Source: Actinomycetes bacterium
Lineage (GTDB): Bacteria; Actinomycetota; Acidimicrobiia; Acidimicrobiales; Bog-793
Reading direction: 5' to 3'
Length of the DNA: 62,351 bases
Assembly (NCBI GenBank): GCA_021803215.1
Contig: JAJZLV010000047.1
Location: forward strand, 300 to 62,650
Of the stretch, positions 1 through 62,351 are shown piece by piece (within the stretch, counting starts at the first letter, position 1; every line of letters starts with the position of its first letter). The notes beneath the pieces are model-generated. The model saw only the letters and a program-made list of their open reading frames with translations. It ran no database searches and had not been told where the DNA came from. The position numbers and the translations under genes were made by a program.

Positions 1-30
1 GCGTCACCCGTGACCCCTGAGGGCCGGATC

Positions 31-261
31 TCAGGCGGACCGGCGGCGCTGACGCAAGATCCGGCGGCGCTCACGCTCGGTGGCCCCGCCCCAGACACCC
101 TCACGCTCCCGGACTGCGAGCGCATGCTCCAGGCAGGGCTGGCGCACAGGGCACGTGTCGCAGACAGCCTTGGCTTCCCAGGCGTCCTCATCCGACGCTG
201 GGTAGAAGATGTCCGGGTCTATTCCCCGACATGCCGCTCGGCTGCGCCACGTGGCGTTCAT
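31..261 (-). CDS. whiB: WhiB-family Fe-S redox-sensing transcriptional regulator (76 aa)
   Basis: Track ORF has the four conserved Wbl cysteines (C...CDTCPVRQPC), a GVWGG turn and an Arg-rich C-terminal tail. Confidence 0.9.
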   Translation of the reverse strand: MNATWRSRAACRGIDPDIFYPASDEDAWEAKAVCDTCPVRQPCLEHALAVREREGVWGGATERERRRILRQRRRSA

Positions 262-376
262 TCCTGATCACTTTCTTCGTCATGGGTGCGCGATGCTGGC
301 CGCTCACGCATCTCGGATCTTCCCCGGCGCGCCCGCCTTAGGCCGTGGCCTCCCGCGCCTTGCCGAGGGAAGAACG

Positions 377-406
377 ATTATCGTCTCGCGCTCGGCAGGT
401 TGTCAA
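377..406 (-). promoter_or_regulatory. Candidate sigma-70-type promoter for whiB
   Basis: Minus-strand reading: TTGACA (406..401), 18-nt spacer, GATAAT (382..377). It lies about 115 nt upstream of the whiB ATG at 261. Confidence 0.45.
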
Positions 407-439
407 TACCCCTGGTCGAAGAGAGTATGATCCGCCGGC

Positions 440-1072
440 TCAGGCGGCCTCCCAGTCGTCGGCGAGCGAGCGGCGAGTCTCCTCGCCGAGCTCGCTCTCG
501 TGAGCGTAGGCCGGATGGGAGATCGCGACAAAGGCCGGGCCGGCCACGAAGCGCTCCCTCTGGCCGTCGTCCAGGCTGAAGCGGACATAGTGCACGGCTG
601 CTGTCACTTCCTCCCGGGTGAGCTGCGATTGGTGGGACTCCTCCACGGCGGCCCGCACGACCTCTCCGGCGCCGAGACGCAGCTCTACTGCCCGCTCGAT
701 GCCGACAAGCTTCGGGAGCCACTCGCGAAGCTCTGCCTCGGTGGTGAGCTCTATGAACAAGGTGAGCGAGAGCTCGCCCGGACCGGGGATGAGCGGGTTA
801 TAGACCTCCAGCTCGGCTTCGATCTGCTCGTCTCTGAGGAGCTTCTCCGCCCGCGCCATCTCCTGGACCTGATAGCGCATGGTCGTCCTGTTCTCGAAGA
901 CGACCGTCACCTTGGGACCGATCGGGACGCGGCGCAGCCTCTTCAGGGCCATCACCTCGGCTCTAAAGCTCTCGCGCTGGCGTTCGTAGGCGCGCAGGTC
1001 CGCTATATCGCTCAAACCGAGGCGTGCCCGGCTCAACCGGCCGCTCCCAGGTCTCGCGAAAGGCGGCAGCAC
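440..1072 (-). CDS. DUF3501 family protein
   Basis: C-terminal ~200 aa of track ORF 440..1234 fit the DUF3501 pattern ([29 protein letters not shown]). The first 54 track codons are Arg/Pro-rich and overlap rubrerythrin, so the start is moved to GTG 1072, just after the rubrerythrin stop. Start uncertain. Confidence 0.75.
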
Positions 1073-1079
1073 CAGCTCA

Positions 1080-1499
1080 TCAGCTGAGGGCGCCCAGGCC
1101 CTTCTGGAAGCGTCCGGCGTGGCTCTTCTCGGCCCGGGCCAGGGTCTCGAGCCACTCCGCCACGTCCTCGAAGCCCTCGTCCCGGGCCGTCTTGGCGAAG
1201 CCGGGGTACATCTCCGTGTACTCGTAGGTCTCACCTGCGATGGCTGAGCGAAGGTTGTCCTCGGTCGATCCGACCGGTTCGCCTGTCACCGGGTCCCCGA
1301 CCGCCTTCAGGAAGTCGAAGTGGCCGAAGGCATGGCCGGTCTCGCCCTCTGCGACCGAGCGGAAGAGCGCCGCGATGTCCGGGTAGCCCTCGATGTCGGC
1401 CGCCTGGGCGAAGTAGAGGTATCGGCGGTTCGCCTGGCTCTCGCCGGCAAAGGCCTCCTTCAGGTTCTTCTCGGTCTGGCTCTTGGCAAGTTCTGCCAT
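1080..1499 (-). CDS. Rubrerythrin-family ferritin-like diiron protein (no rubredoxin domain)
   Basis: N-terminus [23 protein letters not shown] plus later E..H diiron motifs ([22 protein letters not shown]). SD AAGGAGAG precedes the ATG. Confidence 0.9.
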
Positions 1500-1550
1500 C
1501 TCTTCTCTCCTTGGTTCCCCGCCTGTCGGGTTAGCGATAGTCGATCCAAA

Positions 1551-1565
1551 CTTAGTCTTATTCTA
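1551..1565. promoter_or_regulatory. Fur/PerR-like 7-1-7 inverted repeat upstream of rubrerythrin
   Basis: ttagtcttattctaa (TTAG-N7-CTAA, 10/15 palindromic positions) in an unusually AT-rich 90-bp leader. Confidence 0.3.
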
Positions 1566-1590
1566 ATGTCGTCCCAGCTCCGATAGCCGC

Positions 1591-2646
1591 TCACCCGGGA
1601 GTCGGCTCCGGGGCGGTCACAGGATCGTCCTCGACCCGGGAGCGGGCGGCCAGGACCACCCCGACGCAGACGAGAGCCGCTCCAAAGAGCTGGAGGGCAC
1701 TCGGACGCTCCGAGAGGAAGACAGCCGCGAGCACGAGCGACATCGTAGGCTGCAACAGGAGGAGGAGCGAGGCGACGGCCGCCGGCAGGCGGGGCAGGGC
1801 CGAGGTGATGAGAAGCCAGCCGAAGCTCTGGGAGACGAGTGCCAGGAAGGCGAGCCAGCCGAGGGCCGAGGACGAGACCGAGAAGGGGAGCTCGGAGAAG
1901 CCGAGCCCGAGCACGAGCGCCATGAGAGCCCCGCCGGCGGTCGCGTCGGCGAGCGGTCCGGCGACGTAGCGGGAGCCCGCCGTCGACTTGCGCAGGATGA
2001 GGATGAAAGCGGCGTAGCTGAGCGCGGTACCGAGGCCGTAGCAGACCCCGGCGATCGGGCGGTAGCCCGGACCCTCCGTCCCGGCCAGCCCGGAGACGAA
2101 GAAGACCCCCGACAAGACAACCGGGAGAGCAAAGAGGAACTGGCGACGGGGCCGCTCGTTGAAGACCGCCCAGGCGGCCGCCGTCACGAAGATGACCTGC
2201 AGATTCCCAAGCACCGTCGCCACCCCGGCCCCGACGGCGTAGATGGCGTGGTTCCACAGGAACAGATCGACCCCGAAGAACCCTCCGGCGACAAGCGAGC
2301 GGAGACGGAGCCGCCAAGAGCGCCGGGGCTTGTTCCTCCCCTCGAGCAAGGCCAGCGGGTAGAGGACCGGGAGGGCGATGAGGCAGCGATAGAAGGCGGT
2401 CGTCCCGGCGGGCGTCCCCGCCAGGCGGACGGCGATAGCCGAAGAGGAGATGGCGGCCGCTCCGAGGAGGGCGGGCAGAACCGGGTTCAGGCGGCCAAGG
2501 CCGAGTGCCCGGCGGCCGGCCCGGCTCAACGAGTCGCCCTGCCGCGGCGGGCCGTCGCGTAAGAGCCAGAGAGCACGCCCAACTATGGCCCGATACCGAG
2601 GCGGCCGGTAACGGCCTCGGCTGCCGCCGGCCCGACCACCGATCAC
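1591..2646 (-). CDS. DMT/EamA-family transporter
   Basis: About 10 hydrophobic helices in two EamA-like halves. The first ~45 track codons are Arg/Gly-rich, so the true start is probably internal. Confidence 0.8.
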   Translation of the reverse strand: MIGGRAGGSRGRYRPPRYRAIVGRALWLLRDGPPRQGDSLSRAGRRALGLGRLNPVLPALLGAAAISSSAIAVRLAGTPAGTTAFYRCLIALPVLYPLALLEGRNKPRRSWRLRLRSLVAGGFFGVDLFLWNHAIYAVGAGVATVLGNLQVIFVTAAAWAVFNERPRRQFLFALPVVLSGVFFVSGLAGTEGPGYRPIAGVCYGLGTALSYAAFILILRKSTAGSRYVAGPLADATAGGALMALVLGLGFSELPFSVSSSALGWLAFLALVSQSFGWLLITSALPRLPAAVASLLLLLQPTMSLVLAAVFLSERPSALQLFGAALVCVGVVLAARSRVEDDPVTAPEPTPG

Positions 2647-2676
2647 AGAGGTCCGACGATTAGATAGCCTAAGTAT

Positions 2677-3144
2677 GTGGGGTTCGAATCAGGTGACTCG
2701 ACCACGCCGGGGCTTTCGCTTGCCCGGGGGACCGCTTGGCTAGCCCGCCACGCCGAGGTCGCCCTGGCCGAGGTCGACCTGTCTCTTCCCCAGTACCGGG
2801 TGCTCTCGCTCCTGGCCGAGGGCAAGGCTCTTCCTTCCTCCATGGCCGAGAGCCTCAACCTGCGCCGCCCCTCCATCACCGCCGTCGTCGACGGTCTCGT
2901 CGCCCGCGGCCTCGTCGAGCGTCTTCCTGACAAAGAGGACCGGCGCCGAGTCACCCACGTGATCACCCGGCCGGGACGGCGCCTCTTGGTGCTCGCCGAC
3001 CGCAAGGTCGAAGAGCGCCTCCGCCTCGTCGCAGCAGCCAAGGGAGACCGGCTGGCGGCCGCCGCCGCCTTCGAGGGCCTCGACGTCTGGGGCGAGCTGC
3101 TGCAGGCCTGGCGGATAGAGCACCGCCGAGCGGTGCGCTCGTGA
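2677..3144 (+). CDS. MarR-family transcriptional regulator
   Basis: Winged-helix core LPQYRVLSLLAEG...SSMAESLNLRRPSITAVVDGLVARGLVERLPDKEDRR. Overlaps the downstream ABC gene by 4 nt. Confidence 0.9.
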   Translation: MGFESGDSTTPGLSLARGTAWLARHAEVALAEVDLSLPQYRVLSLLAEGKALPSSMAESLNLRRPSITAVVDGLVARGLVERLPDKEDRRRVTHVITRPGRRLLVLADRKVEERLRLVAAAKGDRLAAAAAFEGLDVWGELLQAWRIEHRRAVRS

Positions 3145-4994
3145 GCCGTCCGGCAGCCTCGAAGACGGCCGACCCCTTCACCCCTCTCGCAGAGGAGCCC
3201 CGCTACGAGCCGCCGCGGGCCGGCATCGACAGCGACACCTCGAAATCCTGGCTCCGTCGGGCCATGCCGATCGTGAAGGCCCACAAGCTGAGCTTCTTTC
3301 TCGCTCTGAGCCTCTCTTTCGTCGGTCTCGTCCTGCAGGTGCAGATCCCGAACCTGTTGAACAGAGCCATCGACACCGCCATCGTCGGCCACAGGGCCCC
3401 GCTCTCGTTCTATGTCTACTGGATCCTCGCCCTCGGGGTCCTCGGGGGGATCTCCAGCTATATCTCTCGGCTCGCCATCTACAAGACGGCCTACAGCATC
3501 GAGTTCGACCTGAGGAACATCATCTACGAGCACCTGGCCAAGATGTCCTTCTCCTTCTACGACAGGGTGCAGTCCGGTCAGCTCATCTCCCGCGCCAACT
3601 CCGACATCCGCTCGGTGCAGATGTACATGACCTTCGCCCCGCTCATCCTCGTACAGTGCTCGATCGCCCTCGTGGCCTTCGCCTTCATGCTCTCTATCAA
3701 CGTGCCCCTCGCCATCGTGGCGATGCTCACGATGCCGCTCATCTACTTCGTCAGCGTGAAGATGCGCAAGTCGATGTTCCCGGTCTCCTGGATAATCCAG
3801 GCCCGCCTGGCCGACGTGGCGACCATTGTCGACGAGAACGTGAACGGGGTAAGAGTCGTCAAGTCCTTCGCGGCCGAGGACCAGCAGCTGCGGGCTCTCG
3901 CCAATGCAGCCACCCGGCTCGAGTGGAGCTATGTGAAAGACGCCGACCTGCGAGCCAGGTTCACGCCCGCGGTTCAGAACCTCTCCCAGGTCGGGCTGGT
4001 GCTGGTGCTCCTCTTCGGCGGCTACATGGTGATCCACGGCCAGCTCGGCCTCGGAGCCATCCTCGCCTTCAACGCCTACCTGCTCATGATGCAGGTGCCC
4101 TTCAACATGCTCGGGATGCTCATCATGATGAGCCAGCGCGCCGCCGCCTCGGCCGACCGCATCTACGAGATCCTCGACGAGCACTCCGAGATCGTCGACC
4201 GCCCCGGGGCGGTCGACCTCGTCGAGTGCCGGGGCGAGGTCCATTTCGAGCGGGTCGGCTTCAGCTATCCCGGCGGCGACCGCCCGCGAGTGCTCGACGG
4301 CTTCGAGCTGCGGATAGCCCCGGGCGAGACCGTGGCGATCGTCGGACGGACGGGAACCGGCAAGTCGACCGTGGCCCGGCTGCTCACGCGCTTTTACGAC
4401 GTCGACGAGGGAGCGGTCCGCATCGACGGACACGACGTGAGGGACCTCACCCTCGCGAGCCTGCGCGCCAGTGTCGGGGTCGTGCTCGACGAGCCCTTCC
4501 TCTTCTCGGTCTCGATCAGGGACAACATCGCCTACGGCCGCCCGACCGCCACGCTAGAGGAGGTCCGCCGGGCCGCCCGGGCCGCCAACGCCGAGGAGTT
4601 CATCGAGGAGCTCCCGGAAGGCTACGAGACCATCGTCGGCGAGCGTGGATACACGCTCTCGGGCGGCCAGCGGCAGCGGATCGCCATCGCCCGAGCGCTG
4701 TTGGTCAACCCGCCGATCCTCATCCTCGACGACGCCACGAGCGCCATCGACGTCCACGTCGAGCAGAAGATCCACGACGCCCTCAGCCGACTGATGGCCT
4801 CCCGCACGACTCTTGTCATCGCCCATCGCCTCTCGACCATCTCGCTGGCGGACCGGGTGGTGCTCCTCGACCGAGGACGCATCGTCGCCGACGGTACCCA
4901 CGCCGAGCTGCTCGAGAGCGATCCGCTCTACGCCGAGGTCCTCGCCAAGGCGGCCGAGGACGATCTCACGAGGAGCGAGGTGGGGCGCCTGTGA
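3141..4994 (+). CDS. ABC exporter, fused permease/ATPase (type I, MsbA-like), subunit 1
   Basis: Six-TM domain, Walker A GRTGTGKST, signature LSGGQRQR, Walker B ILILDDATS. Confidence 0.92.
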   Translation: MSRPAASKTADPFTPLAEEPRYEPPRAGIDSDTSKSWLRRAMPIVKAHKLSFFLALSLSFVGLVLQVQIPNLLNRAIDTAIVGHRAPLSFYVYWILALGVLGGISSYISRLAIYKTAYSIEFDLRNIIYEHLAKMSFSFYDRVQSGQLISRANSDIRSVQMYMTFAPLILVQCSIALVAFAFMLSINVPLAIVAMLTMPLIYFVSVKMRKSMFPVSWIIQARLADVATIVDENVNGVRVVKSFAAEDQQLRALANAATRLEWSYVKDADLRARFTPAVQNLSQVGLVLVLLFGGYMVIHGQLGLGAILAFNAYLLMMQVPFNMLGMLIMMSQRAAASADRIYEILDEHSEIVDRPGAVDLVECRGEVHFERVGFSYPGGDRPRVLDGFELRIAPGETVAIVGRTGTGKSTVARLLTRFYDVDEGAVRIDGHDVRDLTLASLRASVGVVLDEPFLFSVSIRDNIAYGRPTATLEEVRRAARAANAEEFIEELPEGYETIVGERGYTLSGGQRQRIAIARALLVNPPILILDDATSAIDVHVEQKIHDALSRLMASRTTLVIAHRLSTISLADRVVLLDRGRIVADGTHAELLESDPLYAEVLAKAAEDDLTRSEVGRL

Positions 4995-6916
4995 GCTGGG
5001 GCGGCGGCGGCATGGGCTTCGCCCCGGCGCGGGGCGGCGGCCTGCCATTCGGGGGCATTCCGAGCGAGCTGCAAGATGGCGTCGATCGCCTGCTAGCGAC
5101 AGAGCCGGAGCATCCCGAGACGACCGTCCGCTTCGAGCAGCGGCCCGAGCGTCCGCCGGCCCGGCTCAGCCTCTGGCATCTCCTCGTCGCCTATCCCCGC
5201 CTCATGGTCGTCTCGCTCGTCCTGATCGTCGTCCTCAGCCTTTCGGCCCAGGCCGGTCCATACCTGACCGAGCTCGCCATCGACCACGGAATGATCGCGG
5301 GTCACCGCAGCCTCCTCGTAGTCGGGCTGGCGGCCGCGACCTATCTGGCCAGCGTCGTGATCAGCGCCCTCGCCCAGCGCTCGCAGGTGAGGACGACCGG
5401 CCGGCTGGCAGCCGGGGTGATGAAGGACCTCCGGATACGGGTCTTCGGCCACCTGCAGCGACTATCGCTCGACTTCTTCACAGACGAGAAGGCCGGCGTC
5501 CTCATGTCACGGATGACAAGCGACATCCAGAACCTTCAGCAGCTGCTGCAAGACGGCCTCTCCCAGTTCACCCAGCAGGGGCTCACGATGATCGTCATCA
5601 CGGCGATCCTCTTTCTCATGAACGTGAAGCTGGCGCTCATCACCGTGCTGCTGATCGTCCCGGTCCTGACCGTGGCGTCCCACTGGTTCCGGGTCTCCTC
5701 CGAGCGGGCCTATCAGCGCGTGCGCGACGGGATCGCCAACGTCCTGGCGGACCTCTCCGAGAGCTTACAGGGAGTACGGGTCGTCACCTCGCACAACCGC
5801 CAGCGCCACAACGTCATCCACCACCGCAACGTCGTCGGCTCCTACCGGGACGCCAACAACCAGACGGCCCACATAAGCAGCCTCTACGGTTCGATCACCC
5901 AGCTGCTCGGCTACCTCGGCCAGGGGGCGCTGCTTGCCATCGGCGGCGACATGGTCCTCCACCACTCGCTCAGCATCGGCGCTCTCATAGCCTTCTTCTT
6001 GTACCTGAACCGCTTCTTGCAGCCGATCCAGCTACTCGTGCAGCAGTACAACACCTACCAGCAGGGGCAGGCCTCGATCATCAAGCTACGCGGCCTGCTC
6101 GAGACGAGGCCCTCGGTCGAGGAGGCAGCAGCCGCTCAGGCGCTCGGAGAGATCGAGGGGCGGATCGACTTCGAAGACGTCGTCTTCGGCTACGACCCGG
6201 AGCTGCCGGTCGTCTCGGAGGTGAACCTGACGATCCGGCCGGGCGAGACCGTCGCCTTCGTCGGCCCGACCGGAGCCGGCAAGTCCACCCTCGCAAAGCT
6301 CATCACGCGCTTTTACGACCCGGTGAGAGGCCGGGTCCTGATCGACGGGCGAGACCTCAAAGATGTGACCTTCGCGTCACTTCGCCGGCAGCTCGGCGTC
6401 GTGCCCCAGGAGCCCTTCCTCTTCGCCGGGACGGTGCGAGAGAACATCGCCTTTGCCCGACCTGACGCCTCCGATGCCGAGGTGGAAGAGGCCGTTCGGG
6501 CCGTCGGCCTGCAAGATGTGATAGCTCGCCTGCCAGCGGGCCTCGACACCGTGGTGCACGAGCGGGGCCAGTCGCTCTCCTCCGGCGAGCGCCAGCTCCT
6601 CGCCCTTGCGAGGGCCTTCCTCGCCCATCCGAGAGTGCTCGTCCTCGACGAGGCGACCTCGAATCTCGACCTCGCCTCGGAGACCAAGATCGAGGGTGCC
6701 CTCGACCTCCTGCTGCAGGGACGTACCGCCGTTCTCATCGCCCACCGGCTCTCGACCGCCATGAAGGCCGACCGGATAGTCGTCGTGGCCGAGGGTCGCA
6801 TCGTCGAGGTGGGCAGCCATGACGAGCTCGTGGCGGCCGGCGGACGCTACGCCGCGATGTACGAGACCTGGGCGAGCCAGGCGGAGGCCGAGTCGGCCGG
6901 AACCCGGCCCGACTGA
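4991..6916 (+). CDS. ABC exporter, fused permease/ATPase, subunit 2 (heterodimer partner)
   Basis: This is the in-frame tail of track ORF 3656..6916. GTG 4991 overlaps the upstream TGA (GTGA). Walker A GPTGAGKST, signature LSSGERQ, Walker B VLVLDEATS. Alternative start: ATG 5012. Confidence 0.9.
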   Translation: MSWGGGGMGFAPARGGGLPFGGIPSELQDGVDRLLATEPEHPETTVRFEQRPERPPARLSLWHLLVAYPRLMVVSLVLIVVLSLSAQAGPYLTELAIDHGMIAGHRSLLVVGLAAATYLASVVISALAQRSQVRTTGRLAAGVMKDLRIRVFGHLQRLSLDFFTDEKAGVLMSRMTSDIQNLQQLLQDGLSQFTQQGLTMIVITAILFLMNVKLALITVLLIVPVLTVASHWFRVSSERAYQRVRDGIANVLADLSESLQGVRVVTSHNRQRHNVIHHRNVVGSYRDANNQTAHISSLYGSITQLLGYLGQGALLAIGGDMVLHHSLSIGALIAFFLYLNRFLQPIQLLVQQYNTYQQGQASIIKLRGLLETRPSVEEAAAAQALGEIEGRIDFEDVVFGYDPELPVVSEVNLTIRPGETVAFVGPTGAGKSTLAKLITRFYDPVRGRVLIDGRDLKDVTFASLRRQLGVVPQEPFLFAGTVRENIAFARPDASDAEVEEAVRAVGLQDVIARLPAGLDTVVHERGQSLSSGERQLLALARAFLAHPRVLVLDEATSNLDLASETKIEGALDLLLQGRTAVLIAHRLSTAMKADRIVVVAEGRIVEVGSHDELVAAGGRYAAMYETWASQAEAESAGTRPD

Positions 6917-6922
6917 GGCGCG

Positions 6923-7105
6923 CTAGTGCCGGCGGCGGCGGGCCGCCCGCGAGGCAAGGGCGATGGCACCGCCGACTACGGCTAGGACGACGACGATCTT
7001 CACCACGAGAAAGACCAGCCCGGCGACGAAGTTGAGCACTGCGAAGGCCAAGACAGCGGCCACTACCGCCACGGCGCCGACGAAGAGGTAGTGCCCCGCC
7101 CGCAT
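6923..7105 (-). CDS. Small two-TM membrane protein, hypothetical (60 aa)
   Basis: High GC3, two hydrophobic helices and a basic tail (AARRRRH). Start moved to ATG 7105, preceded by GAGGTGG. Confidence 0.55.
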   Translation of the reverse strand: MRAGHYLFVGAVAVVAAVLAFAVLNFVAGLVFLVVKIVVVLAVVGGAIALASRAARRRRH

Positions 7106-7488
7106 GACGCCCCCGCCACCTCGAGGTTCGATCATCGAACACCTCCTCTCGCCATGGTACCGGCCGCTGCCGGGGGAAGCTCGCCGGGGCCGTTCGCGCT
7201 CGCGCGAGCCGCATCAGGTCGACTCGCGAAAGAGAACTCTGTTGCGGACGCATGAATTCGGCCCGCTTGGGCGTCTACTGATCACCGTGGTGCACGCCGG
7301 TGCGACACCAACCGAGCACGAGCCGATACCGAAGTCAAAAGATTGCTCAAAGATGCCGTCAGGCCACGATGAGCTGCAATTATGGCCGACAGCGTCGGGA
7401 TAGGCTCGGACTGTGGTGGAGCCCGTAGGGGTATCACCTCGGCGAATCTGTTGTCGACCGGCCCCGAGGTGGGCGCTAGAGGTGGGAA

Positions 7489-8805
7489 ATGGGCAGAACG
7501 TTCGGGCGCAACGACAAAGGCGCCGTCGGTCTCGGCGCCGCGATCGCCGGCGTCGTGCTCGTGGCGGCCGCGGCCGCCACCGGCGCGGTCGTGCTGACGA
7601 GCAACTCCCAGCCGCGTTCCGCCGCCTCTCATCCCCGCCACCCTCACCTGCCTGCTGCCAAGGCCCACGAGACCTCGTCCAATGCCGCAACCGAGAGCCA
7701 CACCCCCATCGAGGTCGTCTCTGTCACGCCGGACGCCAGCTCCGGGCCGGTCGGCTGGGCGAGCTCGGTAACCGTTCGCTACAACGAGCCGCTCGCGCAG
7801 GGGACGGTAGTGCCGACGCTCAACCCGAGCGTGCGGGGCAGCTGGCAATCGGCCGGACCCGACAGCATCGTCTTCAAGCCGATCGGCCAGTTCGTCCCCT
7901 ACGTCAAAGAGACGGTCACCGTCCCGGCCGGCACGACAGGAGCGAACGGCACGACCTTGCAGGCGCCCTACAAGGCGACTTTCACAGTGAAAGGCGGCTC
8001 GATCCTCCGGCTGCAGGAGCTCTTGGCCGAGCTCGGCTACCTGCCGCTCAACTTCACCCCGGCCGGCGGCGGCGCGCCCGCCCCGCTGAGCGGCGTGCCG
8101 ACCGCAAGTGCTCAGCTCCAGCCTTCGCCTCCGCCGGCTCCCGGCATAACCGGCACGACGGTCGTGACGGCCCCGGCCGCGGGCCCGGTGACAGACATCG
8201 AGCCCTCGTCGGCCGGTGACATCTCCCGCCAGCCTCTCGCCGGCACATTCTCGTGGCGCTTCAAGAACATCCCGCCGAGCCTCGCCAACCTCTGGCAGGC
8301 CGGTCAGCCGAACGTCATCACGACCGGGGCCATCATGACCTTCGAGGACTCCCACGGTCTGGCGGTCGACGGGCAGGCGGGACCGGAGGTCTGGACCGCC
8401 CTCCTGCAAGCCGCCGCCGCCCATGATCTCTACCGGGCGCCCTACGACTACGTCTACGTGTCGACCGGCAGCCCCGAGTACGTCACAGTCTGGAGAGACG
8501 GCGTCAACGTCTTCACGACCCTCGCCAACACGGGCATCCCCCAGTCGCCGACCCAGATCGGAACCTGGCCGGTCTACCTCCGCTACCGGGTGACGACCAT
8601 GAGCGGCACCAACCCGAACGGGACGCCCTACAGCGACCCTGGCATCCCCTGGGTGAGCTACTTCAACGGCGGCGATGCCCTGCACGGCTTCATCCGGGCC
8701 TCCTACGGCTTTCCCCAGAGCCTCGGCTGCGTCGAGATGCCCTTCTCCTCCGCCCAGACAGTCTGGCCCTACACCCCGCTCGGCACGCTCGTGACGATCC
8801 TCTAG
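7489..8805 (+). CDS. L,D-transpeptidase (YkuD domain) with N-terminal membrane anchor
   Basis: Catalytic motif HGFIRASYGFPQSLGCVEM at the C-terminus, a peptidoglycan-binding-like LQELLAELGYLPL segment and an N-terminal hydrophobic anchor. Confidence 0.88.
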   Translation: MGRTFGRNDKGAVGLGAAIAGVVLVAAAAATGAVVLTSNSQPRSAASHPRHPHLPAAKAHETSSNAATESHTPIEVVSVTPDASSGPVGWASSVTVRYNEPLAQGTVVPTLNPSVRGSWQSAGPDSIVFKPIGQFVPYVKETVTVPAGTTGANGTTLQAPYKATFTVKGGSILRLQELLAELGYLPLNFTPAGGGAPAPLSGVPTASAQLQPSPPPAPGITGTTVVTAPAAGPVTDIEPSSAGDISRQPLAGTFSWRFKNIPPSLANLWQAGQPNVITTGAIMTFEDSHGLAVDGQAGPEVWTALLQAAAAHDLYRAPYDYVYVSTGSPEYVTVWRDGVNVFTTLANTGIPQSPTQIGTWPVYLRYRVTTMSGTNPNGTPYSDPGIPWVSYFNGGDALHGFIRASYGFPQSLGCVEMPFSSAQTVWPYTPLGTLVTIL

Positions 8806-8846
8806 CAGCCGAGGGAGCCGGCCTCCGGCTCGGTATCGTGTCTCAC

Positions 8847-9707
8847 ATGCGGGTACTCGTCACGAACGACGATGGGGTCGACGCGCCGGGCCTGGCCGTA
8901 CTGGCACGAGCTCTGCACCGAGCCGGGATGGACGTTCTCGTAGCAGCCCCGATGCAAGAGGCAAGCGGTGCCTCGGCCGGTGTCGGTCCCCTTCACACGA
9001 TGACCGACGGGATCGAGGTCGCCGCAGTCGAGCGACCCGGGCTCGAGGAGATAGAGACGCTGGGAGTCGAGGCGCTCCCCGCCCTCATCGTGATCGCCGG
9101 CTGCCTGGGTGCCTACGGACCGCCGCCCGACCTCATCGTCACCGGCATCAACCCCGGGCGCAACGTCGGGCGGGCGGTGCTCCACTCGGGCACCATCGGG
9201 GCCGCTCTCACTGCGGTCCACTTCAACAAGCGCGGGCTGGCGATGTCGATCCAGTCCGGGCCGTTCGCCGCCTTCGAGTCCGACACCGGCAACGAGATCC
9301 ACTTCGAAACTGCCGCCTCGCTTGCGGTCGAGCTGGCGCCGAGGGTGGCGGCCGCCCCGGTGCGCACCGTAGTGAGCTGCAATGTGCCGAACCTGCCTCT
9401 TTCCAAGCTGGCCGGGCTCCGCTGGGCCAAGCTCGCCCGGAGCGGACTCGTCCGCTCGGCCCTGGTCGACGCTGAAGGGAGCTCCAGGATGCAGCTCGAG
9501 CTGGGCTTCGGAGACGCGCCGCCCGGAGACGAGAGCGACGAGACCCTCACCGCCCTTGGCTTTGCCACCCTGACCCCGCTCGCCAGCGTGGCCGAGGAAA
9601 GCCGCCCAGAGGTCCGCTCGGCGGTGGCCAAGGCCCTCTTCGAGGTCGGCTCGAGCCTCGGTCTGGAGACGGCCGAGATGGGCGAGATGGACGGCCCGGC
9701 GGCCTGA
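8847..9707 (+). CDS. surE: 5'/3'-nucleotidase SurE
   Basis: MRVLVTNDDGVDAPGL N-terminus and NPGRNVG / HSGTIGAA motifs. ATG 8847 is preferred over the track GTG at 8838. Confidence 0.9.
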   Translation: MRVLVTNDDGVDAPGLAVLARALHRAGMDVLVAAPMQEASGASAGVGPLHTMTDGIEVAAVERPGLEEIETLGVEALPALIVIAGCLGAYGPPPDLIVTGINPGRNVGRAVLHSGTIGAALTAVHFNKRGLAMSIQSGPFAAFESDTGNEIHFETAASLAVELAPRVAAAPVRTVVSCNVPNLPLSKLAGLRWAKLARSGLVRSALVDAEGSSRMQLELGFGDAPPGDESDETLTALGFATLTPLASVAEESRPEVRSAVAKALFEVGSSLGLETAEMGEMDGPAA

Positions 9708-10269
9708 GACCGGGCCGCCGAGCCGCGAGCTCAGCCAGCTCTTCGGCCTGTTGCCACGGAGAGTGGCAATCCAGCCGCTCTACTTTCTGGTCGGCCGAGG
9801 AGCTCCTGGAAAGCCCCATCTACATGGGCTTCTGTGAACGACGCGGGGCGGCCCGTGAGAGTTACGACACGCATGGTGGCAGGGCGAGCTTGCCGATCCG
9901 TCCAGCGCACCGTTAGGGTCTCCGCCGCACCACGTCGCTAGAGGACGGAACGCCACAAGCCCCGGCTGGGGGCGGCCCGGGGAGCTGGGCTTGCTCCGCC
10001 TCGAGAGCCGGGCCGGGCGACCGGCTGCTTGGAGGAGGCGACCGGTGGCCGGCATCTCGTCACCGACAGGCTCTCTTGGAGACCAAAGGAGTACGCCCCA
10101 AAAAAAGCCCTAGGGCAAGCACCGTCTGCACCTCGAACGGAGTCCCAGTCACTCCCGGCTCGGCCAGCCCTTCCGGCACCCTGCCACGAGACGCATGCGA
10201 CAAGACGGCAGCCCGCATCAAAGCACCCACCTGGAGCCCACGGGTTTCCGACTCCCAAGGAGGAGCACG

Positions 10270-10893
10270 ATGCGTAAGCCAACCCTTTTGGCGCTTACCA
10301 CCCTCACGGCGCTCGGCGCCACAGCCGTCGCGAGCACCAGCTACGTAGCCTCGCTCGGCAACACCACCCTCACCAGTGCCAGAAAGACCGAGAGCGCTGA
10401 CCTGCTCAGCTCTCTGGCTCGTAGCCGCTCGCCGGTTCCCACATCCCTCTTCATCCTCACCACGCTGGGCGGCGGCCGCGATCTGGTCGCCCTGCACGAC
10501 ATCCGCCGGGTCGACACGGCCAACTTGAGCCAGAAGACCGGACTTCCCATCGACAAAAAGAGGCACAAAAGGCCCCACGTATCGGTGAGCTCGACCTCGC
10601 TCATCGCCGCCACCCCGGCCACGACCGCCACCCCGACCACAGCAGGTGCCGCCCCGGCCGGCGGCGTCTGGTACCAGCTGCGGATGTGCGAGTCAGGCGA
10701 CAACTACGCCGAGGACACCGGCAACGGCTACTACGGCGCCTACCAGTTCTCCCTCCAGACCTGGTACGGGCTCGGCTTGAGCGGCCTTCCGAGCAGCGCC
10801 TCTGCGGCAGTGCAAGACCAGGCGGCGCAGGCGCTGCAGGCCCGCTCCGGCTGGAACCAGTGGCCACAGTGCGCCGTCACGCTGGGCCTTTGA
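10270..10893 (+). CDS. Secreted transglycosylase-like (Rpf-type) domain protein
   Basis: Signal peptide MRKPTLLALTTLTALGATAVAS. C-terminal WYQLRMCESGDNYAEDTGNGYYGAYQFSLQTW matches the Rpf/transglycosylase-like domain. Strong SD AAGGAGG at 10257-10263. Confidence 0.85.
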   Translation: MRKPTLLALTTLTALGATAVASTSYVASLGNTTLTSARKTESADLLSSLARSRSPVPTSLFILTTLGGGRDLVALHDIRRVDTANLSQKTGLPIDKKRHKRPHVSVSSTSLIAATPATTATPTTAGAAPAGGVWYQLRMCESGDNYAEDTGNGYYGAYQFSLQTWYGLGLSGLPSSASAAVQDQAAQALQARSGWNQWPQCAVTLGL

Positions 10894-10986
10894 TGATCGA
10901 CCAGCCATCGCGCTGCCGGGCACCCCTGGGCGCCGGGCGGCGCGGCGCCCATTGGCGCCACCTCGTGCCCGCCGGTCCAGTCTCCT

Positions 10987-11634
10987 TTGACGACGCAAGG
11001 TGGAGCCGCCCGGAGACCTCGTAGCATCGACGGCCAGAGGTGCGGGCGGGACGTGGTGACGAGGCGAGCGACCCGACAGGCCAAAGCGGTCTATGCGCCG
11101 GACGCCCTGCGCCGACAGCGGCTCCTCACCGCCGGGCTCTCCCTTCTTGTGGTGCTGGCCGCAGCCGGGGGCGGCGTCGCGGCCAGCAGGACGCTCCAGA
11201 GCTCGGGAGGGGTCGGGCTGGAGCTCGGAGCCTCTGCCGGCTGCCCGGCGGCGGGCGCAGTGTCGGCCGGAGGCCCGCCGAAAAGCCTCGGGAGCTGGCC
11301 GCTTCGCCTCGTCGCCAAGGGAACCTTCACCGAGCTCCTGGCGGAAGCGACCGGGCGGCTCCTCGCTTTGCAGGCCGGCCGGTCAGAAGAACGAAACCTC
11401 CGTCTGGCTGAGCTCGCCCCGTCCGGACGGCTGCTGCACACCTCGAAGAAGCTGGAAGGGGCGGCGCCTCTCGCGAGCTCGGCAGCTTCGAGCGGCGGTC
11501 GCCTCGTTGCCGGCGCCTGGGCGCCGCCGGATCAGGTAGGAAGAGGGAATGCGCTTTGGCTACTGGATCTCGACCGAGCACCCATTCGACGAAGTGGCCG
11601 CCGCCGCCCGGGAGGCGGAGCGGCTCGGCTATGA
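10987..11634 (+). CDS. Hypothetical membrane-anchored protein, possibly a truncated gene remnant
   Basis: The frame has high GC3 from ~11040 to ~11525 and one TM helix (LLTAGLSLLVVLAAAGGGVAA). It then runs 86 nt into the next gene, where GC3 collapses. No family recognised. Confidence 0.35.
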   Translation: MTTQGGAARRPRSIDGQRCGRDVVTRRATRQAKAVYAPDALRRQRLLTAGLSLLVVLAAAGGGVAASRTLQSSGGVGLELGASAGCPAAGAVSAGGPPKSLGSWPLRLVAKGTFTELLAEATGRLLALQAGRSEERNLRLAELAPSGRLLHTSKKLEGAAPLASSAASSGGRLVAGAWAPPDQVGRGNALWLLDLDRAPIRRSGRRRPGGGAARL

Positions 11635-12454
11635 CGCCGTCTACGTCGCGGATCACTTCATGCCACAGACCGAGCCGCCCCTCGGTCCCCGACTCGAGGC
11701 CTGGACGACGCTCGGAGCCCTGGCTGCCTGCACCTCGCGGGTGCGCCTCGGCGTCCTCGTGAGCGGCAACACCTACAGGCACCCGGCGGTGCTGGCGAAG
11801 ATGGCAGCCACCGTCGACCGGATCAGCGGCGGGCGGGCGCTTCTCGGGCTCGGGGCCGGCTGGCAGGCGAACGAGCACACCGCCTACGGGATAGAGCTGC
11901 CCGAGGTGCCCGAGCTGCTCGGCCGCCTCGATGAGGCCTGTCAGGTGATCAAGAGCCTCTTCGAGAAGACCTGGTCGGACTTCGACGGACGGTGGTACCA
12001 CCTGGCCAACGCTCCGCTCGAGCCGAAGCCGGTCCAGGACCCCCTGCCCCTCATTCTCGGGGTGGCGGGCGAGAGGGTGGCGATGGGCATCGCCGCTCGC
12101 CACGCAGAGGTGTGGAACTACTGGTCGACGCCGAAGACGATGGGCCACAAGCTCGAGGTGCTCGACACCCACTGCGAGCGGATCGGCCGTGACCCCTCGA
12201 GCCTCGAGCGGACGACCCAGGCCCTCGTCCAGCTTCGCGACGACGAAAAAGAGGTGGCCCGCCTAAGGAACGAGGAGAGCCGGAACTCGATCGCCGGCAC
12301 GCCCACCCAGCTGAGCGAGGATCTCTGCGCCTTCGCCGCTCTCGGCATCGCCGAGTTCATCCTGCCCGATCGCACCCTCGGCAAGGGCCACGCCGAGCGG
12401 ATGGAGCTCGCCGCCCGCTTCTTGGAGGAGGTGGCGGCGCCGCTTCGCTCCTAG
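11549..12454 (+). CDS. LLM-class (luciferase-like) F420-dependent oxidoreductase
   Basis: MRFGYWISTEHPFDEV start, AERLGYDAVYVADHF and LLGLGAGWQANEH motifs. Confidence 0.85.
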   Translation: MRFGYWISTEHPFDEVAAAAREAERLGYDAVYVADHFMPQTEPPLGPRLEAWTTLGALAACTSRVRLGVLVSGNTYRHPAVLAKMAATVDRISGGRALLGLGAGWQANEHTAYGIELPEVPELLGRLDEACQVIKSLFEKTWSDFDGRWYHLANAPLEPKPVQDPLPLILGVAGERVAMGIAARHAEVWNYWSTPKTMGHKLEVLDTHCERIGRDPSSLERTTQALVQLRDDEKEVARLRNEESRNSIAGTPTQLSEDLCAFAALGIAEFILPDRTLGKGHAERMELAARFLEEVAAPLRS

Positions 12455-13116
12455 TGCGAGACTCTGACATGTCGCAGCGGTACTGGCCCTTTTTCGACCT
12501 CGTCGTCCGCACGCCCCGTCTCGAGCTTCGCCCCATCGACGACGAGCTGGCAGTGGCGCTCGCCCCGATGGCCACGAGGGACATCTTCCCCGACGGCCGC
12601 TCGCAGTTCCAGCTCGACTGGCTCTATCTCCCCTCGCCCGAGAAGGAGCGGAGCTCGCTGCAGTACTGGTGGCGCAATCGAGCCGAGCTCTCGCCTGCCC
12701 ACTGGAAGCTCGACCTGGCGGTGCTGGTCGACGGCCAGCCGGCCGGCGTCCAGGACCTGTCAGCCGACCGCTTCCCCCTCCGGCGAAGCGTCGTCACCGC
12801 TTCCTGGCTCGCCCGTCGGTTCCAGGGGAGAGGTCTCGGCATAGAGATGCGCCAGGCCGTCCTCCACCTTGCCTTCGATGGACTGGAGGCGCTCGAGGCC
12901 CATTCGGCCGCCTTCGTGTCGAACGAGCGCTCGATCGCAGTCTCGCGAAGCGTCGGCTATGAGGAGAACGGACGGGAGCTCTCGCTCAGGGCAGGCAACG
13001 AGCCTGAGACCATTGTCAGGTTCCGCATGACGGCCGAGGGCTTCTCCTCGTCGCGCCGCGACGACATCGAGCTCGAGAGCTTGGAGCCCTGCCTGGCAGT
13101 GCTCGGACTCAGATGA
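12454..13116 (+). CDS. GNAT-family N-acetyltransferase (RimJ/RimL-like)
   Basis: RTPRLELRPIDDE N-terminal signature and acetyl-CoA site RRFQGRGLGIEMRQAVL. GTG 12454 overlaps the upstream TAG. ATG 12469 is an alternative start. Confidence 0.75.
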   Translation: MRDSDMSQRYWPFFDLVVRTPRLELRPIDDELAVALAPMATRDIFPDGRSQFQLDWLYLPSPEKERSSLQYWWRNRAELSPAHWKLDLAVLVDGQPAGVQDLSADRFPLRRSVVTASWLARRFQGRGLGIEMRQAVLHLAFDGLEALEAHSAAFVSNERSIAVSRSVGYEENGRELSLRAGNEPETIVRFRMTAEGFSSSRRDDIELESLEPCLAVLGLR

Positions 13117-14150
13117 GCGGAGCCGACCAGCCACTCCTCGTCTCCGCACCTGACAAGTTCCGCGGCTCTCTCACCGGTGCCGAGTTCTGCGGCGCGACGG
13201 CGCTCGCCTGCGAACAGGTGGGCTGGAGCCATGACTGCTGCCACCTGTCGGATGGCGGCGAGGGCTTCGGAGAGCTGCTCGGCAAGGACTACGAGCGCCT
13301 CTATTTCACTGTGAGCGGTCCCCTCGGCGAGCCGGTCGAGGCTCCCGTCTGGCTGAAAGAGGATCGGGGCGTGGTCCGAGGAGTGATCGAGTCTCAGCTC
13401 GCCTGCGGGCTCCTCCTCGCCGGGGGAGCCGAGCGCAACCGCCCGCTCGAAGCGAGCACCCGGGGGGTGGGAGAGCTCGTTCTGGCAGCCGTCGCGCAAG
13501 GGGCCGGAGAGGTGACTGTCGGTTGCGGCGGCTCGGCCTCGACCGACGGCGGGCGCGGCGCCCTCGAGGCGCTCGGCTCCTTCCCTCCGCCGGGCCCCGC
13601 CTCCCGCTACCGCCTGGTGGCCGCCTACGACGTCTCCATCCCCTTCTTGGAAGCGGCGCGAGCCTTCGGGCCGCAAAAGGGCGCCTCGCCCGAGGAGGTC
13701 TCCTTGCTCTCGGCCCGGCTCGAGGAGCTGGCAGGCTCCTACCGCCGGGGCGGGCTGGAGATCACCTCGGTGGCCGGTGGCCTGGTGGTCGCCGGGGCCG
13801 AGCTCGTCTCCGGCTTCGACCTGGTGGCGACGACAGCCGATCTGCCAGGACGTCTCGAAAGGGCCGCTGCCGTCGTGACGGGCGAGGGAAAGCTCGACGC
13901 CGGCTCGCTCAGGGGAAAGGTGACCGGCGGAGTGGTAAGAGCCGCCGCCTCGATGGGGCTCCCCTGCCTCCTCGTCGCAGGCACGGCCGAGACGCCCGCC
14001 TGGCGAGAGGCGACCGCCCTCGGCGCGAAGGTCGTCTCGCTCAGCGAGAGGTTCGGGCTGGAGGCGAGCCTCGAAGCGACCGCCCGCCTTGTGGGCGAGG
14101 TGGTCGTCGAGTGGCTAGAGCGCCTCGAGCCGGGCGCCGAGACGAGCTAG
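13113..14150 (+). CDS. Glycerate kinase family protein
   Basis: APDKFRGSLTGAE N-terminus and VTGEGKLDAGSLRGKV motif. ATGA overlap with the GNAT stop. Confidence 0.8.
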   Translation: MSGADQPLLVSAPDKFRGSLTGAEFCGATALACEQVGWSHDCCHLSDGGEGFGELLGKDYERLYFTVSGPLGEPVEAPVWLKEDRGVVRGVIESQLACGLLLAGGAERNRPLEASTRGVGELVLAAVAQGAGEVTVGCGGSASTDGGRGALEALGSFPPPGPASRYRLVAAYDVSIPFLEAARAFGPQKGASPEEVSLLSARLEELAGSYRRGGLEITSVAGGLVVAGAELVSGFDLVATTADLPGRLERAAAVVTGEGKLDAGSLRGKVTGGVVRAAASMGLPCLLVAGTAETPAWREATALGAKVVSLSERFGLEASLEATARLVGEVVVEWLERLEPGAETS

Positions 14151-15404
14151 GTCCTCCCACCAGCCCGGATAGGTTTTGGTCACGCAGTCGGCCCCGGCTA
14201 TCACGAGGCCCTCGACAGCCGTCCCGAGGGCGCTGAAGGCCATCGCCATACGGTGATCCCCGTAGCTCTCAACCACCCCGCCGGCCAGGGGGCGCCCACC
14301 GCGCACGACGAGCAGGTCGCCTTCGATCTCAACCTCGCCACCGAGGCGGGCGAGCTCGTCGGCGACGGCCCGCGGCCGGTCGCTCTCGTGCCCCCGACTC
14401 ACCGACAGGCCGCTGAAGCGGCTCTCACCGGGCGCCAGGGCCGCCAGGACCGCCAGGGTAGGAAGCTGGTCCGGCATCGGCGCCAGGTCGACCTCGACCG
14501 GCCGGAGGCCACCAGGAGGTGCCGCCACTGTGACGCCGCCGGCCTCCCCTCTTCGCACGAGGGCTCCCATGGAGCCGAGGACATCGACCACCGCAGCGTC
14601 GGGCTGCAGGGTTCCGCCGGCGTTCGTCACGGTCAACTCGCCCCCGCTCGCCACGGCAGCCGCGAAGAGGTGGGCGGCCGCGCTGGCGTCGTAGCCGGCC
14701 TCGTAGGAGCCGCTCCGGTAGCCCGAGCCAGACGGCACGAGAAAGCTCGTCTGGCCGGTTCGCTCGACTCGCGCTCCGAGCTCTCCCATGAGCGCCACGG
14801 TGAGCTCGACGTACCCGCCGGCGCCCAGGCGCTCCACGACAAGCTCGACGTCGCTCTTGGCGTACGGCGCCACGAGGAGAAGGGCCGTGGCGAACTGCGA
14901 GCTCTTGGCGGCGTCGACCACGATCCGACCGCCCTCGAGGCCGGACGAGCTGATCGTGAAGGGCGCAAGGCCGCTGTTGCTCTCGACCCGGGCACCGCAT
15001 CGCTCCAGCGCCTCGAAAAGAGCACCGATCGGCCGGCGACGGAGCCCAGGCGCTCCATCGAGCACCACGGGGCGGTCGGCCAGGAGCGAGAGGGCGGCGA
15101 GAAACCTGAGGGTGGTGCCCGAGAGGGCGGCATCCACCACCTGGCCGGTGGGGTGGAGCTGTCCGCCGCTCCCTGCGACGGTCGCTCTCTCGGCCGCAAG
15201 GCTCACCTCGACTCCGAGAGCGCCGAGGCCGGCGGCCATGGCGTAGGTGTCGTCGCACAGGAGCGGGTGGCGGACCTCGCTCTCTCCCTCGGCCAGCGCA
15301 GTCATCGCAAGAAGGCGGTTGGTGATGCTCTTGCTCGAGGGAGCTCGCAGGCTGCCGTGGAGCGGCCCAGGATGGATGGCGAGGGTCTTGTCTGGGATCG
15401 GCAT
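14115..15404 (-). CDS. aroA: 3-phosphoshikimate 1-carboxyvinyltransferase (EPSP synthase)
   Basis: LHGSLRAPSSKSITNRLLAMTALAEGES N-terminal motif, full length. Start moved to ATG 15404 (MPIPDKTLAIHPG), which abuts the upstream gene stop at 15406. Confidence 0.9.
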   Translation of the reverse strand: MPIPDKTLAIHPGPLHGSLRAPSSKSITNRLLAMTALAEGESEVRHPLLCDDTYAMAAGLGALGVEVSLAAERATVAGSGGQLHPTGQVVDAALSGTTLRFLAALSLLADRPVVLDGAPGLRRRPIGALFEALERCGARVESNSGLAPFTISSSGLEGGRIVVDAAKSSQFATALLLVAPYAKSDVELVVERLGAGGYVELTVALMGELGARVERTGQTSFLVPSGSGYRSGSYEAGYDASAAAHLFAAAVASGGELTVTNAGGTLQPDAAVVDVLGSMGALVRRGEAGGVTVAAPPGGLRPVEVDLAPMPDQLPTLAVLAALAPGESRFSGLSVSRGHESDRPRAVADELARLGGEVEIEGDLLVVRGGRPLAGGVVESYGDHRMAMAFSALGTAVEGLVIAGADCVTKTYPGWWEDLARLGARLEAL

Positions 15405-15405
15405 C

Positions 15406-16542
15406 TCACTCACCAGAGCGCCTCGTCCGGAGGCGATCCTCTTCGACGACTTTGCCACCTGGAGAGCGGTGCGCCGGCCGCTTCGGCATCTCGAGAGCCA
15501 GGGCGACGTGGCTCCGCTCGCCCGACCAGGGCGCGAGAGGGGCGACGACCTCGTCGGCCAAGCGGTAGGCGAGCGAGTCGTAGTCCACCCTCCAGCCCTT
15601 GAAATGCGGCCAGGCTTGCTCAGCCGTCCTCTCGAGGACGACGCCGACCTCTGAAATCAAGGCGACGGCCTGGGCGAACTCCTCGTAGCCCAACTGGATC
15701 TCCGAGTCTGGGAGCGGGTCCGGGTCGTACTCCCGCCCGAGCAGGCCGGCTATGCGCCTAAGAGCAGTAAAGCCCATCCGGAGGCAGAAACGGGCCTCCG
15801 TGGGAGCGCTCGAGGGCATGAGCGAGAGATGGAGGGCGGCGGCATCGAGGACGGCGAGCTGGGCGAGGAGGGATGAGTAGCCGATCGCGGGCGAGCCGAA
15901 CAAGAGCCGGATCGGATAGCTGACGTGGCTCTCCGCCAGGTCGGCCGACCACTTCTCCCAATCGCGGTAGAGATCGGGCAGGGCATCGAAGCTCGCAACC
16001 AGCTGGTGCCTGACGAACACCTCCGGGCCCAAGGCCGGAAGGCCGGCCCGGCTCTCCATCAAGGTCACGAGCGACTCCCGGCGGTTGAAGGCGTCGTAGA
16101 TCACGGGCAGGCAGCCGATCTGGAGCGCGATGGCGACGCCACCCGTTATGGCGGCCAGCACCTCGATGCCGGAGTTGCCCGGGCCGCTCCTGGCTGCGAT
16201 GCCGGCCGTGAAGAGCTGGCTCGAGGCCAGCCTGGCTGCTGATGCGAACGAGCCGGCCGAGGCCGTGAGGGCGACCCAGTAGCCGAGGAGGAAAAGGGCG
16301 AGGAAGCTCGCCAACTGGCCGAGGAGGGCCAACGGGGCGATGGTGGCGAGCACCGTGTCCTTCGCCCGGACCGAGCCGAAGAGGCTCGCCAGCCGGACGC
16401 CGGCGGAGCGCACCCCGCGGTTCACCATGAACGCCAGCCGCATTGCCCAGCAGGCTCGCCGGGGCACGACGAAGGTGGCTGTCATGCTGACGAAAGTCGA
16501 CACCACGACGACGAGGCCGGCCACCAGTTCGAACGCGTGCAT
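15406..16542 (-). CDS. Hypothetical integral membrane protein with soluble C-terminal domain
   Basis: Four to five hydrophobic helices in the first ~170 aa, then a ~200-aa hydrophilic domain. No family recognised. Start taken at ATG 16542 (MHAFELVAG). Confidence 0.65.
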   Translation of the reverse strand: MHAFELVAGLVVVVSTFVSMTATFVVPRRACWAMRLAFMVNRGVRSAGVRLASLFGSVRAKDTVLATIAPLALLGQLASFLALFLLGYWVALTASAGSFASAARLASSQLFTAGIAARSGPGNSGIEVLAAITGGVAIALQIGCLPVIYDAFNRRESLVTLMESRAGLPALGPEVFVRHQLVASFDALPDLYRDWEKWSADLAESHVSYPIRLLFGSPAIGYSSLLAQLAVLDAAALHLSLMPSSAPTEARFCLRMGFTALRRIAGLLGREYDPDPLPDSEIQLGYEEFAQAVALISEVGVVLERTAEQAWPHFKGWRVDYDSLAYRLADEVVAPLAPWSGERSHVALALEMPKRPAHRSPGGKVVEEDRLRTRRSGE

Positions 16543-16593
16543 GGTGCGCGCATCTTTGCAGGAATCGCCGGCCCACAAGAACGGCCTCGATCA

Positions 16594-16620
16594 GTTTTCT
16601 TATGTGGCCCGAGCGGGTAT
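16594..16620 (+). promoter_or_regulatory. SigB/SigF-type promoter (GTTT-N17-GGGTAT)
   Basis: GTTT at 16594-16597, 17-nt spacer, GGGTAT at 16615-16620. It lies ~45 nt upstream of the small ORF start at 16666. Confidence 0.6.
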
Positions 16621-16665
16621 TTGCGACAGACCTAGCTATTCCAGACTGCTGGAGGAGACGAATAG

Positions 16666-16821
16666 ATGGGTTTGATTCTCTTGGCTTTCCTGCTGGTGCT
16701 GCTCTTCGCGGGCCTCGGGTTCGCGATCCATTTTCTCTGGATCGTCGCAGTGATCGCGTTCTTGATCTGGGTCATCGGATTCTTCGTAAGGGGCGCGGAG
16801 CGACGCTGGTACCACTGGTGA
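16666..16821 (+). CDS. Small hydrophobic membrane protein (51 aa), absent from the ORF track
   Basis: My translation: MGLILLAFLLVLLFAGLGFAIHFLWIVAVIAFLIWVIGFFVRGAERRWYHW. SD GGAGGAG at 16651-16657. It resembles the conserved actinobacterial two-TM 'hydrophobic protein' family ending in RRWY.W (from memory). Confidence 0.75.
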   Translation: MGLILLAFLLVLLFAGLGFAIHFLWIVAVIAFLIWVIGFFVRGAERRWYHW

Positions 16822-16849
16822 CGATGCATTGAGAAAGGGCCTCAGATTT

Positions 16850-16889
16850 GAGAAGGGGCCTCGCCGGCGGTCCGGTGGGGCCCCTTCTC
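16850..16889. terminator. Hairpin between convergent genes (11-bp perfect stem)
   Basis: gagaaggggcc (16850-16860) pairs with ggccccttctc (16879-16889). A second copy of the left arm, gagaaagggcc, is at 16831. No clear U-tract on either strand. Confidence 0.4.
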
Positions 16890-16999
16890 CTCGTCGGCGC
16901 CCTGGCATCAAGCTCTCGCCCGGCGAGTACCGGACACCGCCTGTCAGGACAACGGGCCACTCGCTGGGGGGCCACTCGGCGGCCAGCTAGGACGGACGC

Positions 17000-17206
17000 T
17001 CAGGCGATCTCGCCCTCGCCCTTCACCTCGGCACCGGTCTCGACAGCCTTCTTGTAGTTGGCGGCCACCTCCTGGGCAAGCTGCTCGCCGTCTGCCGCGG
17101 CCTCCTCCTCGGCGGTCGGCGGCCGGTCGGCCCGGTGCGAGGCCTTCGCCTCCTCCTCCTCGGCTCTCTCGGTCTCCAGGTCTGGTCTCGTGTGGTCTCT
17201 CGCCAT
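17000..17206 (-). CDS. Small acidic hypothetical protein (68 aa)
   Basis: MARDHTRPDLETERAEEEEAKASH...YKKAVETGAEVKGEGEIA. Start moved to ATG 17206 because a GGGTAT -10-like element (17243..17238) lies inside the longer track ORF. Confidence 0.55.
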   Translation of the reverse strand: MARDHTRPDLETERAEEEEAKASHRADRPPTAEEEAAADGEQLAQEVAANYKKAVETGAEVKGEGEIA

Positions 17207-17391
17207 GGGTGCTCTTGTAGCTTTCGGTCTTTCGGCGATACCCACCGCATCCGATCAGCTACCGGGGAGCAGCGCTTGGCTCGCTCGGCGCTACCGTCGT
17301 GTGATCTCCGCGAGGATCGGTGGGGCACCTATGGGGATGACGGCAGCCCGAACGGCGGTCTGCCGCAACGAGAGCTAATCGGAGGGCACCC

Positions 17392-17730
17392 ATGGAAGAA
17401 GAGTTCGAGGTAGCCGAGCACGACGGCGACATCCCGGTCCTCGCCGTCAGGGGTGAGATAGACGTCTCGACCGCGCCCGAGCTCCGCGACCGGCTCGTCC
17501 AGATCAACCAGCGAGGCACCACGACGGTCGTGGTCGACCTGAGCGAGGTGAGCTTCCTCGACTCGACCGCCCTCGGGGTCCTCGTGAGCGGCCTCAAGCG
17601 TTTCCGCTCCGCCGGGGGTGACCTGAGGCTCGTTGTCACCGGCCGGAGCGTCTCCAAGGTGCTCGAGATAACCGGGCTGCACGAGGTCTTCAAGATCTAC
17701 GAGACGGCCGAAGCGGCGGTGAGCGCATGA
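17392..17730 (+). CDS. STAS-domain anti-sigma-factor antagonist (RsbV/SpoIIAA-like)
   Basis: LAVRGEIDVSTAPELRDRL...VVVDLSEVSFLDSTALGVLV with the phosphorylatable Ser context. SD GGAGGG upstream. Confidence 0.9.
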   Translation: MEEEFEVAEHDGDIPVLAVRGEIDVSTAPELRDRLVQINQRGTTTVVVDLSEVSFLDSTALGVLVSGLKRFRSAGGDLRLVVTGRSVSKVLEITGLHEVFKIYETAEAAVSA

Positions 17731-18155
17731 GCCGAGACCTGCACGCAGACCGCGTCGAGCTCTCCATACCCGCCACGGTCGAGTGGCTCCTGCTGGCCCG
17801 CACCACCGGGGCCGCCATCGCCTCGCGCTGGTCGTTCACCTACGACGAGATCGCCGATCTGAAGCTCGCCATCGACGAGTTCTGCCTCACTCTCGTCGAG
17901 GGGCCGGGCGCCGAGCGACTCGATCTCGCCTATTACCTCGAGAACGACTCTCTCTGCCTCGAGGGACGGACCGTCCTCGCCACCCCGGGCAGCCAGGCGG
18001 CGAGTGACTCGGGAGCCACCGGCGCCGTGACCTTCTCGGCCGACCTCTCGGCTCGCATCCTCGACGCCCTCGTCGACGAGCACGGCATCAGCGACGGCCC
18101 CGGAGACGGCGCCAAGACGGCCTGGCTGCGCAAGAAGAGGAACCCCCTCTCCTAG
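17727..18155 (+). CDS. Anti-sigma factor (RsbW/UsfX-like)
   Basis: 142 aa, 4-nt overlap with the STAS gene and 1-nt overlap with the sigma gene. Its position and size match mycobacterial RsbW. Sequence similarity judged by eye only. Confidence 0.7.
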   Translation: MSRDLHADRVELSIPATVEWLLLARTTGAAIASRWSFTYDEIADLKLAIDEFCLTLVEGPGAERLDLAYYLENDSLCLEGRTVLATPGSQAASDSGATGAVTFSADLSARILDALVDEHGISDGPGDGAKTAWLRKKRNPLS

Positions 18156-18907
18156 TGAGCGGACCAGACGATGCCGCCTGCAGCACCGAGCTGCGCGCTA
18201 AGTTCCAGGCCTTCGCCGGTGGCGACCGGGAGCTGCGCGACGAGCTCATCGAGGCCCACCTCTGGCTGGCCGACCGCTTGGCGCGCCACTTCTCGAACCG
18301 GGGAGAGCCGCTCGACGACCTCTACCAGGTGAGCTCGCTCGCCCTCATAAAGGCGGTCGACCGCTTCGACCCCGACCGAGGAGTCGAGTTCACGAGCTAC
18401 GCCACCACGACGATCATCGGGGAGCTGAAGCGCCACTTCCGGGATCGGGGCTGGTCCGTCAGGGCCCCCCGGCGGATCCAGGAGCTCTACCTCCACCTCG
18501 GTCAGGCCATTGGGGAGCTCTCCCAGAGCCTCGGCCGCTCCCCCACAATCCAAGAGCTCGCCCAGGTGACCTCGGCCTCCGAGGAAGACGTCCTCGAGGC
18601 GCTCGAAGCCGGCCAGGCCTATAGGGCCACCTCGCTCGACGCCCCGTCCGAGGACGACGACACCCTCGGCAGCCACCTCGGGGGGGAGGACAGCGAGTTC
18701 GCCAACTCCGAGAGACGCCTGCTGCTCGAGCCCTACCTGAGCCGCCTGCCGGAGAGGGAGCGCCTCATATTGAAGCTCCGCTTCGAAGAAGACCTCACCC
18801 AGTCCGAGATCGCCGAGCAACTCGGGATCTCCCAGATGCACGTCTCGCGGCTCCTCTCCAAGTGCCTCGCCCGTCTCCACGAGGCCTACCAGGGAGCCGA
18901 GACCTGA
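18155..18907 (+). CDS. sigF: Group-3 alternative sigma factor (SigB/SigF family)
   Basis: Region 2: DDLYQVSSLALIKAVDRFDPDRGVEFTSYATTTIIGELKRHFRD. Region 4: LTQSEIAEQLGISQMHVSRLL. Operon order is antagonist, anti-sigma, sigma. Confidence 0.88.
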   Translation: MSGPDDAACSTELRAKFQAFAGGDRELRDELIEAHLWLADRLARHFSNRGEPLDDLYQVSSLALIKAVDRFDPDRGVEFTSYATTTIIGELKRHFRDRGWSVRAPRRIQELYLHLGQAIGELSQSLGRSPTIQELAQVTSASEEDVLEALEAGQAYRATSLDAPSEDDDTLGSHLGGEDSEFANSERRLLLEPYLSRLPERERLILKLRFEEDLTQSEIAEQLGISQMHVSRLLSKCLARLHEAYQGAET

Positions 18908-18975
18908 GCTCTCTCGCCGCGATCTGCCTGGTGGGAGCGGTGGTGAAAGACGCCAGGAAATTCTCCGACAAATCC

Positions 18976-19000
18976 GTTTGCAGCTCTTTGGCCCGGGTAT
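18976..19000 (+). promoter_or_regulatory. SigB/SigF-type promoter (GTTT-N15-GGGTAT) downstream of sigF
   Basis: GTTT at 18976-18979, 15-nt spacer, GGGTAT at 18995-19000. It starts 69 nt after the sigF stop. Confidence 0.6.
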
Positions 19001-19006
19001 ATCGAA

Positions 19007-19241
19007 GAGCACAGCGCTACGGCGCTTTGACAACTGAGATCGAGTCGGTCGGGCCGCTGGAGACCAACCAGGGGTCGTATCGACTTAAGACGCGCAGGGC
19101 GGTGATCATGTTGCTCGTGTCGCCAAGCGACCCGAGACGCCAGCCCCCCAACTGACATGGGAGCTGCCCGCGCAGGCTGCTGAGCGAACCCCGCCCGCTC
19201 GCAGCAAATACAGGGCCCGCCAAGGCGGGCCCTGTTTTTTT
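19007..19241 (+). ncRNA. Candidate ~230-nt small RNA (or attenuating leader) bounded by the SigF-type promoter and an intrinsic terminator
   Basis: No credible ORF; the longest with ATG is 15 codons. Contains a C6 run (19144-19149), a 10-bp hairpin at 19176-19205 with C-rich loop AACCCCGCC, and then the terminator. Confidence 0.4.
19211..19241 (+). terminator. Rho-independent terminator
   Basis: cagggcccgcc-aa-ggcgggccctg gives a perfect GC-rich stem, followed by TTTTTTT (19235-19241). Confidence 0.85.
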
Positions 19242-19375
19242 CTCCCGCTCGATAACCGCGAGATCGCCGGGCGGGCCCGGTAGGTTGAGGGTCCAGCGCA
19301 GGCATGCAAGGCCCGCCCGGCGAGGCGCCAGGCGGCCCCGAACTCGACCACGGGCTTCAGGGGGGACTGACACAG

Positions 19376-21001
19376 ATGAGCGCAACCACCGGGCAGATGA
19401 CGAGCCGGCCCCGCCTCAGCCTCGCCACGCTCTCGCTCGTCCTCTTCCTCACCTTCTTGGACAACACGATCGTCAGCGTCACGCTCTCTGACATCCAAAG
19501 CGACCTGCACGTCGGCGTGACCGGTCTGCAGTGGGTGGTGAGCGCTTACGCTCTCGTCTTCGCGAGCCTCATGCTGGCGGCCGGCACGGTCTCCGACCTC
19601 GTCGGGCGAAAGAAGGTCATGCTGGCCGGTGTCGCCATCTTCTGCGTCGGCTCGGTCATCGGAGCCCTCGCCCCGAACGTCACCGTCCTGTGGGCCGCCC
19701 GCGGCATCATGGGGCTCGGCGCGGCGGCCTCGGAGCCCGGCACCCTCTCGATGATCCGGCACCTTTACACCGATCGCCGCGAGCGGGCTCGGGCGCTCGG
19801 AGTCTGGGCGGCCGTCTCCGGCCTCGCCTTGGCAGCCGGGCCCGTCATCGGTGGCGCCCTCATCGGAGTCTGGAGCTGGCGGGCCGTCTTCTGGTTCAAC
19901 CTCTTCTTCGGGCTGCTCGCCCTCATCGGTGGTGCCATCGTGCTGCCCGAGAACTCGGACCCCCAGGCCGGCCGGCGCTTCGACTTCGGCGGCTTCTTCC
20001 TCGGAGCCGCCGCCCTCGCCTCGACCACCTTCGCCATCATCGCCGGTGAGACCTCCGGCTATCGCACCTGGTGGGTGATCGCTCTCTTCATCATCGGCGG
20101 AGCCACCTTCTTGGCCTTCATCTTCTTCGAACAAAGAGCCGACAATCCGATCCTCGACGTCTCGTTCTTCCGCAAACCCGCCTTCTCCGGCGCCGTCTTC
20201 ACCGCCTTCGCCACCTACTTCGGCGTCTTCTCGATCTTTTTCTTCGTCTCTTTGTACCTCGAGGTGGTCGGCTCGGAGAGCGGCTACAAGGTGGCGCTCG
20301 ACTTCTTGCCGATGGCGGCGACGATGATCATCGGGAGCGCCTTCACCGGCCGTTGGGTGGCGGAGATGGGACCGCGCGTGCCGCTCGTCTTCGGCTGCGC
20401 CGCCGGGACGGCCGGCATCGCCCTCACGGCTGTCCTGCTCACGCCGACGAGCGGGGTCACCTCGATCGGCTGGCCGCTCGCCATCGCGGGCCTCGGCTTC
20501 GGCGTGGCCGTCGTCCCGATCACCTCGACGGCGCTGGCGGCCATCCCGGCCGAGCACTCGGGCATGGCGGCCTCGACAACCAACACGAGCCGAGAGCTCG
20601 GCGCCGTGGCGGGCGTCGCCATCCTGGGCTCGGTCGTGAACGCTCAGCTGACGGTCCAGCTGGCGGCCCGGCTCCAGCACCTCTGCCTCGTCGCGCAAAA
20701 GGGCCACTGCGTCCTTCCGGCAATCAGATTCAAGTCCCTCATCATCACCGCTGTGACGACCGGGACGATCACCGGCCAGGTGAAGCAGTACGAGAAGAAC
20801 AAGACCCTCGCCGTCGTCGTGGCGAAGGTGACCAGGGCTGCCTACGGAGCCTTCACGAGCGGCCTCCACCTCTCGCTCGGCATCGCCGGCGCCCTCATGT
20901 TCCTCTCGATGCTGATCTCCGGCCTCACGGTGCACGGCCGGCGCAGCCCGGCCACCGGACCTCTCGACGAGGAGGTCTCTCCGGTCGGGCTCACCAGCTG
21001 A
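19376..21001 (+). CDS. MFS transporter, DHA2 (EmrB/QacA, 14-TMS) family
   Basis: LSLVLFLTFLDNTIVSVTLSDIQSDL...WVVSAYALVFASLMLAAGTVSDLVGRKK motifs. Start moved to ATG 19376, preceded by AGGGGGGA. Confidence 0.88.
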   Translation: MSATTGQMTSRPRLSLATLSLVLFLTFLDNTIVSVTLSDIQSDLHVGVTGLQWVVSAYALVFASLMLAAGTVSDLVGRKKVMLAGVAIFCVGSVIGALAPNVTVLWAARGIMGLGAAASEPGTLSMIRHLYTDRRERARALGVWAAVSGLALAAGPVIGGALIGVWSWRAVFWFNLFFGLLALIGGAIVLPENSDPQAGRRFDFGGFFLGAAALASTTFAIIAGETSGYRTWWVIALFIIGGATFLAFIFFEQRADNPILDVSFFRKPAFSGAVFTAFATYFGVFSIFFFVSLYLEVVGSESGYKVALDFLPMAATMIIGSAFTGRWVAEMGPRVPLVFGCAAGTAGIALTAVLLTPTSGVTSIGWPLAIAGLGFGVAVVPITSTALAAIPAEHSGMAASTTNTSRELGAVAGVAILGSVVNAQLTVQLAARLQHLCLVAQKGHCVLPAIRFKSLIITAVTTGTITGQVKQYEKNKTLAVVVAKVTRAAYGAFTSGLHLSLGIAGALMFLSMLISGLTVHGRRSPATGPLDEEVSPVGLTS

Positions 21002-21869
21002 TGCGCTCGGGGTGGCAGTAGAAGGTCGCCCGCCCCTCCCGCACGAAACCAGCCAGGGTGAGGCCCCGCTCGTCGGCCAGCCGGGCTGCCAGGCTGCTGG
21101 CGGCGGAGACCCCGGCCACAACCGGGAGGCCGGCTGCGAGCGCCTTTTGCACTATCTCGAAGGAGGTCCGTCCGCTCACGACCAGGCCGAGCTCCGAGAG
21201 CGGAAAGCTCCCCCTCCGGCCGAGCGCCTCGAACATCGCCCAGCCGATGACCTTGTCGACGGCGTTGTGCCGGCCGATGTCCTCCCGGGCGACGAGCAGC
21301 TGCCCGTTCGAGTCGACGAGACCGGCGGCATGCAGCCCTCCGGTCGCCTCGAAGCCGGACTGCCCCTCACGCAGCAGCTCTGGCCAACTGACGACGTCCT
21401 CGAGGCGGAACCGGGTCGGAGATGAGATAGTGGCGACGCCACGCTCGTTCAAGAGCGCGATCGAAGCTGCTCCGCAGACGCCACATGAACTCGAGGCGAG
21501 GGTCAGCCGGCTGACCGGCGGGCGCAGGGGCAGGGCCGAAGCAGCCAGGTCAAGCGTGACGACGTTGTAACGCTGCTCGCTGTCGAGCGCCTCGTCTGTG
21601 CAGTAGCGAACGGCCCGCAGCTCGGCCGGCGCCGAGACGATCGCCTCTGAGAGGGCCCACCCGGCCGCCAGCTCGAAGTCGTGGCCTGGAGTGCGCATGG
21701 TGACGTTGAGGATCTCGCTACGGCCAGCTGGCCGGGAGAAGCGGATCTCGAGGGGTTCCTCTACAGCCAGCTCGTCCGGACGCCGCCTGAGCCCGTCATC
21801 GGTCGGCTCCCAGACAAGGCGCGACTCAGTCGGGATCCGCGCCTTGGTGGCAGGCCGCCGGCGCGTCAT
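20991..21869 (-). CDS. fdhD: Formate dehydrogenase accessory sulfurtransferase FdhD
   Basis: C-terminal 292 aa of track ORF 20991..22547: SSCGVCG active-site loop, EDIGRHNAVDKVIG motif. ATG 21869 overlaps the TetR stop. Confidence 0.88.
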   Translation of the reverse strand: MTRRRPATKARIPTESRLVWEPTDDGLRRRPDELAVEEPLEIRFSRPAGRSEILNVTMRTPGHDFELAAGWALSEAIVSAPAELRAVRYCTDEALDSEQRYNVVTLDLAASALPLRPPVSRLTLASSSCGVCGAASIALLNERGVATISSPTRFRLEDVVSWPELLREGQSGFEATGGLHAAGLVDSNGQLLVAREDIGRHNAVDKVIGWAMFEALGRRGSFPLSELGLVVSGRTSFEIVQKALAAGLPVVAGVSAASSLAARLADERGLTLAGFVREGRATFYCHPERISW

Positions 21870-22516
21870 CACTCCGGTTGTACCGGAAGCCCGCCGCTCG
21901 CTAGGCCGTAGGAGGCCAAGCCGGCAAGATAGGAGATGAACTCCTCCCGCGGGAGCTCGGGCTGCTTCGCCCAGCGGGCGCCGGCCATGTGGACCATGCC
22001 GACGATCCCGTGGGCGAAGGTTCTCGCCGGCCGCGGGTCGAGGCCCGCGTCGGCCAGCCGGGCGCCGATCAGGGTCGCCAGGTCGGTCGCCACCCGGTCC
22101 ACGACGGCCACGAGGGCGGCACTGTCCGGGGCGGCATGCTGGGAGAGAAAGCCGTAAAGGGCCGGGTCCTCCTCTATGAAAGAGATGTAAGCCTCGATGC
22201 CGGCACGGATGGCCTCGGCGGGTGCTTCCCAGACGAGGTTCGCCACCGCAGCCCCGAGCCGGGCGGCCAGGTCGTCGGCGAAGCGCTCGGCGACGGCTCC
22301 GATGAGACCGTCCCGGTCGCCGAAGTAGCGATAGAGCACCGGCTTGGTGATCCCCGCCTCGGCCGCCATCTGATCCATCGAGGCGTTGGCTCCCACCTGG
22401 CGGATGACCGCCAGCGCCGCCTGCAGGAGCTCCTCGCGCCGCCCGGCCGTCCGCCGGCTCTGGCGGGTCACAGCCGCAGCCGTCCCGTTGCTCGAGATCT
22501 CTTCGCCCACCCCCAC
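21869..22516 (-). CDS. TetR/AcrR-family transcriptional regulator
   Basis: HTH region: REELLQAALAVIRQVGANASMDQMAAEAGITKPVLYRYFGDRDGL. Confidence 0.9.
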   Translation of the reverse strand: MGVGEEISSNGTAAAVTRQSRRTAGRREELLQAALAVIRQVGANASMDQMAAEAGITKPVLYRYFGDRDGLIGAVAERFADDLAARLGAAVANLVWEAPAEAIRAGIEAYISFIEEDPALYGFLSQHAAPDSAALVAVVDRVATDLATLIGARLADAGLDPRPARTFAHGIVGMVHMAGARWAKQPELPREEFISYLAGLASYGLASGGLPVQPE

Positions 22517-22559
22517 CAGTCTTGCCTACTCCGGCCCCCGAGAACATGGGTTGCCTTTT

Positions 22560-22593
22560 CTGTTACTGCGGGTAATACTACTGCTGGTAACAG
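22560..22593. promoter_or_regulatory. Candidate TetR operator in the divergent TetR / diiron-oxygenase gap
   Basis: CTGTTAC...GTAACAG outer inverted repeat encloses two tandem units, TTACTGCGGGTAA and CTACTGCTGGTAA. Confidence 0.5.
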
Positions 22594-22613
22594 TCGCCAG
22601 AGGAGGAAGCAGG

Positions 22614-23594
22614 ATGCCCCTCACCGTCACCGAGCGAGTCGGACGCCTGAGCGCCGCCGCCGCCCGCCGGGTCATCGAGCCCGACGAGGAGGTTCCTGGC
22701 GCCGTAGGCGAAGGACAGCTGCTGCCAGACGAGCTTCTCTCTGTGGCCGGCCTCCGGCTCGAGCTCAGCGCCGAGCAGAAAGCCCGCCTCTCGAGAGAAG
22801 AGGTCGCCTCCATCACGGCTGCGGGCATCCGCTTCGAGGCGGTCCTCGAGGCCGGCTTCGGGACGCGCCTGGCGACGGCGGATGACCTCACCGACCCCCG
22901 CCTCACCTTCGTCCTCCACGAGCTCGGAGAGGAGACGAGGCACCAGCGGCTCTTCCAGCGGCTCTTGAGCCAGCTCTCCCCGACGGCCCGCTCCCCGCTC
23001 CCAGACCGGCTCTTACGAGCCGGATACCGGTTTGTGATCGAGGCGACGGCCGGCAACCCCGCCCTGTTCCTCGTACTCGTGCTCGCCGGTGAGGAGATTC
23101 CCGACAGGTTCCAAAAGCTCGCTTCCGAGCATCCCGACACCGACGAGTTCATACGGGCGGTCAACCGGTACCACCGCTTGGAGGAGGCCCGCCATCTCAG
23201 CTTCGCCAGGGCGGTCTTGCCCGAGGTCTTCGCCAAGAGCTCGAGAAGAGACAGGTTCCTCGACCGCCAGCTCGCCCCGAGACTCATCTCGGTCATGTTC
23301 GCCCACCTCGTCCACCCGGGCGTCTACTCGGCGGTCGGGCTCCCGGCCTTCGAGACTTGGCGGAGAGCCAATGCGACCCCGGAGCGGCGCCAGCTCCGCT
23401 ACGAATCGACCCGGCCGGTCCTGGAGGTCCTCTTGGAGACCGGCGCTCTCCGGCGGGGAGCCATACCACCAGCCTGGCGGCGCCTCTGCGGCGTCGGAGC
23501 GGACGGGAGCCCACGAAAGGCTCCGGCGGCCCCCGGCAAGGCCCGTTCAGTCGTCGGCGGCCAGCTCCAGGGGGGTGAGCGGGGCTTCGGCTGA
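22614..23594 (+). CDS. AurF-like (p-aminobenzoate N-oxygenase family) diiron oxygenase
   Basis: Two E..RH iron ligand motifs (HELGEETRHQRLF, HRLEEARHLSF). Start at ATG 22614 after AGGAGGAAGCAGG. The low-complexity tail overlaps the convergent MFS gene. Confidence 0.65.
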   Translation: MPLTVTERVGRLSAAAARRVIEPDEEVPGAVGEGQLLPDELLSVAGLRLELSAEQKARLSREEVASITAAGIRFEAVLEAGFGTRLATADDLTDPRLTFVLHELGEETRHQRLFQRLLSQLSPTARSPLPDRLLRAGYRFVIEATAGNPALFLVLVLAGEEIPDRFQKLASEHPDTDEFIRAVNRYHRLEEARHLSFARAVLPEVFAKSSRRDRFLDRQLAPRLISVMFAHLVHPGVYSAVGLPAFETWRRANATPERRQLRYESTRPVLEVLLETGALRRGAIPPAWRRLCGVGADGSPRKAPAAPGKARSVVGGQLQGGERGFG

Positions 23595-24833
23595 CCGGGG
23601 GCGCTTCGAGCGGCCGGAGAGGCCGAGCCGCTCGGCGGCTACGAAACCGATGGCGGCGGCCACGAGGGCCGCCAAGGCGCCTACCCCGAGGCCGACGCGG
23701 GCGTTGGAGACTGCGATCACCCAGCCGATGGCGGGCCCGCCGATCGGCGTCGAGCCCATGAAGGCCACCGACCACAGCGACATCACCCGGCCCCTCATCG
23801 AGGGGGTGGCCTCGAGCTGCAGAGTCGAGTTGCCGGTGGCGAGGAATGTGACGCTCGCCCACCCGACGGCCGCCAGGGCCACGAACTCGAGGCCGAGGAG
23901 AGGCGCCAGGGCCGCCCAGAGGACGACCAGGCCGAAGCTGGCGCCGGCGATCGTGAGCGGCCAGAGCCCTGTACGACCCCGGTTGGCGGTGACGAGACCC
24001 CCGAGGACGGCTCCGACACCCATGGCGGCAGTCAAGAAGCCATAGGTGGCCGCCCCGCCGTGGAAGGTCTCCGAGGCGACGACAGGAAGGCTCACCTGGA
24101 ACTCGTAGGTCAGCATGCCGACGATGGCGCACATGATGAGCGGTACGAGCAGGCGGGGCTCTTTCGCCACGTAGCGGAAGCCCTCTCTCATCTGGCCCTT
24201 GGCCCGCCCGGCCGGCTCGCTTCGCAGGAGGGTGGCCACCTCCATCGACCTGAGCGAGTAGACGACGGCGACAAAGCTGGCGGCGTTGAAGAGGAAGCAG
24301 ACCCCGACGCCGGCCACTGCGATGATGAGCCCGGCGATGGCGGGACCGATGGCCCGGGCTCCGTTCACCATGGTCGAATTGAGGCTGACGGCGTTTCGCA
24401 CCCTCTCGCCGCCCACCATCTCAAGCACGAAGGACTGGCGGGCCGGGTTCTCGAAGGTGTTGTTGAGGCCGAGGATCACCGCCAAGAGGCAGATCTGCCA
24501 GAACGAAACGAGGTGGGTGACGGTGAGGATCCCGAGTGCCAGAGCCTGCAGGCCCATGAGCGACTGCAGGATCACCATCAGCTTGCGCTTGTCGACCCGG
24601 TCGGCGATGACGCCCCCGTAGGCGCCGAGCAGGAGGACCGGAAGGGTCTGGAGGGCGACGACGAACCCGAGGTCGGTAGCCGAGTGGGTAAGACGGAAGA
24701 CGAGCCACGACTGGGCGATCGACTGCATCCAGGTCCCGACGAGCGAGATCGACTGGCCTATGAAAAAGCGTCGGAAGTTCGGGATCGAAAGAGCCGAGAA
24801 GGTCTTGCGCGCCACTGCGAAGAGCCGGCTCAT
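23547..24833 (-). CDS. MFS transporter (MFS_3 / EntS-like)
   Basis: IPNFRRFFIGQSISLVGTWMQSIAQSWLV N-terminus, 12 predicted helices. ATGA overlap with the upstream MarR gene. Confidence 0.88.
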   Translation of the reverse strand: MSRLFAVARKTFSALSIPNFRRFFIGQSISLVGTWMQSIAQSWLVFRLTHSATDLGFVVALQTLPVLLLGAYGGVIADRVDKRKLMVILQSLMGLQALALGILTVTHLVSFWQICLLAVILGLNNTFENPARQSFVLEMVGGERVRNAVSLNSTMVNGARAIGPAIAGLIIAVAGVGVCFLFNAASFVAVVYSLRSMEVATLLRSEPAGRAKGQMREGFRYVAKEPRLLVPLIMCAIVGMLTYEFQVSLPVVASETFHGGAATYGFLTAAMGVGAVLGGLVTANRGRTGLWPLTIAGASFGLVVLWAALAPLLGLEFVALAAVGWASVTFLATGNSTLQLEATPSMRGRVMSLWSVAFMGSTPIGGPAIGWVIAVSNARVGLGVGALAALVAAAIGFVAAERLGLSGRSKRPRSAEAPLTPLELAADD

Positions 24834-25324
24834 GAGGGTCCCCCGGGCGGCTCGCCCGCCTCGGGCTCCTCGCCCGACAATCTCTCGACCAACTGCTCCA
24901 GGACCGGCAGGGCGCGTCCCAGCGCCTCCCGGTCGTCCCGTGCGAGCTCGGCGATCCGGCGCGACAGCAGGTCGTTTCGCTCCCGGCTGATGCGCTCCAA
25001 GAGGCGCTGGCCCTTGGTGGAGACCTCCAGCAGGCAGACTCGCTTGTCGCTCTTGTCGTCGAGGCGGCGCACCAGGCCGGCCATCTCGAGCTTCGGGATG
25101 AGACGCGAGAGCATCGTCGGGTTCACACCGACAAAGCTCGCCAGGTCAGAGAGCCTGGTCGGTCCCGCCCGGGCGGCCGCCCGCAGGACGTCGACCTCGC
25201 TCGGGGTGAACGATCCGGCGGCCTCGGTGGTACGAAGGCGACGAGAGAGCCGGGCGACGGCCAGGCGGAGCCGGCTGGCAGAGAACTCCTGCTCTTCGCT
25301 GGGTTTTGTCTCGGCCGACCCCAT
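24830..25324 (-). CDS. MarR-family transcriptional regulator
   Basis: PSEVDVLRAAARAGPTRLSDLASFVGVNPTMLSRLIPKLEMAGLVRRLDDKSDKR. ATG 25324 (after GGGAG) is preferred over the track ATG at 25357. Confidence 0.88.
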   Translation of the reverse strand: MGSAETKPSEEQEFSASRLRLAVARLSRRLRTTEAAGSFTPSEVDVLRAAARAGPTRLSDLASFVGVNPTMLSRLIPKLEMAGLVRRLDDKSDKRVCLLEVSTKGQRLLERISRERNDLLSRRIAELARDDREALGRALPVLEQLVERLSGEEPEAGEPPGGPS

Positions 25325-25335
25325 CTCGCTCCCAT

Positions 25336-25360
25336 ATACTTGCTTGCCAGCAAGCATTAT
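25336..25360. promoter_or_regulatory. Candidate MarR operator palindrome
   Basis: atacT-TGCTTGC-CA-GCAAGCA-Ttat. The core has perfect 7-bp arms (25341-25356). It sits between the MarR-MFS operon and the malic enzyme gene. Confidence 0.55.
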
Positions 25361-25400
25361 ATCGACCGGAGCAGCTCACGGTGCTCTTATCGTGTCGGTC

Positions 25401-27080
25401 GTGGAGACACAACGGCCTGCCATCGCGACGACCCTACGGGGCCGCCAGCTCCTGTCGGACTCCCGCATCAACCGGGGCGTCGCCTTCAGCCACGAGGAGA
25501 GGGCCGCCCTCGGGCTCACGGGCCTCCTCCCCCCGGCCGTGCTGGACCTCGAGGCTCAGGTGTCGCGGGCCTACCACCAGTTCCAGAGCCAGGCAAGCGA
25601 CCTCGGCAAGAACGTCTTCCTCTCCCTCCTGCACGACCGCAACGAGGTGCTCTTCTACCGACTCCTGCAAGAGCACCTGGCCGAGATGCTCCCGATCGTC
25701 TACACCCCGACCGTCGGAGAGGCCATCGAGAACTTCTCGGGCGAGTTCCGCGGCTGGCGGGGCGTCTATCTCTCGATCGACCGGCCCTTTGAGATCGAGG
25801 CCTCTCTCCGGGCGACCGGCCTCGGGCCCGACGACGTCGACCTCATCGTCGCCACCGACGGCGAGGCAATCCTCGGCATCGGCGACTGGGGGGTCGGAGG
25901 GATCGGGATCTCGATCGGAAAGCTCGCCGTCTACACGGCGGCGGCTGGCATCGACCCGACCCGGGCCATTCCGCTCGTGCTGGACGTCGGCACCAACCGC
26001 AAGAGCCTGCTCGAGGACCCGCTCTATCTCGGCAACCGCCACGAGCGGGTCGACCAGGACCGCTACGACGCCTTCGTCGGGGCCTACGTCGAGGCTGCCA
26101 GCAGGCTCTTCCCTCACGCCCTCTTGCACTGGGAGGACATCGGCGGCTCCAACGCCACCCGCATCCTCGAGCGCTATCGGGACACGCACTTCACCTTCAA
26201 CGACGACATCCAGGGCACCGGGGCGGTCGCCCTCGCCGCCCTCCTCTCGGCTCTCCAACAGGCCGGGGGGCGCATCTGTGAGCAGCGGGTGGTCATCCAC
26301 GGCGCCGGCACGGCCGGAATTGGGATAGCCGAGCAGCTCTGCGCAGCGATGGAAGAGGAGGGGCTCGCCAGCCCACAGGAGTCGTTCTGGGCTCTCTCGA
26401 GCCGGGGGCTCATCACCGAGACCTCCGGCTCGATGCGAGGGTTCCAGCGGCCCTTCGCCAGGCGAGAGGAGGAGGTGGCCGGTTTCGCCCGCGACGACGA
26501 GGGTCGCATCGGCCTCCTCGAGGTTGTCCGCCAGGTCCACCCGACGGTCCTCATCGGCACCTCCGGTCAGCCAGGCAGCTTCGGTCGAGAGGTGATCGAA
26601 GAGATGGCGGCCCACTGCGAGCGCCCGATCGTGATGCCCATGTCGAACCCGACCTCGCTCTCGGAGGCCGTGCCGGCCGACCTGCTCGAGTGGACCGAGG
26701 GTCGAGCGCTCGTCGCGACCGGGAGCCCCTTCCCGCCTGTGACGGTCGGCCGGCAGAGCTTCGTCGTGGCTCAGGCCAACAACGCCCTCGTCTTTCCCGG
26801 CCTCGGCCTCGGAGGCATCATCGCCGGAGCCAGCCGAGTTACGCCGAAGATGCTGCGGGCGGCCGCCCAGGCCGTCGCCGAGCAGATCGACTCCAGGCAG
26901 CTCGGCTCGCCCCTGCTTCCCCAGGTCGAGGCGCTGCGGGAGACATCGGCGGCCGTGGCGGCCGCCGTCGCCCGGACTGCACTCGCCGAGGGCGTCGCCA
27001 GCCGAGAGGTGGGCGATTTCGAGGAGACGATCCGACAGGCGATGTGGGAGCCGATCTACCGGCCGATAGAGGGAGTCTGA
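25401..27080 (+). CDS. NAD(P)-dependent malic enzyme
   Basis: Tail of track ORF 24060..27080: NRGVAFSHEERAALGLTGLLP, IVYTPTVGEA, FNDDIQGTGAV, GAGTAGIGIA. Start is GTG 25401 or GTG 25392. Confidence 0.9.
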   Translation: METQRPAIATTLRGRQLLSDSRINRGVAFSHEERAALGLTGLLPPAVLDLEAQVSRAYHQFQSQASDLGKNVFLSLLHDRNEVLFYRLLQEHLAEMLPIVYTPTVGEAIENFSGEFRGWRGVYLSIDRPFEIEASLRATGLGPDDVDLIVATDGEAILGIGDWGVGGIGISIGKLAVYTAAAGIDPTRAIPLVLDVGTNRKSLLEDPLYLGNRHERVDQDRYDAFVGAYVEAASRLFPHALLHWEDIGGSNATRILERYRDTHFTFNDDIQGTGAVALAALLSALQQAGGRICEQRVVIHGAGTAGIGIAEQLCAAMEEEGLASPQESFWALSSRGLITETSGSMRGFQRPFARREEEVAGFARDDEGRIGLLEVVRQVHPTVLIGTSGQPGSFGREVIEEMAAHCERPIVMPMSNPTSLSEAVPADLLEWTEGRALVATGSPFPPVTVGRQSFVVAQANNALVFPGLGLGGIIAGASRVTPKMLRAAAQAVAEQIDSRQLGSPLLPQVEALRETSAAVAAAVARTALAEGVASREVGDFEETIRQAMWEPIYRPIEGV

Positions 27081-27090
27081 GGACCTCTCG

Positions 27091-28734
27091 TCACAGGCCC
27101 ACGATCTTGTAGGCGAAACGGGCGTACTCCCTGACCATGCGCTCGGTCGTGAAGAACGAGCCATTGAGGGAGATGGCGGATCGCCGCAGCTCCGCGAGAC
27201 CGTTCGGCGACTCGTAGTAGGCAGGCAGCACCTTTTCCTCCAAGGCGGCGTAGAGCGCCGCCTCGTCGTCTCCCTCCTCGAGGGTTCCGACGGCCCATCC
27301 GGTGACCCCGTCCAGGCAGCCCTCCACCCACCAGCCGTCCAGCACCGAGAGGCTCGGGACCCCGTTCACGGCCGCCTTCATGCCGCTCGTACCGGAGGCC
27401 TCGTTCGGCTTGGCCGGAGTGTTCAGCCAGACGTCGCAGCCAGCCACGAGCAATGAGGCGAGACGGAGGTCGTAGTCCTCGAGGAAGACCACCTCGACCG
27501 GCGCCGAGAGGCGCTCGCTCTCGGCGACGATCTCCTCGATGAGCGCCCTTCCTCCCCGGTCGGCCGGATGGGCCTTGCCGGCGAAGAGGACCTGGATCGG
27601 CCCGATCTGCTTCGCCATCGACACCAGTCGCTCGCTGTCGCGAAGCAAAAGTGTCGTCTGCTTGTAGGCGGTCGCCCGGCGGGCGACGCCGATGGTGAGG
27701 GCGCCTTGGTCGAGGCGCCGCCCGCTCCGGTCGACGACCTGGTCCAAGAGGCGCTGCTTCTCCTCACCGTGCGCCTTCTCGATCTCCTCGAGCGGGATGC
27801 CCGAGCCGTAGCGCAAGAGGTCGTTCCCGACCCGCCAGCCAGAGATGTAGCGGTCGTAGAGGCGGGCGAAGGACGGCCCGACCCAGGTGGCGACGTGGAC
27901 GCCGTTCGTGACCGAGGCCACCTCGACGCCCGGGAACATCTCCTCGGTCACCTCTTTGTGCCGACGGGAGACGGCATTTACGTAGCTCGAGCCGGCGATC
28001 CCGAGCTCGGACATGTTGAGCTCGCCGGTCTCGAGGCAGCCAAGGGAGCGCAGCTGTCCCGTTCGCTCCTCTCCGAGCACCCTCTCGACGAGCGGGGCCT
28101 CGAAGCGGTCATGGCCGGCAGGCACCGGCGTGTGGGTCGTGAAGACGCAGCGCTCCCGGACCACGAGCGGCTCGTGCTCCTCGAGGAGGCTGAGCACCAA
28201 GAGAGCAGAATGGCCCTCGTTCATGTGGAACTTCGTCGGCCGGTGGCCGAGCCGGCGCAGCATCTCGATGCCGCCGAGACCCAAGAGAGCCTCCTGGCGG
28301 AGCCGGTGGCCCGAGTCCCCGAGGTAGAGCCGGTCGGTCAGCTGGCGCGCCGCGTCGTCGTTCTCCGGCCGGTCGGCGTCCAAGAAGTAGACGGGCACAA
28401 CGGCTCCGCCGACCCCTTTCACCTGGTAGCGCCAGGCTCCGAGCCTCACCGGCCGGCCGTCGAGGTCTACCGCGACCGCCTCTTCGAGCGGCTCGAGCAG
28501 CTCGACCGGCTCCCAGTCGACCGGGCTCTCGAGCTGGCTCCCCTGCTCGTCCACCCGCTGGCGGAAGAAGCCCTCGTGATAGAGCAGGGTGACGGCCGCC
28601 AGCGGCAGGCCGGCGTCGGCCGCCGCCCGCAGGTAGTCGGCCGCAAGGACGCCGAGGCCACCGCTGAAGGTGGGGATGGCGTCTTCCAGAGCGATCTCCA
28701 TCGTGAAATAGGCGATCTCGGGCGTCGCAGGCAC
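27091..28734 (-). CDS. glgP: Alpha-glucan family phosphorylase (GT35)
   Basis: YFTMEIAL...FSGGLGVLAAD N-terminus and PLP region EASGTSGMKAAVNGVPSLSVLDGWW. Confidence 0.88.
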   Translation of the reverse strand: MPATPEIAYFTMEIALEDAIPTFSGGLGVLAADYLRAAADAGLPLAAVTLLYHEGFFRQRVDEQGSQLESPVDWEPVELLEPLEEAVAVDLDGRPVRLGAWRYQVKGVGGAVVPVYFLDADRPENDDAARQLTDRLYLGDSGHRLRQEALLGLGGIEMLRRLGHRPTKFHMNEGHSALLVLSLLEEHEPLVVRERCVFTTHTPVPAGHDRFEAPLVERVLGEERTGQLRSLGCLETGELNMSELGIAGSSYVNAVSRRHKEVTEEMFPGVEVASVTNGVHVATWVGPSFARLYDRYISGWRVGNDLLRYGSGIPLEEIEKAHGEEKQRLLDQVVDRSGRRLDQGALTIGVARRATAYKQTTLLLRDSERLVSMAKQIGPIQVLFAGKAHPADRGGRALIEEIVAESERLSAPVEVVFLEDYDLRLASLLVAGCDVWLNTPAKPNEASGTSGMKAAVNGVPSLSVLDGWWVEGCLDGVTGWAVGTLEEGDDEAALYAALEEKVLPAYYESPNGLAELRRSAISLNGSFFTTERMVREYARFAYKIVGL

Positions 28735-28813
28735 CTGATGATCGTAGGAGCAGATGCGCCGCCGGCTTGCTGAAGCAAGTGGGACGGTCTAGCGGCCGCT
28801 AGAACAGAATCTC

Positions 28814-29365
28814 GTGGCCGGAGAGGACGAGGGCAGGGCGAGAGGCGCTCCGTCCCGCCTCGGGGAGGGGGATCCCTTTGCCACCCCCGAGGCCGAGAGG
28901 CGCCCCGATCGGCGCCTTCGCGGCCGGCTGGTGGCCCCGGTCACCGTCTTCACCGCCGGCGCCGGAGCCGAGCGAGCCGGGTTGACAGTCTCCTCGGTTC
29001 TGGTCTCACCGGGAGAGCCGCCCGAGCTCGTTGCCATCATCGATCCGCTCTCCGATCTGCATCGGCTGGCCGAGGAGAGCGGGCGCCTGCTTGTCCACGT
29101 CCTTCGGGTCGGTGAGGAGAAGACCGCCTCCTTCTTCGCCGGGCTCTACCCGGTCGACCCCTTCGCCGAGCTCGGCCACAGCGACACCGCCTACGGTCCT
29201 CGTCTGGATGGAGCCGGCGTCGTCGTCGCGGCCCGCTTCTCCTCCTCGCAGCCAGCCGGCTTCGAGAACCTCCTTCGCGCCGAGATCGACTCGATCGAGC
29301 TCCCGCCCGGGTCCGAGAGCCCGCTCTCGTGGTACCGCGGCCGTTACCGGCGGCTCGAGAGCTAG
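28814..29365 (+). CDS. Flavin reductase-like FMN-binding protein
   Basis: VAPVTVFTAGAGAERAGLTVSSVLVSPGEPPELVAIID pattern, ~180 aa. Confidence 0.7.
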   Translation: MAGEDEGRARGAPSRLGEGDPFATPEAERRPDRRLRGRLVAPVTVFTAGAGAERAGLTVSSVLVSPGEPPELVAIIDPLSDLHRLAEESGRLLVHVLRVGEEKTASFFAGLYPVDPFAELGHSDTAYGPRLDGAGVVVAARFSSSQPAGFENLLRAEIDSIELPPGSESPLSWYRGRYRRLES

Positions 29366-30318
29366 GAGGACTCCCGCCCGTTGCTGGCCGCCACCTGGTC
29401 CGGCCCGGTCGGGGGCTGCTGAGCGGCCCCGCCGGCGCCGGCGAGGATGTTGCGCACTCCGGCCAGCATGTTCCCGACCTCCATCGGGACGACGAACTTG
29501 GTCGAGGGCGACAGCCCGATCTGCTTCAGGGTGTCGAGGTATTGCAGGGCGAGAGTGTTCTGGTCGAGCGAGCTGGCCACCCCGCAGATGGTCCCGAGGG
29601 CCGCCGCGTAACCCTCGGCTCTCAGCTGAGCCGACTGGCGCTCGCCCTCGGCGGCGAGGATAGACGCCCTCTTCTCACCTTCCGCGGCGAGCACCTTGGC
29701 CTTTTGCTGTCCCTCTGCCCCGAGGATGGCGGCCGCCTTCTGTCCCTCGGCCTCGGTTACCTGAGCCCTTCTCGTGCGCTCGGCCGACATCTGGCGGGTC
29801 ATGGCCTCGAGCACGCCGGGTGGCGGGTTCACCTCGCGCACCTCGACGTTGGTGACCTTCACCCCCCACCGCTCGGTGACCTCGTCGAGCCGGGTGCGAA
29901 GGACGGCGTTCATCGCCTCCCTCTTCGACAGCACGTCGTCGAGCGGCATGTCGCCCACCACCGAGCGAAGGGTCGTGGCGGCGACGTTCAGGGCAGCGCC
30001 GGCGAAGTTGCCGACCGCCAGGACCGACAGCGAGGGATCGACCACCTTGTAGAAGATGATGAAGTCGATCGAGATTGGGGCGTTGTCGCCCGTGATGGCG
30101 GTCTGGTGAGGCACCTCGAGGTACTGCTCACGGAGGTCGACGAGCGTCGTCCGGTCGGTGGCCGGGTTCAAGAAGATGAGCCCGGGGCCCCTCGTCCCGA
30201 TGGCACGGCCGAGGCGGAAGAGCACCAGGCGCTGGTACTCACGGGCGATCCGGACACCCTTCAGCAGCAGCACCAGGGCCACCAGCACGACGACCCCGAT
30301 GATGATCCCGACGATCAT
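29362..30318 (-). CDS. SPFH/band-7 (stomatin-like) membrane protein
   Basis: N-terminal TM helix, then VRIAREYQRLVLFRLGR...DLREQ...ITGDNAPISIDFIIFYKVVDP and an Ala/Glu-rich coiled-coil tail. Confidence 0.9.
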   Translation of the reverse strand: MIVGIIIGVVVLVALVLLLKGVRIAREYQRLVLFRLGRAIGTRGPGLIFLNPATDRTTLVDLREQYLEVPHQTAITGDNAPISIDFIIFYKVVDPSLSVLAVGNFAGAALNVAATTLRSVVGDMPLDDVLSKREAMNAVLRTRLDEVTERWGVKVTNVEVREVNPPPGVLEAMTRQMSAERTRRAQVTEAEGQKAAAILGAEGQQKAKVLAAEGEKRASILAAEGERQSAQLRAEGYAAALGTICGVASSLDQNTLALQYLDTLKQIGLSPSTKFVVPMEVGNMLAGVRNILAGAGGAAQQPPTGPDQVAASNGRESS

Positions 30319-30809
30319 GAGATCGCACCTTCCCCCCTCTGCTCGGCGTGGCCGAGCTCGTTGGCAGCGCCCTCACCCCAGACCTCGAGGCGGACGCCCT
30401 GCACGTTTATCACCTGCACCGCTTCCCCCCGCCTGACCGGCCCGTTGAGCGACACCGCCGTCCACTCCTCGCCCGCGACCCGCACGACGCCTTCGGGGTC
30501 AAGATCGTTCACGGCCTGCCCCATCTTCCCTTCGACCTTGGCGGGCGGCTTGTTGACCTCCGCCAGCGGCCCGGGCGTGCGAAGCGCCTTCACGGCGAAG
30601 GCTCCCACCACACCGCTCATGGTGACGTCAGCCGCCAAGAGGACGTAGAGCAGTGGGTCGGCCAGGCCGAGGGCTGCCATCACCACCAGCCAGATGGCGG
30701 CCAGAGCGCCGACGGCGCTCGAGAGGAGATGGGCGTGCGGACCCACGTGCGTCCCGGCGGCCGCCGCCAGAACGACGATCCCGAGGAGAATGCCTGCCAC
30801 TATCCACAT
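30315..30809 (-). CDS. NfeD-family membrane protein (short form, no protease domain)
   Basis: Three hydrophobic helices plus a C-terminal OB-fold motif (GKMGQAVNDLDPEGVVRVAGEEWTAVS...GEAVQVINVQGVRLEV). ATG 30809 follows GAAGGAGG. ATGA overlap with the SPFH gene. Confidence 0.85.
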   Translation of the reverse strand: MWIVAGILLGIVVLAAAAGTHVGPHAHLLSSAVGALAAIWLVVMAALGLADPLLYVLLAADVTMSGVVGAFAVKALRTPGPLAEVNKPPAKVEGKMGQAVNDLDPEGVVRVAGEEWTAVSLNGPVRRGEAVQVINVQGVRLEVWGEGAANELGHAEQRGEGAIS

Positions 30810-30819
30810 GGCGCCTCCT

Positions 30820-31989
30820 TCACCTGCTGACGACTCTATCCCTGCCCAGGGGGGAAAGCCGCCCGCCGGCCGGCCTCTTGCGCTGGGCCGGCCTCCCAAT
30901 CAGCTCGACGAGGCTCACGAGCGAGCCGAACGAGTGGCCCGCCACGAAGTCATCGGCGAAGGGCAAGGCGGCCGCCATGCCGGCCGCCAGCGGCTCGTAG
31001 CCGGGAGAGGCTCGTAGCGGGTTCGCCCAGACGATGCGCCGGGCAAGGCGCGAGAGGCGGGCCATCTCCTCCCCGAGCAGAGCCGGGTCGCCCCGTTCCC
31101 AGCCGTCCGAGACGATCAGGACGAGGGCGCCCCTCGCCAGGCCACGGGAGCCGAAGGAGCTGTTGAAGGCGCGAAGACCCTCTCCGAGCCGGGTCCCGCC
31201 GTACCAGTCCTGAGCCGTCCGGCCGGCAGCCGCGAAGGCACGGTCCGGATCTTTCTCAGCGAGCTGGCGCGTGAGACGGGTGAGGCGCGTCCCGAGCACG
31301 AACGTCTCCACCTGCCCGGCCGGCCGGGCCGAGGTAGCGGCGTGGGCCAGGCGGAGGAATGCCCGGGCGTAAGGCTTCATCGAACCGGAGATGTCGACCA
31401 AAAAGACGAGACGTCGGGGCTTTTCCGCCTCGGCCAGGAAAGCCGTCAGGAGCGCCTCGCCGTCATGGGAGAGAGCCTTCCGCACAGTGCGACCGAGGTC
31501 GACCCGGCCCGGCCGGGCCGCGGTGCGAAGCCGCCTCACTCTTCGCAGCTCCGGCCGGGCGGCCAGCTCCTTTATAAGATGCTCCGCCTCTTCCCACTCC
31601 TTTGTCCCGTAGCGGGCGAAGTCCTCCTGCCAGAGCCGCTCCCGGGCGCTGTAGGTGGCTCGCTTCTCAGCCTCTCCGCCGCTGCTCTCCTCCTCGGGGC
31701 CGGCCGTCTCACCCGGTGGTGGCCGGAGAGGGCGAGGTGGCGGCTCGGGCGTGAGCTCGGGAAGAGAGCCGAAGAAGGAGGCATACGCCTCGTCGTAGGC
31801 CGGCGTGTCCTCCGGTCGGCAGACGAGGGTCGCCCGGCCGGCCCAGTAGAGGCCGCCCTCCATCTCCCCGACGGCGTCGAGCGCCCGGCTGAAGGTGAGG
31901 ACCGCTCCGACCGGCACCACTATGCCTGCCGAACGGAGCCGGCGGGCGAAGGCGACGACGAGCGACTCGGCCGCGGCCTCAGGCACCAC
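30820..31989 (-). CDS. VWA-domain protein, CoxE-like
   Basis: MIDAS context LVFLVDISGSM, then VLIVSDGWERGDP...RIVWANPL. GTG starts at 31989 and 31986 overlap the MoxR stop. The upstream 73 track codons are off-frame shadow. Confidence 0.85.
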   Translation of the reverse strand: MVPEAAAESLVVAFARRLRSAGIVVPVGAVLTFSRALDAVGEMEGGLYWAGRATLVCRPEDTPAYDEAYASFFGSLPELTPEPPPRPLRPPPGETAGPEEESSGGEAEKRATYSARERLWQEDFARYGTKEWEEAEHLIKELAARPELRRVRRLRTAARPGRVDLGRTVRKALSHDGEALLTAFLAEAEKPRRLVFLVDISGSMKPYARAFLRLAHAATSARPAGQVETFVLGTRLTRLTRQLAEKDPDRAFAAAGRTAQDWYGGTRLGEGLRAFNSSFGSRGLARGALVLIVSDGWERGDPALLGEEMARLSRLARRIVWANPLRASPGYEPLAAGMAAALPFADDFVAGHSFGSLVSLVELIGRPAQRKRPAGGRLSPLGRDRVVSR

Positions 31990-32905
31990 TTTCGGCCGTC
32001 GAGCCGAGAAGGGAAGAGAGGCCGAGGGAGCGGACCTTCTCCTGGTCCTCGTGGTACTTGAGGACGGCTCCGAGGGTGACCGAGGCCACCTGCTCGCCGA
32101 GGTCGTCCTGGCCCAAGGCGGCAACGGCCCCGGCCCAGTCGATCGCTTCTGCCACTCCTGGCGGCTTGTAGAGACCGAGAGAGCGCAAGACGCCGGCGGC
32201 GGCCGCAACCTGGCGGGCGAGCCGGTCGCCGACAGCAGGCGCCCGGCGGCGGAGGATCTCGACCTCTCGCTCGAACTCGGGATGGTCCACCCAGTGGTAG
32301 AGACAGCGCCGCTTCAAGGCGTCGTGGACGTCTCGGGTCCGGTTGGAGGTGAGGACCACCAGCGGGGGCCGGCTGGCTCGCACGGTGCCCAGCTCCGGAA
32401 CGGTCACCGCCCACTCGGAGAGGATCTCGAGGAGAAAGGCCTCGAACTCGTCGTCGGCCCGGTCGACCTCGTCCACGAGCAGAACCGGCACCGGCCCGGG
32501 GCCCTCCTCGAGCGCCTTCAGGAGGGGTCGGCGCACCAGGAAGCGCTCGCTGTAAAGCTCATCTTCCGCCTGGCGCGACGAACCCCCGGCCGCCTCGACA
32601 GCCCGCAGGTGCAGAAGCTGGCGGGCATAGTCCCACTCGTAGGCGGCCTGGGAGAGCCCGATCCCCTCGTAGCACTGCAGGCGAAGGAGCTCTCCTCTCG
32701 TGAGAGCTGCCAGGACCTTGGCCACCTCGGTCTTGCCAACGCCGGCCTCACCTTCAAGAAAGAGCGGCCGCTGCAGGCGAAGGGCGAGAAAGATTGCCGT
32801 GGCGAGGCCCTCGTCTGCCAGATAGCCCGCCTGCGCGAGGGCACTCGAGAGCGTCGCGACGTCGGGGAACCGGTCATCACTTCTCTCGAGCTCTTCGACC
32901 GCCAC
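31979..32905 (-). CDS. MoxR-family AAA+ ATPase (CoxD-like)
   Basis: Walker A LEGEAGVGKTE, Walker B VLLVDEVDRA, sensor region LVVLTSNRTR, and the HWVDHPEFEREVEIL tail. Confidence 0.9.
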   Translation of the reverse strand: MAVEELERSDDRFPDVATLSSALAQAGYLADEGLATAIFLALRLQRPLFLEGEAGVGKTEVAKVLAALTRGELLRLQCYEGIGLSQAAYEWDYARQLLHLRAVEAAGGSSRQAEDELYSERFLVRRPLLKALEEGPGPVPVLLVDEVDRADDEFEAFLLEILSEWAVTVPELGTVRASRPPLVVLTSNRTRDVHDALKRRCLYHWVDHPEFEREVEILRRRAPAVGDRLARQVAAAAGVLRSLGLYKPPGVAEAIDWAGAVAALGQDDLGEQVASVTLGAVLKYHEDQEKVRSLGLSSLLGSTAESGA

Positions 32906-33215
32906 GTTACGAGCGTACTGGGAGCCCGCCCCGAGAGGACCTGGGCCGGCGAAGAGAGCCCGGGCGCCTCGGGGCCAGCAGATCGGGCGTCGAGATCAGG
33001 GCGCTCAGGGCGATCTTCGAGCTCGAGGCCGCCATCTGCCCGGATAGAGCCGGGCCGAGCCGGACGGCGCGGGGCGGATCTCGCCCCAGGCGAGAGGGCT
33101 CTCGCTGAGCGGCAACGGTCTGCGGCACCTTCCTCGACAGTGGCCCAGTGGTACGGGCGAACGAGACAGGATCACCCACTTCGCTAAACAGCTCTAGACA
33201 GTTGACAGCCCTCGT

Positions 33216-33620
33216 GTGGTCCGCAAGGCCTCGTTCAATCTCGCCCACCTCGAGGCGAGAGCGGAGCGGTGCGTCGAGAAGCTCTACGGGAAGATGAGCG
33301 GCCACGCCGAAACAGACCACGAGAGCGAAAGCTTCCTCGTGAGGCGGGAGATCGCTTTGGACCCGGGCGGCTCTCCGGTCGCCCTCGAAGCCGACGAGCG
33401 CCCCCAGCTCCTCTCCTTTTCCCCCTCTGACGAGCCGATCCTGCTCGAGCTCCCGAGAAGAGCGCCTAGGCGACGGTCCCTGCCCCGCCCGAGCCATATG
33501 ACGAGGGGCGACGACCCGGACCTCGCCAGATGCCGCGGGGGCGCCAGCCGCCAGGACTTTCAGGCGATCTTTCGAGGCGGCGGCCGATACGAGGCTGCGA
33601 GACGAGGCCGCGCTAGGTAG
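33216..33620 (+). CDS. Hypothetical ORF or gene fragment (only candidate in an 820-bp unassigned block)
   Basis: Hand count: GC3 about 87% over the first 80 codons (33216-33455), falling to ~74% afterwards. The opposite-strand 248-aa ORF has only ~68-70% GC3. No family recognised. Confidence 0.3.
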   Translation: MVRKASFNLAHLEARAERCVEKLYGKMSGHAETDHESESFLVRREIALDPGGSPVALEADERPQLLSFSPSDEPILLELPRRAPRRRSLPRPSHMTRGDDPDLARCRGGASRQDFQAIFRGGGRYEAARRGRAR

Positions 33621-33725
33621 TGGTGACGGCCAGCGGGCGCTGAGCCTGTGCACGGCCTCTGTTCCCGGCGGTGGTGCTCACCAGCAACATGCTCAGGAAT
33701 TCCTCTTACCTGTAGGTTGTCTCTC

Positions 33726-34280
33726 GTGACGAGCACCCGTCCGGCAACGACGAGCGAGGTGCCGAGCCGGCGGGCCGACGACATAGGCCAGCGGTTCGGG
33801 CGCCTCGGGCTGCCCGCGGGGCGCCTCAGCCAACAGGAGCTGGAGCAGGTGGCCTGCCAGGTTGCCGCCAGCCCGGAGCTGTGGCAGGGCCTGGTCGTCG
33901 ACAGCCCCGGCAAGAGGTGGTGGCTCGTCTTGTGCCGGACAGCGGCCTACGAGGTGCGGGTGCTCTCGTGGGAGTTCGACCAGTCCTCCGGCTGGCACGA
34001 CCACAGAGGCTCCTCCGGCCGCTACGTGGTCACCGAGGGGATCCTCCGCGAGCAGAGCCGGGGAGACGACGGCCTCTCGGTCACAAAGAGCCGCCACCTC
34101 GCAGGCGATCACGGCAGCTTCGGACCGGGCTCCGTGGAACACCTGATGCACGAGGAGGGCGAGCCCGCCGTCAGCATCCACGCCTACTCCCCACCTCTCA
34201 GCAACCTCACGCTCTACGACCTGACCTCCTTCGGCGTCGTCGCCGGCCGGCTCGGGCCGGACGACCAGCGCCAGCTCTGA
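33726..34280 (+). CDS. Cysteine dioxygenase type I-like cupin protein
   Basis: WHDHRGSSGRYVVTEGILRE and VSIHAYSPPL cupin motifs. GC3 rises sharply at GTG 33726, so the track start at 33648 is rejected. Confidence 0.75.
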   Translation: MTSTRPATTSEVPSRRADDIGQRFGRLGLPAGRLSQQELEQVACQVAASPELWQGLVVDSPGKRWWLVLCRTAAYEVRVLSWEFDQSSGWHDHRGSSGRYVVTEGILREQSRGDDGLSVTKSRHLAGDHGSFGPGSVEHLMHEEGEPAVSIHAYSPPLSNLTLYDLTSFGVVAGRLGPDDQRQL

Positions 34281-34286
34281 GCTGCC

Positions 34287-35708
34287 TTGGACGACGAGCT
34301 CACCTGGCTGGACGCCACCGGGCAGGCCGCATTGGTCCGGGCAGGCCAGGTGAGCGCCCGGGAGCTGGCGGAGGCCTCCATGGCTCGTATCGAGGCGCTC
34401 GACACCGTCGTCAACGCCGTCATCCACCGGCGCTTCGAGAAGGCTCTCGGGGAGATCGAAAGCGGCTTGCCGGACGGCCCCTTCAAGGGAGTTCCCCTCT
34501 TGATCAAGGATCTTCACGCCGAGACCAAAGGCGACCCGCAGCACGACGGGAACCTGGCGCTCAAGAAAGCCGGCTACCGGCCGAGCGAGGACTGCTGGCT
34601 GATCGGACGCTACAAGGCGGCTGGCTTTTGCATCCTCGGGCGGACCAACACTCCCGAGCTCGGTCTCGTCCCGGTGACCGAGCCGGTCGCCTACGGACCC
34701 ACCCGCAACCCCTACGACCCCTCCCGCTCGCCCGGCGGCTCGAGCGGGGGAAGCGCCGCGGCGGTGGCGGCCGGGATGGTCGCTCTCGCCCACGGGAGCG
34801 ACGGAGGCGGGTCGATCCGGATCCCTTCGAGCATGTGCGGTCTCGTCGGATTGAAGCCGTCGCGGGGCCGCGTGACAGCCGGTCCCCTGCGAGACGAGAG
34901 CGGGCTCTCGGTCCACCACGTCATCGCCCGCTCGGTCCGCGACAGCGCGGCGGTGCTCGACGCCACTGCCGGTCCCGGGCCAGGCGACCTCGCGGTCGCC
35001 CCCCGCCCGGACCGGCCCTTCCTCGAAGCGGTCCGCACGACCCCTTCGCGCCTACGCGTCGGCTTCCTGGCCTCGAGCCCGGCCGGCGAGCTCGACCCGG
35101 AGTGCCATGAGGCGGTCGCCTTCGCCGCCCGGCTCCTCGAGGAGCTCGGCCACCTGGTCGAAGAGGACCACCCTCGGGTGCTCGACGACCGGGAGAACGC
35201 CCGCCGCTTCATGGCCCGCTGGGTGGTGAATGCTCGCCTCGGCATCGAGAACCTCTCCGAGCTCCTCGGCCGGGACGTCGGGCCCGCAGACGTCGAGCCT
35301 CTCACCTGGGCGATGTCGGAGGCCGCCAGCTCGATCTCGGGCATCGACTACGCGAGGGCGATGGCCGCCTCGGCCCGTCTCTCCCGCAGCCTCGGCAGCT
35401 GGTGGCAACAGCACGACATCTTGGTGACGCCCACCTTGGGACAGCTGCCGCCCGAGATCGGGGAGCTGACACCTCCCGCGGGCGAGCCCTTCTCGACGCA
35501 AGGCAAGACGGCCCTTCTCGTCCCGTTCACCACGCAGTTCAACGTGAGCGGCCAGCCCGCCATCTCGCTCCCCCTGCACACTTCGCGCGGCGGCCTCCCG
35601 GTCGGAGTGCAGCTGGTGGCTGCCTACGGGAGGGAAGACCTCCTGTTCCAGGTGGCCGCGCAGCTGGAGCAGGCCGCTCCCTGGTGCCAGAGGCGGCCGG
35701 TTCTCTAG
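34287..35708 (+). CDS. Amidase (amidase-signature family)
   Basis: AS signature GGSSGGSAAAVAAGMVALAHGSDGGGSIRIPSSMCGLVGLKPSRGR. Confidence 0.92.
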   Translation: MDDELTWLDATGQAALVRAGQVSARELAEASMARIEALDTVVNAVIHRRFEKALGEIESGLPDGPFKGVPLLIKDLHAETKGDPQHDGNLALKKAGYRPSEDCWLIGRYKAAGFCILGRTNTPELGLVPVTEPVAYGPTRNPYDPSRSPGGSSGGSAAAVAAGMVALAHGSDGGGSIRIPSSMCGLVGLKPSRGRVTAGPLRDESGLSVHHVIARSVRDSAAVLDATAGPGPGDLAVAPRPDRPFLEAVRTTPSRLRVGFLASSPAGELDPECHEAVAFAARLLEELGHLVEEDHPRVLDDRENARRFMARWVVNARLGIENLSELLGRDVGPADVEPLTWAMSEAASSISGIDYARAMAASARLSRSLGSWWQQHDILVTPTLGQLPPEIGELTPPAGEPFSTQGKTALLVPFTTQFNVSGQPAISLPLHTSRGGLPVGVQLVAAYGREDLLFQVAAQLEQAAPWCQRRPVL

Positions 35709-36050
35709 CAGATCGCCGCCGAGGGCCACCGCTCTCCGGCCGACGTCATCTACGCCGAGAACTCACCCGCCCTCGAGTATCTGCAGCGCCGACAGATGCT
35801 CTTGCATTTCCCCTCTCGCCTGCTAGCGGCCGTGCCGTCCCGCTTCTCATCCAGCCGGGGCGACTGGGTCGGTATCTCGGCCCGGGTGAGCGTCCTCGTC
35901 TCCAACACAAAGGACTTGCGGCCTTCGCAGCTTCCGAGAAAGGTGCTGCAGCTCGCCTCGCCCCGCTTTCGAGGAGAGCCCGCCATCGCGCTCACGGAGA
36001 CCGACTTCCAGCCGATCTCTCCCAGGCGCGGCACCCGAGCCGCCTCTCAG
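35709..36050 (+). pseudogene. Internal fragment of a Fe(III)-type ABC substrate-binding protein
   Basis: Frame 35709 reads QIAAEGHRSPADVIYAENSPALEYLQ...RGDWVGISARVSVLVSNTKDLRPSQLPRKVLQLASPRFRGEPAIA. It has no N-terminus, signal peptide or start codon, and begins right after the amidase TAG in the same frame. Confidence 0.7.
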
Positions 36051-36560
36051 CGGGGGTCGAGCGGGGAGCCCTTGTCATCCAGGCGCTCCCGGGCCTCGTG
36101 GTCGCGTTGGCGCTCACCTACGTGGTCGAGCGCTAGCTGAGCTTCTTCTAGCAAAGTCCCGAGCTGTTGGTGGTCGGCTCCTCGATGCTTCCTCCCGCTT
36201 GCCGTCATGGCCGTCAGGTCCTCTGTCGCGCGGGCCCCCGACTGCTCGAGGAGGCGGGCCGGAGCCTCGGTGCCGGGCTGGTCATGGTGCGCATTCATGT
36301 CACCCTTGCGCTGGTCGCCCCCGGTCTTGCAGCCGCCTTCGGCCTGGTCTTCCTGTCGGGCGTGACTGAGCTCAGCGCCACGCTCCTCCTCGTGCCCGAC
36401 AACGGCGCCACCTTGGCGACGCGACTCTGGAGCTACGTCGAGAAGGTCTCCTACGGAGCGGCCGCTCCCTGTGCCGCCACGATGGTGGCGATGTCGGCCC
36501 TCCCGGGCTGCCTGCCAAGCCGTCTGTTCGACCGCCGGGCCGAGCCTCATCTCGCCGTCG
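36051..36560 (+). pseudogene. Remnants of an ABC importer permease
   Basis: Two frames carry permease C-terminal motifs (LLEEAGRSLGAGLVMVRIHVTLALVAPGLAAAFGLVFLSGVTELSATLLLVP). Only ~170 aa remain of an expected >500, interrupted by stops at 36134-36136 and nearby. Confidence 0.65.
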
Positions 36561-36582
36561 CGGGAAGCCAGCTGCGAGCGAG

Positions 36583-37705
36583 CTGGCTCTCCGGGCCCTC
36601 TCCAAGTCATTCGGCAGGACCGAGGTCCTCCGCTCACTGGACCTCGAGGTCGAGAGCGGTGCCGTCCTCTCCTTGCTCGGCGGCTCCGGCAGCTGGAAGA
36701 GGACCCTTCTCCGCCTGGTGGCCGGAACCGAGCGCCCTGACAGCGGCGAGATAGCGCTCGGTGGTCAGGTGCTGGAGGCGCCGGCGCGGCATGTGCCGCC
36801 CGAGAAGGGGCAGATCGGCTACGTCGCCGGGCAAGGGGCGCTCTCTCCCCACCTGAGCGTCGCCCGCAACCTGGCCCTCGGGCTGAGAGGCGCCGAGCGC
36901 TGCTCGAGATGGTGAACCTCCTCGAGCTGCAGGACCGCTACCCCCACGAGCTGTCCGGGGGTCGGGCCCCGCGGATCGCCCCTTGCTCCCGCCCTCGCCC
37001 CCCGGCCCGACTCGGCCTTTGGACAAACCGTTCTCGGCCCTCGACGCCGCACTGCGCTCGAGCCTTCGCTCAGAGGTCATCCAGATCCTGAGATACGAGG
37101 GCGTGAAAACCGTTGGCAGCCCTGGGGGTATTCACTTGAGCCGACTGCCCCTGGCCACGAGGCTGGCTTGTGATGCGAAGTCCCTGGTGGCCGCCCTGCG
37201 GGTCGGGTCAGATGAATACCCCAGGGCAGCCCTCCTCGTCACCCATGACCAGGAAGAGGCCCCCTCGGTCGCCGATCTCCCCGGGGTGATGGACAACGGC
37301 CGGATCTGCCAGCTCGCTGGGCCGGAGGAGCTCTACGCACGGCCGGCCGACCCGACCATTGCACGCTTGCTCAGCGAGGCCAGCCTCCTGCGGGGAGGGG
37401 CGCACGGCCGGCTGGCGAGCACCCTGATCGGCGAGCTCTCGCTGGCCGGCGCAGCACCGGAGGGCTCGGTCGTCGTGCTCGTCCGTCCAGAGCAGCTCCT
37501 GCTCGAACCAGCCCGCCGGAGCGCCGGGAAGCCCGGGCGGGTCATCCACCGGGAGTACTTCGGCCACGACAGCCTCTATCTGGTCGCGCCCGAGGGACTG
37601 ACCGAGCCGACCCGGGCGAGGGCGGCAGGACCCGCCCTCTTCGAGGTGGGGGACGAGGTCGAGACGAGTCCGAGCGGCAAGATGCTCGCCTGGCCGGCCC
37701 CCTGA
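36583..37705 (+). pseudogene. Frameshifted ABC importer ATPase (FbpC/PotA-like with TOBE tail)
   Basis: Split over three frames (36583-36915, 36909-37091, 36983-37705). Walker A is degraded to GGSGSWKRT and Walker B to RPLDKP. There is no start codon and a ~110-bp insertion precedes LLVTHDQEEA. Confidence 0.8.
37115..37233. mobile_element. MITE-like palindromic insertion inside the ATPase pseudogene
   Basis: Inverted termini GGGGGTATTCA (37124-37134) and TGAATACCCC (37213-37222), extendable to ~22/26 matches. Flanked by the direct repeat GGCAGCCCT (37115-37123 and 37225-37233). It interrupts a normally contiguous ABC motif region. Confidence 0.45.
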
Positions 37706-37758
37706 GCCAGCCGCCGCACTGGCAGCACCTGACGCCTGAGAACTGGGAGAATGGTTCC

Positions 37759-38535
37759 ATGGGATGGTCCGCTCCGATCTATCGCGCCTACGAGCGCCGA
37801 CTCCTATCGGGCCTCCCGACCGACCGGCTGCCCAAGCACGTCGGCGTCATACTCGACGGCCATCGTCGCTTCGCCCGGGCCGAACGGCTCGACTCTTACA
37901 CCGCCAGCTACAAAAGCGGCATGTCGAAGCTGCGCGAGTTCCTCCACTGGAGCGCCCAGCTGCAGCTCCCGGCCGTCACCGCCTGGGTGCTCTCGACCGA
38001 CAACCTGCGCCGGCCGCTCGAAGAGCTCGACCCCTACTTCGACGTCTTGATCGAGTTCCTCGGCGACCTCCCCTCTCTCGCGGGCGAGCTCGACTGCGGC
38101 GTGAAGGTGATCGGGAGCCTGGAGCTGCTTCCCGAACGCCTAGTCGAGGCCGCCCAGCTCGCCGAGCAGGCCGTCCCGACCACCAAGAGGAGCTGGCACT
38201 TCAACCTGGCGCTCGGCTATGGCGGCCGGGACGAGATCGTCGACGCCTGCCGCTCCCTCGTGGACAAGCTGCTCGCCGACGGCGTCGAGCCGGAGGAGCT
38301 CTCCTCCCGCATCGACATGGCAGGGCTCTCGGCCCATCTCTACACGGCGGAGCTACCCGACCCTGACCTGGTCATCCGAACGAGCGGTGAGGCACGGCTC
38401 TCAGGCTTCATGCTGTGGCAGTCCGCCTACGCCGAGTACCTCTTCGTCGACCCCTACTGGCCGGCCTTCCGGCGGGTTGACTTCTTGCGGGCGCTCCGTG
38501 ACTTCGCCCGGCGAGAGCGCCGCTTCGGCAAGTGA
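37759..38535 (+). CDS. uppS: Z-isoprenyl diphosphate synthase (UppS family, resembles the short-chain Z-farnesyl-PP synthase type)
   Basis: LPKHVGVILDGHRRFAR, ALGYGGRDEIVDA and DLVIRTSGEARLSGFMLWQSAYAEYLF motifs, with a RRERRFGK tail. Confidence 0.88.
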   Translation: MGWSAPIYRAYERRLLSGLPTDRLPKHVGVILDGHRRFARAERLDSYTASYKSGMSKLREFLHWSAQLQLPAVTAWVLSTDNLRRPLEELDPYFDVLIEFLGDLPSLAGELDCGVKVIGSLELLPERLVEAAQLAEQAVPTTKRSWHFNLALGYGGRDEIVDACRSLVDKLLADGVEPEELSSRIDMAGLSAHLYTAELPDPDLVIRTSGEARLSGFMLWQSAYAEYLFVDPYWPAFRRVDFLRALRDFARRERRFGK

Positions 38536-38863
38536 GCCTTGCCGGCAAACCGGCATGGTGACGCGAGCCTCATAGCTGGCCGGGTCGCACTGGGCCAGAC
38601 CCGATCGACCCCGCCCCGCCCCGAGCGAGAGCCGGCCTCTATATCTCAAGCGATGCTGCTCGGATGCCAAACCCGGCGGGCCGCTTTTCGCCAGCCGGAC
38701 TGAGACCGGCGCAGGCTGCGGCGCACAGCCGAGCATCGACGCTCCGAGACCATAGTCGGGGCGCTCTCGCCGACCCAGGGGGCAGGAGGCTCGCACAAGG
38801 GCCGATCTGCAAGCTCTTCTAGCTCCCGGAACCGGTTCCAACCCGAGAGCCGGCCGGATCGGC

Positions 38864-40039
38864 TTGGCACGACACCTTGAGAAGCAACCTGGGCATACAC
38901 CAACTTCCCTCCGGTCCTCGATACCCTGTCGGGCCGTGCCACCGAAGAGAAGACAGGTCCACACCTCCACAGCAGTCATACGGCGCCGCCGGCTGGCAGT
39001 CGGCTCCGGAGCCGTGATCTCGATCGCCGTCGTCATCGCGATCGTGGTGGCCCTGAGTGGCGGCGGCAGCAAGAAGGTTCCGAGCGCGCTCGGCCCGACC
39101 AGCAAGGCGAAGCCGGCCCTCTGCCCCCTCACCGACCTGCCGGCTCCGGGCGGCCACGTCCCGCAGCGGCCGGCCCTCGGCGTGAAGATCGGGAACCAGC
39201 CCTACGGCGCCCGCCCCCAGAGCGGTCTCAACGAGGCAGACATCGTCTACGACACCCCGGCCGAGGGCTTCATCATGCGCTACCTGGCCGTCTACCAGTG
39301 CCACAGCGCGGCGGTGATCGGGCCGACCCGCTCGGTCCGGTGGGTCGACTGGCACATACTGCAGGCTTTCGGCCACCCGATCCTCGCCTTCGCCGGCGGC
39401 ATCAACCCAGATGTGAACACCGTCGACAGCCTCGGCTGGCTGAAGCCGGCCGACCTGCTCGCCTCGGCTCAAGGGGCTGCCTACCGCACCACGAACCGGG
39501 TCCCGCCCGACAACCTCTACACCTCGACAGCCAAGCTCTGGGCCCTCTACCCGCACGACACGACGCCCCCGCCGCCGGTCTTCCAGTACGGCGGCAGCCT
39601 GCCCGCCTCCGCCAAGCCGACCAGCACTGCCCAGATCAACTTCTCACCCGGGACCGACGTGAAGTGGGAGTGGCAAGCCTCGGCCCACGACTGGCTGCAC
39701 ACCTACGCCGGCAGCCCGGACATCGACGCGCTCACGAACAAGCCGGTGACGACCGACAACATCATCATCCAGATCGTCCATTACCGCTTCGGCCCCTACC
39801 AGGAGAGCCCCGGTTCGACCGGCGACGTCGAGAGCCAGATGGTTGGCAGCGGCAGGGGCTGGATCCTGCGAGATGGCAAGCGCATCGCCGTCACCTGGCA
39901 CCGTAGCTCCCTCTCGTCTCCGACCACCTTCACCGACGCAGCCGGGAAGGTGGTCACTCTCACCCCCGGACGAAGCTGGGTGGAGATAGTCCCATCGACA
40001 GTCGCCCAGGTGGCCTCCAACATCACCTTCGGAGCCTGA
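38864..40039 (+). CDS. DUF3048-domain protein with N-terminal membrane anchor
   Basis: GLNEADIVYDTPAEGFIMRYLAVYQ...IGPTRSVRWVDWHIL pattern. TTG start taken from the track is uncertain. Confidence 0.75.
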   Translation: MARHLEKQPGHTPTSLRSSIPCRAVPPKRRQVHTSTAVIRRRRLAVGSGAVISIAVVIAIVVALSGGGSKKVPSALGPTSKAKPALCPLTDLPAPGGHVPQRPALGVKIGNQPYGARPQSGLNEADIVYDTPAEGFIMRYLAVYQCHSAAVIGPTRSVRWVDWHILQAFGHPILAFAGGINPDVNTVDSLGWLKPADLLASAQGAAYRTTNRVPPDNLYTSTAKLWALYPHDTTPPPPVFQYGGSLPASAKPTSTAQINFSPGTDVKWEWQASAHDWLHTYAGSPDIDALTNKPVTTDNIIIQIVHYRFGPYQESPGSTGDVESQMVGSGRGWILRDGKRIAVTWHRSSLSSPTTFTDAAGKVVTLTPGRSWVEIVPSTVAQVASNITFGA

Positions 40040-40087
40040 GCCAGACAGCCCTGAGGCAAAGGGCCGATTGCCGCTTACGATAGGAGG

Positions 40088-41011
40088 ATGCCGACCGCCA
40101 GCGTCGAGGTGCGACACCTGACCAAGCGCTTTGGCAGCGTGACCGCTGTAGACGACCTGAGCTTCACCGTCGAGGCGGGGCGCGTGACCGGCTTCCTCGG
40201 TCCGAACGGCGCCGGCAAGACGACGACGCTACGTATGCTGCTCGGCCTGATAACTCCCACAAGCGGCCAGGCGCTCGTGAACGGCGTCTCCTACCCCTCG
40301 CTCATAGAGCCGGTCCGCGCCGTCGGGGCCGTGCTCGAGTCCTCTGGCTTCCACCCTGGGAGAAGCGCCCGCAGCCATCTGCGCATCATCGCCACCGCGA
40401 CGGGTGTGGAGACCTCCCGAGTGGACGAGGTGCTCGATCTCGTCGGTCTCACGAAGGATGCCCAGCGCCGCGTCGGGGGCTACTCGATGGGCATGCGCCA
40501 GCGCCTCGAGCTCGCCCGAGCCCTGCTCGGCGAGCCCGCTGTGCTGGTTCTCGACGAGCCGGCCAACGGGCTCGACCCGCAGGGAATCGCCTGGCTCCGC
40601 TCGCTGCTGCGGTACCTCGCCTCGGCCGGCATGCTGGTTTTCATCAGCTCGCACCTGCTGGCCGAGGCCGCCCAGACCGTCGACGAGGTGGTGATCTTGA
40701 ACCATGGCCGTCTCGCCGCCCAGGGAAGGCTGAGCGAGCTGCTGGCTGAGGCAGGCGCCACGATCCGTCTTCGTTCGACCGAGCCCGAGCGGCTGGTCGC
40801 ATCGCTCTCGGCGAGAGGAATCGGCGCTCGCCGGGAGGGAGCCGACCAGGTGGTCGCGGAGTCGACGACCCCCGAGCGGGTCGGAGCTGTGGTTGCCGAG
40901 GACCGCATCGTCATCTTGGAGATGACGAGCTCCGGCGAGTCGCTCGAGGATCTCTTCTTCTCGATGACGGCGGGCGGAGCCCTGCCCGCTCGGGAGCTGG
41001 CGCAGACATGA
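40088..41011 (+). CDS. ABC transporter ATP-binding protein (ABC-2 type)
   Basis: Walker A GPNGAGKTTT, signature YSMGMRQR, Walker B VLVLDEPANGLD. Confidence 0.92.
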   Translation: MPTASVEVRHLTKRFGSVTAVDDLSFTVEAGRVTGFLGPNGAGKTTTLRMLLGLITPTSGQALVNGVSYPSLIEPVRAVGAVLESSGFHPGRSARSHLRIIATATGVETSRVDEVLDLVGLTKDAQRRVGGYSMGMRQRLELARALLGEPAVLVLDEPANGLDPQGIAWLRSLLRYLASAGMLVFISSHLLAEAAQTVDEVVILNHGRLAAQGRLSELLAEAGATIRLRSTEPERLVASLSARGIGARREGADQVVAESTTPERVGAVVAEDRIVILEMTSSGESLEDLFFSMTAGGALPARELAQT

Positions 41012-41796
41012 TCCGGCTGATGAAGGCGGAAGCCCTGAAGCTCGTCACCATCCGCTCGACCTACGCCCTGCTGCTCATGACAGCCATCGGCACGGCCGGC
41101 ATCGGAGTGGCCGTGGCTCTGGCGCCGCACAACCACGGCATCCAGCGGCTGCTCTTCCCGCCCCGCGGCACTCCGGCTTGGTACGACCTCGTCTTCTCTG
41201 CCCTGGCCTTGGCGGAGGACTTCGCCCTCGTCCTCGGCGTCATCATCATGACGGGAGAGTTCCGGCACAAGACGGCGACCCCCACCTTCCTGGCGGAACC
41301 GCGCCGGGGTCGAGTGGTGGCCGCCAAGCTCATCGTGTCGCTCGGCGCAGGCGTCGTAGTGATGGCCGCAGCCGCCTTCGCCGCTCTCGTGCTGGGGCTG
41401 TGCTTCGTGGCAGCGGGCTACGGGGGCGTGGGAGAGATGGCCGGCCGCCTCGGTCAGGCCCTGCCGGGGTACCTGGTCGCAACCGTCCTTTTCGGCACCT
41501 ACGGGATCGGGCTCGGCGCGATCCTCAAGAACCAGGTGCTGGCGCTCGTAGTGGGTCTCGGGCTAACCGCCGTGGTCGAACCGATCATCGTGGCCGCCTG
41601 GCCGACCGTCGGGCGCTGGTTCCCGAGTGAGGCGGCCCGCTCCCTCGAGACGGGCTCGAGCCTCTCTCGGTCGGGCTTCGGAGGAGGCTTGAGCCATCTC
41701 CTCCCCTCCTGGGAAGGTGCCCTCGTGCTGATCGCCTACGCCCTCGCGCTCTCGATAGTCGGCTCCATGACGACCCTTCGGACTGACATCACCTGA
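41008..41796 (+). CDS. ABC-2 family transporter permease
   Basis: Six hydrophobic helices and a 4-nt overlap with the ATPase gene. Confidence 0.8.
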   Translation: MIRLMKAEALKLVTIRSTYALLLMTAIGTAGIGVAVALAPHNHGIQRLLFPPRGTPAWYDLVFSALALAEDFALVLGVIIMTGEFRHKTATPTFLAEPRRGRVVAAKLIVSLGAGVVVMAAAAFAALVLGLCFVAAGYGGVGEMAGRLGQALPGYLVATVLFGTYGIGLGAILKNQVLALVVGLGLTAVVEPIIVAAWPTVGRWFPSEAARSLETGSSLSRSGFGGGLSHLLPSWEGALVLIAYALALSIVGSMTTLRTDIT

Positions 41797-41837
41797 GGCG
41801 AGGACAAATCACACTCGTCGCCCCCTAGCCTCTGCGC

Positions 41838-43133
41838 ATGGCGCTACAGGAGTCACGCGCCCGCGAGGAGCTGCTCACCGGGGCGCCATCGACCAGACGG
41901 CCGGGCGGCCTCGCCCCGTGGACGAGAGCGGCTCGCCGGCTCGGCATCCTCGGCCCGATGCTGCTCTGCACAGCCCAAGTGGCCTTCAACTACCTCCGCC
42001 TCGACCTGCCTGCGAGCTTCGTCGCCCGCCATCGGAGCGACCCGCGCGCCTACCATCTCTTTCTCGCCAGCCATTTCGCCTATTCGGATCTCTACACCCT
42101 GTTCTGGCACCACCATCTGTACCGGCACCCGCTTCCCTACATAGACATCCGAATCGAGTATCCGGTGGTGCTCGGTCTCTACATGACGGCGGCGGCTGGC
42201 CTGACCACGGGCGTCAAGGCCTACTTCCTTCTCTCGTCGATCGGGTTGTGGGCCTGCGCCCTCGGCTGTGTCTGGTGCCTGTGGGCCGTCTCCAAGCGGG
42301 CGGCCTGGGCCTTTGCCCTCTCCCCCCTCCTTCTCGTCTTCTCTCTTCTCAACTGGGACCTGGTCGGGATCCTATTCATGCTGCTCGGCTGGCGAGCCTG
42401 GCGACGTGATCGCTACCTGCTCTCGGCCCTCTTCCTCACCATCGGGACGTTCGCCAAGCTCTACCCGATCTTCCTCCTCTTCTTCTGCTTCGTAGCCCTC
42501 GCTCGCCGGGCACAGCAGGGCCGAGTTGCCTGGGCCGTCCTCGGCCGCTTCCTAGCCGTGGCGGCCGCTGCCGGGGCGATGCTCAATCTGCCCTTCGTAT
42601 TCATCGACGAGCGCCGCTGGGCCTACTTCTACGTCTTCAACGAGGAGCGGAACCAGCGGGTGAGCGTCCTTTACTGGTGGCACATCCTCACCGCCCACAG
42701 CTCCGCCGTGCTGGCCAACGATCTTTGGGCCGCCCTCGTGCTGGCGCTCGTCGCCGTCGGAGCCCTGCTCATCTGGCGGGGCTCCGACGCCACCAAGGTG
42801 GCGGCCGTCTCGTTCGTCTTCTTCCTCGCCCTCCAGAAGGTCTACTCACCGCAGTACCTACTGTGGGCCTTCGTCTTCGCCGTCATCGCAGAGTGGGACG
42901 GCTGGGCACTGGCTGCCATAAGCCTGGTCGGGCTCGCCGGTTACAGCTCGGCTGCCCTTCTCGAATACTTGGGCGCCCACTCGCCTCTCACAGCCATCTG
43001 GTACGCCCGGAACGTCAAGCCTCTCGAGCGGGACCTGCGGCTCAGCCTGCTCCTGGCAACCGGCACGGTGGCCGCGATGAAAGGCCGCGTCCGAGAGCGC
43101 TTCAGACCGGTGCTGCTGCACGCCCGCAGCTGA
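41838..43133 (+). CDS. Polytopic membrane protein, GT-C-like glycosyltransferase (DUF2029/GT87-like), tentative
   Basis: More than 10 hydrophobic helices and an early-loop motif SDLYTLFWHH...YIDIRIEYPVVLG. Family assignment is from memory only. Confidence 0.5.
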   Translation: MALQESRAREELLTGAPSTRRPGGLAPWTRAARRLGILGPMLLCTAQVAFNYLRLDLPASFVARHRSDPRAYHLFLASHFAYSDLYTLFWHHHLYRHPLPYIDIRIEYPVVLGLYMTAAAGLTTGVKAYFLLSSIGLWACALGCVWCLWAVSKRAAWAFALSPLLLVFSLLNWDLVGILFMLLGWRAWRRDRYLLSALFLTIGTFAKLYPIFLLFFCFVALARRAQQGRVAWAVLGRFLAVAAAAGAMLNLPFVFIDERRWAYFYVFNEERNQRVSVLYWWHILTAHSSAVLANDLWAALVLALVAVGALLIWRGSDATKVAAVSFVFFLALQKVYSPQYLLWAFVFAVIAEWDGWALAAISLVGLAGYSSAALLEYLGAHSPLTAIWYARNVKPLERDLRLSLLLATGTVAAMKGRVRERFRPVLLHARS

Positions 43134-43148
43134 GAGCAGGCCGCGCTC

Positions 43149-44477
43149 CTAGGGGCTCCCCTCGGAGAGTGGCTCTGGCTCGGCGCCCGTCCCCTTTGGG
43201 CCGAGGATGCGGGTGAGGGGCAGGGCCAGCGCGATCGCGAGGGCGATCTGGGCCCCACCTGCCACGAGAAGTGGCAAGCGGAGCCCGCCCAAGACAGCCA
43301 GTCCCCCGGCGACGAGAGAACCGGCCGGGATGGCGCCCCAGACGATTCCCCGCCAGGCGGCCGATACCCGTCCCATCAGCTCGGCTGGGACGAGCCGCTG
43401 GCGAATCGTGGTCGCTATGACCACTCCGGCGCCGACGGCGAAGCCGGTGAGGGCAAAGGAGGCTCCTGCCGGGAGCCAGGAGTGCGAACCCGCCATGAGC
43501 AGATAGCCGAGTCCGGCCACTCCACCTGACAAGATGAGCGCTACGACGCTCCCGAGGCGGCGGGCGATCCGGTCGGCGAGGAGAGCGCCGGGAAGGTTGC
43601 CGGCGGCGCCGGCGGCCACAAAGAGCCCATAACCGCCCGCGTGCACGCCCCAGTCCCTGGTCGCGACGAGCACGAGAATCCCGCTCACGAGACCCTGCAG
43701 GCCGGCCAAGCCGGCGATGAGCCCGACGAGGAGACGAAGACGCCTGTCGGCGAAGATCCGTCTCACGCCTGCCAGCACCGAGGCGCTCGACTTGCTCTCG
43801 GGCACCCTCGTCTCACCCCGCAAGCCGGGCAGAGGAAGGATCGAGCTCGCCATCGCCGCCGCGTCCATCAGGAAGGGAACGGCCCGCGAGAGGGCAAAGG
43901 TGAAAGAGCCGACGATCGGCCCCCCGAGATGCTCGGCGGCCGCCTCGGTCCCAGAGATCCGCCCGTTCGCACGGGCGAGGGCCTCTGCCGGAACCAGCTG
44001 GGGAACGGCTGCCTGGACGGCCGAATAGTAGATGGCTCGACCCGAGGCGTTCGCCAGCACCCCGAGGATGAGGAGGGCGAGGTCGATCGAGTGCGTGAGG
44101 AGCAGTACTGCCAAGAGAACGAAGAGCACCGCCCGCAAGCCGTTCGCCGCCGCCATCACACGCGAGCGCTCGAAGCGATCGGCGAAGCTACCGGCAGGAA
44201 GCGCCACGAGCAGCCATGGGAGGCGATCGGCTGCAATGACAGCCGAGACGGCCAGCGGATGCGGGTCGACCGCGACGGCCAGGAGAGGAACAGCCCCGTA
44301 GGCAAATCCGTCCCCGGCGCTCGCCAGGGCAAAGCAGGTCCACAGCTGGGCGAACCGGCGTCCGAGCGGACCCCGCCCGGCCGGGCGAGACCCGAGCGCA
44401 CGTTGGCCCGGACCCACGGGACCGGTCCCGACGGTACCGCTGGACGGCCCCGCGTCGGACAAGCCGTCCTCGCCCAT
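43149..44477 (-). CDS. MFS transporter
   Basis: 12-helix profile. SD AAGAGGGGGG precedes ATG 44477. Confidence 0.85.
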   Translation of the reverse strand: MGEDGLSDAGPSSGTVGTGPVGPGQRALGSRPAGRGPLGRRFAQLWTCFALASAGDGFAYGAVPLLAVAVDPHPLAVSAVIAADRLPWLLVALPAGSFADRFERSRVMAAANGLRAVLFVLLAVLLLTHSIDLALLILGVLANASGRAIYYSAVQAAVPQLVPAEALARANGRISGTEAAAEHLGGPIVGSFTFALSRAVPFLMDAAAMASSILPLPGLRGETRVPESKSSASVLAGVRRIFADRRLRLLVGLIAGLAGLQGLVSGILVLVATRDWGVHAGGYGLFVAAGAAGNLPGALLADRIARRLGSVVALILSGGVAGLGYLLMAGSHSWLPAGASFALTGFAVGAGVVIATTIRQRLVPAELMGRVSAAWRGIVWGAIPAGSLVAGGLAVLGGLRLPLLVAGGAQIALAIALALPLTRILGPKGTGAEPEPLSEGSP

Positions 44478-44866
44478 ACCCCCCTCTTGGTGCCGGCTAG
44501 ATCATCGCACGCGGAAAGGCAGGCCTGCCGGCTCTCTGAAAAAATCCCTAAAGCCTCAGGCCTGCCCTTCCGATACTTCTTGTGAAAATAAACATCCTGG
44601 TCACTGAGATCTGATCCATCTCAGCGGAACAACGTGTATTGAGTGGTCTTGCGGACCACTGGGTGTCAGCCCCAACTCAGGTCACGACGAGCCAACTCAA
44701 ATCACCTCCCCTCGTCCCACCAGGAGGATCCGAGGGCGCCGTTACAGCGGCGCCCTCGTTTCCAACGCAATGATGATTGCAGAACGGTCGCGAAAAGACA
44801 AGCTTCGGTCAGTACCGTGACAACACGCGTGTCACAACTGACGCCGTCAGCCGGATCGGAGAACCG

Positions 44867-47590
44867 CTAGCCGATCGTCCCGTGCGCTCCGTGACCGATC
44901 TCTGGATCGGCGTTCGAGATCCCCTCGACCACGCGGAGCGGGCGAAGCGGAGGTATCTCTCTCGAGTATTCGAGCCTGGCGCCTGCGCCTAGCCAGCCCG
45001 TCAGGTCACTCGCCACACGCGGCCTCGAGAGGAAGTAGCCCTGCACCGAATCGCACCCGGCGTCCGCCAGGATGGCGCAGGTCACCTCGTCCTCGGCGCC
45101 CTCGGCCACGACCGACAGGCCGAGAGAGTGCGCCATGGCGATCGACGAGCGAACGATGATCCGGTTGCTGGCGTCGTCCTCGAGATTCGTCACGAAGCTC
45201 CGGTCGATCTTCAGCTCCTGCACCGGCAGGCGGTGCAGATAGGCCAAGGAGGAATAGCCGGTGCCGTAGTCGTCGACCGCTATGCGGATCCCGAGGCGTG
45301 AGAGCCGCGTGAGGACCGCGCTCGCCTCCTTCAGGTCGGACATCACCTCGGTCTCCGTCAGCTCGAGCGTGAGCGAGCTAGCCGGAAAGTCGTGCTCGTC
45401 GAGCTCGCTCGCCACGAACTCGACGAGCCCGTCGTCCGACAGCTCCCGGCCCGAGAGGTTGACCGCCAGGCCGACCTGCAAGCCACCCTGTCGCCAGGCC
45501 GCCGCCTGGGTGAGCGCCTCGTGGAGCACAAACTCCGTCACCTGGTCGACAAGGCCCATCTGCTCGGCGATGGCGATGAACTCTGTCGCCGGAACCCATC
45601 CGTGGACCGGGTGCTCCCAGCGGGCAAGCGCCTCGACTCTGAGCACGTCGCCAGAGGAGAGGTCGGCAATCGGCTGATACATCACGCTCAGCTGGCCGCT
45701 GTCTCCGAGGGCGCTCAGCAACTGCCCGCCGAGCATCAGGCGACGCTGCACGCTCTGGTCTCGCGTCGGAGAGTAGAGCTCGATCCCGCTCCGGCGGTCC
45801 TTGGCGAGATACATGGCGATGTCGGCCCTTTGCAGAAGCGAAGCGGCGTTGTTGCCGTGCTGGGGCGCCAGCGCGATGCCGGCGCTGGCGGTCACCGCAA
45901 GCGTCAGCCCGTCGATGTTGAACGGCTTCGAGAGAGCCACCTCGAGATCACGAACGATCCCGATGGCTTCCTCGGGACCGATGATGTCCGGCACCACGAG
46001 GGCAAACTCGTCGCCGCCGAGCCGGGCCACGGTCGCTCGTCCCTTGGCTGCCTGCACCAAACGCTCGGCCACCTCGCAAAGGAGGCGGTCACCTGTGTCG
46101 TGGCCGAGAGTGTCGTTGACGTCCTTGAAACGGTCGATGTCGAGGAGGGCGATGGCGGCCGAGCCGGTGCTCTCGAGAGCCTCCGAAGCCTTGGTCGAAA
46201 AGAGCGTCCGGTTTGGAAGCTTCGTCAGCAGGTCGTGTGTCGCCTGGTAGAGCTTGCTATCGGCTTCGAAGCGCAACTCCTCGACGAGGCGGGCGCGTTC
46301 GAGGGTAGAGATGGCATGGGCGGCCAGGGTCTCGAAGAGTCGCAAGTCGTCGGCGTCGAAGGTGTCGAGGGCCTCGTCCCGATCCATGGCCACCACGGCA
46401 CCGACTATGCGATCGCTCGCCCGAAGGGGTACCGCGAGGGCGTCTTTGAACGAGCCGAGCAATGGGTCGCTCTGGAGCGACATGTCACTGCCGGGAGGCT
46501 TGGCCACCATCTCAGAGGTTCCGGAGGAGAGCACCCGGTCGACCAGTGAGCCATCTGCTACCGGACCGCTGTCCCAGCTCGTCATCTCGCCATCCGACAA
46601 CGAGATGTGGCGCACGCCGCCCGCCGCCTCCAACAGCACGACCCGCGCCCTTCGAGCCCGCATCACCGACTCGACCTGCTCCAGCACGACCCGCGATGCC
46701 GAGTGCTGCTCGAGGCTGGCGGTCGCCAGAGTGTCGCTGAAGTCGTAGAGCCGCTGGAGGGCTCCGAAGCGCTGGGTGAGCCTGGAGTAGCCCCTGTAGG
46801 CCGAGATGATCAGCGCTCCGACGACAACAAGGGGGATGACCTCCCAGGGCTGCCACCAAGCCGAGTCGAGAACGACAAGCGCCAGACCGGCCGAGGCGAC
46901 GAACACCAGCAGCTCAGTGGTGTACTCGTACCCGCTCCGAGGTGGGAGACGTTGGCCGATAAGACGGACTACGAGGTGAACGGCCAGGTGGGAGACAAGC
47001 GCCGCCCCCAAAAGCGCCGCGACGCCAGCGGCCAAACCGAGAGGCGAAACGGCGCTCGATCCGCTCAACAGGCTGTGGTATATGAGCGCGGCCACCGCCG
47101 TGGCCATGAGTCCGAACGTGACGTTGAAGATCACCTTGGTGGGTGGCTGGCGCCTCAGCAAGCCAAAGCCGACGGTCTGACCGGCCAGCCGCGCCAGGAT
47201 CAGGTAGAGAGGCGAGAGAAAGACGAGCCCTATGAGAAGAGGTATCTCGGTGAGGGTGTAGAGGTAGGTCTCTCCCCTGTAGTGGAAGGCGATCGGTTCG
47301 GCCACCGCCGCCGCGAAGGCTACGACGAGGATGCCGAGCATCACCGGTTGAGCGACTATGTGGCGGGCCGGGCCGTAGCCGAGCTGGTGGGCCACCACGA
47401 GCAGCCCGCCGGTGCTGAGAGCCATCGCCAAGGACAGAAGGTGAACTCTCCAACTGCGCCCTCCGGCGCTGCCTCGGGAATCGTGTGTCTGCCGCTGCGA
47501 GCCGCTTTCCGGGCGCGACTCGACGGGCGGTCGCGACCGCCTCTTCCCAGAGTCGAAGTGCCCCCCGCCAACGTTGTCTGACGGCACCAT
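44867..47590 (-). CDS. Membrane-anchored GAF-GGDEF-EAL protein (c-di-GMP cyclase/phosphodiesterase)
   Basis: N-terminal multi-TM sensor. GGDEF domain: DIDRFKDVNDTLGHDTGD...RLGGDEFALVV. EAL domain: EALARW, LELTETEV, DDYGTGYSSLAYL, KIDRSFV. Start is uncertain (ATG 47590 versus track TTG 47626). Confidence 0.9.
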   Translation of the reverse strand: MVPSDNVGGGHFDSGKRRSRPPVESRPESGSQRQTHDSRGSAGGRSWRVHLLSLAMALSTGGLLVVAHQLGYGPARHIVAQPVMLGILVVAFAAAVAEPIAFHYRGETYLYTLTEIPLLIGLVFLSPLYLILARLAGQTVGFGLLRRQPPTKVIFNVTFGLMATAVAALIYHSLLSGSSAVSPLGLAAGVAALLGAALVSHLAVHLVVRLIGQRLPPRSGYEYTTELLVFVASAGLALVVLDSAWWQPWEVIPLVVVGALIISAYRGYSRLTQRFGALQRLYDFSDTLATASLEQHSASRVVLEQVESVMRARRARVVLLEAAGGVRHISLSDGEMTSWDSGPVADGSLVDRVLSSGTSEMVAKPPGSDMSLQSDPLLGSFKDALAVPLRASDRIVGAVVAMDRDEALDTFDADDLRLFETLAAHAISTLERARLVEELRFEADSKLYQATHDLLTKLPNRTLFSTKASEALESTGSAAIALLDIDRFKDVNDTLGHDTGDRLLCEVAERLVQAAKGRATVARLGGDEFALVVPDIIGPEEAIGIVRDLEVALSKPFNIDGLTLAVTASAGIALAPQHGNNAASLLQRADIAMYLAKDRRSGIELYSPTRDQSVQRRLMLGGQLLSALGDSGQLSVMYQPIADLSSGDVLRVEALARWEHPVHGWVPATEFIAIAEQMGLVDQVTEFVLHEALTQAAAWRQGGLQVGLAVNLSGRELSDDGLVEFVASELDEHDFPASSLTLELTETEVMSDLKEASAVLTRLSRLGIRIAVDDYGTGYSSLAYLHRLPVQELKIDRSFVTNLEDDASNRIIVRSSIAMAHSLGLSVVAEGAEDEVTCAILADAGCDSVQGYFLSRPRVASDLTGWLGAGARLEYSREIPPLRPLRVVEGISNADPEIGHGAHGTIG

Positions 47591-47881
47591 CAACTCATCG
47601 ACGCATCGAAGGAACAACTTGAGCAATTACCTGCTCAGCAAGCATGCTTCCCGCCTAACTGAAGCTCGTACCTTCCTACCTGGGCACTCAGCTCCGAGAG
47701 CCGGCGCCCAACAATCGTATGGCACGCCCCTTGGTTTGCTGAGTAATCAGAGGCGATTGGGGCCCTTCGTGCCACCTAGAGTCCCCGAGGCGCGCGCACA
47801 GTGGCAGGTTGGTGGCTACTGCTTGTCCTACTGCCACTGCTCCGCCGGTTATCGTGCTGCTTCGACCCACTACCCGGGTAG

Positions 47882-48718
47882 GTGACGTCGATGCGCGCGA
47901 TGAGCAACAGGGTGGCCGTCGACTACGACGCCGTCGGCTCCGGCACCCCGGTGATCCTCCTCCACGGCTTTCCCGACACCCGGCGACTATGGCGCCACCA
48001 GGTGAGCGCCCTTGCCGAGGATGGCTACCGGGCCATCGCCCCGGACATGCGTGGCTATGGCAAGTCTGACAAGCCCGCGGACGTCGCCTCTTACAGCCTG
48101 CTCACCGTCCTCGGAGACGTCATCGCCGTGCTGGACGATGCCGGAGCGGAACGGGCCCACGTAGTCGGACACGACTGGGGCGCCGCGGTGAGCTGGCTGC
48201 TCGCTGCCATCTTCCCCGACAGGGTGCTCTCGCTGACGGCGATGTCGGTCGGCCATCCAGCCAGCTTCCGCAGTGCCGGGCTCGAGCAGTACGCCCGCTC
48301 CTGGTACATGCTGCTGTTCCAGTTTCCGGGCATCGCGGAGCGCTGGCTCTCGAACGACGATTGGGCCAACTTCCGCTCCTGGAGCGGGCATCCCGACGCC
48401 GATCGGATCGTCGCCGAGCTCGAGGCGAACCGCTCCCTGACACCAGCTCTCAACTGGTACAGGGCGAACGTCCCGCCAGAGTCTCTGCTCTCGCCGCCGG
48501 TGGTGCTCCCGCCGATCGAAGCTCCCGTCATGGGCGTCTGGAGCAGCCGGGACATGGCCCTGTGCGAAGCTCAGATGACCCGCTCGGCAAGCCACGTCCA
48601 GGGCCGCTGGCGCTACGAGCGGGTGGAGAACGCCGGGCACTGGCTTCAACTCGAGGTTCCCGAGGTGGTGAACGGGCTACTGCTCGACTTCCTGGCCGCT
48701 TCGGAGGCTAGGACCTGA
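47882..48718 (+). CDS. Alpha/beta-fold hydrolase (epoxide hydrolase / haloalkane dehalogenase-like)
   Basis: ILLHGFPDTRRLWRHQ and nucleophile elbow VVGHDWGAAV. Confidence 0.85.
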   Translation: MTSMRAMSNRVAVDYDAVGSGTPVILLHGFPDTRRLWRHQVSALAEDGYRAIAPDMRGYGKSDKPADVASYSLLTVLGDVIAVLDDAGAERAHVVGHDWGAAVSWLLAAIFPDRVLSLTAMSVGHPASFRSAGLEQYARSWYMLLFQFPGIAERWLSNDDWANFRSWSGHPDADRIVAELEANRSLTPALNWYRANVPPESLLSPPVVLPPIEAPVMGVWSSRDMALCEAQMTRSASHVQGRWRYERVENAGHWLQLEVPEVVNGLLLDFLAASEART

Positions 48719-48893
48719 TCGCCTCGACCGTCTTCGGATCGAACAGCTGGAGCCTGCCGGTGTCGAGCGCGAAGACGGCCCGCTCCCCCGCTTGTACGGC
48801 GCTGTTCGCCTCCACCCTCGCCACTGCGGCCCTGGCAATCGCCGCACCGAGCAGACCGACGCCCGTACCCGTTTCGCTCCCGTAACAGCACAT
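48708..48893 (-). pseudogene. Isolated TOBE-like C-terminal fragment of a MalK/UgpC-type ABC ATPase (61 codons)
   Basis: ...VARVEANSAVQAGERAVFALDTGRLQLFDPKTVEAI resembles the terminal TOBE strand pattern of sugar ABC ATPases. No nucleotide-binding domain lies upstream. Confidence 0.4.
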
Positions 48894-48929
48894 CCGATCT
48901 CTTCGTCCGGACCGGATTAGTTTGATTCG

Positions 48930-50894
48930 ATGACCGAGACAGCTCCCTACGGAACGTGGCGTTCGCCCGTGACCCTCGACGCCCTGGTAAGAGGTGCCAT
49001 GGTCGTGACCTACCCCACCGCGGCCGGAGAGAGCCTCTACTGGCTGGAGCGACGGCCCGAGGAAGGTGGGCGGCAGGTGATCGTCCGCTCCCGGCCGGAC
49101 GGCAGCCAGCCCTCCGACTGCTTCGGGCCGGACTACAACGCCAGGACGCTCGTCCACGAGTACGGCGGCCTTCCCTACTGTGCGTCGGGAGAGACAGTCT
49201 TCTTCTCGAACTTCGCCGACCAGCGGCTTTACAAGGTGAAGCCTGGTGGGACGCCGGTCCCCCTCACTGCCGAGCCGGAGAGCCCCCGAGCAGTCCGCTT
49301 CGCCGCCCCCGTCTGCTCGCCGGACGGGCTCTACCTCTACGCCGTGAGAGAACGTCACCAAGTTCCCGACGACCTGCCGACCCTCGTGCAAAACGAGATA
49401 GTCGCTATCGCGACCGACGGCTCACGCGAGCACGTCGTCGCCTCAGGACGGGACTTCTACTCACACGTGACGCTCTCGCCCGACTCCAGGCGACTTGCCT
49501 ACGTAGCCTGGGACCACCCCCACATGCCGTGGGACGAGACGGAGCTGTTCGAGCTCGACTTGGAAGACGGCCTCCCGGCAGGGGAAGGACGCCGCATCGC
49601 AGGCGGCGGCAAGCCGGAATCCATCACTCAGCCGAAGTACTCCCCGTCCGGCGTGCTCCACTTCATCTCCGACCGCACCAACTGGTGGAACCTCTACCGG
49701 GTTTCGGGCGACGGGGGCGCAGCCGAGGCCCTTGTCTCCTCCGACCACGATCTCGGCGTTCCCGACTGGGTGTTCGGGCGCTCGACGTATGCCTTCTTGC
49801 AGGACGGCTCTGTCGTGATCAGCTGGCACGACAAGGGCATACAGCTGCTGGGCGTGACCGATCCCGTGCCAGAGAAGGTCGAGCCCATCGAGACCGGCTA
49901 CACCGACTTCGACTACCTCACCGCCGAGCCCTCCGGCCACTCGGTGATCGCAGTCGCGAGCGGGCCGGCCAGCCCCTCCACTCTCGCCCGGATCAGCCGG
50001 GACGGCCTCGAGGCGCTCGGCGAGCAGAAGCCCCTCTTTTTTGACCCGAGCTACATCTCATGGCCCCAGCCCATCGAGTTTCCCACCACCGGCGGCAAGA
50101 CCGCCCACGCCTTTTTCTATCCGCCGCACAATCCCGACTTCAGTGCCCCCGCCGGCGAGCTCCCTCCTCTCATCGTGCAGAGCCACGGCGGGCCCACCTC
50201 GGCAACGCGGGCGGTGCTCTCCGATTCCATCCAGTTCTGGACCTCCCGGGGCTTCGGCCTCGTGGACGTCAACTACGGCGGCAGCACCGGATACGGCCGC
50301 GAGTACCGGGAGAGGCTGAAGGGGAACTGGGGCATAGTCGACGTGCAGGACTGCAGCGCAGCGGCCCTCTACCTCGCCGAGTCCGGTCGGGCCGACCTCG
50401 AGCGGCTCGCCATCCATGGAGGCAGCGCCGGAGGGTACACCGCCCTTTGCGCCCTGGCCTTCACCGATGTCTTCTCGGCGGCCGCCTCGTACTTCGGGGT
50501 GGCCGATGCCGGCGCGCTCGCGAGGGAGACCCACAAGTTCGAGTCGCGCTACCTCGACGGGCTCATCGGTCCCTGGCCGGAAGCCCGCCAGCTCTACGAA
50601 GACCGTTCCCCTCTCATGCACCTCCAGCACTTCGACGTCCCTCTCATCCTCTTTCAGGGACTCGAGGACAAGGTCGTGCCTCCGAGCCAGGCGGAGGCGA
50701 TGGCGAGCGCCCTCGACCAAAAGGCCGTGCCCTATGCCTACATCGCCTACGAAGGCGAGCAGCACGGCTTCCGGCAGGCCGAGAACCTCCGCCGCACGGG
50801 CGAAGCCGAGCTCTACTTCTACGGCAGGGTCTTCGGCTTCGAGCCCGCAGACGAGCTCGAGCCGGTCGAGATCCACCACGCCGACCAGCTCTAG
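48930..50894 (+). CDS. S9-family serine peptidase (prolyl oligopeptidase / acylaminoacyl peptidase-like)
   Basis: N-terminal beta-propeller region. Catalytic Ser in HGGSAGGY, later LFQGLEDKVVP (Asp) and GEQHGF (His). Confidence 0.88.
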   Translation: MTETAPYGTWRSPVTLDALVRGAMVVTYPTAAGESLYWLERRPEEGGRQVIVRSRPDGSQPSDCFGPDYNARTLVHEYGGLPYCASGETVFFSNFADQRLYKVKPGGTPVPLTAEPESPRAVRFAAPVCSPDGLYLYAVRERHQVPDDLPTLVQNEIVAIATDGSREHVVASGRDFYSHVTLSPDSRRLAYVAWDHPHMPWDETELFELDLEDGLPAGEGRRIAGGGKPESITQPKYSPSGVLHFISDRTNWWNLYRVSGDGGAAEALVSSDHDLGVPDWVFGRSTYAFLQDGSVVISWHDKGIQLLGVTDPVPEKVEPIETGYTDFDYLTAEPSGHSVIAVASGPASPSTLARISRDGLEALGEQKPLFFDPSYISWPQPIEFPTTGGKTAHAFFYPPHNPDFSAPAGELPPLIVQSHGGPTSATRAVLSDSIQFWTSRGFGLVDVNYGGSTGYGREYRERLKGNWGIVDVQDCSAAALYLAESGRADLERLAIHGGSAGGYTALCALAFTDVFSAAASYFGVADAGALARETHKFESRYLDGLIGPWPEARQLYEDRSPLMHLQHFDVPLILFQGLEDKVVPPSQAEAMASALDQKAVPYAYIAYEGEQHGFRQAENLRRTGEAELYFYGRVFGFEPADELEPVEIHHADQL

Positions 50895-52651
50895 GCCGGC
50901 GGCTCGGCCTCCTCGTAGAGAGCCTCGCCCCTGCGAAGGCGTGTCGCGATCCGGACGGTCTGTGAGAGCTCGCGCCGCGTCGGTGTGTGGGCGGCGAGGA
51001 AGCGGGCCGTTCCAGCCAGGATGAGGGCCTCCTCCTCAGAGCCGCGGGGCCAGCCGGCAGCCTGACGAGCGGCCGCCTCGTAGGTCTGGAACCAGTGGAA
51101 GCCGGCATCCTCGGCCAAGAGCCCTCCTCCGAGCTGAGCCAGCAGCTCCTCTCGCTTACCGCCTCCGCGCAAGAAGCCGTAGGCGATCCGGCCCGCCTCG
51201 TCCACCATCCCTTCCACGTCCCAGCAGGCAGGGAGGTCTCCTAGATCCCCCGCCACATCCTCGGGGAGGCGGGCGGCCGGCACGTTCAGGAAGCGGTCGA
51301 GGTAGACCTTGAGGGCTAGCTGGACGAGGCCGCGCAGCAAGAGAGCCGAGGGAGCCCGCACGAGCATCTGATGGAGGGCGTTGGCGGTGGTGAATCCGTG
51401 ATGCACGACGTTCCAGTCGCCATGGTCGTTCTGGACGTGGAAGCGGGTGATCCGCAGGGCGGCGGCCAGCGCGACGGCGCGGCCGAGCTGCTCGGCCGAC
51501 GCCCCCTTACCGATCGCATCGAGGATCGCCTCGACGATCGGCTGTGGCTCACCTTCGACGATCCTCCAAGCAAGATCGCTCGGGCCACCGCCCTTCTCGA
51601 AGGACTCAGCCGCCGCACCCCGTGGTGCCAACCCGTCCCAACCTGCTCGGTCTAGGACCCCCGGCAGCTCCGAAGCGGCCGCGTCGCACAGGCCGGCCAG
51701 GTCATAGGGGTGGCGCCAGGCCCCCTCCTCCTCGTGACGAGTCGCCCCGGCGGTCTCATGGACCAAGGTGGGAAGAATCAGGGCGGCCGAGGCCGGGCCG
51801 AGGTGCCCTACGAGCTCGAAGGCCTTGTTCGTGAAATCGAGGATGTGGCCCTCGTCGAGAAAGAGATGGTCGGTGGCGGCCGCTCCCATCATCCGAGAGA
51901 GCGCCGCGAGCGGGGCGCCCGATGAGATGGCCGAGGCGAGCACCCGCTCGGCCGCGTCGCCAGAGCGGCTCTCGATGAAGCGGCGATACCAGGAGCCGAG
52001 TCGCTCGACCGGCGGCGTGCTCGGCCCGCTGAGCGGAGCGAGCGCGAAGCGGGGAGGTCGGCCGCGGGTGTCGCCCGAGAGAAAGCTCAGCCCGTGCACC
52101 AGGGCCAGTGGGCGGTCCGCCTCCTCGAGACAGTCAAGGACGTTGGCCATGGCGCACAGCACGGTGAGCCCCGGACCAAAGCCTTGTTCTCTGAACCTGC
52201 TGCCGAAGCATGCGCCGGCCGAGACCAGATCGGCCACCGGCTCGCCGGCTTCGCCGTGGGCCAGGACCGCCTTGGCGATGACAAGGCTCAGCCCATCCTC
52301 GAGGCCCTCCTCGAGACGGCGCAAGGTACGGTCCTTGTCGAATGGCTGGACCTCGGCCGAGACGACGACCCGCCCGCCAGCGATGTCGACCGGGTAGGCC
52401 CGGGCGTCATCGGCGAATGGGTCGAGAGTCCCGCCCGTGCAGAGGTCGAACCGGGCGTGGTGCCAGTGACAGGTGATGATGCCGTTCTCGACCGTGCCCC
52501 GGTGAAGAGGAAAGCCGAGGTGCGGGCAGCGATCGTCGATGGCGAAGGCGTGCTCCTCATGCCAGAAGACGCAGACCGGATGGCTGCCCAGCTTGCCTGT
52601 GAGACAGCCCTTCTCCTTCAGATCATCCAGACTGCCGACGTCGACCCGCAT
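50891..52651 (-). CDS. Rieske [2Fe-2S] domain protein with a ~480-aa uncharacterised C-terminal domain
   Basis: CPHLGFPL...CHWHHARF Rieske ligands in the first 100 aa. The remainder is alpha-rich with no recognised family. SD TAGGAGGAAC. Confidence 0.8.
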   Translation of the reverse strand: MRVDVGSLDDLKEKGCLTGKLGSHPVCVFWHEEHAFAIDDRCPHLGFPLHRGTVENGIITCHWHHARFDLCTGGTLDPFADDARAYPVDIAGGRVVVSAEVQPFDKDRTLRRLEEGLEDGLSLVIAKAVLAHGEAGEPVADLVSAGACFGSRFREQGFGPGLTVLCAMANVLDCLEEADRPLALVHGLSFLSGDTRGRPPRFALAPLSGPSTPPVERLGSWYRRFIESRSGDAAERVLASAISSGAPLAALSRMMGAAATDHLFLDEGHILDFTNKAFELVGHLGPASAALILPTLVHETAGATRHEEEGAWRHPYDLAGLCDAAASELPGVLDRAGWDGLAPRGAAAESFEKGGGPSDLAWRIVEGEPQPIVEAILDAIGKGASAEQLGRAVALAAALRITRFHVQNDHGDWNVVHHGFTTANALHQMLVRAPSALLLRGLVQLALKVYLDRFLNVPAARLPEDVAGDLGDLPACWDVEGMVDEAGRIAYGFLRGGGKREELLAQLGGGLLAEDAGFHWFQTYEAAARQAAGWPRGSEEEALILAGTARFLAAHTPTRRELSQTVRIATRLRRGEALYEEAEPPA

Positions 52652-52692
52652 CTGTTCGTTCCTCCTACGGTGGGCTCAGCGAGGAACGCTAG

Positions 52693-52714
52693 GACTTAAA
52701 GAACACTTTAAGTC
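52693..52714. promoter_or_regulatory. AT-rich perfect 9-bp-arm palindrome between the PRC-barrel and Rieske genes
   Basis: gacttaaag-aaca-ctttaagtc. It overlaps the PRC gene stop codon (52713-52715) and lies 42 nt upstream of the Rieske ATG. Confidence 0.4.
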
Positions 52715-53393
52715 AAGACCCTTGCTCGGCGGCGAGATCGACCGGCGGCAGGTTGCGGACATCCTCTTTGCTGAGAGCCACATGCACGCCGTCGGTCACG
52801 CTCGTGACGGCCGAGAGCGGGATCGCCACCCGCTTGTGTCCCCAGAGGTGCCCCTCGTCTAGCAGGACATGGGTGACGCAGCTGGCGGAATCGACCACAA
52901 GGCCGCGGACGCGGCCGATCGGGCCGTCCAGCGCATGGACAGGCTCGCCTCGACGGATCGCCACCTCACCAGGCGGCACCCGGTCGTAGACGACCGATCG
53001 AGGCGCGCCGGCCTCCACTCCCGCAGCTCCAAGGGCTCCAAGCCCCATCCAACCTATGCTCGTCCCGCCGAGCCCGAAGTACGGCCAGGAGAGCATCTCG
53101 GCCGATCCCTCACCCCACTCGTCCCCCTCGAGCGGCAGGAACTTCCTCTCCTCGGCCTCCTCCAGCCGCTCGAAGTCTTCGGCATCGCAGCTGAGGCGAA
53201 GGGGCGGCCCGGTCTCGACGACGAGCCCGACGGGAACCAAGCGACCGGAAAGAGGCCCGCCGTGGGATTCGACGACCAAGTGGGTGACCGTTCGCGCCAG
53301 GGGATCGATCACGAGGCGAGCGAGGTGTCCGCCAGACGAGTCATCGGCCAGCAGCACCTCGCAGCCGATCGCGAGCTCGGACCGTCCTGTCAT
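52713..53393 (-). CDS. PRC-barrel domain protein (two PRC-like modules)
   Basis: Repeated pattern (G.VVD....VTHLVV/LLDEG....RLVPV/VAIPLS). SD GAGGAGG. Confidence 0.7.
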   Translation of the reverse strand: MTGRSELAIGCEVLLADDSSGGHLARLVIDPLARTVTHLVVESHGGPLSGRLVPVGLVVETGPPLRLSCDAEDFERLEEAEERKFLPLEGDEWGEGSAEMLSWPYFGLGGTSIGWMGLGALGAAGVEAGAPRSVVYDRVPPGEVAIRRGEPVHALDGPIGRVRGLVVDSASCVTHVLLDEGHLWGHKRVAIPLSAVTSVTDGVHVALSKEDVRNLPPVDLAAEQGS

Positions 53394-53472
53394 CGCCCAG
53401 CCTCCTCATGACGCTCCAGGAGCCTCTACAACAGAATGATGACTCGGAAGACCTGGAGGGTGAAAGAGGCTT

Positions 53473-54912
53473 TCACTCTCTCACCACCTGGAACGTCGCC
53501 AGGCTCGGATCGGCTGCATAGGCGATCCGGATACCTTCTCTTTGCGCGTCGAGGAGGGCTCCAACGGCCTCGGCGGTGACCCTCTCTCCCGGCGCCAACA
53601 CGGGGACGCCCGGAGGATAGGAAGCGACCAGCTCGGCGCTCACCCGGCCGACGGCCGCCTCGACGGCCACGCTCTCGGCTGGCGAGAAGAACGCCTCCCG
53701 AGGGGTGAGGACCGGATCCGGCTCCACGACCCAGCTGGCAGCGGCGGGGACAGCCCTCGGCTCGCCTCGCCGCTGAGCTATGACAGACGACAAAGCGTCG
53801 GTGAGGGCGGAGACGTCACTCGAGCTGTCGGCCAAGGTCACGAGCGCCACCAGGGTGTCTCGGTCGGCCATCTCGAGAGGCATCCCCCGAGCGATCATCT
53901 CCTCTTCGACCTCCACCCCATGGGCCCCTGTGCCCGGCAGGACGAGGACCAGCTTGGCTGGGTCGACCTGTGGCCCGTCGAGGACCACCAGGCCGGGCAC
54001 CTGTCGAAGGCGCTGCCGAGCCTCGGCGACGAGCTCGAGCGTCTCCCCGAGCAGCTCTCTGCCCTGGCGCGCCAGGAGCTCCCTCGAGGCGTCGATCGAG
54101 GCCAGGATCTGCCCCGAGGGACTCGTCGTGTGGGTCGCCTCGAAGCCACGGGCCAGTCGGGACCGGTCGATCCGCTCGCCTCTCGCCAGGATGAGGGCGC
54201 CCTGGCTGTAGGAGGGCAGCACCTTGTGAGCGCTCGTGACCATGGCATCAGCTCCGGCTGCTATCGGATGAGGAGGCAGGTCCGGATGGAAGCCGAAGTG
54301 CGCCGCCCACGCCGCGTCGACCACGAGCGGCACTCCTGCCGAGTGTGCCGCCTCGGCCAGGTCGGCGACAGGCCCAAAGGTCCCAACATAGGAAGGCTCT
54401 CCGACGAGCACCGCCCTGGCAGCGGGATGGCGCGAGAGAACGTCTCGGACCGCCCCGGCCGTGATCCCAGCGGGGAGCCCCGAGCGGGGGTCGACCTCCG
54501 GCCGGACCCAGACAGGTCTCAGCCCGGCGAGGACGAGCCCGATCAACATCGAACGATGAAGTGTCCGGCTCACCACCACCTCGTCGCCCGGGCGGCCGAG
54601 CGAGAGCGCCAGCGCCTGGTTGCCATGGGTCGAGCCGCCGACTGAGAAGCGGCAGAAGTCCGCCCCCCAGAGGGCTGCGGCAAGCGCTTCTGCCTCTTCT
54701 AGGTAGCCATTGGCGAGCTTCACGCTGTCGAGACCGCCCGAGAGTCCCAGATCGCCGGCAACCGCAGCCCCCGTGAGAGACATGGAGCCCTTGTGACCGG
54801 GCGTGATGAAGGGATGTCCCGGCCCGGCACGGCGCTCGAGACCTCGCAGGTAGGCGGCGAAGAGCGGAGCGTTCGGCGCGAGATCCCTCGGGTCCTGCTC
54901 GCTTTTGGTCAC
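53473..54912 (-). CDS. PLP-dependent Orn/Lys/Arg decarboxylase-family enzyme
   Basis: TPGHKG N-terminal motif and PLP-lysine context VTSAHKVLPSYSQGALIL. GTG start after GAAGGAGAG. Confidence 0.85.
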   Translation of the reverse strand: MTKSEQDPRDLAPNAPLFAAYLRGLERRAGPGHPFITPGHKGSMSLTGAAVAGDLGLSGGLDSVKLANGYLEEAEALAAALWGADFCRFSVGGSTHGNQALALSLGRPGDEVVVSRTLHRSMLIGLVLAGLRPVWVRPEVDPRSGLPAGITAGAVRDVLSRHPAARAVLVGEPSYVGTFGPVADLAEAAHSAGVPLVVDAAWAAHFGFHPDLPPHPIAAGADAMVTSAHKVLPSYSQGALILARGERIDRSRLARGFEATHTTSPSGQILASIDASRELLARQGRELLGETLELVAEARQRLRQVPGLVVLDGPQVDPAKLVLVLPGTGAHGVEVEEEMIARGMPLEMADRDTLVALVTLADSSSDVSALTDALSSVIAQRRGEPRAVPAAASWVVEPDPVLTPREAFFSPAESVAVEAAVGRVSAELVASYPPGVPVLAPGERVTAEAVGALLDAQREGIRIAYAADPSLATFQVVRE

Positions 54913-55469
54913 GAACTCTCCTTCTCGCTCGGGCCGTCAGAGAATAAGGACAGCATCCCGGCGCGACAAGCGGCCTTTGCCGCCGAGAGCCACCAGCGGG
55001 TCCCCGCCAGGAGAGCTGCCAAGTGCCGCCTGCAGGGCAAGGAAGTGGTCGCCGGGCTGGGTGACTGCAAGCATCGCACTCCCCCAGCCGTTGCCGATTC
55101 CTGCCCGAGTTGGGCCAGATGCGAAGCGAGCAAGAGGCGGCAAAAGGTGATCCGAGCCCGGACGACGAGCTGTCCTGACGCTCGAGAGGTGGCGGCGTGC
55201 CGGCTCTCGGGCCCGGGACAGATCGCCACGACGACGAGCTCGTTCGGACCGACCGGCCCGCGGGAATGAGACGGGGACCCGGCTCTGGAGAAGCGGTCGA
55301 GGTCACCGTGGTGAGGAAGCTGACACCATGAGGGCTTCGCCCTCCTCGCCCTCGGCCAGGTGACCAGTCGAAGGCCCGTAACTCGGGTAACGTCGCGTGC
55401 CATCAGTTGGGCCTGTGGGAGCACTCCGGCACACGCCGAACGGTCTCAGCCGAAAGACAAGGAGCCGTG

Positions 55470-56690
55470 GTGTTCAGGCGAGCAATAGTCCTCTCGGGGG
55501 GCATCGCGCTTCTCACCTTCGCACTTGGCACCTCGGTCGCCGGCGGCGCGCTCGATCGGCCTTCGCCGACGATCGGAGCGCCCGTCGGGTCTCAGGTTGT
55601 CCTCAGCTTCGGCGTACCAGGGGGCGCCGGAAAGTTCTTCCAGCTCGACCACCGAGTTCCCCGCCGGGTGACCGGCATCCCGGGGCGGGTTGTCTACGTC
55701 GCCACATCGAACTCCGACAGCTACGCCCTCACAGCTGCCGGCCAGGTCTGGGCCTGGGGCGCCGGCGGCAAGGGCGAGCTCGGAAACGGGAGGCGAGCTG
55801 CGGTCTCGGTTGCTCCTGTGCGGGTCAGCTTTCCCGCCGGGGTGCGCATCGCAGCTCTTGCCAACCCCATGCCCTACGACTCGGGCATCGCCATCGCACA
55901 GGACGGGAGCGTCTGGGGCTGGGGCTACAACTCCTTCCACTCCCTGTGCCTGCCCAAGCCCGTCGTCCTCGAGCCGAAGAGGATCCCCCTCTCCGCCGTG
56001 ACGTTGGCGAGCGGCGCCGGCGGCCATGCCCTCTTCTACTCGAGGGGCCGGGTCTACGCCTGCGGCCTCGGTTCCCACGGCGAGCTCGGCAACGGCTCGT
56101 TCGCCAAGCAGACGCGACCTGTCGCCGTCGTAGACCTTCCGCATCTACCCGTCCAGGCCCTCGTCTCGTCTTGGCAGGGCTCAGGCGCCCTGCTCACCGA
56201 CGGGCGCTACTACGACTGGGGCTACAACGCTCTCGGCCAACTCGGAGACGGCAGTCGCAAGGACAGCTCGCTTCCCGTCCGGGTACGCCTGCCGGGCCGC
56301 GTGACCGACGTCTTCCAGGGCGGCAGCACCAGGCACAACGGTCAGAGCGTCGCCATCCTCGCAAACGGCTCCGTCTGGTCCTGGGGCTCCAACTGGGCGG
56401 GCCAGCTCGGTGACGGCACCACCACGCTCTCGACGGTCCCTGTGAGGGTGGACCTCCCGAGCGGTCATCTCTGGACGCAGGTCTGCTCTGCCGGCTACTC
56501 GAGCTATGCCATTGACGCCGGCGGACGGCTCTTTGCGTGGGGCGGGAACAACTACGGGCAGCTCGGCGACGGCGGCCACCAGCGCGCCGTCCTCACTCCC
56601 GTTGCCGTCGGCCTGGACTTGACGGCGATGTCAGGTACTGCGACGAACGTGAGCGCCCTCGCGACTGCCAGGTTCCTGCCGACCCGCTGA
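55470..56690 (+). CDS. Secreted RCC1-repeat (beta-propeller) protein
   Basis: Six or more repeats of (A/S)WG.N..GQLG(D/N)G. Signal-anchor FRRAIVLSGGIALLTFALGTSVAGGA. SD AAGGAG at 55459. Start is GTG 55467 or 55470. Confidence 0.85.
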   Translation: MFRRAIVLSGGIALLTFALGTSVAGGALDRPSPTIGAPVGSQVVLSFGVPGGAGKFFQLDHRVPRRVTGIPGRVVYVATSNSDSYALTAAGQVWAWGAGGKGELGNGRRAAVSVAPVRVSFPAGVRIAALANPMPYDSGIAIAQDGSVWGWGYNSFHSLCLPKPVVLEPKRIPLSAVTLASGAGGHALFYSRGRVYACGLGSHGELGNGSFAKQTRPVAVVDLPHLPVQALVSSWQGSGALLTDGRYYDWGYNALGQLGDGSRKDSSLPVRVRLPGRVTDVFQGGSTRHNGQSVAILANGSVWSWGSNWAGQLGDGTTTLSTVPVRVDLPSGHLWTQVCSAGYSSYAIDAGGRLFAWGGNNYGQLGDGGHQRAVLTPVAVGLDLTAMSGTATNVSALATARFLPTR

Positions 56691-57234
56691 GGCGAGCCCC
56701 TCGGCGCGTGCGGCGGGGGCTCCCTCCCCGTTCGAAGACTGCCAGGCTCGCCAGTCTCTCTCTTGCGACCTCTCGCCGGCTCCCCGTTGGCCGTGCCAAC
56801 CTCGAGCCGGCTCGGACGGCGAAAGGTCGATAGCCTTGTCCCGCCACCGAGCGTGGCAGCCAGCCGACGGCCAGCTGCCCCACCCGCGGCGCCTGGCCCT
56901 CCCGTCGAACCACCGACAGCGAGCTTTGGGTTTCTGTCACCTCTCGCCCCCCTGAGAGCGATCGGAGGAGAAATGCCGAAGAAATCACGGCTTGGCATTG
57001 AACGTCATCGTTGCAGGTGCCTGAGGAGAAACGGGCGCCGTGGGTTCCCCTCGGAGCCAACTTGCAAACATTTCTGCTTGCGCTGTGGGGGGTTGACTCC
57101 CTAGGGTGGTCGAGACGGAATCCTGCAGGCTCCTGGCGGAAGCCTGCGCATAGCAGCGGACCGGTCGTTGCGGACGGCGCAACTCCACTCGTGGGTTGAA
57201 GGCTGTCCCGATCGCGGCACGGCGGGAGTAGCAG

Positions 57235-59445
57235 ATGGCAAGAAACACGCGACCAACTCGCCTTTTGCTGGCGCGCCTCACAGGTGCCCTCGCCTTACTG
57301 GCGACCTTGGCTTGTCTAAGCCCGCTTACCGCCCGCGCCAGCGAGACTCTTCGCACCCTCACCTTCAGGGGCGAGAGCTTCCAGGTGCCGAGCTCCTGGC
57401 CGGTTCTCGACACGGCCGCCGACCCGGCGGTCTGCGTCCGGTTCAACCGGCATGCCGCCTACCTCGGGGCCCCCGGCTCGGCGTCGAGCTGTCCGGCTCA
57501 GATCTTCGGGGCCGCGAGCGCCATAGAGGTGGAGAGGGCCACTTCGAGCATGCTCGCCGACGCGGCTCAGGCCGACCACTTCAAGAGCAGCCAGATCGCC
57601 GGCCAGAGCGTGCTTGTGAGCTCCAACAGCTCCGTGAGCGGACGGATAGTCGCCGACTTCCCCCAGACCGGCCTCTTCACCACGATCTCCTACCGGACGG
57701 CAGCAGGACTGAAGAGGGCCCGCCAGATCTTGAGCAGCTTCAGGCAGAGAGCTCACACGGGCTCGTCGGCCGGCTCTGCCAAAGCGGCCTCGACGGCCTC
57801 CTTCGGGCGGGCGCCTTTCGACCGGGCCACCTCGACCCGGACGACGAAGGCCACCCTCACATCCGCTCAGACCACGGTGCTTCCCCACTTCGCTGCGGTC
57901 ACTGCGGCTGGCAAGGGTTTTGACACCTGCGAAGCGCCGACCGAGAACCAGATGGCCGCCTGGCGGGCGCACTCTCCTTTCAAGTCCGTCGGCGTCTACG
58001 TCGGCGGCCCGAACGCCGCCTGCTTCAACGTCACCTCGACCTGGATGACAAACGAGACGGCGGCCGGCTGGGACGTCTTCCCGATCTACGTCGGCCTGCA
58101 GGCACCCTGTGCCAACCAGGGCAACCTGGCGTCTATCTCCACCAACACCGCTTCGGCCGCCGCACAAGGGGCAAGCGATGCCGGGAACGCCGTCGCCAAC
58201 GCCGCCAGCCTCGGCATCGGGCCGGGCGCCACGCTCTATGACGACATGGAGGCCTGGAACACCGCCAACGGGAGCTGCAACAACGACGTCATCGCCTTCG
58301 TGAAGGGCTGGACGAACCAGCTGCACGCCGACGGCTACGAGTCAGGCGTCTACTCCTCTCTCTACTCCGGGACGAACGTCCTCGAGTCGATCTACGGTCA
58401 GGTCGGCGCCCCCGATGTCATCTACTTCGCCTACTGGGACGGCGTCCCGACCACCCTCAACAGCGCCATCCCACCCAACGAGTGGCCGAACGCCCAGCGC
58501 ATCAAGCAGTACGCCAGCGGCTCGTGGAGCTACGGCGGCGTGAGCCTCAACATCGACGAGGACTACCTCAACGCCCCAGCGGTCGGCGAGCCGGCCCCGG
58601 CGGTAAGCAGCCTCACACCTGGGACTGCTCCTGCCGGCACGGACGTCTTCATCAGGGGCAGCAACCTGAACGTCGGCACGCCGACGGTCAGCTTCGGCTC
58701 GGCCGTCAGCCCCCACGTGCAGGTCATCTCACCGACAGAGCTCATCGCCACGGTACCGGCCCAGCCGGCCACGGCCAGCTCTTCGGCCACGGCCAGCGCC
58801 AGCGTCTCGGTAGACGTCCAGACGAGTGCCGGGCTGACGACCACCACCTTCACCTACGCCCCGGTGGCCGGCATGGCCGCCTACCCGCAAGGGGGCTATC
58901 TGCTCGCCTCGAGTGCCGGCAACCTGCTGAACTACCACGCCGGCTTCTACGGCTCGGCGCGCGGCAAGGCGCCGGCCCCGGTCGTCTCCGTGGCGACGAC
59001 CTCGACCGGGTACCTGCTCGTCACCTCGAAGGGGAACGTCTACAACTTCCACACCGCCTGGTACGGCTCGCTGGCGACGAGATCGCTGCCTGCGCCGGTC
59101 GTCTCCGTGGCGGCGACATCGACCGGGTACCTCCTCGTCACCTCGAAGGGGAACGTCTACAACTTCCACACCGCCTGGTACGGCTCACCTGCCCACCAGA
59201 GCGTGCCGGCACCAATCTCCGGCATCGCCGAGACCCCGAGCGGCGGTTACCTGCTCACCTCCGCCACTGGGACGGTCTACAGCTACAACACCGCCTCCTA
59301 CGGCTCGCCGACTGCCACAACCCTGCCCGCACCGGTGGTGGGGATCGCCGCCACCTCGACCGGGTACCTGCTCACGACTGCCGCCGGCAACGTCTACAAC
59401 TTGCATACCCCCTGGTACGGGTCGCCTGCGAGCGAGGCCTCCTAG
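57235..59445 (+). CDS. Secreted multidomain protein: unknown N-domain, DUF1906 (GH25-like), IPT/TIG, five 39-40-aa repeats
   Basis: Signal peptide ...LSPLTARA. DUF1906-like GKGFDTCEAPT...VGVYVGG...FPIYVG...GYESGVYSS...IKQY. TIG-like VSSLTPGTAPAGTDVFIRGSNL. C-terminal GYLL..S.GNVYN.HT.WYGS repeats. Confidence 0.8.
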   Translation: MARNTRPTRLLLARLTGALALLATLACLSPLTARASETLRTLTFRGESFQVPSSWPVLDTAADPAVCVRFNRHAAYLGAPGSASSCPAQIFGAASAIEVERATSSMLADAAQADHFKSSQIAGQSVLVSSNSSVSGRIVADFPQTGLFTTISYRTAAGLKRARQILSSFRQRAHTGSSAGSAKAASTASFGRAPFDRATSTRTTKATLTSAQTTVLPHFAAVTAAGKGFDTCEAPTENQMAAWRAHSPFKSVGVYVGGPNAACFNVTSTWMTNETAAGWDVFPIYVGLQAPCANQGNLASISTNTASAAAQGASDAGNAVANAASLGIGPGATLYDDMEAWNTANGSCNNDVIAFVKGWTNQLHADGYESGVYSSLYSGTNVLESIYGQVGAPDVIYFAYWDGVPTTLNSAIPPNEWPNAQRIKQYASGSWSYGGVSLNIDEDYLNAPAVGEPAPAVSSLTPGTAPAGTDVFIRGSNLNVGTPTVSFGSAVSPHVQVISPTELIATVPAQPATASSSATASASVSVDVQTSAGLTTTTFTYAPVAGMAAYPQGGYLLASSAGNLLNYHAGFYGSARGKAPAPVVSVATTSTGYLLVTSKGNVYNFHTAWYGSLATRSLPAPVVSVAATSTGYLLVTSKGNVYNFHTAWYGSPAHQSVPAPISGIAETPSGGYLLTSATGTVYSYNTASYGSPTATTLPAPVVGIAATSTGYLLTTAAGNVYNLHTPWYGSPASEAS
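58861..59442 (+). repeat. Five tandem 117-120-nt coding repeats; units 2 and 3 are near-identical
   Basis: Unit boundaries: 58861, 58981, 59098, 59215, 59335. Units 58981-59097 and 59098-59214 differ at 4 of their first 90 nt. Confidence 0.85.
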
Positions 59446-59502
59446 CGCGGTCAGCCGCCGCCTCTGGTTACCGCCCGGTAGGCTCGCCGCCAGGAGGCTG
59501 CC

Positions 59503-61245
59503 GTGATCGAATACGACAAGATCGAGCGGGCCATCGGGGAGAACTGGTACGAGCTCGACCCGGCCCTCAAGGCTCGCGTCCGAGCCGACTGCCCCGCCGA
59601 GGACATCGAGTGGGCTGAAGAGAAGCTCTCGGGTTTCGGCGCTCTCGTAGGCGGTCGCATAGCCGAGAACGCCGACGTGATAGACGCCTCGCCGCCCCGG
59701 CTGGAGCGTTACGACCGCTGGGCCAACGAGAGGGGCACCGTGGTCCACCACCCGGCCACGCTCGACTCGAAGTCGGCCCTGTGGGCCTCGGGCTACGTCG
59801 CCGGCTTCGAGCAGGAAGCCAAAATGCGGGGGCGGCCGGTTCCGGCCGTCGTGCTAGCGGCCAGCAACTACCTGTTGTCGGAGGCCGACACCGGCATGGT
59901 CTGCAGCCTCGGCATGACGAGCGGGGTGGCCGGTCTCGTCGAATCCTATGCCCCCGAGGACCTCCGCCAGGAGCTCCTCGCCAGGCTGCGAGCGCCGTCG
60001 ATCGAAGACGGTGCCGACGGCTCCATGTACCTGACAGAGCGCGACGGCGGCTCCGACCTCGGTTACACCGTCCACTGCACCGCACGGGACATCGGCGACG
60101 GGCGGGTCCTCATCGACGGCGAGAAGTGGTTCTGCTCGAACATCGACGGCGCCGCCATCGTGATGCTGGCCCGTCCCGAGGGCGCTCCCGACGGGCCCCA
60201 TGGCCTCGGGCTCTATCTCGTCCCCCGGGAGCTCGAGGACGGCAGCCGGAACAGCATCATCATCCGCCGGCTGAAGCCGAAACTCGGCACGAAAAGTGTC
60301 CCCACCGGCGAGGTCGAGTTCCATGGCGCCCTCGGATACGCCCTGCGGCCCAGAGGAGACGGGGCCGGCGACCCAGGAGACTTCGGGGGCCTCAACCGGA
60401 TGATGGAGATGGTGAACGGCTCCCGCTTCGGCGTGGCGATGATGGGCCTCGGCATCGCCCGCCGCTCCTTTCTCGAGTCTGCCATCTGGGCCCACCACCG
60501 CCGAGCCAAGGGACGTCTGCTGGTCGACCTCCCCCTTGTCCGTGAGCAGCTCGTCGACCTCCTCGTCGAGCTGGAGGCCGCGCTGGCGCTCGGGTTCGAG
60601 TGCGCGGCGGCGAACCACAGGGACGATGGCACCCGCCTTAGACGGATTCTCGTCCCCGCCGCCAAGATCCGCCTCTGTCGCCTGGGAGTCGAAGCTTCTT
60701 CCTTCGCAGTCGAGCTGCACGGCGGAAACGGATACTGCGAGGACTGGGGACTCACCCGCCAGTTGCGCGATGCCCAGTGCCACCCGATCTGGGAAGGCAG
60801 CGAGAACATCTGCGCCCTCGACGTCCTTAGAGCCATCCGTCGCGATGCCGCCCACGAGGCAGCCCTCGCCCGGGTGGACGGAGTGCTCGAGAGGGCGCAC
60901 GATGAGCCATCGACGAGCGAGGCGGCCGGTGCCCTGCGGCGGGCACGTGACCGCCTGGCAAGCTCCGTCGAGTCTCTCGGCGGACTGGTCGACCCCGATT
61001 GGGCAGAGGCCGGGGCAGGTCGCCTGGCGGGCCTACTCGTGAAGACCGTCTCGACGGCCCTGCTCTTGGACCAGGCTCTCGCGAGCCCCGATGACTGCCG
61101 GGCCGACCTCGTGGCTCTCAGATATGCCAGGCGTCACTTCGGCGCCGATACCCCGTTCGAGGATGCCATCGCTGCCCTCGCAGGTCGCCAGCTCCTTTCC
61201 TACCAGCCGATCGATCGCCCCCTCGCCGAGCAGGCTGCGGCCTGA
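59503..61245 (+). CDS. AidB-like acyl-CoA dehydrogenase family protein
   Basis: Long N-terminal extension, LTERDGGSDLG, GEKWFCSN and LHGGNGYCEDWGLTRQLRDA motifs. SD AGGAGG. Confidence 0.85.
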   Translation: MIEYDKIERAIGENWYELDPALKARVRADCPAEDIEWAEEKLSGFGALVGGRIAENADVIDASPPRLERYDRWANERGTVVHHPATLDSKSALWASGYVAGFEQEAKMRGRPVPAVVLAASNYLLSEADTGMVCSLGMTSGVAGLVESYAPEDLRQELLARLRAPSIEDGADGSMYLTERDGGSDLGYTVHCTARDIGDGRVLIDGEKWFCSNIDGAAIVMLARPEGAPDGPHGLGLYLVPRELEDGSRNSIIIRRLKPKLGTKSVPTGEVEFHGALGYALRPRGDGAGDPGDFGGLNRMMEMVNGSRFGVAMMGLGIARRSFLESAIWAHHRRAKGRLLVDLPLVREQLVDLLVELEAALALGFECAAANHRDDGTRLRRILVPAAKIRLCRLGVEASSFAVELHGGNGYCEDWGLTRQLRDAQCHPIWEGSENICALDVLRAIRRDAAHEAALARVDGVLERAHDEPSTSEAAGALRRARDRLASSVESLGGLVDPDWAEAGAGRLAGLLVKTVSTALLLDQALASPDDCRADLVALRYARRHFGADTPFEDAIAALAGRQLLSYQPIDRPLAEQAAA

Positions 61246-61251
61246 CGAGGG

Positions 61252-62232
61252 ATGCGAGCCTGGGCGGTGGGCCAGCCCGGACCGGCCGCCGGCCGGCCCC
61301 TCCAGCTGGTCGAGCGTGACCTCAAGGAGCCCGGCGAAGGCGAGCTACTGGCACGGGTGCGCGCCTGCGGTGTCTGTCGCACCGACCTACATCTCGCAGA
61401 AGGCGATCTCCCACCCCGCCACCCCCTGGTCGTCCCGGGCCACGAGGTGGTGGCCGAGGTCGTCTCTCTCGGACCGGGCTGCCGCGTCTTTTCCCCCGGC
61501 GACCGGATCGGCGTGCCCTGGTTGGCCTCGACCTGCGGCAGCTGCCGTTACTGCCTCAGCTCTCGCGAGAACCTGTGCGAGCGCCCGAGCTTCACGGGCT
61601 GGGACCGTGATGGCGGCTATGCCGAGCAGATTGTGGCGCGCGAAGAGTACCTCTACCCCCTGCCCGAGAACCTCTCGGACGAGAAGGCGGCGCCTCTTTT
61701 GTGCGCAGGCATCATCGGCTACCGAGCCCTCAGGCGGACGGAGCTGCCGGCAGGAGGCGAGCTCGGGATCTTCGGCTTCGGCGGCTCCGCTCACCTCGCC
61801 ATCCAGGTGGCCCTAGCGGAGGCCGCCAGCGTTCACGTCTTCACCCGCTCGGCTGAGGCTCGCCGCCTGGCGCTCTCGCTCGGTGCCAAAAGCGCCCAGA
61901 CCCCCTTCGAGCCAGCACCGCGACCACTCGACGCCGCCATCGTCTTCGCGCCCGCCGGCGAAGTGGTGCCCGCCGCCCTCGCCAGACTCGCCCCCGGTGG
62001 CCGGGCCGTGCTGGCCGGCATCTACATGTCCGACATCCCAGCCCTGGCCTATGACGCCCACCTGTTCGGCGAGAGGACGCTCACGAGCGTCACCGCCAAC
62101 ACCAGGACCGATGGGAGGAACTTCCTCGAGATCGCCGGCCGGATCGGAGTCGAGGTCACCACCACGCCCTACCCGTTCGAAGCGGCGGGCGACGCCCTAA
62201 GCGATCTGGCGGCAGGACGGGTCAGACCCTGA
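61252..62232 (+). CDS. Zinc-binding alcohol dehydrogenase (MDR family)
   Basis: GVCRTDLH, PGHEVVAEV, structural Zn site CGSCRYCLSSRENLC, and GFGGSAH Rossmann motif. Confidence 0.9.
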   Translation: MRAWAVGQPGPAAGRPLQLVERDLKEPGEGELLARVRACGVCRTDLHLAEGDLPPRHPLVVPGHEVVAEVVSLGPGCRVFSPGDRIGVPWLASTCGSCRYCLSSRENLCERPSFTGWDRDGGYAEQIVAREEYLYPLPENLSDEKAAPLLCAGIIGYRALRRTELPAGGELGIFGFGGSAHLAIQVALAEAASVHVFTRSAEARRLALSLGAKSAQTPFEPAPRPLDAAIVFAPAGEVVPAALARLAPGGRAVLAGIYMSDIPALAYDAHLFGERTLTSVTANTRTDGRNFLEIAGRIGVEVTTTPYPFEAAGDALSDLAAGRVRP

Positions 62233-62351
62233 TATTGCAGCCGGGTAGCCGAGTGCTGCTTTGAGCGCCCAGAACTTCCGGCACATGTCCGGTTGGCTCT
62301 CCGAGGCTCGTTGCAAGTCGTGTCCCGGCCGCCGAACGGAGCTGAGATGGG

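Follow-up and report, generated by a model that had tools for sequence, protein, structure and literature searches.

A probable small RNA gene with a SigB/SigF-type promoter and conserved C-rich unpaired motifs downstream of sigF in uncultured Acidimicrobiales

Three described systems come closest to the locus reported here. The 6C RNA (RF01066; B11 in Mycobacterium tuberculosis) pairs its C-rich loops with G-rich ribosome-binding sites and requires no chaperone (PMC6486639). SfdS/F6 (ncRv10243) is a SigF-dependent sRNA of M. tuberculosis, transcribed from the strongest SigF promoter of the genome as a 102-nt RNA between fadA2 and fadE5 and processed to 58 nt; its SigF dependence was shown by northern blot in a sigF mutant (PMC8557902). 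In Staphylococcus aureus, the sigma-B-dependent RsaA acts through a C-rich motif on the Shine-Dalgarno sequence of mgrA (PMC3961350). The promoters used by this group of sigma factors are well defined, with the consensus GTTTAA-N12-14-GGG(A/T)A(A/T) for SigB of Bacillus subtilis (PMC8346170) and NGNTTG-N14-18-GGGTAT for mycobacterial SigF (bioRxiv 10.1101/2020.01.15.907535).

Here, we analyzed a 62,351-nt stretch of DNA (the window) from a high-G+C genome of the order Acidimicrobiales. We conclude that the segment at 18976-19241 is probably an independent gene for a structured sRNA, driven by a SigB/SigF-type promoter, which would found a new family and most likely act in trans by base pairing. 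The features on which this conclusion rests are collected in Table 1.

Table 1. Features of the sigF region and of the predicted RNA, in window coordinates
Feature	Positions	Strand	Description	Basis
Three-gene sigma operon	17392-18907	+	STAS-domain antagonist, RsbW-like anti-sigma factor, sigma factor (last)	model matches
SigB/SigF/SigG-family sigma factor gene (sigF)	18155-18907	+		TIGR02980, 268.7 bits (cut-off 234.35)
SigB/SigF-type promoter	18976-19000	+	-35 GTTT (18976-18979), 15-nt spacer, -10 GGGTAT (18995-19000)	direct reading
Predicted sRNA transcript	19008-19241	+	~233 nt	fold z-score; homologues by nhmmer and covariance model
P1, 5'-proximal hairpin	19013-19026	+	AGCGC-UACG-GCGCU	same place, differing stem sequences, in all five full-length lineages
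Conserved stretch directly 3' of P1	19026-19033	+	UUUGACAA (CUUGACAA in L167)	alignments A3 and A7; regex scan
P2, variable-length domain	19043-19085	+	basal helix conserved; apical insertions in L170 and L178	
P3, long helix (82 nt)	19092-19173	+	encloses an inner hairpin, 19119-19131 (GUCGC-CAA-GCGAC), and the unpaired C6 region	
15-codon ATG ORF	19108-19155	+	MLLVSPSDPRRQPPN	judged not a gene
13-mer, candidate seed 1	19139-19151	+	GCCAGCCCCCCAA	unpaired in consensus fold; identical in all seven lineages including L002
P4 hairpin, candidate seed 2	19176-19205	+	10-bp stem with one bulge; loop AACCCCGCC (19187-19195)	
Intrinsic terminator	19210-19241	+	stem-loop 19210-19235 (11 pairs, 9 of them G-C, loop of 4), then U7	

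An earlier note on this DNA had proposed a candidate SigF-dependent sRNA just downstream of sigF, and the coordinates that it gave all proved correct. Direct reading confirmed the exact GTTT-N15-GGGTAT element, whose GTTT starts 69 nt past the last base of the sigF stop codon (18905-18907), as well as the positions of the C6 run (19144-19149) and of the hairpin that we call P4. The promoter fits the B. subtilis SigB consensus and also the mycobacterial one, reading CGTTTG-N14-GGGTAT at 18974-19000. The 5' end of the RNA, at about 19008, was placed 7-9 nt past the -10 element, and the segment 19008-19243 (236 nt) folds at -120 kcal/mol, corresponding to a z-score of -5.4 compared with shuffled sequences. 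The terminator, described in the note as the best of the window (19211-19241, an 11-bp stem followed by T7), was in our own scan the only perfect-stem hairpin with at least 5 T after it in the whole 62 kb. The next gene, encoding an MFS pump of the DHA2 efflux type, starts at 19376 according to the public gene calls, again in agreement with the note.

The promoter-like element stands beside the gene for a sigma factor of the matching family. In addition to the sigma factor model listed in Table 1, RsbW and anti-sigma-antagonist models match in the three-gene operon. Within the window, the pattern GTTT-N14-17-GGGTA occurs twice, compared with 0.15 expected, and one of 100 shuffles reached two. 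The second occurrence, at 16594-16619, lies 47 nt ahead of an ORF for a 51-aa hydrophobic protein with a GGAGGAG ribosome-binding site; this ORF and its promoter are also kept in two relatives, L001 and L082 (L numbers designate our loci).

We surveyed the same pattern in 160 SigF-anchored loci of Acidimicrobiia, comprising 80 species-representative genomes and 80 metagenome contigs. It was found 123 times, compared with 2.7 ± 1.9 expected from first-order Markov simulations, an enrichment of ~45-fold. Three sites recur: on the opposite strand ~950 nt upstream of sigF, before the first gene of the operon and facing away from it; in front of the three-gene sigma operon itself; and 20-70 nt past the sigF stop codon, the last in at least 12 loci. 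Behind the post-sigF promoter, 11 of the 12 such loci have a Shine-Dalgarno sequence and an ORF, which encodes a Cys-rich protein of ~80 aa in eight, an acidic protein of ~75 aa in two, and another product in L065; the twelfth, L096, has a longer leader between promoter and ORF. The strong enrichment and the position of the motif ahead of genes with ribosome-binding sites indicate that, in this clade, the sigma family uses it as its working promoter motif, and the recurrent post-sigF sites show that a SigF-type promoter right after sigF is common in the class. The unusual feature of the window is that its post-sigF promoter has no protein gene behind it.

On sequence grounds, the unit is non-coding. 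No plus-strand ORF of at least 20 aa starts inside it, which bears out the earlier statement that it holds no credible ORF, and the alignment gaps within it are mostly not multiples of three. The 15-codon frame is kept in L167 and L177, as expected from the conservation of the nucleotides themselves; in L170 and L178 it contains an in-frame stop and has no ATG, GTG, or TTG start. These two lineages speak against the suggestion that the unit is an attenuator with a 15-codon leader peptide. A decayed remnant of the small post-sigF protein genes (80-aa Cys-rich or 75-aa acidic) was also considered and rejected, as tblastn found no trace of either in the region.

Comparison of the spacer DNA with the 160 sigF-anchored loci (species-representative genomes and JGI metagenomes) by blastn and nhmmer gave no match, and the gene after sigF differs in the closest species representatives. 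Copies were recovered only when contigs were looked up by the exact proteins of close SigF and MFS relatives. An identical unit occurs in six samples of the same species as the window (L161-L166); samples containing this species include SRR33270692, SRR14320033, and ERZ27237319. L168, with 2 SNPs in the spacer and a divergent first 250 nt of its contig, also belongs to the window's own species and was therefore left out as an independent lineage.

Beyond the species, the unit is present in six other lineages of the Acidimicrobiales, one of them with a divergent copy. L167 (SigF 94% to the window) has the order sigF, RNA, MFS, and in L170-L172 (SigF 89%), the RNA lies ~400 nt past sigF and is again followed by MFS. 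The contig of L177 (MFS 80%) ends inside the RNA, with MFS downstream. In L184 (MFS 78%), the order is haem-oxygenase-like gene, RNA, MFS, with no sigF in the 2.3 kb of contig upstream. In L178 (MFS 74%), the RNA follows a methyltransferase gene and precedes two opposite-strand genes (DJ-1/PfpI and APH), with MFS 1.8 kb away and no sigF within the 2-3 kb of contig upstream of the RNA. Finally, L002 (SigF 86%) has sigF, an acyl-CoA-dehydrogenase-like gene, the divergent RNA 1.1 kb from sigF, and PIG-L.

When ~170 other loci were searched with a covariance model (R1) built on the 3' domain, no additional copy appeared. The covariance models also match on the minus strand (for example 19202-19327, 43 bits), which the palindromic terminator together with a G+C hairpin accounts for. 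The close relatives L001, L081, L082, L169, and L173-176 are without the RNA within 3-4 kb of sigF, and the MFS orthologues of the more distant L179-L183 are without the element. As far as could be searched, the RNA family is confined, among these loci, to a small clade of uncultured Acidimicrobiales. Its carriers include the MAGs GCA_027417515.1, GCA_027417535.1, GCA_054637775.1, and GCA_054611255.1.

The promoter and the RNA are both conserved in these relatives. GTTT-N15-GGGTAT is exact in all five full-length copies (window, L167, L170, L178, and L184), with a spacer that varies in sequence, and L002 has GTTT-N16-GGGTAG. The 3' domain of the RNA is 84, 72, and 74% identical to the window in L167, L170, and L178, respectively, compared with 83, 71, and 72% for the MFS DNA and with 87% (L167) and 78% (L170) for the sigF DNA. 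The spacer between terminator and MFS is only 64% (L167) and 44% (L170) identical, and the 68-nt stretch between the sigF stop and the promoter is 37% identical to L167, so that the flanking non-coding spacers overall, at 37-64%, fall far below the 3' domain. This domain is conserved like the adjoining coding DNA and unlike the flanking spacers, a pattern indicating that the RNA is under selection. Every lineage retains the terminator, whose stem shows a single compensatory change, from C-G to U-A, in L178; its U-tract is weaker or interrupted in L170, L178, and L184 and weaker in L002.

We further investigated the fold across the lineages. The alignment of relatives, which the earlier note had suggested, shows the promoter, terminator, and helices to be kept, the helices with covariation; no ORF is conserved across them. 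RNAalifold gave consensus structures of 53-55 pairs, 10-12 of them with compensatory changes. The 5' hairpin P1 is followed by a (U)UUGACAA stretch, of which UUGACA(A) is invariant and single-stranded in the alignments. The basal helix of P2 (helix 1 of A3) has 10 pairs, four with compensatory changes, and P3 (helices 1-3 of A5) has eight such pairs, its outer helix being kept in the divergent L002. A separate small hairpin with a C-rich loop had been proposed at 19164-19175; in the conserved structure, this stretch is the 3' strand of P3 and pairs with 19092-19103. The strands of P4 in the window are GCUGC-U-GAGCG and CGCUCGCAGC on either side of the loop AACCCCGCC, and pair 5 of the stem covaries from C-G to U-A. 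The P4 loop is nearly invariant, with A(A/C)CCCCGCC kept in six lineages; P4 is absent or reduced in L002. The C-rich motifs, this loop and the 13-mer in P3, are the best-conserved unpaired parts of the RNA.

The covariation was assessed against two kinds of control. Double changes occur at 10 pairs of A5, compared with 4.0 ± 1.5 in column shuffles (0 of 500 reached 10) and 0-3 with slid partners, and at 12 pairs of A3, compared with 6.0 in shuffles (0 of 500), counts that come from about six fairly close lineages and thus have little power, with shared ancestry inflating the shuffle test and the consensus structure derived from the same alignments. In A5, 92.9% of cells are paired, compared with 31-45% when the partners are slid, and many of the G-U replacements are compatible with the plus strand only. 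We regard the covariation in the helices as supportive of the fold, not conclusive.

Conservation of the unit in relatives whose upstream and downstream genes vary argues for an independent sRNA gene. Upstream, the neighbor is sigF in the window and L167 (400 nt off in L170), a haem-oxygenase-like gene in L184, a methyltransferase gene in L178, and an acyl-CoA-dehydrogenase-like gene in L002; downstream, it is MFS in five lineages, PIG-L in L002, and a convergent DJ-1/PfpI gene in L178. The earlier reading of the segment as a separate non-coding RNA gene with a SigB/SigF-type promoter, C-rich unpaired motifs, and a terminator is thus supported by the six other lineages. At the in silico level, we are dealing with a delimited, conserved, structured, and non-coding unit that is independent of its neighbors.

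The constancy of one of these neighbors nevertheless raises the alternative of a cis-acting 5' leader of the DHA2-type MFS gene, in which a SigF-type promoter would drive the pump and read-through would be controlled by the structured leader and its terminator, be it a riboswitch or an attenuator that depends on a protein or on a leader peptide. In five lineages (window, L167, L177, L170, and L184), the orthologous MFS gene follows the RNA at a distance of 120-180 nt on the same strand, while the upstream neighbor changes, and the interrupted U-tracts of L170, L178, and L184 would permit read-through. We nonetheless consider this alternative unlikely. In L178, the unit is intact in promoter, fold, and terminator, yet the two opposite-strand genes follow and MFS is 1.8 kb off; in L002, the unit precedes PIG-L, and the locus has no MFS gene. 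Conversely, the MFS orthologues of L179-L183 do without the element. The leader peptide lacks conservation, none of the riboswitch and leader models of Rfam matches, and a non-systematic look at the consensus folds revealed no conserved pairing alternative to the 11-12-bp G+C terminator stem. Moreover, four of five lineages have a conserved GGTAGGTTG, resembling a TANNNT -10 element, in the spacer that separates the terminator from the MFS start, which suggests a separate promoter for the pump. SigF-driven transcription may still read through into the pump to some extent as a side effect, given the same-strand MFS gene in five of the seven lineages and the weak U-tracts.

The size of the RNA could also point to a protein ligand. 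With four domains in ~233 nt, the RNA exceeds the usual size of seed-type sRNAs, in three lineages it shows linkage to the sigma operon, and the invariant single-stranded UUGACA(A) beside its 5' hairpin equals the housekeeping -35 hexamer. An RNA of this kind might bind RNA polymerase or a sigma factor in the manner of 6S or Ms1, or act as a sponge for an RNA-binding protein, with feedback on sigma competition. This is very unlikely in our judgment: there is no match to 6S, Ms1, or any other Rfam family, the consensus fold has no central bubble like that of 6S, and the unpaired elements with the strongest conservation are C-rich, like those of seed-type sRNAs. The more specific version, in which UUGACA and the multidomain fold would bind RNA polymerase, the housekeeping sigma factor, or the partner-switching proteins and so reinforce or limit the sigma switch, is slightly less probable still; if true, the RNA would be a functional analogue of 6S and Ms1, of unrelated architecture, beside a sigma operon. 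The TTGACA sequence was also considered as an internal promoter and rejected, as no -10 element occurs 16-19 nt after it in any lineage.

Least probable of all is that no separate gene exists and that the segment is a long sigF 3' UTR with a promoter-like motif arisen by chance, for although 19210-19241 is the first terminator 3' of sigF and a single motif match in 62 kb could be fortuitous (one shuffle in 100 reached two), motif and spacing are exact in four other lineages amid diverged surroundings, identity to L167 is only 37% over the 68 nt that separate the motif from the sigF stop, and sigF is not adjacent to the unit in L178 and L184 and lies 1.1 kb off, with another gene in between, in L002.

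For the preferred reading, an independent sRNA gene, we propose the following mechanism by analogy with the described systems. The sigma factor encoded just upstream presumably transcribes the RNA from GTTT-N15-GGGTAT, so that the RNA would accumulate under stress once the partner-switching module releases the sigma factor, and transcription would end at the strong intrinsic terminator. The motif GCCAGCCCCCCAA, in the internal loop of P3, and the P4 loop AACCCCGCC would then serve as seeds, pairing with the G-rich Shine-Dalgarno regions of target mRNAs and lowering their translation during the SigB/SigF stress response. The likeness to known RNAs thus makes a trans-acting base-pairing sRNA with C-rich seeds the most likely mode of action. 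We searched for putative targets by running RNAduplex with the two C-rich segments against the 338 candidate translation start regions of the window, in this G+C-rich genome, and found no outlier; the start region of the adjacent MFS gene gave -19.7 kcal/mol, compared with a mean of -15.9 (sd 4.5) for the 338 regions.

Acidimicrobiia are abundant soil and peat bacteria, mostly uncultured, and a literature search combining the class with small RNA and sigma factor found no sRNA work. The RNA described here would add to this class a well-delimited sRNA family that is absent from Rfam. It would also mean that a deep actinobacterial lineage shares the combination of a SigB/SigF-type promoter with a C-rich sRNA that is known in Staphylococcus and Mycobacterium. 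The motif GTTT-N15/16-GGGTA, enriched around sigF as described above, could be used to predict the general stress regulon of the clade from MAGs. The practical use lies in annotation and in the reading of metatranscriptomes; the finding is cleanly delimited and useful for an understudied class, not surprising in principle, and opens no long-standing question.

Finally, we compared the RNA with known families. A covariance search of Rfam for 6C and other actinobacterial sRNAs, as had been suggested earlier, yielded no family match for the window or its homologues. The whole window gave no match to Rfam 15 at the gathering threshold, the segment 18850-19450 gave 16 matches at E ≤ 10 with 6C not among them, and the homologous loci of L167, L170, L178, and L002 gave no family at E ≤ 1. 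The low-scoring matches are noise, such as the terminator look-alikes STnc320 and sX11, or scr5239 with 17.7 bits compared with a cut-off of 64.

The likeness to 6C claimed in the earlier note holds as an analogy. Both RNAs belong to high-G+C Gram-positive hosts and carry conserved unpaired C-rich stretches shortly before an intrinsic terminator. Membership in the 6C family does not hold, as no covariance-model match was obtained and the RNA here is about three times longer, with two extra 5' domains. Whereas 6C consists of two stem-loops with C-rich loops in ~60-100 nt, only P4 has a C-rich hairpin loop here, and the C6 run lies in an internal loop of the P3 helix. The two also differ in distribution, 6C occurring across Actinobacteria and the present RNA narrowly.

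With SfdS/F6, the RNA shares an actinobacterial host, a free-standing intergenic position, and a SigF-type promoter with GGGTAT, and induction by stress or starvation is presumed for both. The Rfam scan revealed no homology in sequence or structure, the present RNA is ~233 nt long, and its neighbors are sigF and/or MFS. The SigF dependence of F6 comes from a northern blot, whereas that of the RNA here is predicted from its promoter. RsaA and the other UCCC sRNAs of S. aureus (PMC2790875, PMC3961350) likewise combine a stress promoter of the SigB/SigF family, an unpaired C-rich motif, and an intrinsic terminator, and Hfq-independent targeting of Shine-Dalgarno sequences, as in RsaA, is proposed by analogy for the RNA here. 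They come from an unrelated phylum and show no homology, their motif is UCCC rather than C6 or CCCCGCC, and targets of RsaA are known (mgrA, for example). Together, these comparisons indicate that the RNA is a previously undescribed family of a familiar kind, a putative alternative-sigma sRNA with C-rich candidate seeds, which may work like 6C, SfdS, or RsaA.

We compared positions 15400-19400 of the window with three loci, L179-L181, that carry orthologues of the DHA2-type efflux pump (MFS) gene and lack the predicted sRNA. Both share conserved flanks: EPSP synthase together with a minus-strand gene of 375-390 aa at one end, and MFS-FdhD-TetR-AurF at the other. In L179-L181 just one gene, for a PIG-L deacetylase, lies between these flanks, whereas in the window they enclose a 51-aa ORF, a gene for an acidic protein, the three-gene operon (STAS antagonist, RsbW-like factor, sigF), and the sRNA. 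Because the same flanks hold either PIG-L or the stress module, the entire module behaves as an insertion or deletion cassette.

The 51-aa ORF begins 47 nt downstream of a second SigB/SigF-type promoter. We observed DNA-level conservation of the ORF in L001, L081, and L082, and the upstream motif recurs in L001 (2689) and L082 (1408); the encoded peptide had no NCBIfam match. A recurring sigF neighbor driven by a SigF-type promoter is a small acidic protein of ~70 aa (…DRPPTADEEAAAD…GEGxI). Its window copy has GGGTAT 33 nt before the ATG and a weak -35 element (GGTA).

Features in the window and in sigF-anchored loci of relatives (L-numbers)
Feature	Location	Strand	Remark
Second SigB/SigF-type promoter, GTTT-N17-GGGTAT	16594-16619	+	sequence motif
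51-aa ORF, very hydrophobic	16666-16821	+	GGAGGAG ribosome-binding site
Small acidic protein gene, window	17000-17206	-	upstream of sigma operon
Small acidic protein gene, other loci	L085 3740; L100 2398		
Terminator-to-MFS spacer features	19262-19325, especially 19287-19299	+	
~80-aa Cys-rich protein	L006 4777; L010 4767; L012 4740; L045 4693; L060 4693; L093 3777; L134 3698; L159 3452	+	just 3' of sigF
GTTTCC-N-CAC-N-GGGTA promoter, examples	L022-L068 at ~3020-3075; L110-L158 at ~2020-2060	-	

Between the sRNA terminator and the MFS start, the window holds a 12-bp G+C hairpin (GCCGGGCGGGCC…GGCCCGCCCGGC) and a motif, CGGTAGGTTGAGG, that is conserved in L167 and L177 and partly in L184. For the pump gene, this motif may serve either as a -10 element of the TANNNT type or as an operator. 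The spacer element also gives rise to minus-strand matches of the covariance model built on the 3' domain of the sRNA.

At L168, which comes from the window's own species, 85 mismatches are crowded into positions 1-300 (window 18073-18372), spanning the 5' part of sigF, and the remainder is identical to the window. This divergence reflects either strain-to-strain recombination or a chimeric assembly.

In many other Acidimicrobiia, the gene driven by the post-sigF promoter codes for a conserved ~80-aa protein, which carries the motif RVCAxxGCxxxLSIYNSxxCCALHD and has an Arg-rich tail. This small Cys-rich protein, for which no NCBIfam match was found, may belong to the SigB/SigF regulon as a previously undescribed member tightly linked to sigF.

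Finally, dozens of loci, across many Acidimicrobiaceae MAGs, carry a very regular minus-strand promoter, GTTTCC-N-CAC-N-GGGTA, ~950 nt upstream of sigF and directed away from the three-gene sigma operon. Its spacer measures 16 nt in most loci. The wider clade prefers 16 nt, in contrast to the 15 nt of the sRNA family.

Follow-up and report, generated by a model that had tools for sequence, protein, structure and literature searches.

The segment at positions 37123–37224 of the window, the 62,351-nt stretch of DNA analyzed here, is very probably a miniature inverted-repeat transposable element (MITE), a non-autonomous relative of an insertion sequence (IS) of the IS1595 family, inserted in the already decayed pseudogene of an ABC-importer ATPase. 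All the features that define a MITE at the sequence level were found: the size, the terminal inverted repeats (TIRs), a target-site duplication (TSD), dispersed copies, an empty site and an IS with matching ends. The window (C131:300–62650) belongs to a 2.64-Mb Acidimicrobiia MAG with 148 contigs and 69% G+C. An earlier sequence-only reading of the window had proposed a MITE-like insertion at this place, and the proposal is now supported by the copies, the empty site, the copies' own duplications and the matching IS.

The body of the element is 102 bp long, has 65% G+C and reads TGGGGGTATTCA...TGAATACCCCAG on the forward strand; its length would be 103 bp if the preceding C (37122) were counted, i.e., with a 7-bp duplication. 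The octamer GGCAGCCC flanks it on the left at 37115–37122, and the repeat search found the same octamer again on the right at 37225–37232. The left TIR, GGGGTATTCACTTGAGCCGAC, was placed by the repeat search and the TIR pattern at 37125–37145 on the forward strand, and the right TIR, GGGGTATTCATCTGACCCGAC in the reverse-strand reading, at 37202–37222. The inverted arms identified by the repeat search are 21 nt long and complementary at 18 of 21 positions (86%). The strings reported by the sequence-only reading were all located where it had put them: GGGGGTATTCA at 37124–37134, TGAATACCCC at 37213–37222 and the direct repeat GGCAGCCCT at 37115–37123 and 37225–37233, the last of these recovered by the repeat search as well. 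Its arms of 26 nt, with about 22 of 26 positions matching, were correct in that the inverted repeats are real, but the outer CC/GG belongs to the target duplication and not to the element. A start of the element at GGGG was rejected, because a T on the left and an AG on the right are common to all four copies described below.

Apart from the two ≈21-nt TIRs, the MITE consists of a filler of ≈60 nt, most of it self-complementary. A 141-nt segment spanning the element folded as one long hairpin of −74.4 kcal/mol, with a z-score of −4.5 and an equally good fold in 0 of 200 shuffled sequences. When the 62-kb window was scanned with a degenerate TIR pattern covering both arms, GGGGTATTCAYYTGASCCGAC, two sites were found, one per strand, against 0.00 expected from 100 shuffles. 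There is no transposase gene in the MITE, which at 102 bp is too small for any protein family; that reading frames are nevertheless open across it is explained by the high G+C content. No Rfam family matched the element, and a scan of 36900–37500 for promoters and terminators found none.

The sequence-only reading had suggested a search for dispersed copies with different flanks. By DNA search, the genome contains three copies, all 100% identical and with unrelated flanks, and a fourth copy was found in another MAG; since these MAGs are fragmented, the copy numbers are lower bounds. In addition to the window copy, which is on the forward strand and bracketed by GGCAGCCC, there is one copy at C130:36474–36576, on the reverse strand and bracketed by GACCAGCC, and one at C72:1243–1345, likewise on the reverse strand and bracketed by CTGGACAC. 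When aligned, the three identical copies share TGGGGGTATTCA...TGAATACCCCAG. The fourth copy, also 100% identical and bracketed by GTCGACTC, is intergenic on DAHWPS010000201.1, from a distantly related Acidimicrobiaceae MAG. Genome-wide, only eight TIR sites were found, corresponding to two in each of the three MITEs and the two ends of one IS. Apart from the ends of this IS, which is on contig C146, no diverged or solo copies were detected in the genome by nhmmer or by a TIR scan allowing three mismatches. In the metagenome scan, an internal MITE 30-mer gave no matches, and the TIR pattern retrieved just one more full IS and one solo end. No MITE copy was found on the PLSDB plasmids.

The target duplication has a constant length and a different sequence at each of the four copies (GGCAGCCC, GACCAGCC, CTGGACAC and GTCGACTC). 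The sequence-only reading had described a 9-bp duplication; the direct repeat is indeed real and duplicates a single orthologous octamer, but across the copies the length is 8 bp. We rejected the 9-bp length because the ninth base (T) is a chance match, present in the window copy only. The octamers of all four copies end in C, which makes this position ambiguous, so that a 7-bp duplication with a 103-bp element starting with C would also fit. We prefer a duplication of 8 bp to one of 7 bp with an element-borne C, because 8-bp TSDs are usual for members of the IS1595 family (PMC8101967), because the full-length relative in JAJYWA010000180.1 (see below) carries an 8-bp repeat, and because each tip then lies 6 nt away from the conserved TATTCA core, which is also the spacing in the IS on C146.

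The host of the element is a pseudogene of a PotA/FbpC-type ABC-importer ATPase at 36577–37705 on the forward strand, recognized by tblastn with the intact orthologue from the congeneric genome G001. Intact orthologues without the element are present in G001 and in a family member, G009; in Pfam, the intact orthologue matches ABC_tran and TOBE_2, and the gene order of permease, ATPase and uppS is the same in the window and in G001. The sequence-only reading had noticed about 40 extra codons between ILRYEGVKTV and LLVTHDQEEA. This was borne out by tblastn of the G001 protein against the window, in which a gap of 40 residues coincided exactly with the element, and the insertion point lies between the codons of ...KTV and LLVTHDQEEA. 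The insert-free orthologues read ...AVTTLLVTHDQEEA in G001 and ...AVTTVLVTHDQEEA in G009, and in ...VVQILRRTAVTTLLVTHDQEEALSVADL... (G001) and ...ILRAEAVTTVLVTHDQEEA... (G009) TT stands directly before (L/V)LVTHDQ. In the DNA alignment, the duplicated octamer corresponds to a single CACCACCC in G001 and a single GACGACCG in G009. The comparison with orthologues, which the sequence-only reading had also recommended, thus defined the empty site, and the predicted empty-site junction in the window is ...GTTGGCAGCCC joined directly to TCCTCGTC.... For the C72 and C130 copies, DNA searches of four relatives yielded no empty sites, because those regions are not conserved in the relatives; the only matches to the two neighborhoods were the adjacent tmRNA gene, a LigD end and a toxin–antitoxin module. 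Like the window copy, the C130 and C72 copies are in dispensable DNA.

The ATPase sequence carries several lesions outside the element. Compared with the G001 orthologue by tblastn, the Walker A motif is changed from GSGKT to GSWKR; the Walker B motif is changed from DEP to DKP, the glutamate now being a lysine. There is a stop codon at 36913–36915, and the frame changes at least twice. Alignment of the joined flanks with G001 and G009 also revealed ≈10 extra bases, GAAAACCGTT, at 37105–37114 on the forward strand, which the orthologues lack. Without the element and one of the two octamers, the site retains these ≈10 bases and is still out of frame, which supports the ATPase having been dead before the insertion. 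The MITE insertion probably did not kill the ATPase, which was by then a multi-lesion pseudogene. Most likely, the insertion is later than the death of the gene, because the operon has many independent lesions, whereas the MITE copies are free of them. It is recent and probably had no phenotypic consequence. The sequence-only reading was therefore right about the location in an ABC ATPase, but its description of an interrupted gene is too strong for a pseudogene that had already decayed.

Upstream of the ATPase, tblastn with the G001 permease identified an ABC permease remnant at 36005–36541 on the forward strand. Only residues 308–487 of the permease (the last ≈180 codons) were matched, at 67% identity, and two in-frame stops interrupt the aligned stretch. 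The decay extends to the whole ABC-importer operon (35709–37705), which lies between an amidase gene and uppS, both of which have full-length open frames. The extra bases at 37105–37114 directly adjoin the MITE target on its left, and the octamer AAACCGTT also occurs at 37025–37032, in the Walker B codons.

No transposase is present in the window, as the sequence-only reading had stated, but one with matching ends lies elsewhere in the genome, on C146. The IS family with matching termini that had been proposed as a further check was accordingly found: an IS of ≈1.1 kb (about 1,115 bp) at C146:10474–11590, with one 349-codon ORF between 22-nt perfect terminal repeats. The two ends of this IS, GGGGTATTCATCTGACCCGACT, form a perfect inverted-repeat pair, and both are identical to the right end of the MITE at 22 of 22 positions and to its left repeat at 18 of 21. 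The left repeat matches the ends of the JAJYWA010000180.1-type IS at 19 of 21 positions.

The C146 transposase is uninterrupted over its 349 residues and is the sole gene of its kind in the assembly. Pfam searches matched it to Zn_ribbon_IS1595 (PF12760, 5.8e-11) and DDE_Tnp_IS1595 (PF12762, 3.5e-33, profile positions 2–153 of 153), and the NCBIfam model NF033547, "IS1595 family transposase", scored 202.5 bits (cut-off, 75). Recognizable motifs include the CPRC/CASC cysteines, VDETW, TDGW and LNEFVFRFNRR. From these matches, the C146 IS is assigned to the IS1595 family. It resembles family members such as ISRama1 and ISCsp2 in its ≈1.1-kb length, its single transposase with an N-terminal zinc ribbon and a DDE_Tnp_IS1595 domain, and its TIRs, and it fits the format of the family, in which inverted repeats enclose one transposase gene and the total length is about 0.7–1.2 kb. 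Unlike these ISs, the window element is devoid of any transposase.

No target duplication was found in the flanks of the C146 IS. The IS (locus C146:8974–11995) abuts an MFS transporter gene, of which only the first ≈115 residues are left, and its other flank is unrelated. The missing duplication and the truncated gene suggest an IS-mediated adjacent deletion, a rearrangement or recombination of one copy with another. Other assemblies contain two related full-length ISs. In JAJYWA010000180.1, the transposase is 90% identical and contains a TAG stop, and the IS is flanked by the 8-bp ACGTGGAT; on the metagenome contig Ga0209415_10146094, no flanking repeat was seen. Transposase homologues at lower identity are patchy across the family, and the plasmid relatives in PLSDB are at most 66% identical and all annotated as IS1595 family.

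The similarity between the MITE and the IS extends beyond the repeats. The left end of the MITE resembles the transposase-distal end of the IS for ≈15 nt inward past the repeat, and the right end resembles this transposase-distal end too, more weakly and with gaps. That both MITE ends resemble one and the same IS end, together with the hairpin fold, suggests that the MITE arose by foldback of one IS end. For its mobility, we envision that a full-length IS, such as the C146 copy or a close relative, would supply its zinc-ribbon/DDE transposase, which would bind both MITE ends in trans and would either excise or copy the element. Insertion would then have taken place at a cut with an 8-bp stagger, whose repair would have produced the flanking GGCAGCCC duplication; since the gene that it hit had already become a pseudogene, the insertion would have been neutral. 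This scheme assumes that the C146 transposase recognizes the left repeat of the MITE in spite of its 3 differences in 21 positions from the C146 ends. Mobilization in trans by a C146-type transposase, the order of events and any current activity are what we infer from these comparisons.

Other explanations for the segment were considered. The folding of the whole element as one long hairpin, and the intergenic position of two of the four copies, would also be seen with a REP/BIME or other hairpin repeat that spread by a non-DDE route, through a RAYT-type enzyme or recombination, its likeness to IS ends being coincidental. REPs usually occur in tens to hundreds of copies, whereas just three copies were found here, and the genome has no other TIR-like sites. 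A distinct 8-bp direct duplication at every copy and ends that are 22/22 identical to those of an IS1595-family IS likewise argue against such a repeat, which we regard as very unlikely. It is also conceivable that the copies are in-situ remnants of full-length ISs, each with its own separate internal deletion, and that the short form never transposed; this would account for the resemblance to the IS ends and for the likeness to the transposase-distal end past the repeat. All four copies, however, have the same 102-bp sequence and hence the same internal junction, which points to a single deletion or foldback, from which the short form then spread, and makes separate deletions highly improbable.

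The frame at 36983–37705 (240 codons) runs open through the element, as it would if the segment were a lineage-specific coding insertion, adding an extra loop or domain to a functional ABC ATPase. However, open frames are expected by chance at 65–69% G+C, identical DNA is found at non-coding positions elsewhere, the orthologues lack the segment, and the ATPase itself contains a stop codon and frameshifts, with both its Walker A and its Walker B motif disrupted, so that this explanation is scarcely credible. A MAG in 148 contigs could in principle contain a short repeat misplaced during assembly or binning, but the target duplication is precise at each site, the identical element occurs with its own duplication in an independent assembly, and related full-length ISs are present in two further assemblies; the probability of such an artefact is consequently close to nil. 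With the segment read as a MITE of an IS1595-family IS, the 40 "extra codons" of the ATPase are mobile DNA in a pseudogene rather than a novel domain, and the 240-codon ORF across the element should not be annotated as a gene.

Classical MITEs, such as the Correia elements of Neisseria and those of the IS630/Tc1 type, are ≈100–150 bp long, have 2-bp TA duplications and are present in tens to hundreds of copies. The window element is like them in its length class of ≈100–150 bp, its TIRs, its target duplication, its hairpin potential and its insertion in or near genes; unlike them, it has an 8-bp duplication, three copies and an identifiable IS1595-type partner. The eukaryotic counterpart of the IS1595 family is Merlin. 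Closer to the present element is an IS1595-related MITE of Haloquadratum walsbyi, related to ISHwa6, which has 25-nt inverted repeats and 8-bp direct repeats (PMC3852290, Table 4). Both are short, non-coding IS1595 derivatives with TIRs of ≈20–25 nt, 8-bp repeats and low copy numbers (seven there, three here). The two differ, as compared by description, in that the H. walsbyi MITE is archaeal and 165 bp long, whereas the present element is 102 bp long, comes from an actinobacterial (Acidimicrobiia) host and consists almost wholly of a single foldback hairpin. MITEs that derive from IS1595-type elements and have 8-bp repeats are thus already known, and the present element is one more example and implies no new mechanism. 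It provides a cleanly delimited MITE/IS pair in the Acidimicrobiia, an actinobacterial class that is poorly represented in culture and known chiefly through MAGs; the pair can be used for annotating other copies and as a strain-level or horizontal-transfer marker.

The copy on DAHWPS010000201.1 raises the question of horizontal spread, since the same 102 bp occur without a single substitution in a divergent MAG in which no cognate transposase was detected. Proteins neighboring the MITE in that MAG are only 39–48% identical to their best matches in the present genome. The identical element is compatible with recent horizontal spread, and equally with mis-binning of the 6-kb contig or with an incomplete assembly. 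That the MITE is active now and recently crossed between distantly related Acidimicrobiia lineages, presumably on a plasmid or phage and ahead of or without its autonomous partner, is a possibility that we consider doubtful. On the same contig, at about 5400–6048, there is a tRNA-like stretch followed by a putative phage-type integrase ORF at the contig end, near which an integrative element may start. The MITE is 5 kb from the putative integrase and adjoins an ORF resembling an AbiEii-type nucleotidyltransferase.

The surroundings of the two other copies in the genome were also inspected. At the C72 locus (C72:1–2845), the MITE is ≈190 nt 5′ of a tmRNA gene at 700–1052 on the reverse strand (Rfam RF00023, 142.9 bits). 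The tmRNA is 78–90% identical in relatives, and the DNA past it, the MITE included, is not conserved. The C130 copy (locus C130:34973–38077, about 1081–2300) adjoins an apparent fragment of an ECF sigma factor with region 4 only, and is ≈75 nt upstream of what, read by eye, is a putative module of a Phd-type antitoxin and a PIN/VapC toxin. This putative module has 87% DNA identity to one in G005, a genome from another genus, which suggests that the module may itself be mobile.

Two single matches to the 21-nt terminal repeat were observed outside the genome. One, at 7957–7977 of JAWKLL010000001.1 (a Saprospiraceae MAG), may be due to chance. The other, at 3984–4004 of Ga0080006_1124355, leads into a sequence similar to the beginning of a C146-type transposase gene, and probably represents another copy of the IS with a diverged far end.
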